From: an uncultured Ignavibacteriota bacterium | GTDB lineage: Bacteria; Bacteroidota; Ignavibacteria; Palsa-1295 | Length of the DNA: 64,000 nt | Assembly (NCBI GenBank): GCA_903900335.1 | Contig: CAIUMP010000056.1 | Span: forward strand, 157,020 to 221,019 | Direction of reading: 5' to 3' | Part shown: piece after piece, positions 1 to 64,000 of the stretch | Layout: each line of letters begins with the position of its first letter | Numbering within the stretch: position 1 is the first letter of the stretch | Notes under the pieces: model-generated | What the model was told of the DNA's origin: nothing | Seen by the model: only the letters and a program-made list of their open reading frames with translations | Database searches by the model: none | Translations under genes and position numbers: made by a program

Positions 1-297
1 CGTCACGGACTTGCTGATCTTTGCATCAAGCTGTTGGTATCTGCTCGCCGAGAAGCCAAGATAGCGCATCACCAATCCAGAGTCGCCAACCATCATTCCA
101 GTGTCGTTCGCGTGGTCGATCGTTCCAGCGAGGGCCGCGCCCCTGATCGTTAAGTGTGGTGGGTTAATGCGCGAGACCGATTGGGAATGCGCGGCCATTG
201 GCAAACGCAGCAGCGAAAGAAGGATCAGGATGACGCCGGGAATCAGAGAGAAAAACCGAGAAATCTGCCGACTTCGATCCCCATGTATGCTAGCCAT
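1..297 (-). CDS. partial CDS (N-terminal portion; the gene continues past the window's left edge): secreted hypothetical protein
   Basis: The minus-strand frame is open from the ATG (plus-strand 'cat' at 295-297) to position 1 with no stop (99 codons). The translation MASIHGDRSRQISRFFSLIPGVILILLSLLRLPMAAHSQ... has a basic n-region followed by a hydrophobic core, as expected for a signal peptide. It is absent from the ORF track because it has no in-window stop. Confidence 0.35.
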   Translation of the reverse strand, partial: MASIHGDRSRQISRFFSLIPGVILILLSLLRLPMAAHSQSVSRINPPHLTIRGAALAGTIDHANDTGMMVGDSGLVMRYLGFSASRYQQLDAKISKSVT

Positions 298-403
298 TAA
301 TCAGATCCTTACAGAATTTGAAACAACGTGACATCCCCGGCCTAGCGACCGGGGATGAGCCGTTTTCAATAACCAAACCGCCTACGAAGTACTGTACTGC
401 CCT

Positions 404-2674
404 TTACTTCTTTATGATCCTTATCTCGTGTGTCCCCTTTGCCGAACGTGCAACGACCGTGTACATCCCATCCGGAAGTTCGCTCGCGTTAAAGAACGCG
501 CTCCAACTTCCATCACCAAGCTGATGTGCAACGAGCGTAGCAACCTGACGACCCAATACATCGAAGGCTGTGAAACTCACTTCGCGTTCGTCGGGCGCGC
601 CTGGATAGTAGAGATCCGTCGTGCCATAAAATGGATTTTCGGACGCGGTCAGTTGTGCACTCTTTGGCGCTTCCGACGTGGCCACACCTTGTTGTGATCC
701 AAGCAACCAATCTATTGATCGCGCTGCGATGGTGGCTGCCAGCTTTTGGTCCGTGAACGCGTTGAGATTGAATCCTAAATATACCATCCTACCACCGGAC
801 TGCGGATGAGTATAACGGATTCCTGCTACTCGCGATGTGTTACTGTCGTAGTAGAAAATCGGACTGGAGTTGCTTCCCGGAGTAATAGAGAACGGGGCCG
901 AGTACTGACCACCAAATAACGTGGCGTTGATCCCACTTCCGATGGGATCCGACGTGCCCTGAACGTTGAAGTTGGAGAACTTTCCAGTATTCGTGTCAGC
1001 ACGATATTCCGTGAAGCGATACTTTATTCCCAACGTGTCCTCGAAGAACGACCGTGCATCGTCGGTCGATGCATACAGGTGATTCGGGTTGTTGGTGTCA
1101 TACTGCGCGGACATGGCATATTCTGATACATAGAAGACCGGCTTGCCAGCATTGAGCAAATTCTGAATTGCGTTCACAGTATTCGCTGGTGTTTGGAATA
1201 CTCCACCCATTGAAGGGTCGTTGTCAAAGATCGCGAAATTCATTTTCTCGATCGGCCATGCCAATATAGCATCTCCGATAAGTGGTATTGCTGCCGCACG
1301 AGATGCGAACTTATTCGGGAAAGCATGCTCTATGCTCGGGGTCAAGGCGAAGCCCGGAGTGTAATAGTACCCATATTGGGTATTATCTGAAAGGGCTGCG
1401 AGGAACACTTCAAAGTGGTGCGCATACGCTCCGGCCCGTTGCGGAATGGCGATGATGTACATAGCCGCGCAACCGGATTGATCAGGCGCAGTGATGGTCA
1501 CCTTGGCGTCAGTCGTGGTTCCGGGCCCGATGGTTATGGTCGATGGAGAGATAGCCGCGGACCACCCTTTAGGCATCCCATTGCTAGTATCCAATGATAA
1601 TCCGAGCGTCAGCGGTGCAGTGTTGTCGTTGTTCTGAAAGGTGATTGTCTCGCTGGTTTGTTGATTGCTCTTGACCGTGATATAATTGCCATCAGTAGGG
1701 AAGCCAAAGGCGTCAGCACCGATAACGGGAATCTTCGCTGCGGAAAGATGCGCCACTTCGGCATCGAACACCTGATTCATGGACGAATCCGTGGCGCTAT
1801 ACTCGTAGGCGATTCCAACGAGGCGAATATTATTTGGGTCGAGCGTGCTATCCGGAAGTACGAAGGTGAAGGTTTGCGAGTATTGTGCATCCGGCGCAAC
1901 CGTGGAGGGGATAACCCCTGCTTTGCCGCGGATCCCAGCCGGAGCTGTAAGGAAGACATACCGATGCTGCCAGCCATCGATCTTATACGGGGAGTTGTAA
2001 AATGGGTTGTTCGGCAGGTTCCCGCCAATGGGCTTGTCGGTCTTGGAATAATAATTTGTCTGATCGTAGCGTGTTCCCGCTGGGCCGCTCACGCTGTCTT
2101 CCGTTACCAGCAAGTTCATGCGAAAATCTCCACTCATCGCCTCGTGGAACGTGGTGGTGATCGTGGCGGAAACCTCATGTGTAGTCGGACTGAAAGTCAC
2201 ATTGCTTACACCGACCGTTGCGAGCGCCTTCGTGTTCAGCATGGTATCAACATATTGCGGATCCGACGCACTTCCGCCAAAGCCTGCCAAGTGCGTCCAG
2301 GTGCTAGGGTCAGCTGCCCACTTTGTATCACCCCAGAGCGATCGTTCAAGCCAACTTAGTGGGAAGCTGCTCACGGACTGCGCAACCACTTTTCCGTTAA
2401 TCAGCGAGTCCCCTTGGTTTGTACGCATCGGGTCGCCCGAGTGAAAGCAGACGACCGCCACCCGTCCCGGAAATCTCCGCTCCACCTCTTGGATCGCAAA
2501 ATTGCCGCGAACGCAGAACCCACACCACGAACCCGTGAACTCCTCAAGGTAACCACGGCGAACTTGAGCCTTCGCGCTCGAAATTGAACCTTCCGTGCTA
2601 AAAACACAAAGAATGGACAGGGTTAATAGCGCGGCGAAAACACGCCCTTTCAGGATTGAAGTAGTGTATTGCAT
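404..2674 (-). CDS. secreted protein with an N-terminal thioredoxin-fold-like module (WCGFC) and a C-terminal T9SS sorting domain
   Basis: ORF 404..2713. The signal peptide begins at the internal Met (MQYTTSILKGRVFAALLTLSILCVFS; ATG at 2674). A CxxC motif lies in 'EEFTGSWCGFCVRG'. The C-terminal ~80 aa (...FDVLGRQVATLV...GMYTVVARSAKGTHEIRIIKK) matches the Por/T9SS C-terminal-domain pattern. Confidence 0.6.
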   Translation of the reverse strand: MQYTTSILKGRVFAALLTLSILCVFSTEGSISSAKAQVRRGYLEEFTGSWCGFCVRGNFAIQEVERRFPGRVAVVCFHSGDPMRTNQGDSLINGKVVAQSVSSFPLSWLERSLWGDTKWAADPSTWTHLAGFGGSASDPQYVDTMLNTKALATVGVSNVTFSPTTHEVSATITTTFHEAMSGDFRMNLLVTEDSVSGPAGTRYDQTNYYSKTDKPIGGNLPNNPFYNSPYKIDGWQHRYVFLTAPAGIRGKAGVIPSTVAPDAQYSQTFTFVLPDSTLDPNNIRLVGIAYEYSATDSSMNQVFDAEVAHLSAAKIPVIGADAFGFPTDGNYITVKSNQQTSETITFQNNDNTAPLTLGLSLDTSNGMPKGWSAAISPSTITIGPGTTTDAKVTITAPDQSGCAAMYIIAIPQRAGAYAHHFEVFLAALSDNTQYGYYYTPGFALTPSIEHAFPNKFASRAAAIPLIGDAILAWPIEKMNFAIFDNDPSMGGVFQTPANTVNAIQNLLNAGKPVFYVSEYAMSAQYDTNNPNHLYASTDDARSFFEDTLGIKYRFTEYRADTNTGKFSNFNVQGTSDPIGSGINATLFGGQYSAPFSITPGSNSSPIFYYDSNTSRVAGIRYTHPQSGGRMVYLGFNLNAFTDQKLAATIAARSIDWLLGSQQGVATSEAPKSAQLTASENPFYGTTDLYYPGAPDEREVSFTAFDVLGRQVATLVAHQLGDGSWSAFFNASELPDGMYTVVARSAKGTHEIRIIKK

Positions 2675-3004
2675 TGCGAAGCTGAAGGAAATTGCCGCTC
2701 GCGACCTCGGCACATCTCCAATAATTGATTTTGGTTGTCACGCGTCCTACGTGGACACCGGACATATGACACCCGGACTTAAAGAGTGTGTGAATCCCCT
2801 TACGCGCGAATATACGCATTTTCTGCAACGACGGAATGAAAATCAGGAGCGCTCCCTGAAACGATCCTCTGGATTCCCCTGGACTACATCACGATCTCGG
2901 CGTCAAGATACTGTTATCTCTGAATCTTGATCGCGGCAACGCGGTTTAGCTTCGTCGAGCGTGCGCTCCTGCCTGACCTCCATCCTAACCAAGACTTATC
3001 ACTC

Positions 3005-3856
3005 ATGACCTTTCCCGTCTCCATCGTCGCTATTCTTCTCGGCATCGTCGAAGGACTCACGGAATTCCTTCCCGTCTCTTCAACCGGGCATCTCATCGTT
3101 GCGGATCATCTCCTCAAATTTCAAATGATGCTAGGCGATGCGGATAAGGCCGAGCTATTCGAAGTGGTGATTCAGCTTGGAGCGATCCTCGCCATTGGTG
3201 CCATTTACCGCAAGCGGCTTCTCGGCAGTCTCGGCGGGTTACTGGATATCGCCAGAACGCGCTCTACCCACAGCGCGGCTGGCAAGTTAGGCTTGAACAT
3301 CATACTTGCTTTCATGCCCGCCGGCGTTCTCGGCCTTGCTTTTCATCATATCATCAGTACCTACCTCTTCTCGCCGCTCACGGTCGGCATAACTCTCATT
3401 CTCGGTGGCGTCGCCATCATCATTATTGAAAAGCAAACTCGCGAAGATCTGCGCAGAATCACACTCGAAACCATGACTCCCGCAGATGCCCTTATCGTAG
3501 GCTTTGCTCAGGCGCTCTCGATGATACCCGGCACATCGCGTTCGGCGGCAACCATCATGGGCGGGATGCTGCGTGGCATCAAGCGTGCCTCAGCGACGGA
3601 GTTCTCATTCCTACTCGCATTTCCCACCATGCTCGCAGCCAGCGGATTCGAACTTCTCAAATATCGCCAGCTCCTTACCAGCGACATCCTCGGAATGATC
3701 GCCATCGGCTTCATCACCTCATTTGTGGTGGCGCTCGCCGTGGTGGCCTGGTTCATCCGCTACGTACAGCGGCATGAGTTCACCGGCTTCGGCATCTACC
3801 GCATCATCTTCGGCTGCTTGGTACTGGCGATGTGGGGAGCGCACTATTTGGGGTAG
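3005..3856 (+). CDS. uppP: undecaprenyl-diphosphate phosphatase (UppP/BacA)
   Basis: The translation MTFPVSIVAILLGIVEGLTEFLPVSSTGHLIVADHLL..., ~284 aa with multiple TM segments, has the conserved BacA/UppP motifs (EFLPVSSTGH and PGxSRSxxTI). The ORF-track frame 2927..3856 starts at an upstream TTG. The ATG of MTFPV is the more plausible start. Confidence 0.85.
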   Translation: MTFPVSIVAILLGIVEGLTEFLPVSSTGHLIVADHLLKFQMMLGDADKAELFEVVIQLGAILAIGAIYRKRLLGSLGGLLDIARTRSTHSAAGKLGLNIILAFMPAGVLGLAFHHIISTYLFSPLTVGITLILGGVAIIIIEKQTREDLRRITLETMTPADALIVGFAQALSMIPGTSRSAATIMGGMLRGIKRASATEFSFLLAFPTMLAASGFELLKYRQLLTSDILGMIAIGFITSFVVALAVVAWFIRYVQRHEFTGFGIYRIIFGCLVLAMWGAHYLG

Positions 3857-4165
3857 CCAGCGACTGCACAACGAGGCCACCGCTCCGGAGGCAACTTTTC
3901 ACTCTACTTCGGTCTTCCATTTTGAAATCCGAATTCAATTTGCAATGCGGAATAGTGCCCAATTCACGCTTCAATCGACAATTATGGCCGCTTCCCGCGT
4001 TGGCAGCCAATTTGTGGAATTGCTAATTCAGAAAGAGCTACTCACTCTCTAAAATGAGTCTTTTCTACAGGATGCTTATTCATCCAGGATCAGCTTCCAA
4101 CTTGAGATGGAAGCGGCCTCACCTTGACCTCCTACAGTCACATAAAGAACAGGGCGAGAGAACAG

Positions 4166-4203
4166 AAAGGCGAGTACTATTTTCAAAAATAGTAGTCGCC
4201 TTT
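4166..4203. repeat. 38-bp near-perfect palindrome (18-bp arms, 1 mismatch, 2-nt spacer) in a non-coding stretch
   Basis: The left arm aaaggcgagtactatttt and right arm aaaatagtagtcgccttt are reverse complements apart from one g/c mismatch. It lies in the ~690-nt ORF-poor gap between uppP and the AKR remnant. Confidence 0.5.
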
Positions 4204-4549
4204 CGCATTTCAGGACGGCAACTATTAGCCCACGCAACGACAAAGCCAATCCAGCAAACACCCCACTCTCTAAATCACCATTGTTTTGTGTGATGTAAAT
4301 TCGCGATTCATGAACTTCTCATATAAATCAACAACTTACAGCATTCTGTCTATAAGACAGAAAACGCTTTCCATAAATATTTTGCGGTTCCCGAACCCAC
4401 CAGCAATACGGTAGATCACCAAAGATTTCTCCCCGTCTTCCTCCCTGTGTAGCCCAGACTTTAGTCTGGGGCCCCGGAACGTCCTCGCAGACCGATGCAC
4501 AACCCGAGCCTACCGTCAGTCCCGGCATCCCTGCCCTACACCCCCCGGA

Positions 4550-4741
4550 GTGCCGTTAGGCACGAAGTACCCGCCGCCGAAGGTGCAGCTCGCGCTCGCC
4601 TGGGTACTCGCAAAAGGTGAAGACGTCATACCGATATCCCCGGCACCACGCGAGATCGAAGAGCTTGAGCGCGCCGTGCCTTACACCGAGGTCGTCGGCG
4701 AACGCTATGCCGCCGCGACGATGCGGACGGTGCAGGGGTAG
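4550..4741 (+). pseudogene. aldo/keto reductase 3'-terminal remnant (last ~55 codons, with an internal ~20-codon deletion)
   Basis: Its translation ...QLALAWVLAKGEDVIPIS-PAPREIEELERAVPYTEVVGERYAAATMRTVQG* aligns to the C-terminus of the AKR at 63677..64000 (...QLALAWVLAKGEDIIPIPGTKRRTYLEENAAAADVTLTPSEIEELERAVPHTEVVGERYAAATMRTVQG*). Nucleotide identity is roughly 85-90% by eye. There is no similarity upstream of ~4580 and no N-terminal AKR body. Confidence 0.6.
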
Positions 4742-4820
4742 GATGGTATCATGCGTGGGTCGGGCGTCCTCGCCCGACCCACCGCTTGAACTGTTTTTCA
4801 GCCGAACCGTTTTACATGAT

Positions 4821-5069
4821 ATGATTCAGACCCAGGTTAGCCTTTCCGAGAACACAGACGCACTTCTCGCCTCTTTTGCGCTTCGACAGGGCAAGAAAAA
4901 GGAAGAAATTATCGTCGAGGCTGTGGAGGCATTTGTCCATCCGCAGCTTACTCGCGAAGAGATTCTCGCGATGCGACGTCAGGCGCGCGGGATGTGGAAG
5001 GACCGGTCTGACTTGCCCGATTTCGACGCGTTGCGCCGGTCATCTGGAGAGGCACAATTCCGGTCCTAA
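4821..5069 (+). CDS. ribbon-helix-helix (CopG/Arc-like) antitoxin-like protein, 82 aa
   Basis: The only plausible part of track ORF 4617..5069 starts at the ATG at 4821: MIQTQVSLSENTDALLASFALRQGKKKEEIIVEAVEAFV... This is a short N-terminal beta-strand plus two helices, typical of RHH DNA-binding antitoxins. The C-terminal '...GMWKDRSDLPDFDALRRS' tail resembles VapB-type antitoxin tails as I recall them. The upstream 68 codons of the ORF overlap the AKR remnant in another frame. Confidence 0.45.
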   Translation: MIQTQVSLSENTDALLASFALRQGKKKEEIIVEAVEAFVHPQLTREEILAMRRQARGMWKDRSDLPDFDALRRSSGEAQFRS

Positions 5070-5134
5070 TTCGATCGAAATGTTTACCAGATTCTGAATG
5101 TCACTATGTGTCCAACAGCAGTCCCGACAACAAG

Positions 5135-6196
5135 ATGAGAAATTCTAAGAAGATATTTATTTGCTACTCACATCAGGATCAAAAGTGGCTCAAATGGCTT
5201 GATCCGATCTTAAAGCCACTCATCAGAGAGGGCACGGTTACTGAATGGAGTGACAGAAAAATCGATCCCGGCAAAAAGTGGAAGGAAGAGATTCGCGAGG
5301 CGCTTAGAACATCAGGAATTGCGATATTGATTATTAGCCAAGACTTCTTGGCATCGGATTTTATTTTCGAAAACGAACTCCCACCAATACTAGAGGCCGA
5401 GCAAGAGGAAGGATTAAGATTGCTTTGCATTTACGTTCGGCCCTGTGACATCGCTAGCTTCCCCCGTCTACTGGATTTTCAAGCTGTTAACGATCCCCAA
5501 AAACCTCTGGCTGAACTCGCCATCCCAGCGAGAGATCGAGTGGGCATTGTCATCGCAGAGAATATTAGGCAACATCAGACGTGGAAGACTGCGGGAGATC
5601 AAATTGAGAAGATATCGAAGGATGTCCCTGAAGGAACCGACGGGCTGGAGGATGATAAAGGCTTTTTAGAATACAAGGAGGACTCATTCGAGGCGATGAC
5701 AGAAATGAATGAGGTGATGGTTCGCATTGCGGAACTCACTTCGAAAGTCGGCCAAAAAGTAAATGTCCGTCAAGAGAGCCTCAATAGCATGATCACCAAG
5801 AAGGAAGATAACGTGAAATTGGCGATAAGTATTGTCAATGCTACCGCAATGGATGTTAACGAGTATTCGGAGCAACTTGAAAAGGAAGTCCCAATTCTGG
5901 AATCCAAAGCCGCGGCAATGCACGACAATCTCGTTCCATGGCTACGATGGAGACGAGAGGCAGGACACACAACCGACAATGACAGCTTTGGAAGTTCGGT
6001 GCTATCAATGATTCAAGCGGTCGAGCCTTCAATACTGCAAATGGAATCGTTTAGAGATTCAATGCTTGGGATGAAAGGAGCTTCGAAACCTTTGAATAAT
6101 GCCGTAGTTCGAGCGAGAATAATACTTGATCGCTTAATAGGTACCATGAAGAAGATTCAGACGGATTCGAAAGAGTATCTAACAATTCTAAATTAG
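5135..6196 (+). CDS. TIR-domain protein with an uncharacterised ~210-aa C-terminal domain
   Basis: The N-terminal ~140 aa hold a canonical bacterial TIR domain: KIFICYSHQDQKWLKWL...GTVTEWSDRKIDPGKKWKEEIREAL..SGIAILIISQDFLASDFIFENELPPILE. The rest (…DDKGFLEYKEDSFEAMTEMNEVMVRIAELTSK… to the end) is helix-rich with no motif I recognise. The track ORF starts at a GTG at 5108. The ATG at 5135 immediately precedes the TIR core. The gene is visibly AT-richer than the flanks. Confidence 0.8.
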   Translation: MRNSKKIFICYSHQDQKWLKWLDPILKPLIREGTVTEWSDRKIDPGKKWKEEIREALRTSGIAILIISQDFLASDFIFENELPPILEAEQEEGLRLLCIYVRPCDIASFPRLLDFQAVNDPQKPLAELAIPARDRVGIVIAENIRQHQTWKTAGDQIEKISKDVPEGTDGLEDDKGFLEYKEDSFEAMTEMNEVMVRIAELTSKVGQKVNVRQESLNSMITKKEDNVKLAISIVNATAMDVNEYSEQLEKEVPILESKAAAMHDNLVPWLRWRREAGHTTDNDSFGSSVLSMIQAVEPSILQMESFRDSMLGMKGASKPLNNAVVRARIILDRLIGTMKKIQTDSKEYLTILN

Positions 6197-6229
6197 CGAG
6201 TAGGCCACGCGTCCCCGCAAGTCTTCCTG

Positions 6230-7039
6230 CTATTCAATACTTACAGGGGCAAACGCCAATTCGAAACTACTAAACTTCCGAATTATTCGGAAAACATTTG
6301 GTCTCAATTTTCGAGCTCTAATTTTCTCGATCAGCACCGCCTCGTTTTCCTTACTTATACGCAATCCAAGAGTAACCGATTCTATAGTGTTTTCGGGTAT
6401 CGGAATAATTCTCTTAGCTCCATCGTGTAAGATCAACCTCCATTCTGACTCGTAGTCCCAATCGAGAAATTTGTGAGTGAAGGGCGCATAGTACCAATCC
6501 AGCGAAATATTGGGGTCGTAGGGATTTACCAAGGGACAGTCTGGACTGTAGACGATCCTCGGGAGAATTACATCTGCCTGCGTGCGGAGAAAGGAATAGA
6601 GAGGTGATGTTCGGTAACCAATGCAAAACCCTGTGTGATTCGCAGCATAATGTGACCACATAAGGATATTGCTCTCCTTCTCGGTTAAGGAAAATACGCC
6701 AGTCCTCTGTGACAGTTCCATTATCGCAGCCAGGTCTTCGGTTTGAGCTACTTGAAGATCCTTCGTTTGACCTATAAGCTCTAAATGCCGACTGCGGATT
6801 CGCTCCTCATCCCACGGCGGGTCGTTTACTTCGAGATTGCTCTTAAGCATATGCTCAAGAATCCTTTCGGACGACGCGCCACTGCTTCGGTACAGAATGG
6901 GGATTCCTGTATCAAATGGGTCATTAAACTCTGAGGGCGGCGAAAAATAAATCTCGTCTAGCGATTTTAAGCCGTAGCCAAGCTCATCGAAATGACGATA
7001 CTTGAACAGAATACGCGGAGGGTTTTTAGGATTGAACAT
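6230..7039 (-). CDS. DUF2971-family protein
   Basis: The Met-initiated product (ATG at 7039) is MFNPKNPPRILFKYRHFDELGYGLKSLDEIYFSPPSEFNDPFDTG… followed by …MWSHYAANHTGFCIGY…. These match the conserved N-terminal 'KYR…LYFS.P..FNDPFE' and 'WSHYA..H.G.C' signatures that I recall for DUF2971. It is convergent with the TIR gene and AT-rich. Confidence 0.6.
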   Translation of the reverse strand: MFNPKNPPRILFKYRHFDELGYGLKSLDEIYFSPPSEFNDPFDTGIPILYRSSGASSERILEHMLKSNLEVNDPPWDEERIRSRHLELIGQTKDLQVAQTEDLAAIMELSQRTGVFSLTEKESNILMWSHYAANHTGFCIGYRTSPLYSFLRTQADVILPRIVYSPDCPLVNPYDPNISLDWYYAPFTHKFLDWDYESEWRLILHDGAKRIIPIPENTIESVTLGLRISKENEAVLIEKIRARKLRPNVFRIIRKFSSFELAFAPVSIE

Positions 7040-7191
7040 TACTTGCAAAACCGGATGATTGCCGTTTTCGTCCCTTGCTGATTCTCGTGTATAGACTTGG
7101 TCATGAACGCAATCGTTCGATTCCCCCCGGCTCCATCCTCCCCGCACATTTGTTCACCTCCGCGCACATTCGAATGAGCAGATAAAACCCA

Positions 7192-9408
7192 GTGCCCAGA
7201 GTGATTATGCTAAAGACCGTTCTGTTTTCCCTCGTCCTCCTTGCCGCGATTGCCGGCATCATCGTTAATGCAAAAAGGCTGATCGACTTCCTGCGTCTCG
7301 GCTCATGGACCAACCGTTTCGACAAGCCCTCGCAGCGCGTCCGCCGCGTGCTGACGATCGCTATCGGTCAGACGAAGATCTTCCGCGATCCCGTCGCCGG
7401 CCCCATCCACGCGTTCATCTTCTGGGGCTTTATGGTGCTGCTCTTCGCGGTCATCGAGTCCATTGGCGAGGGACTCAGCGGTGGCAACTTCTCGCTCTCA
7501 TTTTTGGGGCCGGTCTATTCTGTCATGACCGTCTCGCAGGACATCTTCGTCGCGCTTATCGTCCTGAGCGTTATCATCTCTCTGTGGCGTCGCTTCGTCT
7601 CGCGAGTTAAGCGCTTGCAAGGTGATGTGCATGAGAAGACAGACGCGGCTGTTATTCTCGTTGCTATCGCGGTCATCGTTAGCTCGCTTACCATTGCGAA
7701 CGCATCGCGTATTGCCATGGGTGGTCGTTACGGCTGGGAAGTGCGCCCGCTGGCCTCGTGGCTCGCTGGAATGCTGAATGGTGGCGGTGCCTCTGTCGTG
7801 ACATCTGGTCTAACGTTACTCTATGAATCGACCTGGTGGATTCACATCACCTTCGTCCTCGGCTTCCTCAACTATCTCCCTTACTCGAAGCATCTGCATG
7901 TGATGACATCCCTTCCCAATGTCTATCTCGCTGATCTAAAGAAGAAGAATTATCTCAAGCCCATCGACTTCACCGACGAGACGATCACCAAGTATGGCGC
8001 GGCCGACATCCAGGACCTCTCCTGGAAGCAACTCCTCGATGGCGACACCTGCACGCACTGCGGACGCTGCACCTCCGTGTGTCCCGCGAATATCACCGGC
8101 AAGATTCTCGATCCGCGACAGATCATCATCGCCACGCGCAATCGTATGCTCGACAAAGCGCCGTATCTCACAGCGCAAGGTGCGTACGGATTCGATACAT
8201 GGATGGGCGAGATCGTCAAGGCCAAAGTTGCAACGACAGGCGACACCATCGTTGACGAAGTCGTAACGCCGGAAGACAAGAGTGTAAGTCATGCCGAAGG
8301 AATGCTGCTCTTCCAGAAGCCGAAGCTGACGCGCGAGGAGGTCGAAGCCAAGAAGTTCGTTGGTGATTACATCCCGGAAGAAATGCTGTGGCAATGCACA
8401 ACGTGTCAGGCGTGTATGCAGGAGTGCCCCGTAATGATCGAGCACGTTGATGAGATCGTCGATCTACGCCGCAACCTTGTGATGATGGAGTCCAGCTTCC
8501 CGCCGGAGTTGCAATCGGCCTTCAGCAGCATGGAGAATAACTTCTCGCCGTGGGCTTTTTCCCCAAGCGAGCGCGGCGATTGGGCCAATGGAATGGGCAT
8601 TCAAACGTTCGCAGAATATGCGGCATCACAAGTGGCTAATCCAACACCCGCAAATCAGACTCCACCAATTCTATTCTGGGTTGGCTGCGCTGGCTCGTTC
8701 GATCAACGCGCGAAGAAGATCACGCAGGCATTCGCGGAGTTGATGCAGTTATCGAACATCGACTTCCGCATTCTCGGCAACGAGGAAAAATGCACGGGCG
8801 ATCCCGCGCGGCGTATGGGCAATGAGTATCTCGCGCAGATGCTCATTCGCGAGAATGTCGAGACGCTCAATCGTTATCATGTGCAGAAGGTCGTGACGAC
8901 GTGTCCGCATTGCTTCAACGCGATCAAGAACGAGTGGAAGGATTTCGACGGACATTATGAGGTAGTGCATCACACGGAGTTCATCACCGAGCTGCTCAAC
9001 ACCGGCAAGATCAAACCGACGAAAGAATTGCTCGACCGCGTAACGTATCACGACTCCTGCTATCTCGGCCGCTCGAACAATATTTACGACGCACCCCGCG
9101 CCGCGCTCGAAGCGATACCCGGACTCGACATCGTCGAGATGGATCGTTCAAAATCAAAGGGGATGTGCTGCGGCGCTGGCGGCGGACAAATGTGGATGGA
9201 AGAGAAGCAAGGAAAGCGCATCAACATCGAGCGCACCGAGCAAGCGCTCGAAGCTCTCGGCCGCGGCGACATTCACGACGGCCAGACCGTCGCCTCCGCC
9301 TGCCCCTTCTGCATGACGATGATGTCCGATGGCGTCAAAGCCAAAGGCGAGGGCGATAACGTCCGCGTGCGCGATATTGCGGAGATCGTGCTGGAGGCGG
9401 TGCGGTAA
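7192..9408 (+). CDS. membrane-bound Fe-S oxidoreductase: an N-terminal polytopic (NarI/HdrE-like) domain fused to an HdrD/GlcF/GlpC-like 2x[4Fe-4S] + 2xCCG module
   Basis: The first ~230 aa have 5 predicted TM helices with conserved His residues. Two ferredoxin motifs follow ([12 protein letters not shown] and [12 protein letters not shown]). Two cysteine-rich CCG domains follow those ([10 protein letters not shown]…TTCPHCFN…HDSCYLGR…CCGAGGG). Confidence 0.8.
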
Positions 9409-9414
9409 GCTTCT

Positions 9415-10848
9415 TTAATTCAACTTCACGAATGACTTGAATAAATAGCCTTCGGATGTCCATAAACCAAGCACGAAAATTCCTGCATGAAGCTTGGACA
9501 AATCGACATCTCCCACCGTGCCGCGCGAGGAAATCAGTGGACATGCGTATGACGACCCCAGCACATCTATTGCCTCCACGCGCTCAATGGGCAGCGAACC
9601 AGCGACATCGAAATGAAGCACCGAACTTACGGGGTTAGGTGTAAGATCGATGTGAGATTGTGAAGCCTGGGAAGCGCTCCGCACGCTGGATACGGGAGGC
9701 CCGACATACCGCATCACGTAACCAGCGGTTGAATCGTGAAACGTTGTTCCAGTGACCGTGTCGTTTCCAACCGCCCAGCCATGCGAGGCATCGGTAAAGC
9801 AGAGTGCGTTGATGAGGAGACCCTTCGCGCTCACCGAATCAATCTTCCAATGCACTCCGTCGGTACTCATGGCGAGAAGGCTTGCCGGGTGTAGTGAAGT
9901 GAGTGTATCCCCGCTCGATATTGCGGCCCAAACAGCACCCCCTGCAGCTCCCATCGCTGCAATGCGACCCAGAAATATTGTAGAGCCCGTCCATGTCTCG
10001 CCCGTGTCCGTACTGAGGTAGTACGAGTTGGGGTATATCACATTCTGTCTAAAACCGTTTGTAATATAGGAGTGATAAAGCCAAATTCTCTTCGTTCCTA
10101 TCTCCGCCACGATCGGCCCAGTTGCGCTATAGTCGTTTTTGTTATTGGTATCAGGAAAAGGCTGGAAATGGTAAGCCCAATGGACTCCGCCATCGACCGT
10201 CTTAACAAAGCCAACGCCCGCGCTCGTGTCAGACTGCGACCCCCCCGGGCTGAGGCATGTTAAACTATCCAGCCAAAGTTCACCGAACGGTGCTGTTCCC
10301 GAGTTTGATTCAAAAGTACCATCTGATCGTTTCAGAGCAAAGGACTTCGCGCTGTCTTCTGTCTTGTAAATGTCCACATCGTTAGTCGAAAGGCCATAGC
10401 CGGACGAAGCCGAAAACATGTGAAGATGATCAAAGCTGGTAAGTTGGTATTTCCGATGAATCCACGTTGCACCAGAATCGAAGCTACACAAGTCGGAAGG
10501 GCTCATGTACACGACCTCGCGTGCAGGCGTAGAAATTTCAGGTCCAGATTGAAAAGTCGTAAAACTCGAATCAAGCACCGGGTCGATCTCATTCCATGAT
10601 TGCCCTGCGTCGAAAGTCCGAAAAAGGCGATAGTAGGCATACGGTTTTGAGGGAACGGGCCGAGAGAGGGAAATACCCCCGACATAACCCACCATACTGT
10701 CGACAAAGTGGACTTGCGTCGCAAGAAAATAATTTGCGATCTTCATTCTGCTCCACCCCGAGGATTGGGCGAGTGTATCGCCAAATCCCACAATGTTAAA
10801 GATTGAGATAATGATCGCAATTCGTTTGATACTTGTGTTCGGTCTCAT
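9415..10848 (-). CDS. secreted BNR/Asp-box (Ycf48-like) repeat protein with a T9SS C-terminal sorting domain
   Basis: It has an N-terminal signal peptide (MRPNTSIKRIAIIISIFNIVGF…AQS). BNR-like S/T-x-D-x-G-x-x-W motifs recur (DAGQSWNEI, DSGATWIH, DGGVHWAY, DTGETWTG, DGVHWKID). The C-terminus (…LTPNPVSSVLHFDV…VEAIDVLG…GIFVLGLW…KLN) fits the T9SS C-terminal domain. Confidence 0.65.
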   Translation of the reverse strand: MRPNTSIKRIAIIISIFNIVGFGDTLAQSSGWSRMKIANYFLATQVHFVDSMVGYVGGISLSRPVPSKPYAYYRLFRTFDAGQSWNEIDPVLDSSFTTFQSGPEISTPAREVVYMSPSDLCSFDSGATWIHRKYQLTSFDHLHMFSASSGYGLSTNDVDIYKTEDSAKSFALKRSDGTFESNSGTAPFGELWLDSLTCLSPGGSQSDTSAGVGFVKTVDGGVHWAYHFQPFPDTNNKNDYSATGPIVAEIGTKRIWLYHSYITNGFRQNVIYPNSYYLSTDTGETWTGSTIFLGRIAAMGAAGGAVWAAISSGDTLTSLHPASLLAMSTDGVHWKIDSVSAKGLLINALCFTDASHGWAVGNDTVTGTTFHDSTAGYVMRYVGPPVSSVRSASQASQSHIDLTPNPVSSVLHFDVAGSLPIERVEAIDVLGSSYACPLISSRGTVGDVDLSKLHAGIFVLGLWTSEGYLFKSFVKLN

Positions 10849-11436
10849 CTAATTTCCGCTCTCACAGCAATTCTTGTAACCACCCCCTCCATTTGGCACA
10901 TGCGATGGGTCGATGGTACAGCTACTACCATCATCGAACGTGATAGTCCAGAGGCACTTGGTGCAGGCGTGACAGAGCTCCGTCATGAACCATTCTCCCG
11001 TTGCAACTTCACCAGCGGTGGAAGTCGGATTAAATTCGACAGTAAACGCCGAAGTCGCATCGCCGCAACCGCCGAAAGCCAAATAATGTGATGTCCAGTT
11101 CGTATTGGTTCCGTTATAGCGGAGCGCGTAACAGATAGTATAGCTGCTGTCTGGCGGGGGAGTGCAGTCGATATCGATCTTCGATATCTTTTTTAGCGAA
11201 TATCGGTTCTGAAGTGAGTACTGCCTACAGCTCAAATTGGGCAGCGGGGGATCGCATACGCTCTGACAGGGAGACTCGTCGTTATGGCATTGAAAAATAA
11301 TCTGTTCGATCGGAAGCTGGGGAGGAGGAGGATCGGGCTGATTGACCGTACACGGAGTTTGTGCGTGCACGCTCTGAGTCATAGATACTGTGCTTAATAC
11401 GGCAAGGAGTATTGCAAAATACGCGGTTCGTTTCAT
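10849..11436 (-). CDS. secreted cysteine/proline-rich hypothetical protein
   Basis: It has a signal peptide (MKRTAYFAILLAVLSTVSMTQSVHAQ) and ~16 Cys in 170 mature residues. Its stop abuts the start of the downstream BNR/T9SS gene (10848/10849), so it is co-transcribed. Confidence 0.55.
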   Translation of the reverse strand: MKRTAYFAILLAVLSTVSMTQSVHAQTPCTVNQPDPPPPQLPIEQIIFQCHNDESPCQSVCDPPLPNLSCRQYSLQNRYSLKKISKIDIDCTPPPDSSYTICYALRYNGTNTNWTSHYLAFGGCGDATSAFTVEFNPTSTAGEVATGEWFMTELCHACTKCLWTITFDDGSSCTIDPSHVPNGGGGYKNCCESGN

Positions 11437-11461
11437 GGTGATTGTGTTTGAAATGTCCGAT

Positions 11462-12524
11462 TTAGAATGGAGTTAATTGCAGGAGTCCTTTATCCGTAGC
11501 TGCGAGTAGCCCGCCATCAGGTCGGTATTTCAGCGACCATACGTACCACCCGCCGAGAGTATCGATCCCTTTCCAGGAATTCCCTCGATCAAGTGATTCA
11601 TACATGCATGATTTACGCCTACCGTCATGGTTCGGACCAAAGTACCCAATGCAAATTCTTGAGGGATTCATTCGATCGATGTCAATCGCCCAGCCTGGGA
11701 ATCCATTCTTATGAGACGATAACCGCGTACTACCATACGAGAGATAGCAGTTCATACCGGTGGAATCGTAGGCGTCCGTTGTACATACAGCAAGTGTTCC
11801 GGCAACACCAGCTACTTTCGGAAGTTCTCTGCCATCGAGTCCTGTGCCACTTAGAATGGTTGTCCATGACCTCCCTGTATCATCGCTCGACAGGACGATT
11901 CCGGGTCTCGAACAACTTAAGACAAATTGCTGGCCGCGTTCTGATTCTCTGCAAATCAGTGAGCAAGCGTATGATTTGATCGCAGTGTCTGCTTTAGCTG
12001 TCGTATCCCAACTGTTACCATAGTCTTTCGACGATAGAAGACCCGGGGGATAAATGCTTGCGGCGTAAATCGTGTGACTACCTTCCTCGAAATTTAGAAT
12101 TTCACCGCCGCCAGTCCCCGTGAATACTTTGGCGAAATGATAACCTGAATCACAGCTAAGAAATAAACTTCCCATGTGACCGTTCCAGCCCGCTACGAGA
12201 ATGCTGCCGTTAGGGAGAGGTACAATTTGCTTAATAACGTGACCATTTTCTATTGTTCCAAGCGGATGCCACGTGTCCGAAGCACTATTTCTAAAGTAGA
12301 GTGTGATTCGGCTGGATGCATAGATCGGCCACTGAGCTCGTTCGTTAACCGAGAAGAAAGATTCACAATGGCGAGGAAATAGCAACTCTTGCTTGTAACC
12401 ACCCGACGCGGAAGGAGAGCGGTAACCACTGAACGAAGCTAATAGGGCGAAGCAAAAAATTGCCCCCCCCCCATCGGTGGCGGAAACTCAATAACACACG
12501 ATCAATAGAGCGACGAAACCGCAT
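11462..12524 (-). CDS. secreted BNR/Asp-box repeat protein; the 5' end is interrupted by a frameshift in a G10 (plus-strand C10) homopolymer
   Basis: The track ORF 11462..12385 starts at a TTG and lacks a signal peptide. 35 codons upstream in the same frame still encode a hydrophobic core (…GGAIFCFALLASFSG…) but hit a stop with no start. An ATG at 12524 in the +1 frame encodes MRFRRSIDRVLLSFRHRW…, a signal-peptide n-region. The two frames join inside the homopolymer at 12463..12472. The body has BNR motifs (GNSWDTT, DTGRSWTT, DRGNSWKG). Confidence 0.55.
12463..12472. repeat. C10/G10 homopolymer tract at the signal-peptide junction of the BNR gene
   Basis: It reads tgcccccccccc atcgg on the plus strand. 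Removing one G restores a continuous ORF from the ATG at 12524 through the BNR body. Confidence 0.55.
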
Positions 12525-12842
12525 GGCGACAGTCCTCAGAGCTTAGAGCATTTCTTTAACTCGTAACAATATAACACAATTTTTGACAGGCATGGTAAAA
12601 ACAACCACCCTCCCCCATATAGGAAGGGCGGCCCCCCACGGCCGCCCCACTTTGTCGAATGATGGTGCGTCACCTTTCGGAGGCGCACCCTGACAACTCC
12701 CTGCTTTCGCAAACCTTTAGTCCCTCCCCTGTGCTGGGCCGAGGAGGGACTGAGAAAGAGATCATACCGTCACCCACTGTTACCGCCCAACTGGTTTCCC
12801 GGGCAACAATCGTTCGTGGGTTGGCTGGTCATTATTCCAAAT

Positions 12843-14981
12843 TTATCTCCCTGGATTGATAATGGTGTATCCAATTCTGATCTTGTCCGACGTGCTGTAG
12901 TTGGTCACGTTCGTTGCCGTCGGAATCATCCCGACACGAATATCGAACGCGCCCGACGTTCGGTTATCGACATCGACAAAGTACTCCGCTTGTTTGGCAT
13001 CCGGCAAAATGCCGTCATCTATCTTCGACAAAACGCTCACGATGACAATGCTCGATGCCGACGTATAGCGGTTGTTGATCGTGAGCGTGCCGAGGTTCTG
13101 GAATGTCCCCGCAGTCGGTGCCGCTGTAACAAGATTTCCAGTCGCGCCAAGCGTCAGTTCTATAACGCCGCTCGGTCCTTCGGCAGAGTATGATGTTCCC
13201 GCCGTTGCACCTTCGACGACTGCTCCCACACTTGGGCTTTGCGTCGTGCGTCCCATCGCGAACTCGCCGTCGTTCAGTTGCAGCGCCACGTTCGTCTGTC
13301 CTGCGGTGGTGTTGCCGTTACCAGTTGCCAGCACACCGATCGTGCCGGTGTTCGATGAGTTGGTATTCGTCGCCGTACCCCACACCCCTACCGCTTGGTT
13401 TGCAGTACTTCCGTTTGCGTTCGCATAGACCGCGGCAACTTCGTCCGTCGTACCCGTATAGAGCGAGTGAAATTGGTGCGTTGTAGTGGTCGTGTTCACT
13501 GCCACTTGACCGCTGGAGAGTATGCGCATTCTCTCCGTATTGTTCGTACGAAAGACCAGGGCCTGTGCATCGATCGTGCCGAGATAATTCGTAGAAGAGC
13601 TCGTGCCAGTATTACCCAAGGTACTCCAATAGAGATTGGACGTCGACGTCCAAACCGGTGCAGTGGCAGAGCCCGTTGAAGCCAGCACATAGCCTGATGT
13701 TCCCGCATTACCAGCAGGCATCAAAGCGCCGGAGAAGCGAAGATTACCTACAATATCAAGCGCTTCGGCAGGAGTTTGGGTACCGATACCCACCTTCGTT
13801 CCACCGCCGGAGTTGTAATAGACAACCGAGTTGTCTTGCGTAACTGTCGCTCCGACACCAAAGGCAAGGGAGTAATTGCCTGTCACGGTATTCGTATTAC
13901 CGCCGAGGATCGTTGAATAATTACCACACGCAGTGTTATTACTTCCACCGACCACAACGGAATAGGATCCGCACGCACTATTGAATTGGCCCGCGCAAAC
14001 TGCGGAGTAAGATCCCGTTGCCGAGTTGCTGGTGCCTCCGCCAACGCTGCTGTAATCACCACTTGCCGTATCTGAGGTGCCTCCGGCCACGACAGAGGCA
14101 TAACCCGTTGCGCGATCGAACTCGCCCCACGCCACCGAACCTGCCCCGGAGGCAAGGTTGCTAAGACCATCCGTTATGGAATAGGCACCAGAGGCCGTAC
14201 AGTTCGAGCCAACGCCAACAAGAGCAAACGTACCGCTACCGCGTTTCCACAAAGTATCGACACCGCCACCCCCGACAAAGCCGAACCCCTTCCAGGAGAG
14301 ATTGCCAGATCCGTCCGTGCAAAGGACGTAGTCTGTACCATTTCCATCCTGGGGAGGAAGGATATATGTTACGCTTGCCGTTTGGACGCCAGCTTTGAAT
14401 CCCGTGTATGTCGAACCAGACCCCGAGGGCTCATAGAATCGGAGCTCCTCCGCGTTGTTGGTCGTATTCGTGAGACCCACATTTCCTCCGGCATATACGC
14501 GCATGTGTTCTGTATTATTCGTGCGAATCACGAAATCGACCGAGTCCTTTGTACCAAGAAAATTGGTGCTTGCGTTTGTACCGGAGTTTCCAAGAATAAG
14601 CCAGCCAGAGCCAAGGAATGGCACCCAAGCCGTTCCGTTATAATAATAGAACGTGGAGGGATTCGAAGCATTTACGGAGTCCGTGCAATAGACAAGAAGA
14701 CCGGTCGCCGGAGATGCGATCGCGCTGCGTTGGGATTGCGTCATTCGTGGAACCAGCAGTCCACGCGACAAACTGGTAAGATCCAAGAGTGCGCTCGCGT
14801 CCGGCGAAACGGTACCGATGCCGACGTTACCTTGCGCGTGAACTGCGGGCACCAGCGAAGCAGTAAGGGCAGCCAATAGGATGAACGTGCAGGATAACCT
14901 TCGCAAGCATCGCACGCGTGCGCCCCGTGCCGCTCGCCGACGTGGCTCCATCATTTGTTGTTTGAAACGTGTGTATTGCAT
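12843..14981 (-). CDS. large secreted repeat protein, paralog type 1 (copy A): tail-fibre-like N-terminal module, YadA-head-like G/S/N repeats, conserved C-terminal domain
   Basis: It has a signal peptide (…CTFILLAALTASLVPAVHAQ). Next comes QGNVGIGTVSPDASALLDLTS…GLLVPRMTQSQRSAIASPATGLLVYCTDS…FYYYNGTAWVPFLGSGW, and this module recurs at ~aa 390 (KVGIGTQTPAEALDIVGN…). A 14-residue-period Gly/Ser/Asn repeat block follows (ASGDYSSVGGGTSNSATGSYSAVCAGQFNSACGSYSVVVGGSNNTACGNYSTILGG). The C-terminus is …YFVDVDNRTSGAFDIRVGMIPTATNVTNYSTSDKIRIGYTIINPGR. It is ~75% identical to copy C. Confidence 0.75.
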   Translation of the reverse strand: MQYTRFKQQMMEPRRRAARGARVRCLRRLSCTFILLAALTASLVPAVHAQGNVGIGTVSPDASALLDLTSLSRGLLVPRMTQSQRSAIASPATGLLVYCTDSVNASNPSTFYYYNGTAWVPFLGSGWLILGNSGTNASTNFLGTKDSVDFVIRTNNTEHMRVYAGGNVGLTNTTNNAEELRFYEPSGSGSTYTGFKAGVQTASVTYILPPQDGNGTDYVLCTDGSGNLSWKGFGFVGGGGVDTLWKRGSGTFALVGVGSNCTASGAYSITDGLSNLASGAGSVAWGEFDRATGYASVVAGGTSDTASGDYSSVGGGTSNSATGSYSAVCAGQFNSACGSYSVVVGGSNNTACGNYSTILGGNTNTVTGNYSLAFGVGATVTQDNSVVYYNSGGGTKVGIGTQTPAEALDIVGNLRFSGALMPAGNAGTSGYVLASTGSATAPVWTSTSNLYWSTLGNTGTSSSTNYLGTIDAQALVFRTNNTERMRILSSGQVAVNTTTTTHQFHSLYTGTTDEVAAVYANANGSTANQAVGVWGTATNTNSSNTGTIGVLATGNGNTTAGQTNVALQLNDGEFAMGRTTQSPSVGAVVEGATAGTSYSAEGPSGVIELTLGATGNLVTAAPTAGTFQNLGTLTINNRYTSASSIVIVSVLSKIDDGILPDAKQAEYFVDVDNRTSGAFDIRVGMIPTATNVTNYSTSDKIRIGYTIINPGR

Positions 14982-14986
14982 TCGGG

Positions 14987-17158
14987 CTACCTTCCTGCAT
15001 TAATGACGACATACCCAACCTGGATATTGTCCGATCCCTGATATCCCCCAGCATCGGTCACGAACGGGATCATCCCGATTCGCACCGTGCACGACCCTGC
15101 CGTTCGGCTTTCGACATTCACCTTATAGATGGAGTTCTTGGGGTCAGGAGAACCACCACCATTTATTTTGCCGACCACTCCAATCTGGATGATACTACTG
15201 GAAGTGATGTAGCGATTGTTGATCGTGACTGTGCCCAGATCCTGGAACACACCCGCCGTCGGGGGATTGGAAGAAAGATCCGTTTGAAGCGAAAGCTGAA
15301 TCACTCCCGATGGTCCCTGCTGTGAATAGAGCGTTCCTGCGGCTGCAGATCCCGTGACCGTACCGGCCGATGGTGCTTCCGTTGTTCTACCCATTGCGAA
15401 TTCACCCTGGCTGATCTGCAAAGCAACGTTGGTTGTCCCAGTTGTTACATTCCCGTTGCCCGTCGCGAGTACGGCAACGGTGCCAGTGTTCGATGTGCTT
15501 GTGTTATCGGCTCTGCCCCATATGCCAACCGACTGCGAGGCTGTGCTACCCGATGCAACGCCATAGATCGCTGCTGATTCATCCACAGTGCCAGTATACA
15601 GTGACGAGACCTGATGCGTAGTTGATGTGGTATTAATACCGAGGAGACCGGAGGAGCCGATGCGCGCACGCCCTGTGGCGGTCGTACGGATTGCGAAGTC
15701 CTGCGCGTCCGTCGTTCCAATGAAGTTCGTTACTGGGTTGCTCCCGAACGTGCCCGTAAGACCCCAGTTCGTCGATGGAATAGCAATCGTCCCCCACGTC
15801 GGCGGACTCCCACTCCCGGCTGATTTGAGATATTGCCCCGAACTTCCCCCGGAGCCATTTGGCTTGATCGCAAGGGAAAAACGTAAGTTACCAACGACAT
15901 CCGTCGCCTCTGCTGGGCTCGCTGTCATGATTCCCATTTTCACGGTGGGTGGAGTCGGAGGAAAAAAAATGAGCTGATTGCTTCCAGCAGGATGGAGATT
16001 CGCACCAAAGATCAGGTTATCCTGACCAGCCGTGCTGTTGTTTGCTCCGTTAATGATCACCGCCTCCGAGCCGCTGATGCTGTTTGAGCTACCATTCAGA
16101 ACCGTCGCATTGGTCCCTGAAGTAGAGTTGCTCGATCCACCGCCTACATAGGAGTTGTTGCCTGAAGAGTTATTCAGCCGCCCCCCTCGTACAGCACCGC
16201 TCTGCGAAGAGACCGTATTGTTGGAGCCTCCGGAGATTGTGCCGTCCTTGCCACTGGTTCGATTGCTATCACCGAACGCTACTGAACCTTGACCTGATGC
16301 CGTGCAATACTCCGTCGCAGAAATGGCATACTTTCCGCTGCTCTTGTTGCCAATACCATCACCTTCGAGTGCGTCTGATCCGCTTCCGCGATTCCACAAC
16401 GTTACCGAGCCGCCACCACCGATCGTTGCGAACGTGTGCCAGCTCATCGTGCCAAGGCTATCGACAAGCGCGGCGTTCGGGCTACCATCTCCTGGAGGAA
16501 GCAGGTAGTGAATAGTCGAGGTCTGTACACCTGCTTTGAATCCGGCAAAGAGAGAGCCGAGGCCCGAAGCTTCATAAAAGCGGAGTGCACCTGCTACATT
16601 TTGTGTGTTGGTAAGACCAATATCACCTCCATTAAAGAAGCGCATGCGCTCATACCCATTCGTCTTCTGCACAACATCCTGCGCATCCTTCGTGCCGAGA
16701 AAATTTGTGGAGGCGCTCGTTCCTGCGTCACCCGTCAGCGACCAACCCGAACCGACAAGTGGCGTCCAGATCGAACCGTTGTAATAGTAGAAATTGGTGT
16801 AGGTATTATCAAAGACGAAGTCACTGGTAGCCGGGGTGGTGATCGCCTGCATCTGTGCATCGGTCACGCGTGGCATGAGGAAGCCTTGCGTGGTTGACTC
16901 TAAATGCAAGAGCGCAGAGTTGTTCGCTGCGGCAGTTCCGATGGAGACATTTTGGGCACGTATTCCGGATGGGCACGTAAGTACCCACAGGAGAAGGCTA
17001 ACAACGATAATTGCCGATCCGAATCGTGCACGAGCAAATCGACACAACGGTTCGGGCACTGCTGAGTCAGTGCAATTACATTTGGATGACGGATCACCCA
17101 CGAATGCATCCAGAGCAATGGATGGCATGACGTATCCTGATGATGTTTTGGCAAACAA
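14987..17158 (-). CDS. large secreted repeat protein, paralog type 2 (copy B)
   Basis: It has a signal peptide (…FGSAIIVVSLLLWVLTCPSGIRAQ). Then come NVSIGTAAANNSALLHLESTTQGFLMPRVTDAQMQAITTPATSDFVFDNTYTNFYYYNGSIWTPLVGSGWSLTGDAGTSASTNFLGTKD, G/S/N-rich beta-roll-like repeats, and a C-terminus …YKVNVESRTAGSCTVRIGMIPFVTDAGGYQGSDNIQVGYVVINAGR. Its stop lies 5 nt from the start of copy A. Confidence 0.75.
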   Translation of the reverse strand: MFAKTSSGYVMPSIALDAFVGDPSSKCNCTDSAVPEPLCRFARARFGSAIIVVSLLLWVLTCPSGIRAQNVSIGTAAANNSALLHLESTTQGFLMPRVTDAQMQAITTPATSDFVFDNTYTNFYYYNGSIWTPLVGSGWSLTGDAGTSASTNFLGTKDAQDVVQKTNGYERMRFFNGGDIGLTNTQNVAGALRFYEASGLGSLFAGFKAGVQTSTIHYLLPPGDGSPNAALVDSLGTMSWHTFATIGGGGSVTLWNRGSGSDALEGDGIGNKSSGKYAISATEYCTASGQGSVAFGDSNRTSGKDGTISGGSNNTVSSQSGAVRGGRLNNSSGNNSYVGGGSSNSTSGTNATVLNGSSNSISGSEAVIINGANNSTAGQDNLIFGANLHPAGSNQLIFFPPTPPTVKMGIMTASPAEATDVVGNLRFSLAIKPNGSGGSSGQYLKSAGSGSPPTWGTIAIPSTNWGLTGTFGSNPVTNFIGTTDAQDFAIRTTATGRARIGSSGLLGINTTSTTHQVSSLYTGTVDESAAIYGVASGSTASQSVGIWGRADNTSTSNTGTVAVLATGNGNVTTGTTNVALQISQGEFAMGRTTEAPSAGTVTGSAAAGTLYSQQGPSGVIQLSLQTDLSSNPPTAGVFQDLGTVTINNRYITSSSIIQIGVVGKINGGGSPDPKNSIYKVNVESRTAGSCTVRIGMIPFVTDAGGYQGSDNIQVGYVVINAGR

Positions 17159-17541
17159 GATTGGTTCTGTAAACCAATCACAATAATTGAAGTCCGGTGG
17201 GGTTAAAGCGATACTAAGCGCGGAGTGGGGACCGGGCTCGCCTTATCGGACGTTGCAAACTATGAGCTATGTATAAGACAAGTCCAGCGGCAGAATTAGT
17301 GCTAGTGAGCTTGTTACGAATGAAGATTTCGGAAGAATTATTAAGTTTCATAGCGACACCAGTCCGCCATTGTTCCACATCTGTACACTCACATTGCAAA
17401 GTGGAATCCTTCTGTGCCACAGGAGCGCCGGGGCGAGAGGTTATCAGACACAGTCCATCATCGAAGTGGGTCTGATCAAACTCTCAGAAAGTATCTCTAA
17501 CAGGGTTCTGAACTAATCGCACGCACTCGCCTTGCCTCGAT

Positions 17542-19653
17542 CTATCTACCCGCATTGATGATCGTGTATCCGATCCTGATTTTGTCAGAGGTAGTATAGT
17601 TGGATACGTTCGTGGTCGTAGGAATCATCCCGACTCGAATGTCGAACGAACCCGTCGTTCGATTATCCACATCGACAAAGTATGTCGCTTGTTTGCAATC
17701 GGGCGCGACACCGTCATCCGTTTTCGTGAGCACGCTGACGATCACAATACTCGTCGAGGAAGTGTAGCGGTTGTTGATGGTAAGCGTGCCTAGATTTTGA
17801 AAGACACCAGATGTTGGTGCTGCTGTGACGAGGTTACCAGTCGCACCAAGCGTGAGTTCGATCACGCCACTTGGTCCTTGTGCGGAGTATGCTGTCCCTG
17901 CTGTTGCTCCTTCGACGACCGTGCCGACACTCGGCGTCTCGGTTGTGCGGCCCATTGCAAACTCACCATCGTTGATTTGTAACGCAACGTTCGTTTGTCC
18001 CGCGGTTGTGTTTCCATTACCTGTCGCAAGCACGCCTATCGTTCCAGTGTTCGTCGCTCCTGTGTTAGAAGCGGATCCCCACAACCCAATGACTTGATTG
18101 GTCGAAGCCGCATTCGCGTTCCCATAGATCGCTGCAACCTCGTCAGTTGTACCGGTATAGACCGAGTGCAATTGATGAGAAGTCGTCGTCGTGTTGATCG
18201 CAACTTGACCTGTTGAAAGTATTCGGAGACGCTCAGTATTGTTCGTTCGAAAGACCAGCGGTTGTGCGTCCGAGGTACCGAGATAATTCGTAGCAGGGGC
18301 CGTCCCGGTGTTACCGAGGATCGTCCAATACAGGTTCGATGGTTGCACCCAACTCGGTGCACTACTTGCTCCGGTTGATGCTAGCACATACCCAGATGTC
18401 CCGGCGAGGTTATTCGGCATCAAAGCACCGGTGAATTTTACATTGCCCGAGACATCCAGCGCTTCAGTCGGAGTTGTCTGCCCAATTCCCAAACGTGTCG
18501 AACCCGTGGAGTGGTAGAAAACGATGCTGTTATCCTGTGTAACCGTTGCGCCGACACCAAAGACACAATCGTATGTACCGGATGCCGTGTTTGTGTTTCC
18601 TCCGAGGATCACGGAATAATCACCCGATGCCGAGTTAGAATACCCTCCGGCAACGATAGCATACATCCCGCACGCTCGATTATTCTTTCCCCCACTGACG
18701 ACCGAGTAATCTCCGCACGCATCATTTTGAAGTCCGCCAGCACAAACACTGTATGAGCCTGTTGCCGAGTCCTGCTGCCCGCCAGAGACCGTTGCACCAG
18801 AATCAGAAGCGAAGCTCTGATTTCCCCACGCGATGGAGAAGGCGCCGGATGCAGTGCTGTGATATCCACCAGCCATTCCATAATTGCCGGATGCCGTATT
18901 GCCTGTCCCGACTCCTTCAAGCGCATACAGTCCGCTGCCACGCCGCCACAACGTGTCAACACCACCACCACCCGACGTTCCAAATGATTTCCATTCCAGG
19001 TTACCGAATCCATCTGTGCAGAGAACCTGCGAACTCGTACCATCGGAGATCGGCAGTGTGTACGTCACATTTCCTGCCTGGACACCTGCTTTGAACCCTG
19101 TGTAATTCGTACCAGAAGAGGAAGGCTCGTAGAACCGTAACTCTTCGGCAGTGTTGTTGGAATTTATCAGGCCTACATTGCCTGCGGCGTACACTCGAAG
19201 TCGCTCTGTATTGTTAGTTCGGACCACAAAATCCTGCGAGTCTTTTGTACCAAGAAAATTGGTACTCGCCGTCGTTCCAGAATTCCCTGTTAACAACCAA
19301 CCGGAACCAAGGAACGGCACCCACGCTGAGCCGGTGTAATAATAGAATGTGGATGGATACGAGGAGCTGACCGAATCCGTACAGAAGACAAGTAATCCCG
19401 TTGCGGGTGTGGAGATCGCATTTCGTTGCGTCTGTGTCATGCGTGGAACCAGCAACCCGCGTGAAACACTGGTGAGGTCCAGGAGTGCGCTCGCATCCGG
19501 CGCTGTAGTGCCGATACCAACGTTACCTTGGGCAAACGCGGAATGTACACCGAACAGGTTGAGATTGAAAATGAAGACAATCGATGCTATCGCAATCGTG
19601 AATCGCATCGGATTCACCCGCCAAATCGCCTTGATGTTGAATAGATAATTCAT
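17542..19653 (-). CDS. large secreted repeat protein, paralog type 1 (copy C)
   Basis: It is near-collinear with copy A (QGNVGIGTTAPDASALLDLTSVSRGLLVPRMTQTQRNAISTPATGLLVFCTDS… to …YFVDVDNRTTGSFDIRVGMIPTTTNVSNYTTSDKIRIGYTIINAGR). The probable start is the internal Met at ~19608 (MRFTIAIASIVFIFNLNLFGVHSAFAQ). Confidence 0.75.
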   Translation of the reverse strand: MNYLFNIKAIWRVNPMRFTIAIASIVFIFNLNLFGVHSAFAQGNVGIGTTAPDASALLDLTSVSRGLLVPRMTQTQRNAISTPATGLLVFCTDSVSSSYPSTFYYYTGSAWVPFLGSGWLLTGNSGTTASTNFLGTKDSQDFVVRTNNTERLRVYAAGNVGLINSNNTAEELRFYEPSSSGTNYTGFKAGVQAGNVTYTLPISDGTSSQVLCTDGFGNLEWKSFGTSGGGGVDTLWRRGSGLYALEGVGTGNTASGNYGMAGGYHSTASGAFSIAWGNQSFASDSGATVSGGQQDSATGSYSVCAGGLQNDACGDYSVVSGGKNNRACGMYAIVAGGYSNSASGDYSVILGGNTNTASGTYDCVFGVGATVTQDNSIVFYHSTGSTRLGIGQTTPTEALDVSGNVKFTGALMPNNLAGTSGYVLASTGASSAPSWVQPSNLYWTILGNTGTAPATNYLGTSDAQPLVFRTNNTERLRILSTGQVAINTTTTSHQLHSVYTGTTDEVAAIYGNANAASTNQVIGLWGSASNTGATNTGTIGVLATGNGNTTAGQTNVALQINDGEFAMGRTTETPSVGTVVEGATAGTAYSAQGPSGVIELTLGATGNLVTAAPTSGVFQNLGTLTINNRYTSSTSIVIVSVLTKTDDGVAPDCKQATYFVDVDNRTTGSFDIRVGMIPTTTNVSNYTTSDKIRIGYTIINAGR

Positions 19654-19662
19654 GATGGATCG

Positions 19663-21756
19663 TCAGCGGCCAGGATTGAGAATGACATAGGCAAGTCGAA
19701 TATAATCGGATCCCTGATACGCGCTAAGATCCGTAACAAATGGGATCATGCCGATACGAAGTACACAGGAGCCAACCGAACGGCTATCGACATCCACCTT
19801 ATAGACCGAATTTTTGGGATCAGGCGAGCCCCCGCCATTCGTTTTCGCGACAATACCTGCAACGATAATGCTGCTCGCAGTAATGTAGCGGTTATTGATC
19901 GTCACGGTGCCCAAATTTTGAAAAACGCCGATTGTCGGGGCAACCGCGCTGAGATCCGTTTGTAACGAAAGCTGGATCACACCAGACGGCCCCTGTGCTG
20001 TGTACAGCGTCCCTGCAGTTGCTGACTCGAGCACAGTACCGACCGACGGTGTCTGAGTGGTGCGGCCCATCGTAAGCTCGCCTTGTGAGATTTGAGCCGC
20101 AGCGTTCGTCGTACCCGTGGTCGCATTTCCATTTCCGGTTGCAAGCACAGCAACCGTGCCCGTGTTCGTCGCTCCGGTGTTACCAACCCTTCCCCACGCC
20201 CCAATGGCTTGTGTCGCAGTCGAACCAGATGCGTTTCCATAGGCTCCCGCCGTTTCATCTGTTGTTGTTGTAATGATGGAAGAGAGTTGAGCCGTCGATA
20301 TGCTTGTATTGACCCCAATCTGACCGGCAGAAAGAATCCGACACCGAACGGAGGCGTTCGTTCGAACCACCAGATCTTGCGCGTCCGTCGTGCCGACAAA
20401 ATTGGTGGCCGGGTTCATCCCAGAAGTGCCCGTCAAACCCCAATTGTTAGAGGAGAACGTTGCTGAGCCCCATGTAGGCACAACGCCAGAGCCTGCAGAC
20501 AAGAGATATTGTCCACTTGAGCCTCCCGCATTGTTCGGCTTCAGCGAACCAGAGAATCGAAGGTTACCCGCAACATCGAGCATCTGCGAGGGAGCTTGCG
20601 TCCCAATTCCAAATCGAGTGGTGTTCGTCCCCGGCGTTTTGAAGACAATAAACTTCTGCGTACCGACCGAGATGCCAGAGCCATAGCACATCTCATAATT
20701 TCCACCGATCGAGTTTGTCGTTCCGCCAAGAATGGTGCAGTTTGTTGCGCTGATCGAATTCCCGTTGCCACCAAGGATAGCGGAATAATCTCCCTGCGGA
20801 GAATTTGATTTGCCACCGTTTGCATTCGTGGCGGTGGCCTGCACTGAGTTATTCTGCCCACCACCCGTGACATCGTCATTACCGGTTGAGGAATTCGAGC
20901 TACCCCCCGAAACGGTACCGGCTGTTCCGGAAACGGAAATGGAGTTACCGAACCCTATATCATAATTGCCCGTAACGCTTGAGCTAATACCCGCCGCGAT
21001 GGCATACGGCGCCGATGAACTATTACTGGCTCCAACACCATTCTCTCCTCCCGCCGCAGAGCCACGCGACCACAAAGTTGTTGATCCACCTCCACCAAAT
21101 GTGGAATAGATATGCCAGCTGAGGTTAGCTGTTCCATCCGTGATCATCGCAGCATTTGTCGTACCGTCCGCTGTTGGAAGGACATAGTGGACGTTGCCCG
21201 CTTGAGGACCGGCCTTTATGGCTGTGTAATATGTGCCAGAGCCAGATGGCTCATAAAAGAGAAGCCGCCCCGCTGTGTTTGTACTGTTGGTAAGACCGAT
21301 GTCGCCGGCACTGTAAAATCTCAACCGCTCTATGGCATTGGTCCTCTGCACGACATCAACAGCGTCTTTGCTGCCTAGAAAGTTGGTGGATGGGCTCGTG
21401 CCAGCATCACCTGTTAACGACCAACCACTGCCGACCATTGGGGTCCAATAAGACCCTGTGTAGTAGTAGAAATTGGTGTAGGTGCTGTCATAAACCAAGT
21501 CTCCGGTAGCAGGTGTGGTGATTGTCCGCATTTGCGCGTCGGTCATGCGCGGTATGAGAAGACCCATGGCTGTCGACCCAAGATGCAGGAGCGCTGAACT
21601 CGCCGCGCTGGTCGTGCCGATCGATACATTTTGCGCACGCAGATCGATAGTCCATACTCCTGGTGAAAGGAGTAGGATCAAAGCGATTCTGATGGCGACA
21701 CAGCGCCCAAGAAGCCGCCTTCTCTCCCGTGGGGAGGGCAGAAGGGTAGTGTTCAT
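19663..21756 (-). CDS. large secreted repeat protein, paralog type 2 (copy D)
   Basis: It is collinear with copy B (QNVSIGTTSAASSALLHLGSTAMGLLIPRMTDAQMRTITTPATGDLVYDSTYTNFYYYTGSYWTPMVGSGWSLTGDAGTSPSTNFLGSKD… to …YKVDVDSRSVGSCVLRIGMIPFVTDLSAYQGSDYIRLAYVILNPGR). Its stop lies 9 nt from the start of copy C. Confidence 0.75.
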   Translation of the reverse strand: MNTTLLPSPRERRRLLGRCVAIRIALILLLSPGVWTIDLRAQNVSIGTTSAASSALLHLGSTAMGLLIPRMTDAQMRTITTPATGDLVYDSTYTNFYYYTGSYWTPMVGSGWSLTGDAGTSPSTNFLGSKDAVDVVQRTNAIERLRFYSAGDIGLTNSTNTAGRLLFYEPSGSGTYYTAIKAGPQAGNVHYVLPTADGTTNAAMITDGTANLSWHIYSTFGGGGSTTLWSRGSAAGGENGVGASNSSSAPYAIAAGISSSVTGNYDIGFGNSISVSGTAGTVSGGSSNSSTGNDDVTGGGQNNSVQATATNANGGKSNSPQGDYSAILGGNGNSISATNCTILGGTTNSIGGNYEMCYGSGISVGTQKFIVFKTPGTNTTRFGIGTQAPSQMLDVAGNLRFSGSLKPNNAGGSSGQYLLSAGSGVVPTWGSATFSSNNWGLTGTSGMNPATNFVGTTDAQDLVVRTNASVRCRILSAGQIGVNTSISTAQLSSIITTTTDETAGAYGNASGSTATQAIGAWGRVGNTGATNTGTVAVLATGNGNATTGTTNAAAQISQGELTMGRTTQTPSVGTVLESATAGTLYTAQGPSGVIQLSLQTDLSAVAPTIGVFQNLGTVTINNRYITASSIIVAGIVAKTNGGGSPDPKNSVYKVDVDSRSVGSCVLRIGMIPFVTDLSAYQGSDYIRLAYVILNPGR

Positions 21757-22111
21757 TGTTGATTCCTTGGCAAACCGATCTCGAAACTTCTAGCCGGGCT
21801 TGGGAAAAGCATCGGAAATAGAAGTACGGGATTACGATAAGCAAATGGGGGGCGAATGAACGTTAGTTCTTAAGAACCGCTCATCCCTAAAGCAAACTAA
21901 TCCCCCTACGAAATAGCCATTCAAATATAGATCAACGGGGAGCAAAAGTCAAGCAATTCTGCAATAATTCTGCTGCCACTCCAAACAAAATATCTGTCTC
22001 CAGCCCTCGCAAACACTCGTCGCCCTATTATAGTACGATTAGGTTCTCAATATCAGACACAATTGACCACCAAAAACAGACAGCCATTCATTATGAAATG
22101 TGGGACGACGA

Positions 22112-23803
22112 CTACCTATTCACTACGAAACTCTCCCTCATTCTCATGCCGCCCGAAAGTAGTACCACGCTGTAGTTACCAGAGGCCAGATGTGAAGCAC
22201 TGTAGCTGATCGTATGAACCCCAGCCGCGAGATTTTCATCCACGAGCTTCTCCACCAATCTCCCACTGACGTCGTACAGCCCAGCCGAGACATAAGCGTC
22301 CGTTGGCATACCAAATTCAATGTGAGCTGTCTCAACGGCCGGATTTGGATAGATCGAAATCGTGAGCGAGCCAGGTATTGCCTTCTCGCTGTAGTCTACA
22401 GTTTGCGAAGCAGCATGCGTTCGGATCCCATTTCGGTCAATTTGATAGAGGTCGTACACGTACCGACCCGTTGCCAAATGTGCGTCGTCGGTTGTTTCAT
22501 AATTCGCACCCCACGGAGATTTTGCTTGCAATGCGGTATCGCTCTCGAAGCTCCTAATCAGCACGGGTGCAGCCACAGTTTCAGCATCCGTTAATGACAG
22601 GACGGGATGTCGCTCGATCTCGAATCCAAGGTTCTGAATTTCGCTATAAGTATTCCAGTTCAACTTAACCGTGTTACCCACTTGACGAGCTGTGAACTTA
22701 CCCATCTCAACCGGCAGAGAGTTGTCCGAAGTCGTTGAAGCTAGCGTGAATGGTCGGTTGATGATCGAGGTGCCATACTTAGCAGATACCACGGTTGCCG
22801 ATTCGATCCATCCTGAGTTGTACGTCGCACCGGGCGACAACGCGCTGACGCCGGCCGTCACCCACGCGGGGGTTGGTCCAGGTACAACAGGGGCAAGTGT
22901 ATCCCATCGGCCAACTACCAGGCCGGAAGGGGTTGGCATCCATGCAGGCACATAATCTCCCGGAATCCAATAAAGGCGTAGGATCGCATCAGCACCACCA
23001 GAGACGATGTCCGCGTGCCAGTATTGTATTGTGCTCACGGCCACAAGCGGCGTCTGGATGCTCGTGGTGTTCACATACTTGGAGCAGAAGTACTGAGTGC
23101 GATAGGTCGTCGCCGCAGAGCTTGAAGGGGTGATAGCACACGTGTTCCCACGGCTTGCCTTACCGACGGGAAACCAGAAGCGGTTCGTCGAATTCATGTC
23201 CTTCTCGCACGGCCCATCCACATAGCTGATCGCGGGCGAAACGGGAAGCCCAGCATTGTTGACCCAATTGCCATTCGTCGTGAAGTTCAGCACGTTGGTC
23301 TGTGTAGTGTAGCAAACGCCATTTGTGAAATAGCAATTGCTGTCAACGATCTCCTTCTGTGTCAGCGTCTTCGTCCCGCCATTAGTAAATTGCAGATCGT
23401 AGAAAGTCGTGACGACCGCCCCGCCCACGTTTTGATTCGATGCGCCATTGAGATTGACGGTCCCCGTCTTGCGAACGAACGTACCATCGTTCGTAAAATT
23501 GCCACCGATGTTGTACCACCCCGAGCCTCCGGCCGTTGCAGCGCTATTGTTCGTGAAGTCTGTGGTTATCGTTACCGTGCCAGAGTCGTCGATCGAGCCT
23601 GTTTGATTCTGATACGCACCGTTGACCTGCGTGTAAGAGCCGACCTTTGTGACGATGGTTGCTCCCTTGTTGATCATGAGCTGTGCATGTGCCGTGGACT
23701 CGGTTAGGGCGAGCATAGTAAGCAACGCAAAAACTGCCAAACGAGAAGCTCGTTCAGCACCACGAAAAACGTGGAGCGCATGCAATGAGAACATCGCCGG
23801 CAA
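22112..23803 (-). CDS. secreted protein with a T9SS C-terminal sorting domain
   Basis: It has a signal peptide (…RLAVFALLTMLALTESTAHAQ). The C-terminus …LTISIYPNPAVETAHIEFGMPTDAYVSAGLYDVSGRLVEKLV…GNYSVVLLSGGMRMRESFVVNR is a textbook Por_Secre_tail pattern. Its C-terminal half shares motifs (GFEIERH…YDLYQID) with the next gene. Confidence 0.65.
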   Translation of the reverse strand: MPAMFSLHALHVFRGAERASRLAVFALLTMLALTESTAHAQLMINKGATIVTKVGSYTQVNGAYQNQTGSIDDSGTVTITTDFTNNSAATAGGSGWYNIGGNFTNDGTFVRKTGTVNLNGASNQNVGGAVVTTFYDLQFTNGGTKTLTQKEIVDSNCYFTNGVCYTTQTNVLNFTTNGNWVNNAGLPVSPAISYVDGPCEKDMNSTNRFWFPVGKASRGNTCAITPSSSAATTYRTQYFCSKYVNTTSIQTPLVAVSTIQYWHADIVSGGADAILRLYWIPGDYVPAWMPTPSGLVVGRWDTLAPVVPGPTPAWVTAGVSALSPGATYNSGWIESATVVSAKYGTSIINRPFTLASTTSDNSLPVEMGKFTARQVGNTVKLNWNTYSEIQNLGFEIERHPVLSLTDAETVAAPVLIRSFESDTALQAKSPWGANYETTDDAHLATGRYVYDLYQIDRNGIRTHAASQTVDYSEKAIPGSLTISIYPNPAVETAHIEFGMPTDAYVSAGLYDVSGRLVEKLVDENLAAGVHTISYSASHLASGNYSVVLLSGGMRMRESFVVNR

Positions 23804-23997
23804 TCAGGCAAATACGTACGAGCACTTTCCTCAGGCACGCATGGCAAAATGCGTGTACACCTGGGCAATACTCTGGCGCCGGCTACATCAGGATTTTGGC
23901 AAAAACTGTGGGGATGAATCATCATCCCTGGTGGGCCGGCAAACTAAACTTGACAAAGCAACCGGGGGCGGCGAAGGAAAGTTCACGTGCCGGAAGC

Positions 23998-26025
23998 TCA
24001 CTCTCCGACCCATAGCTTCCGGCTTAACCGCCCGCCATTCCACTCTATCCGAACCCAATAGACACCGGGAAGCAGGCCGGGATTACAAGCGATCTGCTTT
24101 TCGAATTTCCGATCCAGGATCTGTCGACCAACGGCATCCGTTACGATCATTCGGGCGCTGGTGGTTGCCGTTCCGATAATGGACCCCTTTAGTATTCCCG
24201 CAAAATAATCAACTCTCCCTACCGAAGACGTAGCTGTATCCGAATTTGCAGATACGACCCTAGAACCGAGCAATGTGTGGACCCCGTCCCCGGACACCTC
24301 ATAAAGGTCATACTGGGATGTCCCGGCGGTGGGAGCATTGTCATTGAAACCGTATTCAGCACCATACCGCGAATGCCCAAGCAGGGCGCTATCCTGAAGG
24401 TAGCTAGCAATTAGTTTTTCTGAATCTGTACAATGCCGCTTGATCTCAAATCCTAGGAGATTCGATTCAGAGGCTGTTTGCCAGGAGATCCTCACCGCAT
24501 TCGTTATCCGTTGGGCGATAAGACTCTGGAGTTCAATGGGATTCGGGGAATCCGTATACCCTCCAGACAACATCCAATAAAATCCGCCACTGTCATTCGG
24601 AAATCCCAGACATGTTGTGTCCCAGGTGTAGGACAGACTTTGAGGCGATACGTTCGTAATACCGCTGAACGACCACGAGCGACCACGATTGCGCGAGCGC
24701 CAAAAATGCTGTTCGCCGGGATCGGCAGCATTAAGCTCTGTGCAGTGCAGCTGGAATGTCATCTCATTGGGATCCCCTTGTTGCGGACCAGCACCAGGCG
24801 TGATCTGAAAATATCGAAGAGCCGGATTGTTCTCCGGTTTTGCGCCCGGTGGCATATATCCGTTCGTACGGACGACACGTGTCCGCCCTAGATAAGGATT
24901 CGTCCCGCTCCGGATACTGAGACCCAGGCCGTAGAAATCGTCGGAAGGATTCGAGCCATCGAGCGTGCGAGCAAACTCCGAATAAACTCGGCCTATCAGA
25001 TGTCCGCCGCACGGCATACCTTCCTCAACCAGTCGGGTAAGAACATCGAGAGAGTCACACACACTATCAGAAATGAATCGAACGCTTAGCGTAGAACCGT
25101 TAGGAATGATCACTGTCCCGAGTTGTGATGGACCTGTCCAGTGACTTACGAATCCTGGATTTGATGCGCCATTGAATATCCAGTGATCCGTACCAAGCGA
25201 CTGCATTCCACATCCGCGCAACCCGGCCCCCGGCCCGCCTGATTCACCTTGATTTTCATTGATGACATCACCTGAGATTGTGATCACCTGCGGATCGTAT
25301 CCCCTCACTCCGCTGACTCTTGCGCTCGGAAGTATACTCGACCCAAACCCTATGCGAAGCGTGCCCCGAACACCAACCGGATTTGATCGAAATGATGCGT
25401 CAACATTTGTTAACGTGAGATTCCCGTAGGTGTGAGTGAGCAGATTATTCGCGAGGTAGGACACATCGATGAGGTCGGCGTTCGCAGAATAGTATTCGAA
25501 CGTGCTTTGAAGGTTGCACACAAAAAGCGGTGCGTGGAGTGAATCGAAGAGGCTATCAGCGACAACAGGCAGTAGTGCTTTGGTTCGAAAGAGCGCTCCA
25601 CTATCAAGTTCAATCATCCGCCTCTTTGAGAGCCTGTCACTGAAGACAAACCAACCCGACCCTGCATCAAGCGCGCCACGGATGCTGATTGCAGTATCCA
25701 CACTATTCGTATCTCCAACGAGATAGATGATATTCGTATCAACAGCGAGTCTTCCTTCCACAAATAGCTTCGCCAAAGGTGCTGTGGATGTATCGAGAAA
25801 AACTGAGTCTTGTTGAGAGATGATGACGGTGTCGCCAGCTTTGGGGATTATGCCATCTTGCCAAACGAGTGTGTCACTCCATTTGCCACTAGCGATGGTT
25901 CTGCGCTGCGCGAAGATATTGGATGCGAAGAGGGTACTCCCAAGTGTCAGGAGTATCGCTACGGAACAAAAAATCCTCTTGTAGTTGATTTCTCGCACGA
26001 GTAGGCAAACGAGTGCGAAGGGCAA
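23998..26025 (-). CDS. secreted protein, probable T9SS cargo
   Basis: It has a signal peptide (…FCSVAILLTLGSTLFASNIFAQ). It shares the 'LLGFEIKRH…YDLYEVSGDG' module with 22112..23803. The C-terminal …DAVGRQILDRKF…LPGVYWVRIEWNGGRLSRKLWVGE loosely fits a T9SS C-terminal domain. Confidence 0.5.
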   Translation of the reverse strand: MPFALVCLLVREINYKRIFCSVAILLTLGSTLFASNIFAQRRTIASGKWSDTLVWQDGIIPKAGDTVIISQQDSVFLDTSTAPLAKLFVEGRLAVDTNIIYLVGDTNSVDTAISIRGALDAGSGWFVFSDRLSKRRMIELDSGALFRTKALLPVVADSLFDSLHAPLFVCNLQSTFEYYSANADLIDVSYLANNLLTHTYGNLTLTNVDASFRSNPVGVRGTLRIGFGSSILPSARVSGVRGYDPQVITISGDVINENQGESGGPGAGLRGCGMQSLGTDHWIFNGASNPGFVSHWTGPSQLGTVIIPNGSTLSVRFISDSVCDSLDVLTRLVEEGMPCGGHLIGRVYSEFARTLDGSNPSDDFYGLGLSIRSGTNPYLGRTRVVRTNGYMPPGAKPENNPALRYFQITPGAGPQQGDPNEMTFQLHCTELNAADPGEQHFWRSRNRGRSWSFSGITNVSPQSLSYTWDTTCLGFPNDSGGFYWMLSGGYTDSPNPIELQSLIAQRITNAVRISWQTASESNLLGFEIKRHCTDSEKLIASYLQDSALLGHSRYGAEYGFNDNAPTAGTSQYDLYEVSGDGVHTLLGSRVVSANSDTATSSVGRVDYFAGILKGSIIGTATTSARMIVTDAVGRQILDRKFEKQIACNPGLLPGVYWVRIEWNGGRLSRKLWVGE

Positions 26026-26073
26026 ACTATCACACTCAACAGGAGAACTTCAGGCGGGCGGGCAGAAATTCCC

Positions 26074-27381
26074 CTACCGCCTGCCAATCCCGTAATAGGT
26101 AAACCCATACTCCCGCATGCGCTCGGGATCGTAGATATTGCGGCCATCGAAGACGACCTTATCTCGCAATTTCGACGAGATCGACTCAAAGTTCGGGTTG
26201 CGGAATTCATTCCACTCTGTAACCACGACAAGCGCGTCACTGTCTTCGAGCGCATCCATGTTCTTGCGGTAGTACTTCAAATTGGCACTCTCTGGTAGAA
26301 CCGTTTTCATTGGTGTGATCGCCGCAGGGTCACTTGCGTGAATGATGGCTCCGCGTGCTATGAGCCCAGTAATGATCTCTATCGCTGGTGCCTCACGAAT
26401 ATCATCTGTGCGTGGCTTAAAGGAGAGTCCCCAGACTGTGAATACCTTACCGGAAACATTGCCTTCGTAGTGGGCTAAGATCTTATCCAGCAGCTTTGTC
26501 TTTTGTCTGTCGTTGACATCCTGCACAGCACGGAGAATGGAGAAATCATGACCAAACTCGGCCGCGGTCGAAATAAGCGCCTTGATGTCCTTCGGGAAGC
26601 AACTTCCACCGAATCCAACACCAGGAAAGAGAAACTGCGGACCGATGCGTCCATCCGAACCAATACCTACGCGCACACTATCGACATCGGCGCCGACGAG
26701 ATCGCAGAGATTTGCAATCTCATTCATAAAACTGATCTTCGTTGCGAGCATCGAGTTCGCAGCATACTTCGTGAGCTCCGAACTGCGCTCGTCCATGATG
26801 AAGATCGGATTTCCTGTGCGAACGAACGGCTCATACAGCTCCTTCATCGTCTCGATCGCACCCGCATCACGCGAGCCAACCACGATGCGATCCGGCTTCA
26901 TAAAATCCTGAACGGCAGCGCCTTCTTTGAGAAATTCCGGATTGGATACGACCTGAACCGGGATCTTCGTCTCCGCTTCGAAAATGGCTCGAACACGGTC
27001 CGCCGTACCAACCGGCACCGTGGATTTATTGACAACAACCTTCGGCGTCGTCATGATCTTGGCGATCTGCTTCGAGGTTTCGAGGACCATTGAGAGATCA
27101 GCAGCGCCATCCATGCCGGGTGGAGTGGGCAAGGCCAGGAAGATCACTTCAGCGCTATCAACGGCCTCTTTGAGATCGAGCGTAAAACGAAGGCGTCCCT
27201 CGGCAACGTTGAACTTCACGATCTCTTCCAGACCTGGCTCGAAAATTGGGATGATACCCTTTCGAAGATTTTCGATCTTCTCGGGCACAATATCCATGCA
27301 GAGGACCTGATTCCCCGTTTCGGCAAATCCGGCTCCGGTAACGAGACCTACGTAGCCTGTTCCAATAATTGCTATGTTCAC
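26074..27381 (-). CDS. ugd: UDP-glucose 6-dehydrogenase (nucleotide-sugar dehydrogenase family)
   Basis: The N-terminal Rossmann motif is MNIAIIGTGYVGLVTGAGFAETG. The catalytic-region motif GGSCFPKDI and the 435-aa length are typical of Ugd and relatives. Confidence 0.8.
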   Translation of the reverse strand: MNIAIIGTGYVGLVTGAGFAETGNQVLCMDIVPEKIENLRKGIIPIFEPGLEEIVKFNVAEGRLRFTLDLKEAVDSAEVIFLALPTPPGMDGAADLSMVLETSKQIAKIMTTPKVVVNKSTVPVGTADRVRAIFEAETKIPVQVVSNPEFLKEGAAVQDFMKPDRIVVGSRDAGAIETMKELYEPFVRTGNPIFIMDERSSELTKYAANSMLATKISFMNEIANLCDLVGADVDSVRVGIGSDGRIGPQFLFPGVGFGGSCFPKDIKALISTAAEFGHDFSILRAVQDVNDRQKTKLLDKILAHYEGNVSGKVFTVWGLSFKPRTDDIREAPAIEIITGLIARGAIIHASDPAAITPMKTVLPESANLKYYRKNMDALEDSDALVVVTEWNEFRNPNFESISSKLRDKVVFDGRNIYDPERMREYGFTYYGIGRR

Positions 27382-27543
27382 GCTGTGGCTTAAAAAGAGG
27401 TTTTGATTCGTTGAGTCACGCAGCTTAGAAGTTGCGAGTACGAGCCCTGTAAAACATCACGAACGAAGTATTGCTCCCCGTTAGGTGCCCGTCAGTCAAG
27501 ATTCATGAGCATTCAGAATTCTCCACGCGCTTCTCTTCTATGC

Positions 27544-27782
27544 TTCTTTTTAAATAGAGATTTAAATACTAATAATTGATTTAAAGGGTGTGGACATGTG
27601 GAGAACACAAACCTCGTTCACGAATCACCGTGATAGACCGCATCTCGCTTCGCGTTCACATCTTATCCATCTGTTGGCTAACATGTGGCTAACTGGTGTT
27701 AGACGAACAGTCCACATATCCCTCCACAGTCTTCCTGTGGTCTGGCTTCCTCTATCCACAGCTTGTGATTTCTTATCCAGAC
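27544..27782. other. predicted chromosomal replication origin (oriC): AT-rich DNA-unwinding element plus a DnaA-box cluster
   Basis: A ~43-nt AT-rich stretch (ttctttttaaatagagatttaaatactaataattgatttaaag) lies in an otherwise GC-rich genome. It is followed within ~200 nt by at least 5 sites with 8/9 match to TTATCCACA in either orientation. These are tgtggagaa, TTATCCATC at 27663, tgtggctaa at 27685, CTATCCACA at 27752 and TTATCCAGA at 27772. Weaker sites lie among them. The region is ~120 nt from the duplicated dnaA 3' end. Confidence 0.6.
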
Positions 27783-27842
27783 GTTAGTGAGGAAAGGTTT
27801 TTGAAGTGGCGAGTTATCATGCAGAGTATGGTATAACTATTT

Positions 27843-27875
27843 AAAACTAAAAAGCCGCGGTACTCCAGCGGCTTT
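27843..27875 (-). terminator. intrinsic terminator (minus strand), probably the original dnaA terminator
   Basis: The minus strand reads AAAGCCGC-tggagtacc-GCGGCTTT followed by TTAGTTTTAAA. This is an 8-bp GC-rich stem with a 9-nt loop and a T-rich tail. It lies immediately downstream of the dnaA 3'-end duplicate at 27902..28023. Confidence 0.55.
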
Positions 27876-27901
27876 CGTTAGGTATTCGAGCTGTTATTGT
27901 G

Positions 27902-28023
27902 TCACTGCATCATATCAAACTGCCTCCGCAGCTCATCTATCTTCGTCAGCAGCGCCGGGTTGTGCTTCATGTCGTCGAGCACGGTTTGCACGGCGTGGAT
28001 GACGGTGGATTGGTCGCGTCCGC
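27902..28023 (-). pseudogene. duplicated 3' end of dnaA (last ~40 codons plus stop), copy 1 of a ~120-nt diverged direct repeat
   Basis: Its minus-strand translation …SGRDQSTVIHAVQTVLDDMKHNPALLTKIDELRRQFDMMQ* is identical over the last 36 residues to the true dnaA C-terminus at 28767... There are ~8 nucleotide differences versus copy 2 (28764..28885). There is no upstream gene body, and it abuts the stop of the DUF5615 gene. Confidence 0.65.
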
Positions 28024-28359
28024 TCAAATGAACTCAACCCTTCCCCTCATCTCCTCCACCGAATTGTTGCCATGAACGGATGCGCATTCCATGATGATTG
28101 CGCCGAGAGAATGTCCTTCCTGTTTGCAGTAGATTAAGCCGGGATGATCCGGGTTGCGAGAGGCGATGCGGAGGAAATCGTCATCGTGGGTAATGAGCAC
28201 ACGGCCTTCTCTCGTTGCATATTCCCACTGTTTCTCATCTGGCGTACCTCGCAGTTTGACTGCTTTAGAAACAGTAATATCAATTCCCATCGCTTCGAGT
28301 GCTTTGGCGATTCGGGAATTTACACTCTCATCCAGGTGGAATCGAATCTTCTCGCTCAT
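28024..28359 (-). CDS. DUF5615-family (PIN-like, toxin-like) protein
   Basis: The 111-aa product is MSEKIRFHLDESVNSRIAKALEAMGIDITV…VLITHDDDFLRIASRNPDHPGLIYCKQ…. This is the typical partner of DUF433 proteins. It is AT-rich relative to the flanks. Confidence 0.6.
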   Translation of the reverse strand: MSEKIRFHLDESVNSRIAKALEAMGIDITVSKAVKLRGTPDEKQWEYATREGRVLITHDDDFLRIASRNPDHPGLIYCKQEGHSLGAIIMECASVHGNNSVEEMRGRVEFI

Positions 28360-28364
28360 GCGAC

Positions 28365-28661
28365 TTACGCAACGTATTTCCGATTGTCGGTTGCTTCGTA
28401 CTGCTTCCGGAATTCTGCAACAAAGCGAGCATCATCATCTATACCCTGATCTATCTCGGTCTTATGATCGTAATAGTATGTCATGGCAGCATAGACATCG
28501 GCGAGAGATAAGTCGAAATCGCCCGCGATGAGTTCAAGCTCCATTCCATTGCGCAGGTGTTTGATCACAACATCTTTCACAGTGATTCGTGTACCGGCAA
28601 TGCGAGGTCGTCCAAAGGCGATCTCCTTGTCGGTGACAATATGTTGCAGCGATGATTGCAT
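28365..28661 (-). CDS. DUF433-domain protein (antitoxin-like partner of DUF5615)
   Basis: The Met-initiated product (ATG at 28661) is MQSSLQHIVTDKEIAFGRPRIAGTRITVKDVVIKHLRNGMELELIAGDFDLSLADVYAAMTYYYDH…, which carries the DUF433 signature. It lies 5 nt upstream of the DUF5615 gene. The longer track ORF start (28739) runs into the dnaA repeat. Confidence 0.65.
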   Translation of the reverse strand: MQSSLQHIVTDKEIAFGRPRIAGTRITVKDVVIKHLRNGMELELIAGDFDLSLADVYAAMTYYYDHKTEIDQGIDDDARFVAEFRKQYEATDNRKYVA

Positions 28662-28763
28662 GTAATTGTAACGCCCTCGTGTAACGGAAAGTTTTGGCTT
28701 AACGTAATGTCGAGCGAGGACGCTCGACCTACAATTCACAAGAAGCAGTCGGCTCGTGATTCG

Positions 28764-28885
28764 ATCTCACTGCATCATATCAAACTGCCTCCGCAACTCA
28801 TCGATCTTCGTGAGCAGCGCCGGGTTGTGCTTCATGTCGTCGAGGACGGTTTGCACGGCGTGGATGACGGTGGAGTGATCGCGGC
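28764..28885. repeat. copy 2 of the ~120-nt dnaA-3' direct repeat (this copy is the functional end of dnaA)
   Basis: tcactgcatcatatcaaactgcctccgca[a/g]ctcatc[g/t]atcttcgt[g/c]agcagcgccgggttgtgcttcatgtcgtcgag[g/c]acggtttgcacggcgtggatgacggtgga… matches 27902..28023. Both copies start exactly at the dnaA stop codon. Confidence 0.65.
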
Positions 28886-30629
28886 CACCGAAGTGAATAC
28901 CGATGGTCTTGAGCGAGTTGTTGGTCAGCTCCTTCGCGAGGAACATGGCCACCTGCCGGGCTTCCACTACTTCCTGCTTGCGCGTCTTGGCGCGAAGCAG
29001 ATCTTCTTCAATGCCAAACTTGCGCGAGACGGTCCGCTGTATCGTTTCGATAGTTAGGATCGGCGCCGAGCGTTTCGCAACCTTACGGAGCACTTCCTTT
29101 GCTATCTCCAGTGTCGGTGCGTTGCCCTCAAGCGATGCTGTGGCCAACAGAGAGATCAGGCATCCTTCGAGTTCGCGGATGTTCGTCGTGATGTTCGTCG
29201 CGATGAATTCGATCACGTCGCTGGAAAGCTCGATGCCGTCGGAGATGGCTTTGTGACGGAGAATTGCAATACGCGTTTCTAAGTCCGGTGCGCCGATGTC
29301 TGCTGTTAGGCCCCACTGCAAGCGGTTCAGTAGGCGGTCGTCAATGTCCTTCAGCTCTTTCGGTGCGCGGTCGCAGGTCAGAATTATCTGCTTGCCAAGT
29401 TCGCGAAGCGCATTGAACGTGTGGAAGAAAATATCCTGCGTCTTCTCCTTGCCGGCAAAGAACTGCACGTCATCAATGATGAGGACATCAATAGAGCGAT
29501 AGAGACTCTGGAATTCATTGATCCGGTCGTTCTGAATGGCATCCACGAATTCGACAGTGAATCTGTCGCTGGATGTATAAAGGACTCTGGCTCCGGAGAA
29601 CTTCTGCAGCACGGCATTTCCCACTGCCTGGATCACGTGTGTTTTTCCGAGACCCACATTGCCGTAGATTACCAGCGGATTGTAGCGCGTTCCACCAGGA
29701 TTATTTGCAACTGCCATCGCTGCAGCATAGGCAAGCTTGTTCGATTCACCTCGGATGAAGGTGTCGAAGGTGTATCGCGGATTCAGATTGGGCTCGATCG
29801 GCTGGCGCTTTTGCTGGGAGGCGGAAGCGCCATTCTGCTGTGGCTGCTGCGGTACAGCGCGTGATGCGAACGGCGAAGGTATCGCAGGCGCATAGGGCGA
29901 AGGCTGCGAACCAAACGAAGGAGAGTTGAATGGCTGCGCACCCGTGCGTTGTGAATGATGCGGCGAAGAAGCGAGAACGTTTGTCGGTCGTTCAGTCACG
30001 ACCGGAGCAGCAGATGGAACCGGCACAACTGGCGAAGGCGCGGCCTCCAGTTTCGTGTTCACCGATTGGATCTCGCTCGCGCTATCAAAGCGGAACTGGG
30101 CGGCGGCACCAAGAACATCCTGCAGTGCCTTTTCGAGTAACGACTGGTAATGCTCGGTGATCCACTCGCAGAAGAAATTGCTGGGCACACGAAGCGTGAT
30201 CTCCGAGCCTTCCAAGGCCGTGGCTTCCAGCGGTTCGAACCACGTGCGCATCGTCTGCGCGCTGAGTTGAGGGCGAATAAGCTCCAGGCATCGCTTCCAG
30301 ATCCGTTCGGCAGCAAGGCGCAAGTCAGATGTCGATCGATCGCTTTCCGCGACGACCGACGATTCCTCTTTTCCAGTCAAAGGGCTGGGCCTCTGCAGTT
30401 CACTTTCCACGTTGCTTTCTTCAGGCTCGAACATCGCGCCGGTCTTTGGTATGGCATTCGTTGTGCGATGCCCAATGCGATTGCCACTCGAACGACTGAG
30501 CGCAGGGCTTGGTGCAAGCGATTGCTCCATTCCTCGTCCGCTCAGGCGTGTTATCGGCGACTCTGCGATTTCAATTTCAAGTTCGGAGAACTCTGTTCTC
30601 GTCATAATTTCTGACAAACGGAAGAACAC
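28767..30629 (-). CDS. dnaA: chromosomal replication initiator DnaA
   Basis: It has the AAA+ Walker A motif GNVGLGKTHV, the box VII/sensor regions, and the C-terminal DNA-binding domain …VVEARQVAMFLAKELTNNSLKTIGIHFGGRDHSTVIHAV…. The N-terminal domain I (ERIWKRCLELIRPQL…) begins ~100 aa after the first ATG. The true start may be an internal Met (aa 9, 34 or 66). A long Pro/Gln-rich domain II linker is present. Confidence 0.9.
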   Translation of the reverse strand: MFFRLSEIMTRTEFSELEIEIAESPITRLSGRGMEQSLAPSPALSRSSGNRIGHRTTNAIPKTGAMFEPEESNVESELQRPSPLTGKEESSVVAESDRSTSDLRLAAERIWKRCLELIRPQLSAQTMRTWFEPLEATALEGSEITLRVPSNFFCEWITEHYQSLLEKALQDVLGAAAQFRFDSASEIQSVNTKLEAAPSPVVPVPSAAPVVTERPTNVLASSPHHSQRTGAQPFNSPSFGSQPSPYAPAIPSPFASRAVPQQPQQNGASASQQKRQPIEPNLNPRYTFDTFIRGESNKLAYAAAMAVANNPGGTRYNPLVIYGNVGLGKTHVIQAVGNAVLQKFSGARVLYTSSDRFTVEFVDAIQNDRINEFQSLYRSIDVLIIDDVQFFAGKEKTQDIFFHTFNALRELGKQIILTCDRAPKELKDIDDRLLNRLQWGLTADIGAPDLETRIAILRHKAISDGIELSSDVIEFIATNITTNIRELEGCLISLLATASLEGNAPTLEIAKEVLRKVAKRSAPILTIETIQRTVSRKFGIEEDLLRAKTRKQEVVEARQVAMFLAKELTNNSLKTIGIHFGGRDHSTVIHAVQTVLDDMKHNPALLTKIDELRRQFDMMQ

Positions 30630-30929
30630 CCGCCGTGACGAGTCACGTTCGGTGGTAAAAAATACGATTCAGGTTTCAGGACAACAGTGCGCATGCTCAG
30701 TGTTCGCGGATCGTGATCCCAGAAAGTGTGGTGGCGATGATCGCATTCATGCGCGCCAGCTCTGCTTTCCTTTCGCCGCGAATTCCGAGGTTTCGCTTCG
30801 TCACAAAGATGCACACACCGTGGGCTAACTACTACACCTAGCGTACGTGTTCGTTATGCATTAAAAGCACAACGGTAGTTCAAAACATTTTGGATTACGT
30901 TCCAGGTCGCGAAGTAGAATCAAAATTAC

Positions 30930-30938
30930 TTATCCACA
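30930..30938 (+). promoter_or_regulatory. perfect DnaA box (TTATCCACA) in the dnaA upstream region
   Basis: It is an exact 9/9 consensus match ~300 nt upstream of the dnaA start, consistent with dnaA autoregulation and/or a second box cluster. Confidence 0.5.
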
Positions 30939-31072
30939 TTCTGCAAACAGGATTTCTCATCGCACTCGTGTTGCAGTATAACACATTCCAAATTCGAAAG
31001 CAAGAGCTAAAGTGAAATTTTTGTATGGAATATTTTCGCATAGCGCGAACGGAAATTGCAACTCGTGAAAAT

Positions 31073-32242
31073 TCAACGCATTCCAATACTATGACTACCC
31101 AAAATTATTTTTCGTGACGCTCCTGTCGTCAGAGGTAAATGTATGGGCATCTCCTCAAGAAAGGCTTTACCGAAAAACGCGAATGCGATAGCTTCCTTTG
31201 CGTTAGCCGGAATACCACAGAAATCGGACGAAACAACGCGAGCCTTTGGTGCATTGATCCTAATTCGATCCAGAAGGTAGGAGTTCCGGGCACCCCCGCC
31301 GCTCACGATGATTTCTAGTGATGACATATCCGTTTGAACGAGAGTTGTCGCGCCTGTGATTGTCAGAGCTGTAAGCTCCGCCAGCGTTGCGAGAGCATCA
31401 TAAGCGGAGAGCTCGGAATTATCAATTGCCTCGATCACCGGGTGAAGAAACGCCTCGCCGAATAATTCACGTCCCGTTGATTTTGGCGGATTCATTGCGA
31501 AGTATGGATGTGCAAGCAGTCGATGAAGTAGCCTGTTGTCAATGCTGCCAATGCTTGCATGCTCACCACCTCGATCATAGGGTTGGGCAAAGTACTTCCC
31601 GCAAATAAAATCAAGTAACATGTTGCCAGGACCGCAATCGAAAGCAATAACTTGCTCAGGCTCAGCATTGCGCTTGAGCCAGGTCACATTTGCTATGCCG
31701 CCGATATTGACAACGAGACGATCAACATCATGGCTGCAAAGAAACTCGTAATCGAACATCGGCACGAGCGGCGCACCTTGTCCGCCAAGTGCGACATCGC
31801 CTGAGCGGAAATCGCTAACGACATCGATCCCCGTTAGCGCGGCAAGTGCGTTGCCGGAGCCAAGTTGATATGTTGCTGCGATGGGGTCCAGTCCTCGAAC
31901 AGATTCTGGTTTCGGAAGATGGCGAATGGTTTGTCCGTGCAACGCGATTGCGCGAACATCACTCTTTTCAATGTTCGATTGAGTCAGCGTTTGTTCAACC
32001 GCATTCGCATACTCCCTCGCAAGAAGAAAATTAGTGCGAGCGAGCAAGTCCATCGACACCAACTCCGCGGTTGCAAGCTCCATTAGTATCTCGCGCATTG
32101 CTGCGGGCCACTCCACGGAGTGAAATGCGAGAAGCTCTACATTCTTACCATTAAAGCGACACGCACCGACATCGATCGCATCGAGGCTGGTGCCCGTCAT
32201 GATGCCGAGATAAATATCGGCGGAGAGATTCTGCGCGCTCAT
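31073..32242 (-). CDS. anmK: anhydro-N-acetylmuramic acid kinase
   Basis: The product from the ATG at 32242 is MSAQNLSADIYLGIMTGTSLDAIDVGACRF…, the hallmark AnmK N-terminus (G-x-MSGTS-x-DG-ID), followed by an ASKHA-fold body (…NIGGIANVTWL…). The 130-codon upstream extension in the track ORF is Arg-rich and not credible. Confidence 0.8.
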   Translation of the reverse strand: MSAQNLSADIYLGIMTGTSLDAIDVGACRFNGKNVELLAFHSVEWPAAMREILMELATAELVSMDLLARTNFLLAREYANAVEQTLTQSNIEKSDVRAIALHGQTIRHLPKPESVRGLDPIAATYQLGSGNALAALTGIDVVSDFRSGDVALGGQGAPLVPMFDYEFLCSHDVDRLVVNIGGIANVTWLKRNAEPEQVIAFDCGPGNMLLDFICGKYFAQPYDRGGEHASIGSIDNRLLHRLLAHPYFAMNPPKSTGRELFGEAFLHPVIEAIDNSELSAYDALATLAELTALTITGATTLVQTDMSSLEIIVSGGGARNSYLLDRIRINAPKARVVSSDFCGIPANAKEAIAFAFFGKAFLEEMPIHLPLTTGASRKIILGSHSIGMR

Positions 32243-32555
32243 TTCGAATGCGGGACTACGTGCATTGTGTCCTCGGTGCTGTCCGGTGCGAGGCCGGTCG
32301 GGATCTTTCGTTCTGTCACTTTCAAGAATAGGAAGAAGATGGCGCTCATCATCAGAAAGATGACGAGTCGGGAGAGAAGAGAGTCTGTGCGGAGCATTCC
32401 TGCAAGTCCGCCGGGTCTGTCGTCTGCGTAATCGCCTGCTTTTGAGCGACGGAAGAGTCCGAGCATGTGGTAGTTGATGAGGCAGGAGCTTGAAACCTGC
32501 GCGTTGAAAGTTCAGCGTATCGAAATCGTATATTTGCGCTGAATAATTCATTCGG

Positions 32556-33053
32556 ATGACAATGAACACACACCCAGAAGTCCGCACACGCTCCGCATTC
32601 AAGCTCATCGGCGTTGAACGCTACACCTCGAACGGCATCGCGTCTATACAGGAGGCCTGGGCGGAGTTCACGAGACGAGCGACGGAGATCCCCCATCAGA
32701 CGAACCCAAATGTCTGCTATGGTTTTGAAGATTACTCTCGCGATTTCATCATGGAGCCTGATGCCTTTCCGAAATACTACTATATATCCTCCGTGGAGGT
32801 GGATCGGATGGAGGATATTCCCGAGGGGATGGTTGGCAAGGAGGTTAGTGAATCGGACTACGCGGTCTTCACCTATCGGGGTTCGCTAGCTGGTCTTCCT
32901 AAGTTCTTTCAATTCATCTACGGGGACTGGCTCCCAACCTCTGGTTACAAGATGAACCCGACCTTGGCCTGCGACTTCGAACGCTACCCGGAGCCCGTCA
33001 AGGATATGGAAAATGCCTTGGTCGAGATATGGGTGGCGGTGGTGAAGAACTAG
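32556..33053 (+). CDS. GyrI-like small-molecule-binding domain protein
   Basis: The 165-aa product carries the GyrI-like/AraC effector-domain pattern …YGFEDYSRDF…FTYRGSLAGLPKFFQFIYGDWLPTSGYKMNPTLACDFERYPE…. It lacks a DNA-binding domain. Confidence 0.6.
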   Translation: MTMNTHPEVRTRSAFKLIGVERYTSNGIASIQEAWAEFTRRATEIPHQTNPNVCYGFEDYSRDFIMEPDAFPKYYYISSVEVDRMEDIPEGMVGKEVSESDYAVFTYRGSLAGLPKFFQFIYGDWLPTSGYKMNPTLACDFERYPEPVKDMENALVEIWVAVVKN

Positions 33054-33180
33054 GTAGGGATCCGTCTCGGGTCGTTGGAAGGTTGTCGTCTGTTGAATCA
33101 CTCCGCGGTGTAGGAACGGGCCAAACAAGCAGGTAGTTAGAGAATCAAGGTCACTCGTCAGGGCCGCCTTTCGAACCGCA

Positions 33181-36100
33181 TTGCCTCAAGAACTCTATCA
33201 CGAACTGCTATCGCGACTCGCGCGGCTCCGGCATCGCCGGGAGTCGGTCGCGCTGTGGAGTGGAGTTTGCAATGGGATGGCTTCGGCGCTCGTCATCTCG
33301 CTCGGCGCGATTCTCGCGGAAATGATCGGCCATCTCTCGATCGATGGACGAACCTGGCTTTTCTGGATTGCATTCCTCTTGTCCCTCGGTGCGATTGGCG
33401 GCTTCGCTGTTCCACCACTGCTTGTCCGACTCGGAATCCGTCCGCGAGCGACGGATGACGAACTTGCTTCTTCGGTCGGGCACCACTTCCCTATCGTTAG
33501 CGACCGACTTGTTAACACGCTTCAACTAACGCGGCCGCTCTTCGCGGAGTCCAGCACCTTGATCGGCTCGCCCGCCTTTGCGATGGCTGCGTTTCAGAGC
33601 GCCTACTCATCGGTTCGCGATGTAGATTTCAACGCGATCGTCGAGGAGCGCCCAGTCAAGCGTTCTGCGCTGATCTTCTTCTTCAGCCTTATGCTTGGGC
33701 TTGCACTCTTCGTCAGTGCAAAGGAGGAAATGCTCGGGGCATCGGGTCGCCTGATACATCACCGTACGTTCTACCAGAAGCCAGCGCCCTTTACGTTCGT
33801 TGTCTCGCCAGGAGACAAGCGCGTAATGCGCGGTGACTCCGTTCGCCTCGTGATCGTGACCCGCGGGGAGCAGCTTCCCCAGATCCATATCCGATTGCGC
33901 GAAGAAGGACAGAAGGACTTCGATGTGCTGACTGTCGCCAGTTCTCCGATGGATTCCTCCTTCACTCGACAAGGCTTTCATTCTGGCTTTGTCTATACCA
34001 TCCACGCGCAGCACCCGGTCGAGTACTTTGCGGAATCGCGGGAGATCGAGTCCGATCATTTCAGGATCTCCGTGTTGGATCATCCCATCGTCCGGTCGTT
34101 GAACGTCGAAGTTGAACCGCCTGCTTACACGCACCAGAAGTCATCGAAGCTTTCGGAGAACATCGGCGATGTTGCTGGAGTCGCAGGGACGAAAGGCGTC
34201 TTCCGAGTGGTGGCCTCATCGCCGCTGATGAAGGCGACGCTTGTCTTCAGCACCACGGACACGGCCGGACATCACTCAGATTCCGCAAAATCTACGTACT
34301 CCTACCCACTCACGATTTCGGACTCCATCGCCACAGGTGCGGTCGGTTTCATGCGCTCGGGCAGTTATCATATTGACCTTCTCGACCGCGACTCCGTTGC
34401 CAGTGAGCACCCCATCGAATACACGGTCACCGTCACAAAAGACGAGCCGCCTCAGATCGTCATCATTGAACCAGGTGGACATGCCGAGCTGCCGAGCGAC
34501 ATGCGTCTCGATATGCTCGCTCGCATTCATGATGATTTCGGATTCCGCGGCGTGCGGCTCGGCTACAAGCTAACGCATTCGAAATACTTGCCGCCAGACA
34601 CGGGATTCAAGTGGATGACAGTGCCACTTTCGAATTACAACGCGCAAGATCTGGATGTGCCCTACATCTGGAACATGACACCGCTCTCCATCGGCCCTGA
34701 AGATGAGATGACCTATCTCATGGAAGTAACGGATAATGATGCGGTCACCGGGCCAAAGTCGACACGGACACCCGAGTTCACTGTGCGTGTGCCCTCCGTT
34801 CAGGAAATCTTCAAGCGCGCCGATGAAGAGGCGAATAAAGCGCAGGAGAACATGAACGCCATCAAGCAGGATGCGCAGGAGTTACAGAAGAAAGTCAACG
34901 AGGCGCTGAATGAAATGCGCCAGATGAAGTCCTCTGACATTGCAAAAGGCTCCCAGGATTTCTCCAAGCAGAAGGACATGCAGCAAATGCTCGAGCGGCA
35001 GAAGCAGCTGAACGACCGCATCGATCAAGTCGCGAAAGACCTGCAGCAGATGACCCATGCCATGGAGCAGCAGAATGTGCTCTCACCAGAGACGATGCAG
35101 AAGTATCAGGAGTTGCAGGAGCTCTTCAAGCAAATTGATTCTCCAGAGCTGAAGAAGGCGATGGACGATCTGCAAAAGGCGATGCAGAAGAACATCGACC
35201 CCAAAAAGCTGCAGGACGCCATGCAGAACATGAAGCAGAACGAGGAGAACTTCCGTAAGTCCATCGAGCGCACCGCCAATATCCTGAAGAAGATCCAGGC
35301 GGAGCAGAAGATTGACGAACTGATGAAATCCGCGAGCCAACTTGCAAAGCAAGAGCAGCAGTCTGCCGATAGCGCTCACTCCCGCATGGATCAAGGTAAG
35401 CCGCCAACGCAGGATCAGAAGGCCGCCGAGGCACGCAAGCAACAGGATGCACAGAAGGAGCTCGACCGCATGCGCGAGGTCATGAAGGATGTCGCGGAGC
35501 AGATGAAGAAGCTGCCGGAGAAGATGCAGTCACCGCAGGAGATGAAGGCCGCAGTTGAGGCACTCGCCGATCCTTCTGCTGATAAGGACATGCAGATGGC
35601 AGAAGATGCAGCGCAAAAGGGCGACGAGCAGCGTGCCGCGCAGAACGCACAGTCCGCAGCGAAGAAGATGAAGGACGCGCAAAAGAAGCTCGCGGATCTT
35701 AAGAAGAAGATGTCTGAAAGCGAGAAGGCACGGACCATCCGCGAGATGAAGCAGCTGCGCGACGAACTCAATCGTTTGTCAAAAGAGGAAGAAGCGATCA
35801 AGACCAAAGCGCACGATGCCGCGCAGAACTCCAACGTCTTCCGCGACTTAGCAGAGCAGCAATCGCAGAAGAAGGACCAACTAGGTCAAACGGCTTCGAA
35901 AGCGATGCAGCTCGCGCAGAAATCCACCAAGGTGACTCCGGAAATGGGCCGCCAGATGGGTAAGGCCTTCGGCGAGATGCAGAAAGGCGAAGAGGCGATG
36001 ACCGAGCGCAACCAGCAGGGTGCTGAGCAAAGTTCGCAGGCCGCGATGACGGCACTCAACAAAGCATCTCAGGAAATGCAGCAAGCGATGCAGGCCATGC

Positions 36101-36804
36101 AGAAGCAGGGCCAGGGCCAATCCGGCGGTGGAAGTGGTGGCGAAGGCTCCGAGGGTCAGGACGGAGAAGGTGGCGAAGGCGAAGGTAGCTCACCCGGTGA
36201 GAGTGGCCAAAGCGGACAAGGCGGCTCTGGTGGCGCAATGCAGCAGTTTATCAGCCAGATCAACAAAATGGCACAGCAGCAGCAGGCGCTCAACAACCAG
36301 ATGGCAGGCATGGCCCAGGGCCAGGGTGGAAATCAGGGTGCCCAGAAAGAGATGATGCGTCAGCAGGCAATGATGAGCAAGCTTTCTGCTCAGCAGGAAG
36401 CTGTGAAAAAATCTATCGAGCAATTGGCGGATGAACAGCGGCAGTCCAAGACAGGAGTTCACCAGGCAGTGGATGATCTTCGTAAGATCGCTGACGAGAT
36501 GCAGCAGACCGTTGGCGACATGCGGTCCAACGGCGTTCGACCCGAGACGATCCAGCGCCAGGAGCGGATCCTCTCGCGCCTATTGCAAGCGCAGCGCTCT
36601 GTCCACGAGCGCGATAAGGACCAAGAGCGTGAATCCAAACCAGGTGAAGATGTTACACGTGAGTCCCCCCGCGATCTCAACATCCAATCCCCAGCTGCAC
36701 AGAAGGAGCTGCAAGATGAAATGCTCCATTCGCGTCAAACAGGTTACACACCAGACTACAACGCGCTTATTCGAAAGTACTTCGAGTCCTTGGAGAAGAA
36801 GTAG
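33181..36804 (+). CDS. 1207-aa membrane-anchored protein with a ~600-aa Q/K/E/M/A-rich coiled-coil low-complexity tail (possibly DUF4175-like)
   Basis: Two to three N-terminal TM helices are present (…ALVISLGAILAEMIG…WLFWIAFLLSLGAIGGFAV…). A ~500-aa structured middle region follows. From ~aa 560 onward come heptad-like Gln/Lys/Glu/Met-rich repeats (…QELQKKVNEALNEMRQMK… and …KKMKDAQKKLADLKKKMSESEK…) and an acidic Gly/Ser spacer (GGGSGGEGSEGQDGEGGEGEGSSPGESGQSGQGGSGG). The antisense ORFs on the track in this interval are low-complexity artefacts. Confidence 0.7.
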   Translation: MPQELYHELLSRLARLRHRRESVALWSGVCNGMASALVISLGAILAEMIGHLSIDGRTWLFWIAFLLSLGAIGGFAVPPLLVRLGIRPRATDDELASSVGHHFPIVSDRLVNTLQLTRPLFAESSTLIGSPAFAMAAFQSAYSSVRDVDFNAIVEERPVKRSALIFFFSLMLGLALFVSAKEEMLGASGRLIHHRTFYQKPAPFTFVVSPGDKRVMRGDSVRLVIVTRGEQLPQIHIRLREEGQKDFDVLTVASSPMDSSFTRQGFHSGFVYTIHAQHPVEYFAESREIESDHFRISVLDHPIVRSLNVEVEPPAYTHQKSSKLSENIGDVAGVAGTKGVFRVVASSPLMKATLVFSTTDTAGHHSDSAKSTYSYPLTISDSIATGAVGFMRSGSYHIDLLDRDSVASEHPIEYTVTVTKDEPPQIVIIEPGGHAELPSDMRLDMLARIHDDFGFRGVRLGYKLTHSKYLPPDTGFKWMTVPLSNYNAQDLDVPYIWNMTPLSIGPEDEMTYLMEVTDNDAVTGPKSTRTPEFTVRVPSVQEIFKRADEEANKAQENMNAIKQDAQELQKKVNEALNEMRQMKSSDIAKGSQDFSKQKDMQQMLERQKQLNDRIDQVAKDLQQMTHAMEQQNVLSPETMQKYQELQELFKQIDSPELKKAMDDLQKAMQKNIDPKKLQDAMQNMKQNEENFRKSIERTANILKKIQAEQKIDELMKSASQLAKQEQQSADSAHSRMDQGKPPTQDQKAAEARKQQDAQKELDRMREVMKDVAEQMKKLPEKMQSPQEMKAAVEALADPSADKDMQMAEDAAQKGDEQRAAQNAQSAAKKMKDAQKKLADLKKKMSESEKARTIREMKQLRDELNRLSKEEEAIKTKAHDAAQNSNVFRDLAEQQSQKKDQLGQTASKAMQLAQKSTKVTPEMGRQMGKAFGEMQKGEEAMTERNQQGAEQSSQAAMTALNKASQEMQQAMQAMQKQGQGQSGGGSGGEGSEGQDGEGGEGEGSSPGESGQSGQGGSGGAMQQFISQINKMAQQQQALNNQMAGMAQGQGGNQGAQKEMMRQQAMMSKLSAQQEAVKKSIEQLADEQRQSKTGVHQAVDDLRKIADEMQQTVGDMRSNGVRPETIQRQERILSRLLQAQRSVHERDKDQERESKPGEDVTRESPRDLNIQSPAAQKELQDEMLHSRQTGYTPDYNALIRKYFESLEKK

Positions 36805-36858
36805 TCACATCGGACAGATGATCTTCTTACTCGTCGAAGTGTGAGGAGGAAGATCCTC

Positions 36859-37794
36859 CTAGTTGTTTCTCCGCAGCCTTGATCTCACTAGGACTGCCGA
36901 GAGGTTCAGCATAAAAGTCAGGATCAGGAGCACCATCGTGGTGGTGTACTGAAGAGGAATGGTCTTGTCGACGTTGGCAGACTGTGTTGCCAGAACGTAG
37001 ATATGGTACCCGAGATGCATGAACTGGTCGGTCAATGCATGTGGCGTGTGTGGCAGGAAGAAGGCGGCTCCTGTAAAGAGAATAGGTGCCACTTCGCCAG
37101 CACCACGGCTAACCGCGAGTATCATGCCAGTGAGTATTCCTGAAATCGATCCAGGAAGGACGATCTTCCAAATGGTTTGAAGTCGAGTAGCTCCGAGCGC
37201 AATAGATGCCTCGCGGTTCTCGCGCGGCACATTCCGGATCGCCTCTTCAACGGAGACGATCACTACAGGTAACGTGAGAAAGCCCATTGTCATGGAAGCC
37301 CAGAGGATATTCGGTTGACCCCAAGTGAGGTGGCCTCCGAAAAGTGCTCCATCAATGCCTTTGCCGATGAACTGCACAAAGAATCCGAGTCCGAACAATC
37401 CGAAGACGATTGCTGGCACGCTTGCAAGCGTGTTGACCGCAAAGCGAATGATCCGCGCGAAGATGGAGTCAGGGCTGGCATACTCGGAGAGATAGATTGC
37501 CGTGATCGTCCCCAAGGGCACCGCCATGATAGACATGAGCAACGTCATGTAAACTGTGCCAATGATGGCCGGGAAGATCCCGCCTTTGGTCATTCCCTCT
37601 TCGGGTGCCTGCGTGAGGAATTCCCAGGTAAAGTGCTCCTTGCCACCGTTGAAAATAGAAACGATGACGATCGCAATGATCGCAAGAATGAAAAAGGCAG
37701 CAGCGCCGGTGAGTGTGGCCGCCAGTTTATCCGCTGCGCCTCTGCGGCCCTTCGCCGAAGGAAGAAATGTGGGTGTGGAAATAGCGTTAGTCAT
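36859..37794 (-). CDS. pstA: phosphate ABC transporter permease PstA
   Basis: It has 6 TM segments and the ABC-permease EAA-like region (…AIRNVPRENREASIALGATRLQTIWKIVLP…). It lies immediately downstream of pstC with 0-nt spacing. Confidence 0.85.
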   Translation of the reverse strand: MTNAISTPTFLPSAKGRRGAADKLAATLTGAAAFFILAIIAIVIVSIFNGGKEHFTWEFLTQAPEEGMTKGGIFPAIIGTVYMTLLMSIMAVPLGTITAIYLSEYASPDSIFARIIRFAVNTLASVPAIVFGLFGLGFFVQFIGKGIDGALFGGHLTWGQPNILWASMTMGFLTLPVVIVSVEEAIRNVPRENREASIALGATRLQTIWKIVLPGSISGILTGMILAVSRGAGEVAPILFTGAAFFLPHTPHALTDQFMHLGYHIYVLATQSANVDKTIPLQYTTTMVLLILTFMLNLSAVLVRSRLRRNN

Positions 37795-39303
37795 TTACTT
37801 TCCTTGAATCCTCCGGATGAGACGCTTGCGTACCCAAAACTCCACGAAGCAATTCATCGAAAAAGTGAAGATGAAGAGGAGTGAGCCGATGAAAAAGAGA
37901 ACGTTATAATGTTGATCGCCGAACACCACTTCCGCCATCTCTGCGCCGATGGTTGCCGCGAAGGTGCGAACAGGCTCCAGGAAATTGGCGCTGCTGAGTG
38001 GCGCGTTGCCAGTGGCCATGAGGGCTATCATCGTCTCGCCGAATGCACGACCGAATCCGAGAACGAGCGCGGCGAAGACTCCAGGAATTGCCGCTGGCAG
38101 AACCACGCGGAAAGCTGTCTGCCATTTAGCTGCACCGAGAGCGTCGCTTGCTTCTTTCAGTGAGTGCGGTACGGCAACGAGTGCGTCTTCCGAGATGGTG
38201 AAGATGATCGGTATGACAGCGAAGCTCATCGCAATTCCACCCAGGAAGGAGTTTAGCCGGTATTGATAATCGAAGAAGTTCTGAAATACCGTTGCCATGA
38301 CGATGAGCGCGAAGAAGCCGATGACAACGCTGGGAAACCCCGCGAGAAGCTCAATGGCGGGCTTGATGAGCTCCCGTGACCACTTCGGTGCGAATGTGCT
38401 CGTGAACAACGCGGCGAGAATACCGAGTGGACCACCGAATAGGATCGATATCAGCGTTACCTTGAGCGTACCGATAAATAGAGGCGTAAGTCCGAATTTT
38501 GGTACGGTTGAAACAGGCTGCCACGTTAGCTGCGCCAGATGGGGGATGTCCGTGGCGTGCGCTCGATCGTAGTTCTCGGAAAGTTCTTTTGTGCGAAGAC
38601 TGTCGATCTGTTTCCGGGCTTGGCGGAGTGCTGCGGAATCTACCGCTTCTACAGCTGGTGTCAATTGGGCCAGCGGTTTCGCAACTGTGTCGGATCGCTT
38701 TGCTTTCGCAGGGGTAGCCGCCACTATCTTTGTGGATGGTTCGGACTTCACCTTCTTTGTCGAAGCTGAGTCCACTTTGGAGGTGGTAGTGGCTATTTTC
38801 TTCTCTACCTTTGCTGGCTCTTCCTTCTTTGGGGGTGCGGGGGTGTCGTCGGCCAGAGGATCATAGACTTCCTGCTCAACATTTCCACCTTCCTTCGTTA
38901 CCTTGACTTGCTTGCCACTGGCATCCGTCTTCGTTTCAACTTTTGTTGCGGCTTTGAATTTCGCCTTGGATGCGATGTCCGCTTTCTCGGATGCTGTCCC
39001 TGGGCTGGTGGTGTTTGGTGAGAGCTCGCGGGCGAGCGCTAGTACTGCCGCCGACGATGTATCGACCGCCGTGCGGTTTTCCGGATGCGAGGTGAACATC
39101 GGCCACGCCTCGCGGAAGACGAATACGAAGATCAGGATGATCGCCGCGAAGCATGAAAATGCGAGCGCTTTGATACCGAATTCAATGACGGCCGTGAAGG
39201 GTCGGCTCTTGCGGTTCGCCGTAAGAGGTCCCCACTTCGAGGCAACCGTTCGCCGGTGCTCGTCAGGTTTTGTTGTCTCTTGCGTCTTGTCGTTTTCGTT
39301 CAC
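37795..39303 (-). CDS. pstC: phosphate ABC transporter permease PstC with a ~140-aa Lys/Ala/Thr-rich insertion after TM1
   Basis: TM1 …FSCFAAIILIFVFVFREAWPMF… is followed by …ASKAKFKAATKVETKTDASGKQVKVTKEGG…KKEEPAKVEKKIATTTSKVDSASTKKVKSEPSTKIVAATPAKAKRSDTVAKP…. The canonical PstC core then follows (…LFGGPLGILAALF…EASDALGAAKWQTAFRVVLP…). At 502 aa it is well above the ~300 aa typical of PstC. Confidence 0.8.
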   Translation of the reverse strand: MNENDKTQETTKPDEHRRTVASKWGPLTANRKSRPFTAVIEFGIKALAFSCFAAIILIFVFVFREAWPMFTSHPENRTAVDTSSAAVLALARELSPNTTSPGTASEKADIASKAKFKAATKVETKTDASGKQVKVTKEGGNVEQEVYDPLADDTPAPPKKEEPAKVEKKIATTTSKVDSASTKKVKSEPSTKIVAATPAKAKRSDTVAKPLAQLTPAVEAVDSAALRQARKQIDSLRTKELSENYDRAHATDIPHLAQLTWQPVSTVPKFGLTPLFIGTLKVTLISILFGGPLGILAALFTSTFAPKWSRELIKPAIELLAGFPSVVIGFFALIVMATVFQNFFDYQYRLNSFLGGIAMSFAVIPIIFTISEDALVAVPHSLKEASDALGAAKWQTAFRVVLPAAIPGVFAALVLGFGRAFGETMIALMATGNAPLSSANFLEPVRTFAATIGAEMAEVVFGDQHYNVLFFIGSLLFIFTFSMNCFVEFWVRKRLIRRIQGK

Positions 39304-39392
39304 GTTCGATGAGTAGGCTGATTGTCATAACATGGAAAGGCGCGGACCAGTCCCTGCTGTGTCCACGCCTTTTCCATTTCGTAATCACACTA

Positions 39393-40229
39393 TTACTTCA
39401 CAGGGAAGAAGCCTTCGTTGACGACGACTTGCTGACCCTCTGCACCAAGTACCCACTTGATGAAATCCTTCGTTGCTCCATCCGGCTTTGCGCGGAGGTA
39501 GAAATAAAGGTAGCGGGTGATCGGGTAGCTGCCATTGGCTACGTTCTCCGCTGAAGGAAGATATGCTGCATCGGCATTGCCATGACGAACGGCACACTCC
39601 TTGACTTCCTTAGCATAGCCTGCTCCACCAAATCCGATTCCGGCTGGGTCGCGCTTTACTGCGTTTACGACAGCAGCGGTTCCCGGAAGCGCCTGCATGG
39701 TGTTCGCATAATCCTCGTTCAGGAGGACGTTCTCCTTAAGGAACGAGTACGTACCGCTGGAATTTTCACGACCGTAAAGGATAATGTCCTTATCATCGCC
39801 GCCGACTTCCTTCCAGTTCTTGATCTTGCCAGTGTAGATGCCGCGAATCTGTTCGAAGCTGAGCTCCTTAAGTGGGTTGGCTTGATTGAGGAAGATCGTG
39901 AGCCCGTCCTTGGCGGTGCGGACCTCAATGCCCGTTGTGCCGAAACGATCGCGGAGCTTCAGTTTCTCCGCGTCCTTCATGGGGCGGGAGGCGGTGCAGA
40001 TGTCGGTCGTTCCATTGATGAGCGCGCTGATGCCCGTACCCGAGCCGCCGCCGTTCACCTGGATCTGAACTCCGCTGTTCTGCTTCATGTACTTCTCAGC
40101 CCAGCGTTGAGCGAGCTGTACCATCGTGTCGGAACCCTTGATGGTGATGACGTCCATCGGTGTGAACGCCGCGACGGTCGCCGCAACAAGTGCGAGTGCC
40201 GCAAGTTTGAGTGATAGTGATTTTAACAT
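39393..40229 (-). CDS. pstS: phosphate-binding protein PstS (periplasmic or lipoprotein)
   Basis: It has a signal peptide (MLKSLSLKLAALALVAATVAAF). PstS-family motifs are present (…GSDTMVQLAQRWAEKY…VNGGGSGTGISAL…DICTASRPMK…). Confidence 0.8.
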   Translation of the reverse strand: MLKSLSLKLAALALVAATVAAFTPMDVITIKGSDTMVQLAQRWAEKYMKQNSGVQIQVNGGGSGTGISALINGTTDICTASRPMKDAEKLKLRDRFGTTGIEVRTAKDGLTIFLNQANPLKELSFEQIRGIYTGKIKNWKEVGGDDKDIILYGRENSSGTYSFLKENVLLNEDYANTMQALPGTAAVVNAVKRDPAGIGFGGAGYAKEVKECAVRHGNADAAYLPSAENVANGSYPITRYLYFYLRAKPDGATKDFIKWVLGAEGQQVVVNEGFFPVK

Positions 40230-40385
40230 GGTAGTCGTAATTCTATGAGTTGATGCCGATGTTGATCGGCTATAGTGTTGTTTTGACGGTGTGTTCTGTG
40301 CTACTCTAACGCAGAAGCGGGCCGAATAGCCGTTACGGCCCGCTTACCATTGCGTTATTAAACCATTCGTGAGAAAACGGTTGTC

Positions 40386-42065
40386 TTAGAACTTGTACTG
40401 CATACGGAAGGTGAAGCGGTCGTCCTTCGGATCGCTTTGGGTAATGGTGTTGCCGCTAACCACGCGTGTATAGTCCTCATTCTTCACCATGTCATAGTCG
40501 AACATGAGGCGGACCGCACCAGAGACGAAGACGTTCGCATCGATTGTCAGTGTGGACTGCATCAAGTCCTGAGCAAAACCGGTGTTGGTCGTAATGCCTC
40601 TCTGGCTAGCGAGCGTAGCGAAATCCGTACCAGTGAACTTGGTGTTCGGATCATACACATCATAACGAATGCCGAGTTGGAACATGTCGGTGATGTTCTG
40701 TACGAGCATCGCATAGAATCCCATAACGTTTTTGAGGATGGTGACGGGACGCGGTGCGCCAAAGAGCGAAGAGTCTTCATGTGTGAAGAGAGCCGAAGTA
40801 CCGTAGAATGGCACCTGACCGGTGTACAATTCGGCCTTGATGATGCTTCCGCCAATTGGCAACACACTAAGGTAGAACTGTGCGTCGAAACCGAAAACCG
40901 AGCGGTTGCTCGAAAGGAACCCGCCGGACTCAGCCGTTGCGGCCTTCGGGTTGAATGTTCCGGAGGCACCGTGTCCGGCGCGGCTGCTGGCTGATCCGCC
41001 GTTAGCAGCGTTGTCAAACTTCGAACCATCGGAAATAACGAGAACGCCATTTGTACCGCTGTATTGTCCGATAAGATCGGTCGGTTCGTTGATACCGCCG
41101 ATGCTCCAGGAGCCGCCGACATCAAAGCTGAAATCATCCGACAGAAGGAACGGCAGACGAATGTGCCCGATAAGCTCGCGGCCGTCTTGACGGAAGCCAC
41201 CACCTGCGTTGTCAAAGAGTGCAAGATCACCTGCTGTCGTCATGTTTGCATTGATCTTGTTGAAAAGGAGCGTATCCGCGGCAGTCTTCGCAGTGGCGAG
41301 GGATTTGAGCGCGATACCACCAATAGCCGCTCCATTCGCGAAATACGACCCGTTGGTTGCGGGGGTGTTCGTGTTTCCACCGGCTCCGCCATTGGCCACA
41401 GGGCTACCAAAGCTGCCGGAGTTGAACAGGACTGGTCCCTTCGCGAAGTTGTCCGAACCGTTGAAGATACCGACTTCAAGCAATGGATGCATGGTGCCCA
41501 GGGTCGGTGTCACCGCCAACTGAATACCGAGATCGCGCTCGCCATTGAACAGGCGATTTTCTGCGAGCGAACGTTCTGTGACTTCGCGAGCCGAAGAAGA
41601 GTAGGCAATTTCATATCCGAATGGGCGATTCATTGCACCCATCGAGAGATCGAATGTTGGTGTGATCTTCCAGCCAGCATAGACCTCCTTCATGATGACT
41701 CCGCTCTCGCTGATGTCAGGGTAGAGCGTGTAATACACATTATCGGTCGTATGTTGGAATTTGATACGGCCTCGGCGGATCGTGAAGAAGTTGCGGTTGT
41801 TTTGCTCATTGGCCGCGTTCGGTGTGCCAAAAGTATCGATATTGACCCACTGCCACTGTGGCTGTACATAGCCCGAGATCTTGAGCTGTGCCATTTTGGC
41901 GACGGTCGCCTCAAGCGTAGTCACGCGCTCATCGCCAGCGGCGACTTTTCCTTCGAGCGTGGTGACCTTCTCCTCTGTCGTCTGTGCGCTTGCTTTCTGG
42001 GTGCCGAAGAAGGTGAAGAGGCCCAACATTACTGCAAGGCTTAAGCGAGAACAAATTTTCTGCAT
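40386..42065 (-). CDS. outer-membrane beta-barrel porin, probably phosphate-selective (OprO/OprP-like), with an N-terminal coiled-coil segment
   Basis: It has a signal peptide (…AVMLGLFTFFGTQKASAQ). An ~40-aa heptad region follows (TTEEKVTTLEGKVAAGDERVTTLEATVAKMAQL). The rest is an aromatic-rich beta-strand body ending …RFTFRMQYKF with a C-terminal Phe. It lies directly upstream of pstSCA. Confidence 0.55.
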   Translation of the reverse strand: MQKICSRLSLAVMLGLFTFFGTQKASAQTTEEKVTTLEGKVAAGDERVTTLEATVAKMAQLKISGYVQPQWQWVNIDTFGTPNAANEQNNRNFFTIRRGRIKFQHTTDNVYYTLYPDISESGVIMKEVYAGWKITPTFDLSMGAMNRPFGYEIAYSSSAREVTERSLAENRLFNGERDLGIQLAVTPTLGTMHPLLEVGIFNGSDNFAKGPVLFNSGSFGSPVANGGAGGNTNTPATNGSYFANGAAIGGIALKSLATAKTAADTLLFNKINANMTTAGDLALFDNAGGGFRQDGRELIGHIRLPFLLSDDFSFDVGGSWSIGGINEPTDLIGQYSGTNGVLVISDGSKFDNAANGGSASSRAGHGASGTFNPKAATAESGGFLSSNRSVFGFDAQFYLSVLPIGGSIIKAELYTGQVPFYGTSALFTHEDSSLFGAPRPVTILKNVMGFYAMLVQNITDMFQLGIRYDVYDPNTKFTGTDFATLASQRGITTNTGFAQDLMQSTLTIDANVFVSGAVRLMFDYDMVKNEDYTRVVSGNTITQSDPKDDRFTFRMQYKF

Positions 42066-42278
42066 TTCGATTGAATTTGATAGTTATTTCAGACGCCGGC
42101 CCCGAATCCGGGCGAGACTAGTCCGTGTTGCTTAGGATGACTCATCATCCACGATGCAAAATTACGGGTTGGGCATTATTCTCAGTTTACCGTACCGTTA
42201 CCGAACGGTTAATTGTAAGGTAATGATTTGGTAATACAGGGGGCTATCCTGTTGCAACTCTCGAAGGATGACGCGGGC

Positions 42279-42713
42279 CTATCGCGGTATCCGATGCGTG
42301 GCCGGCGACTCTGCGATGATCGAGATAGAGTTGATCTCCCTGGCCAGGACCGTCCTTCGAACGTGATCATGAAGGTCATACCCGGTCCACATTCCGTCCG
42401 GGCCGTAGATGCCGCCGCCGGAGTTGTCGGTTGTGATGGTGCGCAGATAGAACTTGTATTCTTCACCAAGAATGCTTTTGATGAGGACTTTGGTCTTGTC
42501 GGTGACTTCCAGCCAATAGAGGGTACCACCATCATCTGCAACCGGGATCTGGCTGATGCTGCTTCCAGAGTACTTCCACTTTAGGGAGTCCGGAGCGATG
42601 GCACGCACTTCCGATTCTTTCGGGAAGTGGTAGAAATAAGTGGGTTGGCATGATGCCAAGGCCAGGATAAGGAGTAGTCCCGCGAGAGATAGTATCTTCA
42701 TCAGCATTGTCAT
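42279..42713 (-). CDS. small lipoprotein, hypothetical
   Basis: The internal start gives MTMLMKILSLAGLLLILALASCQ…, a signal peptide with a lipobox LASC. The ~120-aa mature protein has no recognisable domain. Confidence 0.45.
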   Translation of the reverse strand: MTMLMKILSLAGLLLILALASCQPTYFYHFPKESEVRAIAPDSLKWKYSGSSISQIPVADDGGTLYWLEVTDKTKVLIKSILGEEYKFYLRTITTDNSGGGIYGPDGMWTGYDLHDHVRRTVLAREINSISIIAESPATHRIPR

Positions 42714-42854
42714 GTGTTCTTGTAAGCGAAAGGAAATCCCTTCATGGGAGGTTTCCGCGTGGGCTGTTCTTAACAATTTGATAACTCGTTTAAGTCATTC
42801 GCTTATGTCGTATCAACAGTCCAGTTGGGAGTACAAGGGCTGCCCCGCAGTTGA

Positions 42855-44105
42855 TCACTCTACAAGAATGATCTTTGTGACGCGCATTCCATCCCCACAA
42901 ATAGCAGTCGCAATGAACGAGCCGCATCGAACTGCTTTACCATCCAGCGGAATTATGCTCTCCCCAGCTTCAAAAGGCCTCGCCCCAAGTTCGAGCATCT
43001 TGACCCCGAGAAGATTATAAATTGTGATCGCCACAGCCTGAGCTTCGGGCAAAACAAGTCTCAACCGAGCACCCACACCGACTGATTGCGCGGTCAGATC
43101 AAATTCGCTGGATATGTTGAGACCGCCTTTCACAGAACGAATCGGCAGGTCGCCTATTCGCATGATTCTGCCATTCAATGTTCCAGCATATGTCAGCCCG
43201 CTTTCCGTTGAGGTGACGGATAACATGACCGAAGAGCTGTCTGGAATACCGAGGTTGTAGAAGCCCCAATGAAATCCGTCATCGTACGAAAGCAGCATCC
43301 CATGGTCGGCGCTCCCGGCAAAGATCGAGTCTGATCGTACCGCCATGCAGTTGAATGCTATGCTTATGGGTCCCGGAATGATCTCCTGCCAGGAGTCTCC
43401 GCCGTCGAAGCCTCGAAGAAAGCGGCCCAACTTGGTCCCAGCGAAGATATTGTGCATGGAGTCGCACCCGAGTGCTGTCACTCTGTCGAAACTTGAAAGT
43501 GACTCGGTAGTGTCCCATCGCTCTCCCAAATTTGTTGAACGAGCAATATAACCGTTTATTCCGGCATAGATATCACCGTTCATTGCGGCCGCGAGTGACC
43601 ATACCCCCTTATGTGGTAAGCCGTTGTTGCGCTGATTCCAGGAGACCCCGTCGTCGGATGAGTAGAATACACCAAGACTCATATCTCCCGCGTAGTAGTG
43701 TCCGGTGCGATCCCATGCGAAACAATCAACGTGAGTATTCTCCGTGAGTCCTTTGGTTACCGCCCAATTGTGACCAGTGTCTGTCGAGCGAAATATCCCA
43801 CCCTCGGTGCTAGCGAGTAGTGTTCCGCTGGAACAGATCGTTACGGCGAAAACCTGCTTAGGAAAAAGTCCGTTACTTGCGGCGCCCCAGTGTTTGCCGT
43901 CGTCAGTGCTAAGAAATACACCGCTGTCGGTCGCAGCAAAGACGTTACCTGGTGCGTCGGCCGCTAAACCGGAGACCCTTCCACTCCCCAATTCGAAGAC
44001 TGGTTGCCAAGTTTGGGCCACCCCGGCTTTTGTCCGAGTAAGGCCAGCGAGGATGATCAGCCCAAGGATGAGATGATATAGACGAGAGGTTACGTGCCGG
44101 TTCAT
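42855..44105 (-). CDS. secreted BNR/Asp-box repeat protein with a T9SS C-terminal sorting domain
   Basis: From the ATG at 44105 the product is MNRHVTSRLYHLILGLIILAGLTRTKAGVAQ…. Six BNR motifs are present (DDGKHWGA, DTGHNWAV, DDGVSWNQ, NLGERWDT, DGGDSWQE, DDGFHWGF). The C-terminus …AITIYNLLGVKMLELG…GMRVTKIILVE fits a T9SS C-terminal domain. Confidence 0.65.
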   Translation of the reverse strand: MNRHVTSRLYHLILGLIILAGLTRTKAGVAQTWQPVFELGSGRVSGLAADAPGNVFAATDSGVFLSTDDGKHWGAASNGLFPKQVFAVTICSSGTLLASTEGGIFRSTDTGHNWAVTKGLTENTHVDCFAWDRTGHYYAGDMSLGVFYSSDDGVSWNQRNNGLPHKGVWSLAAAMNGDIYAGINGYIARSTNLGERWDTTESLSSFDRVTALGCDSMHNIFAGTKLGRFLRGFDGGDSWQEIIPGPISIAFNCMAVRSDSIFAGSADHGMLLSYDDGFHWGFYNLGIPDSSSVMLSVTSTESGLTYAGTLNGRIMRIGDLPIRSVKGGLNISSEFDLTAQSVGVGARLRLVLPEAQAVAITIYNLLGVKMLELGARPFEAGESIIPLDGKAVRCGSFIATAICGDGMRVTKIILVE

Positions 44106-44248
44106 ACAATTCAAATTTAGCACAATACTCATCGCCGGGCACGAAACCGCCGTGGGGGGAATTGTCACATTCCTGAGCCTGACTCCGATCACCTTGGAGT
44201 GAGAAACAGGTTCATTCTGACTGACACCGCCTGCTGCGATCTGAATTC

Positions 44249-46348
44249 GTGAGCATCAAAAGTCGTACATATAATAACAGTAGAACCTTCGTGCCCAGCC
44301 TTACAGACGTTTCCACGATGATTGCCCCGACCGAGGTACAGCCAGCCAGCAAGGAGTTCTGGCTGCGTGTAGCGCGTACCGTACTTACTTCACGCGCCAT
44401 CGATCGCATCGAAGAGCAGGAGATGACCCCGAAGGGTCTCGTAACGTACCAATTCTCCGCTCGGGGTCACGATCTTGCACAGGCCATTCTCAGCGAGATG
44501 ATAACCCATCCGCATGATGGCGCAACCTGCTACTACCGCTCCCGCCCCTTCGTGCTAGGACAGGGACTTACAGCGGAGGAAGCATTTCGCGGCTCGCTCG
44601 CTCGTTCTGGTGGAATGACCGACGGACGAGACATCGGCGTGGTGCACTTGCTTCGTCGCCGTGAACGTGGGACGGTGCTTCCGGCTTCCGGCGATGTGGG
44701 AGCGCAGTATTCACCAGGCGCAGGTTGGGCGCAGTCCGTTCAGTATTATGCAAAGACGCTCAGCGACAAAAATTATGAGGGGGCGATATCGGTTGCACTT
44801 GGCGGTGATGGCTCGACTGCCACGAATGGCTTCTGGGCAGCTCTGAATATCGCAACAACACTCGAATTGCCGATGCTCTTCTTCATCGAAGACAATGGCT
44901 TCGGCATCTCGACTGTAAGCGACTTCCAAACACCGGGCAAGAACATCGCGAAGAATCTTGCTGCGTTTACAAATCTCGAACTGTTCGAGTGCAAGGGCTA
45001 CGAGCCAGTTGATGCAGAGAAGAATATCCGCGCGGCTGTTGAGTACGTCCGCACATGGCAGGGTCCTGCGCTAATTCGTTTGGAGGTCCCGCGTTTATCC
45101 GGGCATTCGTTCGTCGATACACAGAGTTACAAATCTCCCGAGCTTCGCAAGACAGAGGAGTCGCACGACCCACTTCCCAAGTTGGAGGCGTTCCTGACCA
45201 AGAATCTGATCAGTGCGACCGAGTGGTCCGTGTTGGTTGACGAGGTGGAGTCGCAGGTGCGTGGTGCTTCCGATAGAGCATTGGCAGCGCCGATTCCCGA
45301 CACATCGATCGTAACCAAGCATGTATTTTCTCCCGAGGTCCAGAGTTCGGAGGAAGGTCCGCGCTCCTCAGCGCCGGGGCCGAGGATGAACTTGCAGGAC
45401 GCAGTCCGAAAGGTGCTTGAAGTTGAGCTTGAAGCAAATCCGAAGCTGCTCATCTTCGGCGAAGACGTTGGCGCGAAGGGCGGTGTACATGGTGCGACGG
45501 TGGATCTACAAATTCGCTATGGTGCGGATCGTGTTTTCGATACCTCGCTAAGCGAAGAGGGTATCATTGGTCGTTCCGTTGGTATGGCGATATCTGGGCT
45601 GAAGCCCGTGCCGGAAATTCAATTCCGAAAGTATGCAGATCCGGCAACTGAGCAAATAAACGATTGCGGCACGATGCGATGGAGAACGCTCTCGAAGTTT
45701 TCTGCACCGATGGTCGTTCGCATACCGGTTGGTTTTGGGAAAAAGACTGGCGATCCATGGCATTCTGTGTCCGGTGAAGCTGTCTTCGCTCACACGATCG
45801 GCTGGCGCATCGCATATCCATCGAACACGGATGACGCCGTCGGACTTCTCCGCACCGCACTACGTGGCGATGATCCCACGTTCTTCTTCGAGCATCGCGC
45901 TTTGCTCGATACGTCCCAAGCACGTTCGAATTATCCCGGTGATGAATTTACCTTACCGTTTGGCAAGGCGCGCTTGCACCGCGAAGGGACAAGAGCAACG
46001 GTAGTTACATGGGGCGCGATGGTTGACCGGGCAGCACAGGCAGCCGAGGGACTGGATGTGGAAATTCTTGACATGAGAACCATCGTCCCATGGGATAAGG
46101 AAGCTGTTCTCAAGTCCGTTAAGAAGACTAACCGGGTGCTCGTCCTCCATGAGGACAACTGGACATGCGGCTTGGGTGGTGAGATCGCGGCGACAATTAG
46201 TCAGGAAGCCTTCACTTGTTTAGATGCACCAGTTGAACGGCTTGCGACTGCGGATTGCCCAGTGCCGTATAATACGACGCTGATGGATGTTGTGGTGCCG
46301 ACGGTCCAGAGAATTCGCGAGAAGCTTGAGCAGCTTGTAGTATTCTAG
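44249..46348 (+). CDS. 2-oxoacid dehydrogenase E1 component, fused alpha (TPP-binding) and beta (transketolase-like) subunits
   Basis: The N-terminal half has the E1-alpha TPP motif region (…GGDGSTATNGFWAALNIATTLELPMLFFIEDNGFGIST…). The C-terminal half is E1-beta-like (…LIFGEDVGAKGGVHGAT…IPVGFGKKTGDPWHS…). The 699-aa length is as expected for a fused protein. Confidence 0.8.
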   Translation: MSIKSRTYNNSRTFVPSLTDVSTMIAPTEVQPASKEFWLRVARTVLTSRAIDRIEEQEMTPKGLVTYQFSARGHDLAQAILSEMITHPHDGATCYYRSRPFVLGQGLTAEEAFRGSLARSGGMTDGRDIGVVHLLRRRERGTVLPASGDVGAQYSPGAGWAQSVQYYAKTLSDKNYEGAISVALGGDGSTATNGFWAALNIATTLELPMLFFIEDNGFGISTVSDFQTPGKNIAKNLAAFTNLELFECKGYEPVDAEKNIRAAVEYVRTWQGPALIRLEVPRLSGHSFVDTQSYKSPELRKTEESHDPLPKLEAFLTKNLISATEWSVLVDEVESQVRGASDRALAAPIPDTSIVTKHVFSPEVQSSEEGPRSSAPGPRMNLQDAVRKVLEVELEANPKLLIFGEDVGAKGGVHGATVDLQIRYGADRVFDTSLSEEGIIGRSVGMAISGLKPVPEIQFRKYADPATEQINDCGTMRWRTLSKFSAPMVVRIPVGFGKKTGDPWHSVSGEAVFAHTIGWRIAYPSNTDDAVGLLRTALRGDDPTFFFEHRALLDTSQARSNYPGDEFTLPFGKARLHREGTRATVVTWGAMVDRAAQAAEGLDVEILDMRTIVPWDKEAVLKSVKKTNRVLVLHEDNWTCGLGGEIAATISQEAFTCLDAPVERLATADCPVPYNTTLMDVVVPTVQRIREKLEQLVVF

Positions 46349-47922
46349 CGCGCGCTAGGACTTTCTCCCGTAACACTGGAATACTCGCGGTAAATATAGC
46401 ATCGCTTCAAAACGGTGTCGAGATGGTATCGCTGAAGGAGAAGCTCCCGAAAGCCCGGTAGATCGAGCATGACTGGCAAGGTTGTCACCGAGTCCGGCAC
46501 GAAAGGATTCAGTCGCAGAGCTTGAAGGACGACGAGCTTCGGCCGTTCCCTCCGAATTGTCTCCACAAATTCCGATCGCCACTCTCGTTGATAGGATGTG
46601 AACTCTCCATTTCTTTGTGGAGTGACAAGAGGAAACATCGTAGTGAATCGCGTAACCGGTCTTGCGCGAAGCCGCCACTTAATTGCCGCAGAGTAGGACG
46701 CAAATTCCACCTTGTCCGAACCGGATGTTTGTCCGTTGATATACTTCGCCACTTCTTGCTCCGGTATTTCGCCTAGATTGGGGTCGCCGGCGTTTGCGGA
46801 GTTCGTGTTCGCGGCCTTGGGAGGTCCAATGAGAAAATGTTGAGCGAGTTTCACTGGGCCAGAAACAATTGCGACTGTACCGATAATAAGAGCAAGAAGG
46901 ATAGATCTCCATGTCACACCACTGGAGGCCCAATCAACAAGCAATGTTGTTAGAACGGGTATGAGCAGAGCGAAGACAACAATGAAATGGTAGCCATAGA
47001 ATTTGCGCATGACGATGATACCGATAATGGCGCTGGCGACGGAAAGCACGATGTACCACCGCTCGGATACTCGCGAAGGAGCCTGTGCGATGTGCCGATT
47101 GCGTACTCGATTCAGGAGAACTACACCACTCCAGAATAGAATAAATGCAAGAAGAACATAGGCGCGGTTTGCGACGAGTGAGCGCTCAAACATGCCACCA
47201 TACACGTCCAGGTTAAAACGAATGACGGTGAGGTAGAGCTGGCGTAGTCCATCGGTCGTAGTGGCGTAGGGCAGTATGACGATCCCTAGCGTCAGTAAGA
47301 ACCCCGCCACAACGGCAACAAAACTCTTTCGGCCTGTCGATGTGCGGATGTCCGCGACGGACAGGAACGGTGGAAAGAGAAAGAGCGCAAATGTGGGACG
47401 TATGACCGCGGCGCATCCCAGGACGATTCCTGCGCTCGCAAAGCGAAGCATCCCACGCGTGTCAAGAGTATGGCTTTCCGCCGCTCGAGAACTGTCGATG
47501 ATAAGATAGGTATATAGCAGGAGGATGGGTGTCGCGAATCCCTCCCGCTGACCCATCAGCAAGATGGGACCGGAGACATACTGCGCGGCATATAAGATAC
47601 ACGAAAGCAAAGACGTGGCGGGAGAGAGCCAAAGTCGGCAAACCCGATACAATGCGAGGACGCATCCTACCTGGACAAGGTACTCGATCAAGCGGAATCC
47701 GGATTCAGAATTTCCGAATAGCTCGATCGCTGCGGCGTGGAAGAGGATGATTCCAGGAAAATTCTGATCCCAACTGGCTAAGTAAGGGAGCCCATGGTAC
47801 CGCACAAGAACCACCGCCATTGATTGGTATGTGTGGTTGTCGCCGTGGAAGGGATACAGCAGAATGACCGGTAGGATCAGAACCGCAATGAGGGACAAAC
47901 CTACGAACGGGTGGATACGCAT
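46345..47922 (-). CDS. polytopic membrane glycosyltransferase, GT39/ArnT-PMT-like
   Basis: It has ~11 TM helices. The N-terminal loop has an Asp/His-containing motif (…LYPFHGDNHTYQSMAVVLVRYHGLPY…) as in GT-C mannosyl/arabinosyl transferases. Its start codon overlaps the stop of the upstream acyl-CoA dehydrogenase by 1 nt. Confidence 0.55.
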   Translation of the reverse strand: MRIHPFVGLSLIAVLILPVILLYPFHGDNHTYQSMAVVLVRYHGLPYLASWDQNFPGIILFHAAAIELFGNSESGFRLIEYLVQVGCVLALYRVCRLWLSPATSLLSCILYAAQYVSGPILLMGQREGFATPILLLYTYLIIDSSRAAESHTLDTRGMLRFASAGIVLGCAAVIRPTFALFLFPPFLSVADIRTSTGRKSFVAVVAGFLLTLGIVILPYATTTDGLRQLYLTVIRFNLDVYGGMFERSLVANRAYVLLAFILFWSGVVLLNRVRNRHIAQAPSRVSERWYIVLSVASAIIGIIVMRKFYGYHFIVVFALLIPVLTTLLVDWASSGVTWRSILLALIIGTVAIVSGPVKLAQHFLIGPPKAANTNSANAGDPNLGEIPEQEVAKYINGQTSGSDKVEFASYSAAIKWRLRARPVTRFTTMFPLVTPQRNGEFTSYQREWRSEFVETIRRERPKLVVLQALRLNPFVPDSVTTLPVMLDLPGFRELLLQRYHLDTVLKRCYIYREYSSVTGESPSAR

Positions 47923-49094
47923 TATGAGCGGGTTTCCTTCCCAATCACCTCCCGAGCAATGACGATCTTCTGAATGTGTGCTGTTCCTTCGTAAATCTGT
48001 AGTCCCTTGATATCGCGATAATACCTCTCCACAGGATACTCATTCGAGTAACCTCGTCCACCATGGAGCAAGACAGCATCGGATGCTGCCTTGCAAGCGG
48101 CCTCCGTCGCGAAATACTTGGCGACGGATGTTTCCGACTTTGACGGCAGCCCCTGATCCTTCGTCCAAGCAGCGCGATAGACGAGGAGCCGCGAGGCATC
48201 GAGCGAAGCTTTCATCTCCGCGATGCTTGACTGCACCATTTCGAAATCGCCGATGCGTTGTCCGAATTGCTTGCGCTTGCGAACAAAATCGACTGACGCA
48301 TCCAGGCACGCCTGATGCACACCCAGCGCGCCTGCGGCAACACCAAGTCTGCCGTGATCGAGCGCGGACATCGCGACTTTGAAGCCTTTTCCTTCGCCGC
48401 CGAGCACCATCTCGCTGCTTACGAAGCAATCTTTAAAGACAATATGTGCGTGGTCGCTCGCGCGGTGACCTAACTCTTGTCCCGGCATGGGGACGCGCTG
48501 CACACCTTCTGATTCTAACGGGACCAAGAACGCCGTGATGCGCTCGTGTGGCTTCTTTGCTTCGAACTCAGGAGCAACGAGTTTTGCAAAGACGATGGCA
48601 AGTCGAGCGATGTTGCCGTTGGTAATCCAGATCTTTTCGCCGTCAAGTATGTAGCCGCCGTTAACCTTTCTCGCTCGCGTACTGATGCTTGCCGCATCAC
48701 TACCTGCTTCTGGCTCCGTGAGCGCATAACATCCAATTTCACTGCCGCTCGCAAGCATCGGTAGGAATTTTGTCCTCTGCTCCTCGCTGCCCCAATGATT
48801 AATGCACTGCATCACCAGCGAGGAATGCACTGTCATGAATCCCCGCACACTCGAACAGGCACGGCCAAGCTCTTCATAGATGAGCGCGAGGGAGAGGTGA
48901 TCTATCTCACTTCCGCCTAACTCCTTCGGCAGCGTTGCGCCGAGCAGACCAAGCTCCGCCATTTCGGTGACGAGTGAGAGAGGCATCTCGCCAGTCTCAT
49001 CCATTTCGCGGGCTATCGGTGCGACGCGGTTTTGCGCAAAGTCCCGCGCGACGCGCTGCCAGTGCTGCTGTTGCTCGTTGAGTGTGAAATCCAT
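47922..49094 (-). CDS. acyl-CoA dehydrogenase (glutaryl/short-chain type)
   Basis: Acyl-CoA dehydrogenase signatures are present: …CYALTEPEAGSDAASI…GEKIWITNG… and the C-terminal …YEGTAHIQKIVIAREVIG. The length is 390 aa. Confidence 0.85.
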   Translation of the reverse strand: MDFTLNEQQQHWQRVARDFAQNRVAPIAREMDETGEMPLSLVTEMAELGLLGATLPKELGGSEIDHLSLALIYEELGRACSSVRGFMTVHSSLVMQCINHWGSEEQRTKFLPMLASGSEIGCYALTEPEAGSDAASISTRARKVNGGYILDGEKIWITNGNIARLAIVFAKLVAPEFEAKKPHERITAFLVPLESEGVQRVPMPGQELGHRASDHAHIVFKDCFVSSEMVLGGEGKGFKVAMSALDHGRLGVAAGALGVHQACLDASVDFVRKRKQFGQRIGDFEMVQSSIAEMKASLDASRLLVYRAAWTKDQGLPSKSETSVAKYFATEAACKAASDAVLLHGGRGYSNEYPVERYYRDIKGLQIYEGTAHIQKIVIAREVIGKETRS

Positions 49095-49495
49095 TAGTCG
49101 TTAATTACAGCGATGCCTTCGATCTCGATAAGCGCACCATCCTCGAAGAGCGACGCGACCTGTACGAGAGACATCGCCGGAAAATGCTTCCCGAAATATT
49201 GGCGATACACCCCGCCGATCTCTCTTAGCTTTGCTTGATAATCGTTCTTGTCCTTCACGAAGATGAGCAATCGTACGATGTCCGTTAACTCACCGCCAGC
49301 AGCTCGCATCGTAATTTGAAGATTCTGCATCGCTCGTTCGAACTGCGCGACAAGATCATTCTCGCCAACGATAGCGCCGCGATCATCGAAGGCTACTTGA
49401 CCAGCGAGATAGATCGTGCGTCCGCCGCGTGTTTCGACAGCGTGGGAATAGCCGACGGGCTTGACGAGGGATTCGGGGTTGATGATTCTGTTCAT
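49094..49495 (-). CDS. RidA/YjgF family reactive-intermediate deaminase
   Basis: The 133-aa product has …AGQVAFDDRGAIVGEND…QNLQITMRAAGGELTDIVRLLIFV…, the RidA pattern. It overlaps the stop and start of its neighbours by 1-4 nt. Confidence 0.8.
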   Translation of the reverse strand: MNRIINPESLVKPVGYSHAVETRGGRTIYLAGQVAFDDRGAIVGENDLVAQFERAMQNLQITMRAAGGELTDIVRLLIFVKDKNDYQAKLREIGGVYRQYFGKHFPAMSLVQVASLFEDGALIEIEGIAVIND

Positions 49496-50037
49496 GAGCC
49501 TGTGCTAACATTGCGAGCGACCTGTTGAGGTACCACGGATTGCCTCGCGAGCACGAGCGTGCCGGCGATCATATCGTGCATGGCCTGCTTCTTGGGGGTG
49601 AAGCCCGCCATAATGTAGCCGATCCCCAGAACGATGCCAGACAGGAACTTCGACAAGTTGCGCCCGACCGCACGCCCGAATGTGATGCGGTTCCCGATTT
49701 CGTCTGTGACGCAGAGCCCAAGTGCTAACTTGCCGAGCGTGCCCTGGCGCTCTGAGCTTTCCATGAGAGGACCATACAATACCCCTGCAAGAAGAAGGAG
49801 AAAATACATCATCACAAAGATACCGGCTGCAAAAGGACGCTCGCCGTGTTCAACAGGAGCAAAGCCACCTGTGACGAGGAGCATGATCAGCATGAGGATT
49901 ACAGTTGCAACCCAAACAACTACAGCATCGATAACAGACGCCCAGAACCGCTTCCAAAATCCTGCGTACTCTACGAGCGTGGCTTCCGGTGCCGAGTCCG
50001 GCAGTGGGGAACTCATCGAATATTCCATGGAATTCAT
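49492..50037 (-). CDS. RDD-family membrane protein
   Basis: An N-terminal YAGFWKRFWASVIDAVVVWV… segment is followed by 3 TM helices and an R-D-D-like region. It overlaps the RidA start with an ATGA-type overlap. Confidence 0.6.
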   Translation of the reverse strand: MNSMEYSMSSPLPDSAPEATLVEYAGFWKRFWASVIDAVVVWVATVILMLIMLLVTGGFAPVEHGERPFAAGIFVMMYFLLLLAGVLYGPLMESSERQGTLGKLALGLCVTDEIGNRITFGRAVGRNLSKFLSGIVLGIGYIMAGFTPKKQAMHDMIAGTLVLARQSVVPQQVARNVSTGS

Positions 50038-50114
50038 TGATTTGTTGAAGGACAGAGAACAAAGATACGAACAGCCGTCGATAACAATTCAGACACCGCT
50101 CAAAGGACGCGACA

Positions 50115-50909
50115 TTATCTTCCCTCAAACTTCGGCTTCCGCTTCTCGACGAACGAAGCGTGAAACTCCTTGTGATCGTAGGATTGCAACATCAGCGCCT
50201 GCGCGGTGGCTTCCTGCTCGATGGCGGATGTTAGATCCATGTTCCATTCATTGTTGATGAGGCGCTTGGTCAGACCAAGAGCCATCGTCGCGCTGGAGGC
50301 GAGACGCTCGCTGAGTGCGAGTGCAGTTGATTCTAACTCCGCGAGTTCAACCACCTTGTTCGCTAAGCCGATGCGATAGGCCTCCTCCGAAGTGATAGAA
50401 TCACCCAGCATCAGCATCTCCGTCGCGCGCGCGAGGCCGACGACTTTCGGAAGCAAAAATACGGCGCCCATATCGGCGGCGGTCAATCCGACCTTCTGGA
50501 AGAGGAATGCGATCTTCGCTTCCTTCGCAAAAATACGGAAATCGCTTGCAAGCGCGATGACTGCTCCGGCACCAGCCGCAATTCCATTAATCGCGGAGAC
50601 GATGGGCTTTTCCAGCAACCGCATATTCGTGATTAGCTCGCCAGTCATTCGTGTGAAATCCAACAAACCCTTGACATCGCGCTTCATCAATTCGCCGATG
50701 ATCTCATGCACATCGCCTCCAGAGCAGAAGCCGCGACCGTTGCCTTCAATCAGCACGGCGCGAACAGCGTCGTTCGTGCGAAGCGCATACATGAGGTCGG
50801 TAAGATCGCGATAGACTTTGAACGTCAGCGAGTTCAGCGTATCAGGCCGCGCGAACCGCACGCGGGCGATGCCGTCTTGTTCAGAATAATGGAAGGAATT
50901 AGTTTGCAT
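50115..50909 (-). CDS. enoyl-CoA hydratase/isomerase (crotonase superfamily)
   Basis: From the ATG at 50909 the product is MQTNSFHYSEQDGIARVRFARPDTLNSLTF…AVLIEGNGRGFCSGGDV…. This includes the crotonase oxyanion-hole motifs. The upstream 56 codons of the track ORF are unlikely to be translated. Confidence 0.8.
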   Translation of the reverse strand: MQTNSFHYSEQDGIARVRFARPDTLNSLTFKVYRDLTDLMYALRTNDAVRAVLIEGNGRGFCSGGDVHEIIGELMKRDVKGLLDFTRMTGELITNMRLLEKPIVSAINGIAAGAGAVIALASDFRIFAKEAKIAFLFQKVGLTAADMGAVFLLPKVVGLARATEMLMLGDSITSEEAYRIGLANKVVELAELESTALALSERLASSATMALGLTKRLINNEWNMDLTSAIEQEATAQALMLQSYDHKEFHASFVEKRKPKFEGR

Positions 50910-51064
50910 GGGAATCGGATTGGGGCGATGGCGAATGCCGGCTTTTTCTTGACTTGCTACAATCGTAAAGCCGCTCATCCGGTTTCCGGGAAGCGCGGCT
51001 ACTAAACGCGGGGCGCGATTGTTCTGCGCGTTCGGCATTCTCGCGGGCTGGCTTTTCTTGCCTT

Positions 51065-53386
51065 GTGACGCGACCAATCACGACCTCTGCACTCAACTCA
51101 TCCATAGTCTTGAATATCCCGACGCACAACCCGACCGACAGCCTCATCACACCGAAGGTTACCATTCCCATACCTACGCTTGATGATCTTCCGCAGCCAT
51201 TGCCAAAGCCTATCGCACGGCTTGAGGAGGTTGCGCGGAATTTGTGGTGGAGTTGGTCGCCTGAGGCACGCGCGGTCTTTCGAGCAATCTCCGTCTCGCT
51301 TTGGCGCGCGACGGATCATAACCCCGTGAAGATGCTGCGGCAGGTCAAGCCTGAGAGGCTTGAACTTCTCGCAAATGACAAGGGCTTTCTTCGGAAGTAT
51401 CATGCGCTCATCAAGTCGTTCGATGAGTACATGGATCGGGTTCCGGGTGCCGGGTCTCGGGTATCCGGGGGAAGTAAGTCGAAATCGCGCGCGGCGAAGG
51501 CAAGCCCGAAGATCGCGTATTTCTCCGCTGAGTATGGATTGCATGGAAGCCTTCCGATCTATTCCGGCGGCCTCGGGATTCTCTCCGGCGATCATTGCAA
51601 AACGGCAAGCGATCTTGCTCTTGATTTCACGGCGCTCGGATTCATGTACCCGCGCGGATACTTCGAGCAGGAGATTTCGGCTGACGGCGAGCAAATCCCT
51701 AATTATCATGACATCGACATCCCGGATGTTGCGATTGAGCGCGCATATCTCAAGAGCGGCGAGCCACTCATCGTCGCACTGCCGCTGCAATCGCCGGATG
51801 ATCTGCTGTATCTGCAAGTGTGGCTTGTTCGCTGCGGACGCGTGAAGATCTATCTGATGGATTCGAATCTGGAGATCAATCCGCCCGCGAGCCGCGAGAT
51901 TTCGAGAAGACTGTACGGTGGGGACAGAGAGTATCGTTTGCAGCAAGAGATCGCGCTTGGCATCGGTGGTGTGCGCGTGCTTCATGCGCTTGGACTTGAA
52001 CCGGATGTGTGGCATGCGAACGAAGGACACGTCGCATTCATGATGCTCGAACGCTTACGCTTGGCGGTCAAGGATGGCATGTCATTCGAGGATGCGAAAG
52101 CGTTCGTTCGCAAATCATCAATCTTCACAACGCACACCCCGGTGCCCGCCGGTCATGATGCGTTCTCGTTTGAACTCATCGAACAGTACTTCTCCCATTT
52201 CTGGCGAGAGCTTGGTATCGACAAAGAGCAGTTCTTCGATCTCGGTCGCCACAAGGAGGCGTGGGGCGAGAACTTCAACATGACGGCGCTCTCGATGAAC
52301 TTGTCCTCTCAGCGGAATGCCGTTAGCAAGAAGCATGAAGAGGTGACGGCAGAGATGTGGCCGGAGTATGTGGGAAGTGCTCCGTCGAACGTGCTGAGTG
52401 CAAAGTCGGGCTCAGCGCAGTCATCAATGCTAACCAGCGTTACCAATGGGGTTCACACCCGTACCTGGCTCGCGCCGGAGACGGAGAGCATGTTCACACG
52501 TGAGTTGGGCAAGGACTGGCCCAAGCACTTAGATGATCCGGCGTTTTGGGAAGCAGTGCGTGATATTCCCGACGAGACATTCTGGCGCACGCGCAATGAG
52601 CTCAAGACCAGTCTTTTCAGCTTTATCACCGGGCGGGCGCGACGCAAATGGCAGACCGTAGCAGGTATGGGAAATACGGCCCCTTCTCCTGATACCCGAT
52701 TTCTCATCCCAAGTGGAATGCTGCTCGACCCAAGCATTCTCACCATCGGTTTCGCACGCCGCTTCGCAACATACAAACGCGCCACCCTTCTCTTCAAAGA
52801 CATCGAACGCTTGAAGAAATTACTTAGCGATCCACTTCGTCCTGTTCAATTCATCTTTAGCGGCAAGGCTCATCCCGCCGATGAAGGCGGCAAAGCGATG
52901 ATACGCGAACTGTGGGAGATCGCCTCCGACCCCGCGTTCGGTGGTCGCATTGCTTTCATCGAAAACTACAGCATGCACGTTGCGAAGTATCTCGTGCGCG
53001 GTGTGGATGTATGGATGAATAATCCGAAAGCACCGCTCGAAGCATCCGGCACCAGCGGCATGAAGGCCGCGATCAATGGCGTGCCGAATTTCTCCATTCT
53101 CGATGGTTGGTGGATGGAAGGATGGAACGGCGCGAATGGCTGGGGCATCGATGGCGCGACATCTGGCTCCGAGGAAGAGCAGGATCATATGGATGCAACC
53201 AACATGTACGATGTTCTATCGAAGGAGATCATTCCGCTCTATTACGATAAGGCATCAGATGGCATCCCGCACGAATGGCTGAAGGTTGCGAAGGAGTCTA
53301 TCGCGACGCTGGTGCCAGCGTTCTCGACTGAGCGGATGCTGCGGGAGTATGTTGAGAAGCTATACATTCCGGCGGCAAAGAAGTAG
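51065..53386 (+). CDS. alpha-glucan phosphorylase (GT35; maltodextrin/glycogen phosphorylase family with a DUF3417-type N-terminus)
   Basis: The N-terminus has …LEEVARNLWWSWSPEA…. The body has …IAYFSAEYGLHGSLPIYSGGLGILSGDHCKTASDL… and the PLP-site region …FSGKAHPADEGGK…. Confidence 0.85.
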   Translation: MTRPITTSALNSSIVLNIPTHNPTDSLITPKVTIPIPTLDDLPQPLPKPIARLEEVARNLWWSWSPEARAVFRAISVSLWRATDHNPVKMLRQVKPERLELLANDKGFLRKYHALIKSFDEYMDRVPGAGSRVSGGSKSKSRAAKASPKIAYFSAEYGLHGSLPIYSGGLGILSGDHCKTASDLALDFTALGFMYPRGYFEQEISADGEQIPNYHDIDIPDVAIERAYLKSGEPLIVALPLQSPDDLLYLQVWLVRCGRVKIYLMDSNLEINPPASREISRRLYGGDREYRLQQEIALGIGGVRVLHALGLEPDVWHANEGHVAFMMLERLRLAVKDGMSFEDAKAFVRKSSIFTTHTPVPAGHDAFSFELIEQYFSHFWRELGIDKEQFFDLGRHKEAWGENFNMTALSMNLSSQRNAVSKKHEEVTAEMWPEYVGSAPSNVLSAKSGSAQSSMLTSVTNGVHTRTWLAPETESMFTRELGKDWPKHLDDPAFWEAVRDIPDETFWRTRNELKTSLFSFITGRARRKWQTVAGMGNTAPSPDTRFLIPSGMLLDPSILTIGFARRFATYKRATLLFKDIERLKKLLSDPLRPVQFIFSGKAHPADEGGKAMIRELWEIASDPAFGGRIAFIENYSMHVAKYLVRGVDVWMNNPKAPLEASGTSGMKAAINGVPNFSILDGWWMEGWNGANGWGIDGATSGSEEEQDHMDATNMYDVLSKEIIPLYYDKASDGIPHEWLKVAKESIATLVPAFSTERMLREYVEKLYIPAAKK

Positions 53387-53423
53387 CGGACGGCTTCTCT
53401 GCTGCCGCTTTCCTGGCCGTGGG

Positions 53424-54032
53424 CTAACGAGGGTCGCGATTCTCGAGCTTCTTAAGCGCTCCTTGCTTCTTAAGCGCCCCTTGCTTTTTATTAGCAGGTT
53501 TGCTGGTCAGAATAAGTCCTGCGCGTTTGCCGCGTGTGGCCTTAGGCTCCTGCATCAGCGTCACCTTTTCGCGGAAGTGCGCGCCGACATGCTGGTACTT
53601 TGCTGCGGGAGCTTTCTCGAACTCCCACCGGGACTGTGCGTTACCTGGTGTGCTTCCTGTCAGGACATACCAGGTCCCTGACTTGCTACGATGGATCGTC
53701 CCTTCGAGATCGGATTGATACATATTCGGGTCGAGCGGCTGCCGCTTCAGATCAAGCCGCTCGATGACTTTCACAATGTCCCCGATCATACAAATCGACG
53801 CAGTGCCCTTCATATGCTCGACGGACAGCCGGGTGGTCAGCCCCTCGACATGCAGCGGATGAATCATCGCTGTATCGCCGAAGAGTTCATATTGTTTGCC
53901 ATCAGCAGAGGCGAGGAACCAGCAGCCACCTTCGAGATTCGAGTGATGCATCGTGCCGGATATGGTGAAGGTCTGGGCCTGTGCAGCGCAGGTGGAGGTG
54001 AGGAAGAGAACGGTGAATAATACTGTTTTCAT
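53424..54032 (-). CDS. secreted hypothetical protein with a C-terminal KKQGAL tandem repeat
   Basis: It has a signal peptide (MKTVLFTVLFLTSTCAAQAQ). It ends …KPANKKQGALKKQGALKKLENRDPR. The 18-nt unit is duplicated at ~53447..53482 (aagcgctccttgcttctt / aagcgccccttgcttttt). Confidence 0.5.
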   Translation of the reverse strand: MKTVLFTVLFLTSTCAAQAQTFTISGTMHHSNLEGGCWFLASADGKQYELFGDTAMIHPLHVEGLTTRLSVEHMKGTASICMIGDIVKVIERLDLKRQPLDPNMYQSDLEGTIHRSKSGTWYVLTGSTPGNAQSRWEFEKAPAAKYQHVGAHFREKVTLMQEPKATRGKRAGLILTSKPANKKQGALKKQGALKKLENRDPR

Positions 54033-54151
54033 AAGCTTGTGATTGAACAGCTCTGGTTCTTTACGGGGCTCGATGTGAGAAGTTTTGAACTTTCCTTACT
54101 TTGAACGCCTTAAAACGGTGACAATTTCCATTATTCCGTATTTGTTGTCCG

Positions 54152-55786
54152 ATGTCCTACGAGAAATTCCTGAATGAACTGCCCCCCATCGAGGATTGGG
54201 GTGAACGTGTTTATAGCCGCCCAGAACTGCAATACCCTGCGGAGCTAAATGCCGCCGCTGAGTTGCTCGACCGCAATGTTGCCGAGGGTCGTGGTGAGCG
54301 GCCTGCCATTTATTACAAAGATGAGGTACTCACCTATAACGAGCTTCTGAAGCGCGTTAACAAGATGGGTAACGTGCTGTTGCAGCTTGGTATTGTAAAG
54401 GGTGACCGTGTGATGATGCGCTTTCCGAACACGCCGACAGCGGTGGCCGTGTGGCTTGCGTGTCTGAAGATCGGCGGTGTTGCCGTGATGATCATGCCGA
54501 TGCTGCGCAGCCGTGAGATCAGCTACCGCGCCAATGACGCGGAGTGCAAGATCGTGCTCTGTGATGCCGCCTCCATCGATGAGGTGCGAAAGGCGGAGCC
54601 AGCCATGGACTCCGTGGAGAAGATCCTGATCTGCGACGGGACCGACTCCGACTACACCAGCTTTGAATCCCTTTGGCAAACTGCTTCGGATACGTTAGCA
54701 CCGGCCCGTCTTACGCGGTACGATCTCTCGCTCATTGGCTACACCTCCGGCTCAACGGGCGATGCCAAAGGCACGGTGCACTTCCAGGATGATGTGCTCG
54801 CGATCGCCGATGGCTATGCGCGCAATATACTCTCGCCGACGGAGAACGATATTTTTACTGGACATCCATCGCTTGCATTTACATTCGGATTAGGCGGCCT
54901 GCTTGTTTTCCCATTCCGGTTCGGCGCGAGTACGGTGCTGCTCGATCAGTTCACCCCGGAGAATATGTTGAAGACCATCGTGCGATACAAGAGTACGATC
55001 AGCTTCTGCGCGCCGACCTGCTACAACATGATGATGCGCCTTGACGAGAGCGGTGAGTATGACCTATCTCATCTCCGGCTTGGCGTGAGTGCCGGCGAGA
55101 CTCTTCCAAAACAGATCTACGAGAAGTGGAAAGCGAAGTACGGTATTGACATCCTCGACGGCATCGGCTCAACCGAGATGTTGCACATCTTCGTTACGAA
55201 TCGCCCCGGAGATGTCAAGGGTGGTGCCACAGGTAAACCGGTGCCGGGATACGAAGCGAAGATCGTAGATGAATCGGGTAACCTACTGCCGCCAAAGACC
55301 CCCGGATTGCTTGCGATCAAAGGACCCACAGGCTGCCGTTATTGGAAGAAGCCAGAACGCCAAAAGGGCTACGTGATGAATGGCTGGAATGTGCCCGGCG
55401 ATGTCTTCATGATGGATGAAGATGGCTACTTCTACTATCAGTGCCGCAATGATGATCTCATCATCACAGGTGGCTATAATGTCTCGCCGCCGGAGCTTGA
55501 GTCAGTCATCAACGAGCACCCTGCTGTGCGCGAATGTGCGACCGTTCCGAAGCCGGACGATCTGCGCGGCGCGATCGTCAAAGCGTATGTCGTGCTACAA
55601 CCTGGAGAGCAAGGCAGCACCGAACTTGTCAAGGATATTCAAGACTTCGTGAAGCGCGAACTTGCGCCGTATAAGTATCCTCGCGAGATCGAATTCATCG
55701 ATGCTTTGCCACGCACGGATACGGGGAAAGTTCAGCGCTTCGTCCTTCGCGAACGCGCTGAGAAAGAGGTTGCCGTCAACGTGTAA
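54152..55786 (+). CDS. AMP-dependent synthetase/ligase (benzoate/aryl-CoA ligase-like acyl-CoA synthetase)
   Basis: It has the AMP-binding motif YTSGSTGDAKGTVH, the …GYGSTE…-like region (DGIGSTEMLHIF), and the C-terminal …PRTDTGKVQR motif (hinge Lys). Confidence 0.8.
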   Translation: MSYEKFLNELPPIEDWGERVYSRPELQYPAELNAAAELLDRNVAEGRGERPAIYYKDEVLTYNELLKRVNKMGNVLLQLGIVKGDRVMMRFPNTPTAVAVWLACLKIGGVAVMIMPMLRSREISYRANDAECKIVLCDAASIDEVRKAEPAMDSVEKILICDGTDSDYTSFESLWQTASDTLAPARLTRYDLSLIGYTSGSTGDAKGTVHFQDDVLAIADGYARNILSPTENDIFTGHPSLAFTFGLGGLLVFPFRFGASTVLLDQFTPENMLKTIVRYKSTISFCAPTCYNMMMRLDESGEYDLSHLRLGVSAGETLPKQIYEKWKAKYGIDILDGIGSTEMLHIFVTNRPGDVKGGATGKPVPGYEAKIVDESGNLLPPKTPGLLAIKGPTGCRYWKKPERQKGYVMNGWNVPGDVFMMDEDGYFYYQCRNDDLIITGGYNVSPPELESVINEHPAVRECATVPKPDDLRGAIVKAYVVLQPGEQGSTELVKDIQDFVKRELAPYKYPREIEFIDALPRTDTGKVQRFVLRERAEKEVAVNV

Positions 55787-55797
55787 GCATCGCTTTT

Positions 55798-58700
55798 TTA
55801 CTTCCAGAGAATTGCCTTCGCAGTGAGAAGGCCCAAGGGCGTCCGGATACGTAAGTACCGGATGCCTTCTTGCTTCTGGCTACCACGTGCGTCAAACTGT
55901 CCGAGATCGACGGAGAGCGTAATCTTGTGCTGCTCTTCGCCATTTTCCCCAAATGTCAGGGGCATTTCGCCAAGATGCGTCCCAAGTACATCGTATACCT
56001 CAAGCATGGCGCTGTTGGGATAGCCACTTGGGACGTCGAATTCCAGGTTGGCAACGCCCGTGGTTGGATTGGGCGAGATGCGGTCGAGGATGAGCCGCCC
56101 AGCTCCTAAGTAAGCTGCGAGCGTAGAATCCGAACAACGCCTATCAAGAGAGAAGCTGGCAGTGCTGTCCGATATTGTCTGCGTAGTAAAACATTGCGAG
56201 TTGTTCTGGCTGTTGTCAAAGCTGGTACGGCCCAGCACAATGGAAGTTGAAAGTTGGGACGCCACATAGGCCTCGCATTCGATTTCGCAGAGTTCGCCCT
56301 TAGCCAGTGCAATGTCCGAGGGATAGGAAAGATGAACCGTAAGGCTGTCCTGCATCAGTGTGAATGTGGGAGCAGCATTGCCAAAAGAGCCTTGTCCACC
56401 CACGATCTTGAGAGGCGTCAACAGATCGGTATTCAATCGCACACCAAATTCGAAGCTGTTGACATTGACCACGCTGCCCGTCAGAGCGTTGATCGGGATT
56501 CTCACGTGACCAAGTGGCAATGCGGTGAAGTGCGCAGTTGTCACTGCTACTTTGATAGGCGGTACACCGATGCCGGTTGCCAAGATTGCGATCGTAGTGT
56601 CGAAGGTTGTTCCATTGGCTTTGCGGATCGTCAGTGTCACATTCGCATTTCGCGCCAGAGAGTCCTGCGGACTGAACAGCCCGGTAACTTTATGCTTCTC
56701 ACCCACATGTAACCAAAAACCGATAGGTGTGTCAAGGGAGAAGTCCTGCGAAGAGACGCCGCCGAGCACGAAGCCCATCACACGGATCGAGTCACAGGTC
56801 GTGTTCGAGATCTCAAAGGAGAACGGGACGGTCTGGCAGGTATAAGTACTGATATTCGGCGAGACCGCAAGCGAGATGTTGCCTGGGTCGCTTGTCACAT
56901 TGACTTTGCAGGCAACCGTCTTTGTCCCCGCACTCGTATTGAGAACGAGATTCGTTGTTTGTACACCAGTGGTGCTCCCTGGTTGGAAGCGGAGGATCAC
57001 CGTGTCCGAGGTGCCTTTCGCGATCACACTCGCTGGACGGCGAATAATGGAAAAGCCGTTCGATGCATCGAGCGTGCTTGAAACGGTAACGTCGCCGCAG
57101 CCTGTACCTCTTAGGACAAGTGTGTCCTGCGCAGAAGCGCAGATCGAGACCGATCCGAGATCGAGCGTGGTCATTGAAAGTGCGACATCCGGCTTACCGC
57201 TGGTACCTGTCGCAACAATAGTGATCGTCGTGTCGTAAGACTTCGTCGAGCCCTCGTATCCAACACTTATGTGCACCTGGTCTAACACTGTTACCTGGCT
57301 CGTCGGCACGAACATCAACGGAATGTCGGTGCTTTCGCCTTGGCGCAGTGAGTCGATTGCCGGCAACACCCCGACGCGTAGCGGAGTGTTTGTGGTGACG
57401 GAGAGGATCTTGAACGGTGTGCAAGCGGTGTTGCGGAGATGGATGGAGAACGCAGCAGAATCGCACAGCGATGAGAAGACAGAATCATACTGGATGGAGA
57501 GCGTCTGGTTAGGAGCATAGCCAGCGCCGCCGAGCAGCACCTGATCCGATCCGCTAGAATGCTTGACGATCAGCGAGCCCGATTCCACCTTTGTTGCGGA
57601 TGGCTGATAGTGCAGCAGGAATGTCCGCGATGTACCCGCGCTCAGTGTGAAGGGCTTGAAGCTCGATAGGAGCGAGAATCCAGAGCCGTTGGTCTGCATG
57701 GACTCAATGGAAAGGTCGCTGCATCCCGTATTCATCAGCGTTACCTTGTGATCAGCGTCTGCGCAGAGGCTCACCGCACCAAAGTCGATAGAATCCGTAA
57801 CCGTAGTGCCGGAGAATATAAGCGGATCGATCTTGGGATTGGTACCATTGAGCAGGATGCTGATGAGCGTGTCTTCAAGGTAACCGTCTGGCTGTCGAAG
57901 CGTGAGCTTCACATGAACCGTCCAGCTCTCTTGCCGCGTTGGCTTGTAAAGTATCCGCAGGGTATCCAAACGCGATGAGGAAAACGTCAGGGCGTTGTTC
58001 GCATAGGCTGGGAAGCTGAGTTCGTGACCGGTGTCGTTCAAGAACTGGACGCGCACGACTTGCGAATAGTCGCAAGCTGTATATCCCAGTAGGATAGGGA
58101 TATAGGCGCTGTCACACACCGAAACGGCATAGCATCCGTTCGAGGTGTTTGCATTAAGCTGTGTCAGTGAAACATTGCCGATAGTTGAAGGCGAGAGTGT
58201 TCCGTCGCCTCCGTTCGTCGTTCTCCACACACCGCCAGTGGGGTCACCTGCGAAGACAGCGGCACCGCGGCCGGTTACACCAAAACGTGTGTCGTTGGCA
58301 TTCATTGGTCCGCTAACGGCAACCCAACTGGTGCCGCCATCGGTCGTGCGCAGTAGGCCGTGTGGTCCGTTCGTCGCAGCTGACCAACCCTGAATGTACA
58401 CCACCGATTTACACGCGTGCGCACCGTTGACGCCGCCTGTGAGACCGGAGTCTTGAAACGTCTTCATCGGCGTCTCGGTCGGGTTAACGATCGGCGTTTT
58501 GAACACCGCAGTCTCAATGGCGTTGCCGAGATGCCAGTGCTCACTTGAAATGAAGAATGACTTAAGAACAGGGTCGGCAAAGACGGACCACGTCTCCGCA
58601 TTCTCGACAAGCGGATTCCACGTCTTGCCGCTGTCGGTCGTCATCAGGTGGAGGCCATCAGCATTGCCAAGCGTCGAGGCCATACCTGTCGCATCATCAA

Positions 58701-59250
58701 TGAAATCAATACCGAGCGGTGCCGCGGTGTTGCCTACGGTTTTCCAGGTGACTCCTTGATCGCTGGAAAATGCGATGTGGCCAGACCCCGCTGTGCCGCC
58801 AGTGCGATCTGTGTAAAACACGCCACGCTTTGTCTCTCGAATGCCAGCCGCAAACGCGGCGGGCACAACGAAGCGCCATGTAACGCCGCCGTCTGTGCTG
58901 TGGTAGACGCCACCAAAGCCCTTGGTGTAGCTCTCCGCGATCGTCGCCCATCCATGCAAGCGATCGCGAAAGTAGATGTCGGTGACCTGTCCGATAATGT
59001 TGGGATTTGGCAATGTTGCCAGCAGCCATGTTGCACCGCCATCGTTCGTATAATAGATAGCGGCGATCGTGTTGCTCTTGAAATAGGAAGAGCCCGTGCC
59101 GATCAAACCCTCCGTCGCATTAAAGAAGAAAGCACTTGACGCATACGTATTCTGGAGCTGCAATACCCGTGTCCACTGCGACCGACTATCCGCGTGAAGC
59201 ATCAACAGCATACTTATCGCGACGACAAAACTGACAGCGAACTTCTTCAT
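55798..59250 (-). CDS. 1150-aa secreted protein: N-terminal BNR/Asp-box beta-propeller, multiple Ig-like beta-sandwich repeats, C-terminal T9SS sorting domain
   Basis: It has a signal peptide (MKKFAVSFVVAISMLLMLHA). BNR motifs are present (DGGATWLL, DGGVTWRF, DQGVTWKT, DSGKTWNP, DGGTSWVA). Cys-containing ~100-aa repeats follow (…TGCSDLSIES…, …TGCGDVTVSS…). The C-terminus …ISPNPTTGVANLEFDV…LEVYDVLGTHL…LTAKAILWK is a T9SS C-terminal domain. Confidence 0.7.
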   Translation of the reverse strand: MKKFAVSFVVAISMLLMLHADSRSQWTRVLQLQNTYASSAFFFNATEGLIGTGSSYFKSNTIAAIYYTNDGGATWLLATLPNPNIIGQVTDIYFRDRLHGWATIAESYTKGFGGVYHSTDGGVTWRFVVPAAFAAGIRETKRGVFYTDRTGGTAGSGHIAFSSDQGVTWKTVGNTAAPLGIDFIDDATGMASTLGNADGLHLMTTDSGKTWNPLVENAETWSVFADPVLKSFFISSEHWHLGNAIETAVFKTPIVNPTETPMKTFQDSGLTGGVNGAHACKSVVYIQGWSAATNGPHGLLRTTDGGTSWVAVSGPMNANDTRFGVTGRGAAVFAGDPTGGVWRTTNGGDGTLSPSTIGNVSLTQLNANTSNGCYAVSVCDSAYIPILLGYTACDYSQVVRVQFLNDTGHELSFPAYANNALTFSSSRLDTLRILYKPTRQESWTVHVKLTLRQPDGYLEDTLISILLNGTNPKIDPLIFSGTTVTDSIDFGAVSLCADADHKVTLMNTGCSDLSIESMQTNGSGFSLLSSFKPFTLSAGTSRTFLLHYQPSATKVESGSLIVKHSSGSDQVLLGGAGYAPNQTLSIQYDSVFSSLCDSAAFSIHLRNTACTPFKILSVTTNTPLRVGVLPAIDSLRQGESTDIPLMFVPTSQVTVLDQVHISVGYEGSTKSYDTTITIVATGTSGKPDVALSMTTLDLGSVSICASAQDTLVLRGTGCGDVTVSSTLDASNGFSIIRRPASVIAKGTSDTVILRFQPGSTTGVQTTNLVLNTSAGTKTVACKVNVTSDPGNISLAVSPNISTYTCQTVPFSFEISNTTCDSIRVMGFVLGGVSSQDFSLDTPIGFWLHVGEKHKVTGLFSPQDSLARNANVTLTIRKANGTTFDTTIAILATGIGVPPIKVAVTTAHFTALPLGHVRIPINALTGSVVNVNSFEFGVRLNTDLLTPLKIVGGQGSFGNAAPTFTLMQDSLTVHLSYPSDIALAKGELCEIECEAYVASQLSTSIVLGRTSFDNSQNNSQCFTTQTISDSTASFSLDRRCSDSTLAAYLGAGRLILDRISPNPTTGVANLEFDVPSGYPNSAMLEVYDVLGTHLGEMPLTFGENGEEQHKITLSVDLGQFDARGSQKQEGIRYLRIRTPLGLLTAKAILWK

Positions 59251-61116
59251 TTAGTGTTGTATCAGAACTCGAGTAATGCGTGACTGACCAATGCGTGCGG
59301 TATACATACCATTCGGAAGGCCCGTAACATCGAAGTGATCTTCCCCAATGGTCTGGTCCGCATGTAGGACGCTTCTTCCTAAAATGTCAACGAGATCAAA
59401 AGAGGCTGGAGAGATTGTATTTCGCAAAAATAGCATACTCGAAGCCGGATTCGGATAGAGTAGCTCATGCTCTGCTTCTGGGTTCGCCGGGACACTATTG
59501 ACTTCCTTCACGCCTGCACCATCGATCTCGATAAACCTGTGACCCGCGTTTGTACCAATTTCTATAGATTCAATGATATCACCAACGAGATGCGGCATGA
59601 ACGTTAGGCGGATCTTGATCCCACTATCCCGCTTCACCACGGCGGGAAGCGGAGGCGATGAAGCAAGAATCAGCGCTGGATTGCTTGTCAGTACCGAATC
59701 CACGCGAAGCGGTGAGCAGCCACTGTTTGTGAGCGTAAGTGTCAGCGTCTTTGCTGAATCGACATGGACCTTGCCGAAGTCCACGGAGTTAGCGACTTCT
59801 AAGAATGGCGGAAGCGTTGTCACCATTGCGATCATAGCAATATCGTGGTGCTCCCGAACGCCCCACTCCAATGAGTGAAACCACACACGCAAGACCGAGG
59901 AATCCAGTCCAGCAACAAGCGGTGTATAGGTGAGCGGGAGAGAAACACTACTGCCGGTCAGAATTGGCGCGGTGAATTTCGTGGCGATCTTGCCAGCCGA
60001 ATGAATTACACTGATCGAGTCTATTCGAATGGCTGTGCAAAAGGAAGAGGTAATGTGCACAGCAAATGCTTGCGCTGAAGCGGAACACAACGTGTCGGAC
60101 ACAGAATCGGCGGACATATCGAGCGCCAGCTTCACGGAATCAGTGAGGAGTCCGTTGAGGCCGTCTCGGCTGACGGAACAGGTACCGTTGATGTCCCACC
60201 AGTACGCAAGTGATCCCCGATCGAAAGCCCAGCCTTTTTGGATCGTCCCAGCACCGAAGGGAAATTGCTCACAATCCTCGAAACGTTGAGCTTGAGATTG
60301 GCTCCGAAGCACAGATGTGCCATGACTATAGCCATTGGATATGTACAGAGTACCCGTGCAATCGTGTGCTCCGAAGACTTGGCCATCTAACTCGTGAAAG
60401 GAGGTCAACTCCGGCGGCGCGTACACGACAGTCCACGTCCTGCCACTATCCGTGGACATTCGGAGTTCGTCTCCGCCAGTATAGACAATGTGATGCACAC
60501 GATCAGCAAATACGCTTGCCGCACCAACGAGCCCGTTCTTGCCGAGCGTCCAGACGGTCCCGCCATCGAAGGAGCAATAGACTCCTGTTCGTGTGACCGC
60601 AAAGAGCACTTCGTTTGTGAAGTAGTCCATTGCCACAACGGCATCGCTTACGGGGATGCCCGTGGCAGCAGTAAACACGGAGCCATCGATCGTCCAGGAG
60701 AACTGAGGTGAGGCCGTCGAAGACAAAAACACTCGTGATGGCGATGCTCCGACGAGCGTTTGGTCGGTGCGCACCGAAGTGTTCACCCAATTCGTCCAAT
60801 TCTTGTCACCATGATAGAGCCCTTTGTTATTGACCGTAGCCCAGGCAATATTGGAATCTTGAATGACGATTCCGCTGATGACATCAGGTGCCGCCCAGAT
60901 GCCTGCAAAAGAGGAATCATTGATCCGCATCAGTGCATGGGTCGGATCAGCAAAGGCGATCAGCCCTAAGTGTGCGTTATAGAAATCGATGGCAGCTACG
61001 CTGCGGTTATCTAGGCGATTCCATGTCGCATTGGTCTGCGTGGGTGCGCAGAAAAGGAGAAGTACGAGGAAGAGTGTTGTGGGACGCATTGCCGTTCTGA
61101 ACGCCGGGAGTGCCAT
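59251..61116 (-). CDS. secreted BNR-like protein with a T9SS C-terminal sorting domain
   Basis: From the ATG at 61116 the product is MALPAFRTAMRPTTLFLVLLLFCAPTQTNA…. The C-terminus …LLYPNPASSMLFL…FDLVDILGRSV…LPNGMYTARIGQSRITRVLIQH is a T9SS C-terminal domain. Its stop abuts the start of the downstream 1150-aa gene. Confidence 0.65.
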   Translation of the reverse strand: MALPAFRTAMRPTTLFLVLLLFCAPTQTNATWNRLDNRSVAAIDFYNAHLGLIAFADPTHALMRINDSSFAGIWAAPDVISGIVIQDSNIAWATVNNKGLYHGDKNWTNWVNTSVRTDQTLVGASPSRVFLSSTASPQFSWTIDGSVFTAATGIPVSDAVVAMDYFTNEVLFAVTRTGVYCSFDGGTVWTLGKNGLVGAASVFADRVHHIVYTGGDELRMSTDSGRTWTVVYAPPELTSFHELDGQVFGAHDCTGTLYISNGYSHGTSVLRSQSQAQRFEDCEQFPFGAGTIQKGWAFDRGSLAYWWDINGTCSVSRDGLNGLLTDSVKLALDMSADSVSDTLCSASAQAFAVHITSSFCTAIRIDSISVIHSAGKIATKFTAPILTGSSVSLPLTYTPLVAGLDSSVLRVWFHSLEWGVREHHDIAMIAMVTTLPPFLEVANSVDFGKVHVDSAKTLTLTLTNSGCSPLRVDSVLTSNPALILASSPPLPAVVKRDSGIKIRLTFMPHLVGDIIESIEIGTNAGHRFIEIDGAGVKEVNSVPANPEAEHELLYPNPASSMLFLRNTISPASFDLVDILGRSVLHADQTIGEDHFDVTGLPNGMYTARIGQSRITRVLIQH

Positions 61117-61501
61117 GGACAGTTCACGGTAGCATCTTGGCCGTTTACGTCGGGAGTTCGTTCGCGACTCGCTGGCGTAGGCGCACTTTGCGTGAGCAAA
61201 CAACCAGCGCCTTTCATACGGCACACCAAAATAGTCTGAGACTTCTCTTGCAATGGCGTGAGAGATTGATTATATTTGTGCATCTAGTTTGCTTCGGATG
61301 AGACCCAACATTTGCGATCTTATCCGTTCGGTACACTGCTCGGTACCTGTCATCTGCTCTATTTGATGATGCCCCCACGCATCACTCTTCGCCTTGTTAT
61401 GAGGCGTTGCTGTGATACACACCCTGCCGGTGTATTGATTTTGCCACCTCTGCTATCGGAGCACTTGACCGTGCACGCGCGCAGATATTGCCATCACAAC
61501 A

Positions 61502-63616
61502 ATGAAAAAGCTCAACGTTTGCCTCTTCGCAGCGTACATCGCGTTGTTCCCGATACATTCTGTTCTTTGCCAAACTTCGCAGCACGATCTCTCGGTCGCG
61601 AAACCATATCAAATTAGTTATCAGGGGCTCTTACACCTTGGGGTTGGGAATGCCCCCGATGGCCCACAGGTCATTACTGTGCGCTTATACGCAGATGCTG
61701 GCGGTAAGCAGTTGGTGTGGGAAGATGATTTCAACACGACGCTTCAAAACGGAGTATTCAATCTTTCGCTTGGCTCCGGGCGACCACTTCCTGAAGCATC
61801 GAAACTTACCTCCCCACTATGGCTTGCTACTTCGGTTGCCAATGGTGAAGAGCTACGACCGCTGACGCAGCTTTCTGCTTCGCCCTATGCGCTTAGCGTT
61901 GCGGATGGCTCGATCACATCGGCGAAGATGGGGACGGATTTTGTTGGCTCCATTTCCATCAATGGTCAGCGTGTTGGAGGACGGGGTACGGATGTAAACT
62001 TCGTTGCGGGCAGCGGGCTGACACTCGCGTTCGATCCCGGAAGCAATGCCGTGATGCTCGGAAGCGCAGCACCCGCATCGAACGGCAAGGGGGCCAGCGC
62101 CCAGGATGGTGACGACGACATTAATATGCACGGTCACAAGATCGTGGATGCATCTGTCATCCAGATCGGGGATCCCTCAGCGACGACGGGTTCGCTTCGG
62201 CTGTACAACAGCGCGAATAGCCACTACGCCACACTTCAAGCCGCTTCTCAAAGCAGCAACCGCACCTACACCATCCCGGATGTTGGGGCGAACTCTGCAT
62301 TCGTGATGCTAGCCGGCGCGCAGACCATCACTGGTGCCAAGACCTTTTCTGCGGGTGCAGCAATGGGTAATCCGTTGGATATGTCCGGCAACCAGATTAA
62401 TAACCTTGCAACACCAACTGCATCCACGGATGCAGCAACAAAAGGGTATGTCGATAATCTCGGCTCGAATGTCTCCCCAGCGATAGCAAACGAAATTGCG
62501 AATCGTCAGGCCGCAGTCTCCGCAGAAGCTGCTGCACGAGCTGCCGGTGATGCGACCTTAACCGCAAACCTTACCGGTGAGGTATCTCGCGCAGAGGCAG
62601 CGGAGGGTGCCCTAAGTGCGAACATTAACACGGAAAATTCAAACCTTCAGGCAGCTATTGCTGCTGAAGCTGCTTCGCGCGCCACAGCGGATAATACATT
62701 AACGACCAGCATAAACAATGAAACTGCCAGCCGGCAAGCTGCCGTCACGGGAGAAGCCGCCTCACGCGCCGCTGCCGACAATACGTTGACGACAAACCTC
62801 AACAATGAGATCGCTAACCGCCAAGCGGCCATAACAGCAGAGGCCAACACACGAGGCGCTGCCATTAATGCGTTAAGTGCAGGGCTCAATAATGAAGTTA
62901 CTCGCGCTACGGCAGCAGAGAGTGATCTTCAAGCACAGATCAGCACGAGCGCATCACCAACGTTCGCTGGGCTGACGTTGAACGGCTCGCCGTTTATCAA
63001 TTATGGCAACTTTTATCAAGCTGCGCCATCCTTCTTTTACAGCGATGTGACAGTCTATGCGGGAGAGTCTATCGGTGGTACGCTTGACATGAATTTCAAT
63101 CCGATAGTGGATGTCCCGGATCCCACGAACGCATCGGATGCCGTAGACAAGAATTATGTAGATGTGTTGTTTGGCCAACTGAGTAGCTCGCTCACGACGG
63201 TCAACAACGTGACGGTTGACTACAGTGGCAATCCTAGCGGGACGTATTCGGGTCACACGGTTACGGTCAGCGGATCGACCGCAAACGTGGTTGATCTTGT
63301 CGGTTACAACTCGTTCGTCTCTGGATCCGATGATCAGAACATCGGCATAAAGGCGACGGGTGAAGGTTCAGGCGGTGGAAACTCGATTGGCGGTGACTTC
63401 ACTGGTCATAATACATCCGGCGGTGGCTATGCAATCGGCGGACGCTTTGCTGCAACAGGTGCAACGAACAACATCGCCGTGCAAGCGACCAGCGGTGCGA
63501 TACAAGTGCAGACCGCCGGTGAGGGTATCATTCTCAAATCACCGAACGGGACATGCTATAAGCTGACCGTGGCAAACAACGGTACGCTGACGACGACCGC
63601 CGTTGCCTGCCCATAA
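61502..63616 (+). CDS. secreted phage-tail-fibre-like protein with ~29-residue Ala/Asn/Thr-rich tandem repeats
   Basis: It has a signal peptide (MKKLNVCLFAAYIALFPIHSVLCQ). Two '…N.I.N/D...P...(T/S)DA..K.YVD' motifs (…GNQINNLATPTASTDAATKGYVDN… and …FNPIVDVPDPTNASDAVDKNYVDV…) resemble the conserved motif of phage tail fibres. A central repeat block starts with NNE(I/T)A(N/S)RQAA(V/I)(T/S)(A/G)EA(A/N)(S/T)RAAADNTLTT(N/S)(L/I). Confidence 0.6.
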   Translation: MKKLNVCLFAAYIALFPIHSVLCQTSQHDLSVAKPYQISYQGLLHLGVGNAPDGPQVITVRLYADAGGKQLVWEDDFNTTLQNGVFNLSLGSGRPLPEASKLTSPLWLATSVANGEELRPLTQLSASPYALSVADGSITSAKMGTDFVGSISINGQRVGGRGTDVNFVAGSGLTLAFDPGSNAVMLGSAAPASNGKGASAQDGDDDINMHGHKIVDASVIQIGDPSATTGSLRLYNSANSHYATLQAASQSSNRTYTIPDVGANSAFVMLAGAQTITGAKTFSAGAAMGNPLDMSGNQINNLATPTASTDAATKGYVDNLGSNVSPAIANEIANRQAAVSAEAAARAAGDATLTANLTGEVSRAEAAEGALSANINTENSNLQAAIAAEAASRATADNTLTTSINNETASRQAAVTGEAASRAAADNTLTTNLNNEIANRQAAITAEANTRGAAINALSAGLNNEVTRATAAESDLQAQISTSASPTFAGLTLNGSPFINYGNFYQAAPSFFYSDVTVYAGESIGGTLDMNFNPIVDVPDPTNASDAVDKNYVDVLFGQLSSSLTTVNNVTVDYSGNPSGTYSGHTVTVSGSTANVVDLVGYNSFVSGSDDQNIGIKATGEGSGGGNSIGGDFTGHNTSGGGYAIGGRFAATGATNNIAVQATSGAIQVQTAGEGIILKSPNGTCYKLTVANNGTLTTTAVACP
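62485..62945 (+). repeat. in-frame tandem repeats (~87-nt / 29-aa unit, ~5 copies) inside the tail-fibre-like gene
   Basis: The copies are ANEIANRQAAVSAEAAARAAGDATLTANL / NTENSNLQAAIAAEAASRATADNTLTTSI / NNETASRQAAVTGEAASRAAADNTLTTNL / NNEIANRQAAITAEANTRGAAINALSAGL / NNEVTRATAAESDLQAQIS. Confidence 0.6.
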
Positions 63617-63676
63617 TAGAACCTCCATAGCACATTGCAACCGCACTTGTGGTTGCAGTGTGCGGTGGATCCTACC

Positions 63677-64000
63677 TCACCCTTGAACCGTTCGCATCGT
63701 TGCAGCGGCATAGCGTTCGCCGACTACCTCGGTGTGAGGCACAGCGCGCTCAAGCTCCTCTATCTCGCTCGGTGTTAGTGTGACATCAGCAGCGGCGGCG
63801 TTCTCTTCGAGATAGGTGCGCCGCTTGGTGCCGGGAATCGGTATGATGTCTTCACCCTTTGCGAGCACCCACGCAAGCGCGAGTTGTCCCGCTGTGATGC
63901 CCTTCTTGTGGGCAATCGCGCGCACGCGTTCGACGAGCGCGAGATTCTTGTCGAACGCTTCACCCATGAAACGCGGGAATCGCATCGTGCGCGAATCTTT
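63677..64000 (-). CDS. aldo/keto reductase, C-terminal part (the gene continues past the window's right edge)
   Basis: The translation …FDKNLALVERVRAIAHKKGITAGQLALAWVLAKGEDIIPIPGTKRRTYLEENAAAADVTLTPSEIEELERAVP…* is the conserved AKR C-terminal region (IPGT.K…LEEN). The frame is open to the window end. Confidence 0.75.
   Translation of the reverse strand, partial: KDSRTMRFPRFMGEAFDKNLALVERVRAIAHKKGITAGQLALAWVLAKGEDIIPIPGTKRRTYLEENAAAADVTLTPSEIEELERAVPHTEVVGERYAAATMRTVQG

What the first reader, a model, noticed from the sequence alone, without database searches (positions are those of the whole stretch)
27843..28885. DUF433/DUF5615 TA-like cassette inserted between dnaA and oriC, bracketed by a diverged ~120-nt direct repeat of the dnaA 3' end; the original dnaA terminator is displaced
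The last ~120 nt of dnaA, ending exactly at its stop codon, occur twice. One copy is the true gene end at 28764..28885. The other is an orphan copy at 27902..28023 that still encodes the final 36 DnaA residues identically and is followed by a textbook intrinsic terminator (27843..27875). Between the copies sit only the AT-rich DUF433 and DUF5615 genes, which form a known putative TA pair. The copies differ at ~8 positions. That pattern fits site-specific integration of an element carrying its own version of the target's 3' end (as with integrative elements targeting gene 3' ends) better than an in-situ duplication. No integrase remains. An addiction-type module sitting between the initiator gene and the origin is a striking location.
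Basis: seen in the sequence. Interest (0 to 1): 0.65.

Follow-up and report, generated by a model that had tools for sequence, protein, structure and literature searches.

The report
Toxin-antitoxin cassette spliced behind dnaA
A two-gene toxin-antitoxin-like cassette really was inserted between the replication initiator gene dnaA and its terminator and origin, and it brought a second, slightly different copy of the gene's last 122 bases, but this looks like a one-off recombination scar rather than a new kind of mobile element.

Summary
In this Kapaibacterium-like (Ignavibacteriota) genome the last 122 nt of dnaA occur twice. An orphan copy is at 27902-28023. The copies differ at 8 of 122 positions.

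Between them lie a 105-nt leader with a GC-rich palindrome, a DUF433 gene and a DUF5615 (PIN-like) gene. The orphan is followed by an intrinsic terminator. A conserved DnaA-box and AT-rich region follows, at the point where GC skew changes sign.

Four relatives have the empty site: dnaA, terminator, origin-like region, UDP-glucose dehydrogenase. Independent assemblies reproduce the structure exactly.

Seven of the eight differences are at third codon positions. Polarised with the closest relative, five synonymous changes sit on the live copy and two on the orphan. The two copies are therefore alleles from different lineages, not an in-situ duplication.

No integrase is present. None of 80 relatives duplicates its dnaA end. 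The nearest cassettes, between an epimerase gene and serS, have no flanking repeats. The orphan starts exactly at the toxin's stop codon, at a TTCAyTT microhomology.

The best fit is homology-facilitated illegitimate recombination with DNA from a related bacterium. Site-specific integration is not excluded. Interest is modest.

The parts
28767..30605 (-). dnaA, 612 aa from the ATG that matches relatives' MTRTEF start. An upstream GTG at 30629 would give 620 aa.
   Evidence: Pfam DnaA_N, Bac_DnaA and Bac_DnaA_C. Gene callers give 587 or 612 aa.
28767..28888 (-). Live copy of the repeat: the last 122 nt of dnaA including the stop codon. It carries 5 lineage-specific synonymous changes.
28708..28729 (.). 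GC-rich palindrome GTCGAGCG-AGGA-CGCTCGAC, about 40 nt after the live dnaA stop, with no U-tract. The same 22-mer follows dnaA in the closest relative L084, with the loop flipped relative to dnaA.
28662..28703 (-). The cassette's own upstream region, with the motif ACAACTTTCC conserved before the DUF433 start in homologous cassettes. Probably promoter or operator (inferred).
28365..28661 (-). DUF433 (COG2442) predicted antitoxin, 98 aa.
   Evidence: PF04255 at 4e-17. Weak match to PDB 2GA1. Start as in homologs.
28024..28359 (-). DUF5615 (COG4634-type, Mut7-C/PIN-like) predicted toxin, 111 aa. Full length, ending GRVEFI* like its homologs.
   Evidence: PF18480 at 4e-17. Alignment A1 shows invariant D10, E11, D41, D59 and D61.
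28024..28033 (-). Joint between the cassette and the orphan copy. The toxin's GAGTTCATTTGA meets dnaA's ATTCACTTCGG at the microhomology TTCAyTT. The toxin's TGA overlaps a TTG that opens the orphan reading frame.
27902..28023 (-). Orphan copy of the dnaA 3' end. It has 2 own changes, one of them His to Gln in the DHSTV motif. It has no start of its own other than the overlapping TTG.
   Evidence: TIGR00362 matches only positions 402-436 of the profile.
27843..27875 (-). Displaced intrinsic terminator, 27 nt after the orphan stop.
   Evidence: Fold. Equivalent terminators follow dnaA in L093, L006, L009 and L010.
27400..27842 (.). Origin-like region. Four near-consensus DnaA boxes at 27597-27605, 27684-27692, 27752-27760 and 27773-27781, and an AT-rich stretch at 27540-27590. 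Conserved in six relatives.
   Evidence: Box cluster, Poisson P about 3e-8. Alignment A2. GC-skew sign change at 26-30 kb.
26074..27381 (-). UDP-glucose 6-dehydrogenase gene (UGDH), the conserved neighbour on the far side of the origin-like region.

Best explanation
The ancestral arrangement was dnaA, intrinsic terminator, origin-like region, UGDH. DNA from a related Kapaibacterium-like lineage carried a dnaA 3' end, a 105-nt leader with a palindrome, and a DUF433/DUF5615 toxin-antitoxin-like pair. It recombined with this chromosome.

One crossover was homologous, within dnaA. The other was an illegitimate joint at the 7-nt microhomology TTCAyTT. That joint links the last codons of the toxin gene to a point about 125 nt before the resident dnaA stop. 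This is homology-facilitated illegitimate recombination.

The result is a live dnaA with an imported, protein-identical 3' end, the cassette, and a stranded copy of the last 122 nt still attached to the terminator and origin. Which of the two alleles is the imported one cannot be settled. The mirror-image event, with the origin side imported, gives the same product.

Inferred consequences, not shown:
- The cassette has its own upstream motif and now ends at the old dnaA terminator.
- dnaA may read through the U-less palindrome into the cassette.
- The 93%-identical direct repeats allow RecA-mediated deletion that would restore an intact dnaA plus terminator. An addiction-type pair would select against that loss.
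For: - Empty sites exist in relatives: dnaA stop, then a terminator within 6-70 nt, then the homologous DnaA-box/AT-rich region, then UGDH.
- Seven of 8 differences between the copies are at codon position 3 and the eighth is a synonymous first-position change (P about 0.003).
- Polarised with L084, 5 synonymous changes fall on the live copy and 2 on the orphan. This is unlikely for copies ageing in one genome (P about 0.004).
- The two copies share 8 states against L084, so the donor was a close relative.
- The imported flank carries the same 22-nt palindrome that follows dnaA in the chromosome of L084. It therefore looks like chromosomal context, not an element's attachment site.
- The toxin is full length and the orphan starts at its stop codon, at a microhomology.
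- No integrase gene was called within about 6 kb.
- None of 80 relatives has a dnaA-end duplication.
- Homologous cassettes elsewhere lack flanking repeats.
- The mechanism as defined in PMC3240628 has one homologous end and one illegitimate end.
Against: - No donor arrangement (dnaA, palindrome, cassette, without duplication) was found.
- The L084 contig ends 147 nt after dnaA, so what follows its palindrome is unknown.
- The homologous crossover inside dnaA could not be located, because no sister genome exists in the collections. The next DnaA is 84% identical.
- The microhomology matches at only 6 of 7 positions and could be chance. A 7-bp overlap is also the size of a tyrosine-recombinase core.
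- The polarisation rests on one outgroup and 7 sites.
- Natural competence of this organism is unknown.
Confidence: 0.5

Rival explanations
1. Site-specific integration. A small integrative element, or the remnant of a larger island, has an attachment site that mimics the dnaA 3' end. A tyrosine or serine recombinase supplied in cis (since deleted) or in trans inserted it. The crossover was at the TTCAyTT core, and the element's copy now completes dnaA.
For: Direct repeats made of a gene's 3' end, with the element-borne copy restoring the gene, are the classic signature of such elements. The repeat runs exactly from the joint to the stop codon. The live copy carries the lineage-specific synonymous changes across its whole length.
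Against: - No recombinase gene was called within about 6 kb.
- None of 80 relatives shows use of this site.
- The nearest cassettes sit elsewhere without repeats.
- No relatives were found on viral contigs, and only one distant plasmid hit.
- The supposed arm of the attachment site would be the conserved coding end of the toxin gene.
- The imported flank resembles a relative's chromosomal dnaA flank.
Confidence: 0.22
2. In-situ event. The cassette was inserted by some illegitimate process that duplicated 122 nt of the resident dnaA, and the two copies then diverged within this genome.
For: This needs only one genome. The orphan carries a non-synonymous change in a conserved DNA-contact motif, as a decaying copy would.
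Against: A freely drifting orphan should change about four times as often as the synonymous sites of the live copy. The observed ratio is 2 to 5, and nearly all differences are synonymous.
Confidence: 0.1
3. The orphan is a functional part of a three-gene unit. A 41-residue DnaA C-terminal peptide is translated from the TTG that overlaps the toxin's TGA, or the orphan acts as an RNA element, linking the cassette to replication initiation.
For: The frame is intact and there is a 4-nt TTGA overlap typical of translational coupling. The orphan has changed little.
Against: An intact frame is expected after only two changes. One change hits the DHSTV motif. No homologous cassette carries such a third gene. 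There is no Rfam match.
Confidence: 0.05
4. Assembly artefact caused by a repeat.
For: One short-k assembly breaks inside the repeat.
Against: The longest identical stretch is 32 nt and the copies differ at 8 sites. Two assemblers and several samples give the identical 7 kb.
Confidence: 0.02

Closest known systems
DUF433 (COG2442) antitoxin with COG4634/DUF5615 or PIN_10 Mut7-C-group PIN-like toxin, a predicted type II toxin-antitoxin pair (PMC2701414, PMC5499597). Many pairs occur in Synechocystis (PMC4963859). M. tuberculosis Rv2018/Rv2019 (VapBC45) is a related pair.
   Same: Same two Pfam domains, in antitoxin-then-toxin order. Two small co-directional genes 5 nt apart. Conserved acidic residues in the toxin. 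A conserved upstream motif.
   Different: No member of this exact subfamily has been tested. The model's fold matches only generic alpha/beta folds in the PDB. Here the pair sits between dnaA and the origin.
Homology-facilitated illegitimate recombination (PMC3240628). It has been described in naturally competent bacteria and in E. coli conjugation.
   Same: One end lies in homology and the other at a few bases of microhomology. Foreign DNA is added next to the anchor. The donor is related.
   Different: This is a natural footprint inferred from sequence, not an observed event. It produced a 122-nt duplication of the recipient. The homologous crossover is not mapped.
Integrative elements that target gene 3' ends and carry a replacement end, such as tRNA and tmRNA islands, or SCCmec at the rlmH 3' end near the staphylococcal origin (from my own knowledge).
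   Same: Flanking direct repeats made of the target's 3' end. The gene stays intact. The location is next to the origin.
   Different: No recombinase, no recurrence at this site, only 865 nt of cargo, and one end of the element coincides with a stop codon.

Membership tests
Type II toxin-antitoxin pair, DUF433 / DUF5615 (COG2442 / COG4634) | Antitoxin with a DUF433 domain | tested here: met
   PF04255 at 4.1e-17, full profile 1-56. PDB 2GA1 at E = 0.006.
Type II toxin-antitoxin pair, DUF433 / DUF5615 (COG2442 / COG4634) | Toxin with a DUF5615 / Mut7-C-group PIN-like domain | tested here: met
   PF18480 at 4.3e-17. Weaker Mut7-C and PIN_10 hits.
Type II toxin-antitoxin pair, DUF433 / DUF5615 (COG2442 / COG4634) | Two small adjacent co-directional genes that travel together | tested here: met
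   5-nt gap in the window. The same pair is found in L085, L086, L088, L089 and L092 in other contexts, a decayed pair in L091, and a pair cut by the contig end in L090.
Type II toxin-antitoxin pair, DUF433 / DUF5615 (COG2442 / COG4634) | Conserved acidic residues expected of a PIN-like active site | tested here: met
   D10, E11, D41, D59 and D61 are invariant in 11 sequences. Their assignment to the catalytic site is inference.
Type II toxin-antitoxin pair, DUF433 / DUF5615 (COG2442 / COG4634) | PIN-like fold seen by structure comparison | tested here: inconclusive
Type II toxin-antitoxin pair, DUF433 / DUF5615 (COG2442 / COG4634) | Toxicity that is neutralised by the partner | not testable with these tools
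   Needs expression experiments.
Recombinase-driven integrative element at a gene 3' end | Flanking direct repeats derived from the target's 3' end | tested here: met
   122 nt at 93.4% identity, ending at the stop codon.
Recombinase-driven integrative element at a gene 3' end | Integrase or recombinase gene in or beside the element | tested here: not met
   Only DUF433 and DUF5615 lie between the repeats. Neighbours within 6 kb include a large 1175-aa protein without Pfam hits, a GyrI-like protein, AnmK, DnaA, UGDH, a G8-domain protein and a secreted protein with a Por tail; in L082 also an unannotated 75-aa ORF.
Recombinase-driven integrative element at a gene 3' end | The same site used repeatedly in other genomes | tested here: not met
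   None of 80 loci has a second copy of its own dnaA 3' 200 nt within the flanks held, up to 6 kb each side.
Recombinase-driven integrative element at a gene 3' end | The same element with the same ends found elsewhere | tested here: not met
   The closest cassettes sit between an epimerase gene and serS, or elsewhere, without repeats. None was found on viral contigs.
Homology-facilitated illegitimate recombination product | One joint at a short microhomology with no extended homology | tested here: met
   TTCAyTT, 6 of 7 matching, at 28024-28033. The toxin is complete up to that point.
Homology-facilitated illegitimate recombination product | The other joint inside a homologous anchor, with donor-type sequence running from it | tested here: inconclusive
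   The live 3' end carries 5 lineage-specific synonymous changes. The crossover point cannot be placed without a sister genome.
Homology-facilitated illegitimate recombination product | Donor related to the recipient | tested here: met
   The copies differ at 7 of 120 sites, against 10-13 differences from L084, and they share 8 states against it.
Chromosomal replication origin next to dnaA | DnaA-box cluster, AT-rich element, GC-skew switch and conservation in relatives | tested here: met

The most novel reading that the evidence does not exclude
The 865-nt unit is a recombinase-independent or trans-mobilised mini-cassette. It homes to the dnaA/origin junction by carrying a dnaA 3' mimic. Its stranded DnaA C-terminal fragment is co-translated through the TTGA overlap as a third component that couples the toxin-antitoxin pair to replication initiation.
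Probability: 0.05. Interest if true: 0.75.

Novelty: new member of a known kind. Interest (0 to 1): 0.3.

Why it matters
It is a clean natural footprint of gene gain next to an essential gene. The initiator gene stayed intact because the incoming DNA supplied a protein-identical 3' end. The old end and its terminator were stranded 865 nt away.

It shows that the dnaA-origin junction in this poorly known phylum tolerates insertions and collects them repeatedly. It also gives a worked example of telling imported alleles from in-situ duplicates by counting synonymous changes.

It does not reveal a new mechanism or a new class of element.

Tried and rejected
An offset of 862 between the copies gives no alignment. 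The true offset is 865.
- **Metagenome scan.** A degenerate DDMKHNP pattern returned 54 loci. None encodes DnaA or the cassette.
- **Mobile-element vehicles.** A viral-contig scan with the toxin alignment found nothing. A plasmid tblastn found one 41% hit in Crocosphaera.
- **Closest relative L084.** I checked whether its contig end joins contig L092 from the same sample, which carries a DUF433/DUF5615 pair. There is no overlap.
- **Closer empty site through UGDH.** This found L093, a more distant relative with an empty site, but not the continuation of L084.
- **Flanking repeats around homologous cassettes.** None were found.
- **The other palindrome-preceded cassette in the window.** It has no flanking repeats either.
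- **Known RNA families.** There is no Rfam match in 27300-29000.
- **NCBIfam and PADLOC.** No hits for either cassette protein.
- **Fold searches of the toxin model.** Only generic alpha/beta folds came up.
- **Integron cassette idea.** Set aside because no integrase gene is nearby, the pair has its own conserved upstream motif, and the only hairpin is a 22-nt palindrome.
- **Step in divergence along dnaA against L084.** I looked for a step that would mark a crossover. There is only a gradual decline toward the 3' end, which is not interpretable.

Full report
**What is there**

The window comes from a Kapaibacterium-like member of the Ignavibacteriota. The best DnaA matches among species-representative genomes are Kapaibacterium and Ignavibacteriota genomes assembled from metagenomes, at 60-73% identity.

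On the minus strand, reading in the dnaA direction, the order is:
- dnaA, 30605 to 28767
- a 105-nt leader
- a DUF433 gene, 28661 to 28365
- a DUF5615 gene, 28359 to 28024
- a second copy of the last 122 nt of dnaA, 28023 to 27902
- a hairpin with a U-tract, 27875 to 27843
- a non-coding stretch of about 440 nt
- a UDP-glucose 6-dehydrogenase gene (UGDH), 27381 to 26074

**Check of the observation**

With the true offset of 865 they match at 114 of 122 positions. The repeat finder independently reports the pair as 131 nt at 92% identity. The live copy is therefore 28767-28888.

Homology stops sharply at the stop codon on one side. On the other side it fades over about 10 nt. The orphan encodes the last 35 DnaA residues identically. 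The residue before them is Gln instead of the His of the conserved DHSTV motif.

The simple terminator scan missed the hairpin because the stem has a bulge. It folds as an 11-pair GC-rich stem followed by UUUUUAGUUUU.

The insert is only mildly AT-shifted, at 48.6% GC against 53.2% for the window.

**Not an artefact**

Two ENA assemblies built with different assemblers are 100% identical to the window over 7 kb. Seven contigs carry the toxin protein.

A Logan assembly of run ERR4195047 starts at window position 27977. That position lies inside the only 32-nt stretch that is identical in both copies. The contig shows the orphan-type bases next to the terminator.

**The non-coding stretch is an origin-like region**

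- Four of the twelve near-consensus DnaA boxes in the 64-kb window fall within 185 nt at 27597-27781. The Poisson probability is about 3e-8.
- An AT-rich block lies at 27540-27590.
- GC skew changes sign at 26-30 kb.
- The region aligns with the sequence upstream of UGDH in six relatives. Shared blocks include GGGATAAGATGTG, CCACATnTCCACA and the AT-rich block.

**It is an insertion**

In L093, L006, L009 and L010, dnaA is followed within 6-70 nt by a canonical terminator. In L093, L006 and L009 it is then followed by the homologous origin-like region and UGDH, with 590-700 nt between the two genes. None of the relatives carries DUF433 or DUF5615 there.

The junction is variable in other relatives. 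L002 and L005 have a convergent secreted-protein gene. L003 also has an Mrr-type restriction endonuclease gene and an IS200-like transposase gene. The site therefore looks permissive rather than specially targeted.

**The two copies are alleles from different lineages**

Seven of the eight differences are at third codon positions. The eighth is a synonymous first-position Leu change. The binomial P for at least 7 of 8 at position 3 is 0.003.

The closest relative is L084, with 84% DnaA identity and the same upstream gene order. I used it as the outgroup for the 120 homologous nt:
- Five changes, all synonymous, are specific to the live copy.
- Two are specific to the orphan: His to Gln, and ATC to ATA.
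- Both copies share eight states against L084.

If the duplication had arisen in place, the unconstrained orphan should have changed about four times as often as the synonymous sites of the live copy. Seeing 5 of 7 changes on the live branch has P of about 0.004. One copy therefore came from a related lineage, closer than L084. The sequence cannot say which one.

The orphan is attached to the terminator-plus-origin arrangement that is ancestral in the group. The live end is attached to a 22-nt GC-rich palindrome. The same palindrome also follows dnaA in L084, with its loop flipped relative to dnaA.

**The cassette**

DUF433 (PF04255, 4e-17) and DUF5615 (PF18480, 4e-17, with weak Mut7-C and PIN_10 hits) form the predicted COG2442 / PIN-like toxin-antitoxin pair described by Makarova et al. 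(PMC2701414) and Matelska et al. (PMC5499597).

The toxin is full length. It keeps invariant Asp and Glu residues and ends GRVEFI* like its homologs. Its AlphaFold model is confident (pLDDT 92.9), but it matches only generic alpha/beta folds in the PDB. PIN membership therefore rests on sequence profiles alone.

A motif of about 45 nt (ACAACTTTCC...) precedes the DUF433 start here and in cassettes from other contigs. The pair therefore brings its own upstream signals, and its left edge is near 28703, next to the palindrome.

The closest cassettes, at 73-78% protein identity, lie between an epimerase gene and serS. Others lie in other contexts. None is next to dnaA and none has flanking repeats.

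**How it got there**

The orphan begins exactly at the toxin's stop codon. The cassette reads GAGTTCATTTGA and dnaA reads ATTCACTTCGG, so they share TTCAyTT. The other observations are:
- No recombinase gene lies within about 6 kb.
- None of 80 related loci duplicates its own dnaA end.
- No related cassette was found on viral contigs, and only one distant plasmid hit.
- The imported flank resembles a relative's chromosomal dnaA flank.

Together these fit homology-facilitated illegitimate recombination best. That mechanism has one crossover in dnaA homology and one illegitimate joint at a microhomology (definition in PMC3240628). I give it about 0.5.

Classic site-specific integration cannot be excluded and gets about 0.2. 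A 7-bp overlap is also the size of a recombinase core, and repeats that run from the crossover to the gene end are what such elements leave.

An in-situ duplication (about 0.1) and an artefact (about 0.02) are disfavoured.

**Consequences (inferred, not shown)**

- dnaA now lacks a U-tract terminator and may read through into the cassette.
- Cassette transcripts should end at the old dnaA terminator and carry the orphan as a 3' tail.
- The 93%-identical direct repeats permit deletion that would rebuild an intact dnaA with its terminator. An addiction-type pair would select against that loss.
- The orphan frame opens with a TTG that overlaps the toxin's TGA. After only two changes, an intact frame is expected by default.

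**Verdict**

The finding is real and well described apart from a 3-nt coordinate slip. It is a known kind of predicted toxin-antitoxin pair, gained by a known kind of recombination at an insertion-prone site. It makes a neat example but is not a new system.

Noticed in passing
window 4758-4779, and 4821-6196: A third copy of the GC-rich palindrome, GGTCGGGCG-TCCT-CGCCCGACC, with a compensatory stem change. It sits just after a stop codon and just before a small ORF with no Pfam match and a TIR-domain protein (PF13676, 1e-14). Both palindromes in the window therefore precede a small accessory cassette, which suggests a REP-like repeat family.
   Followed up: partly
L003 7559-9017; L002 7639-9609; L005 7568-9508: In relatives, the space between dnaA and the origin-like region holds other cargo. 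L003 has an Mrr-type restriction endonuclease gene and an IS200-like Y1 transposase gene. All three have a convergent Sortilin-like secreted-protein gene with a Por sorting tail.
   Followed up: partly
window 30800-31070: An AT-rich stretch upstream of dnaA (GC 0.39-0.41) with a perfect DnaA box, TTATCCACA, at 30930-30938. It may be a site of dnaA autoregulation or a second half of the origin.
   Followed up: no
L084 7848-7968: After the palindrome, the closest relative has a very stable long hairpin (GCTACACTTC...GAAGTGTAGC; z-score -5.6 for the 150-nt tail). The contig then ends 147 nt after dnaA, so something hard to assemble follows.
   Followed up: partly
L093 9440-10202: A nucleotidyltransferase/HEPN pair lies a few genes beyond UGDH in a relative that has the empty dnaA site.
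   Followed up: no
L091 694-1243: A decayed copy of the same cassette. The DUF433 gene is split into two short ORFs and the DUF5615 gene is truncated to 97 aa.
   Followed up: no
L092 1-5127: A contig from the same sample as L084 carries a DUF433/DUF5615 pair (59% identity) followed by a run of small ORFs and a DUF2281/PIN pair. It looks like a toxin-antitoxin-rich island.
   Followed up: no
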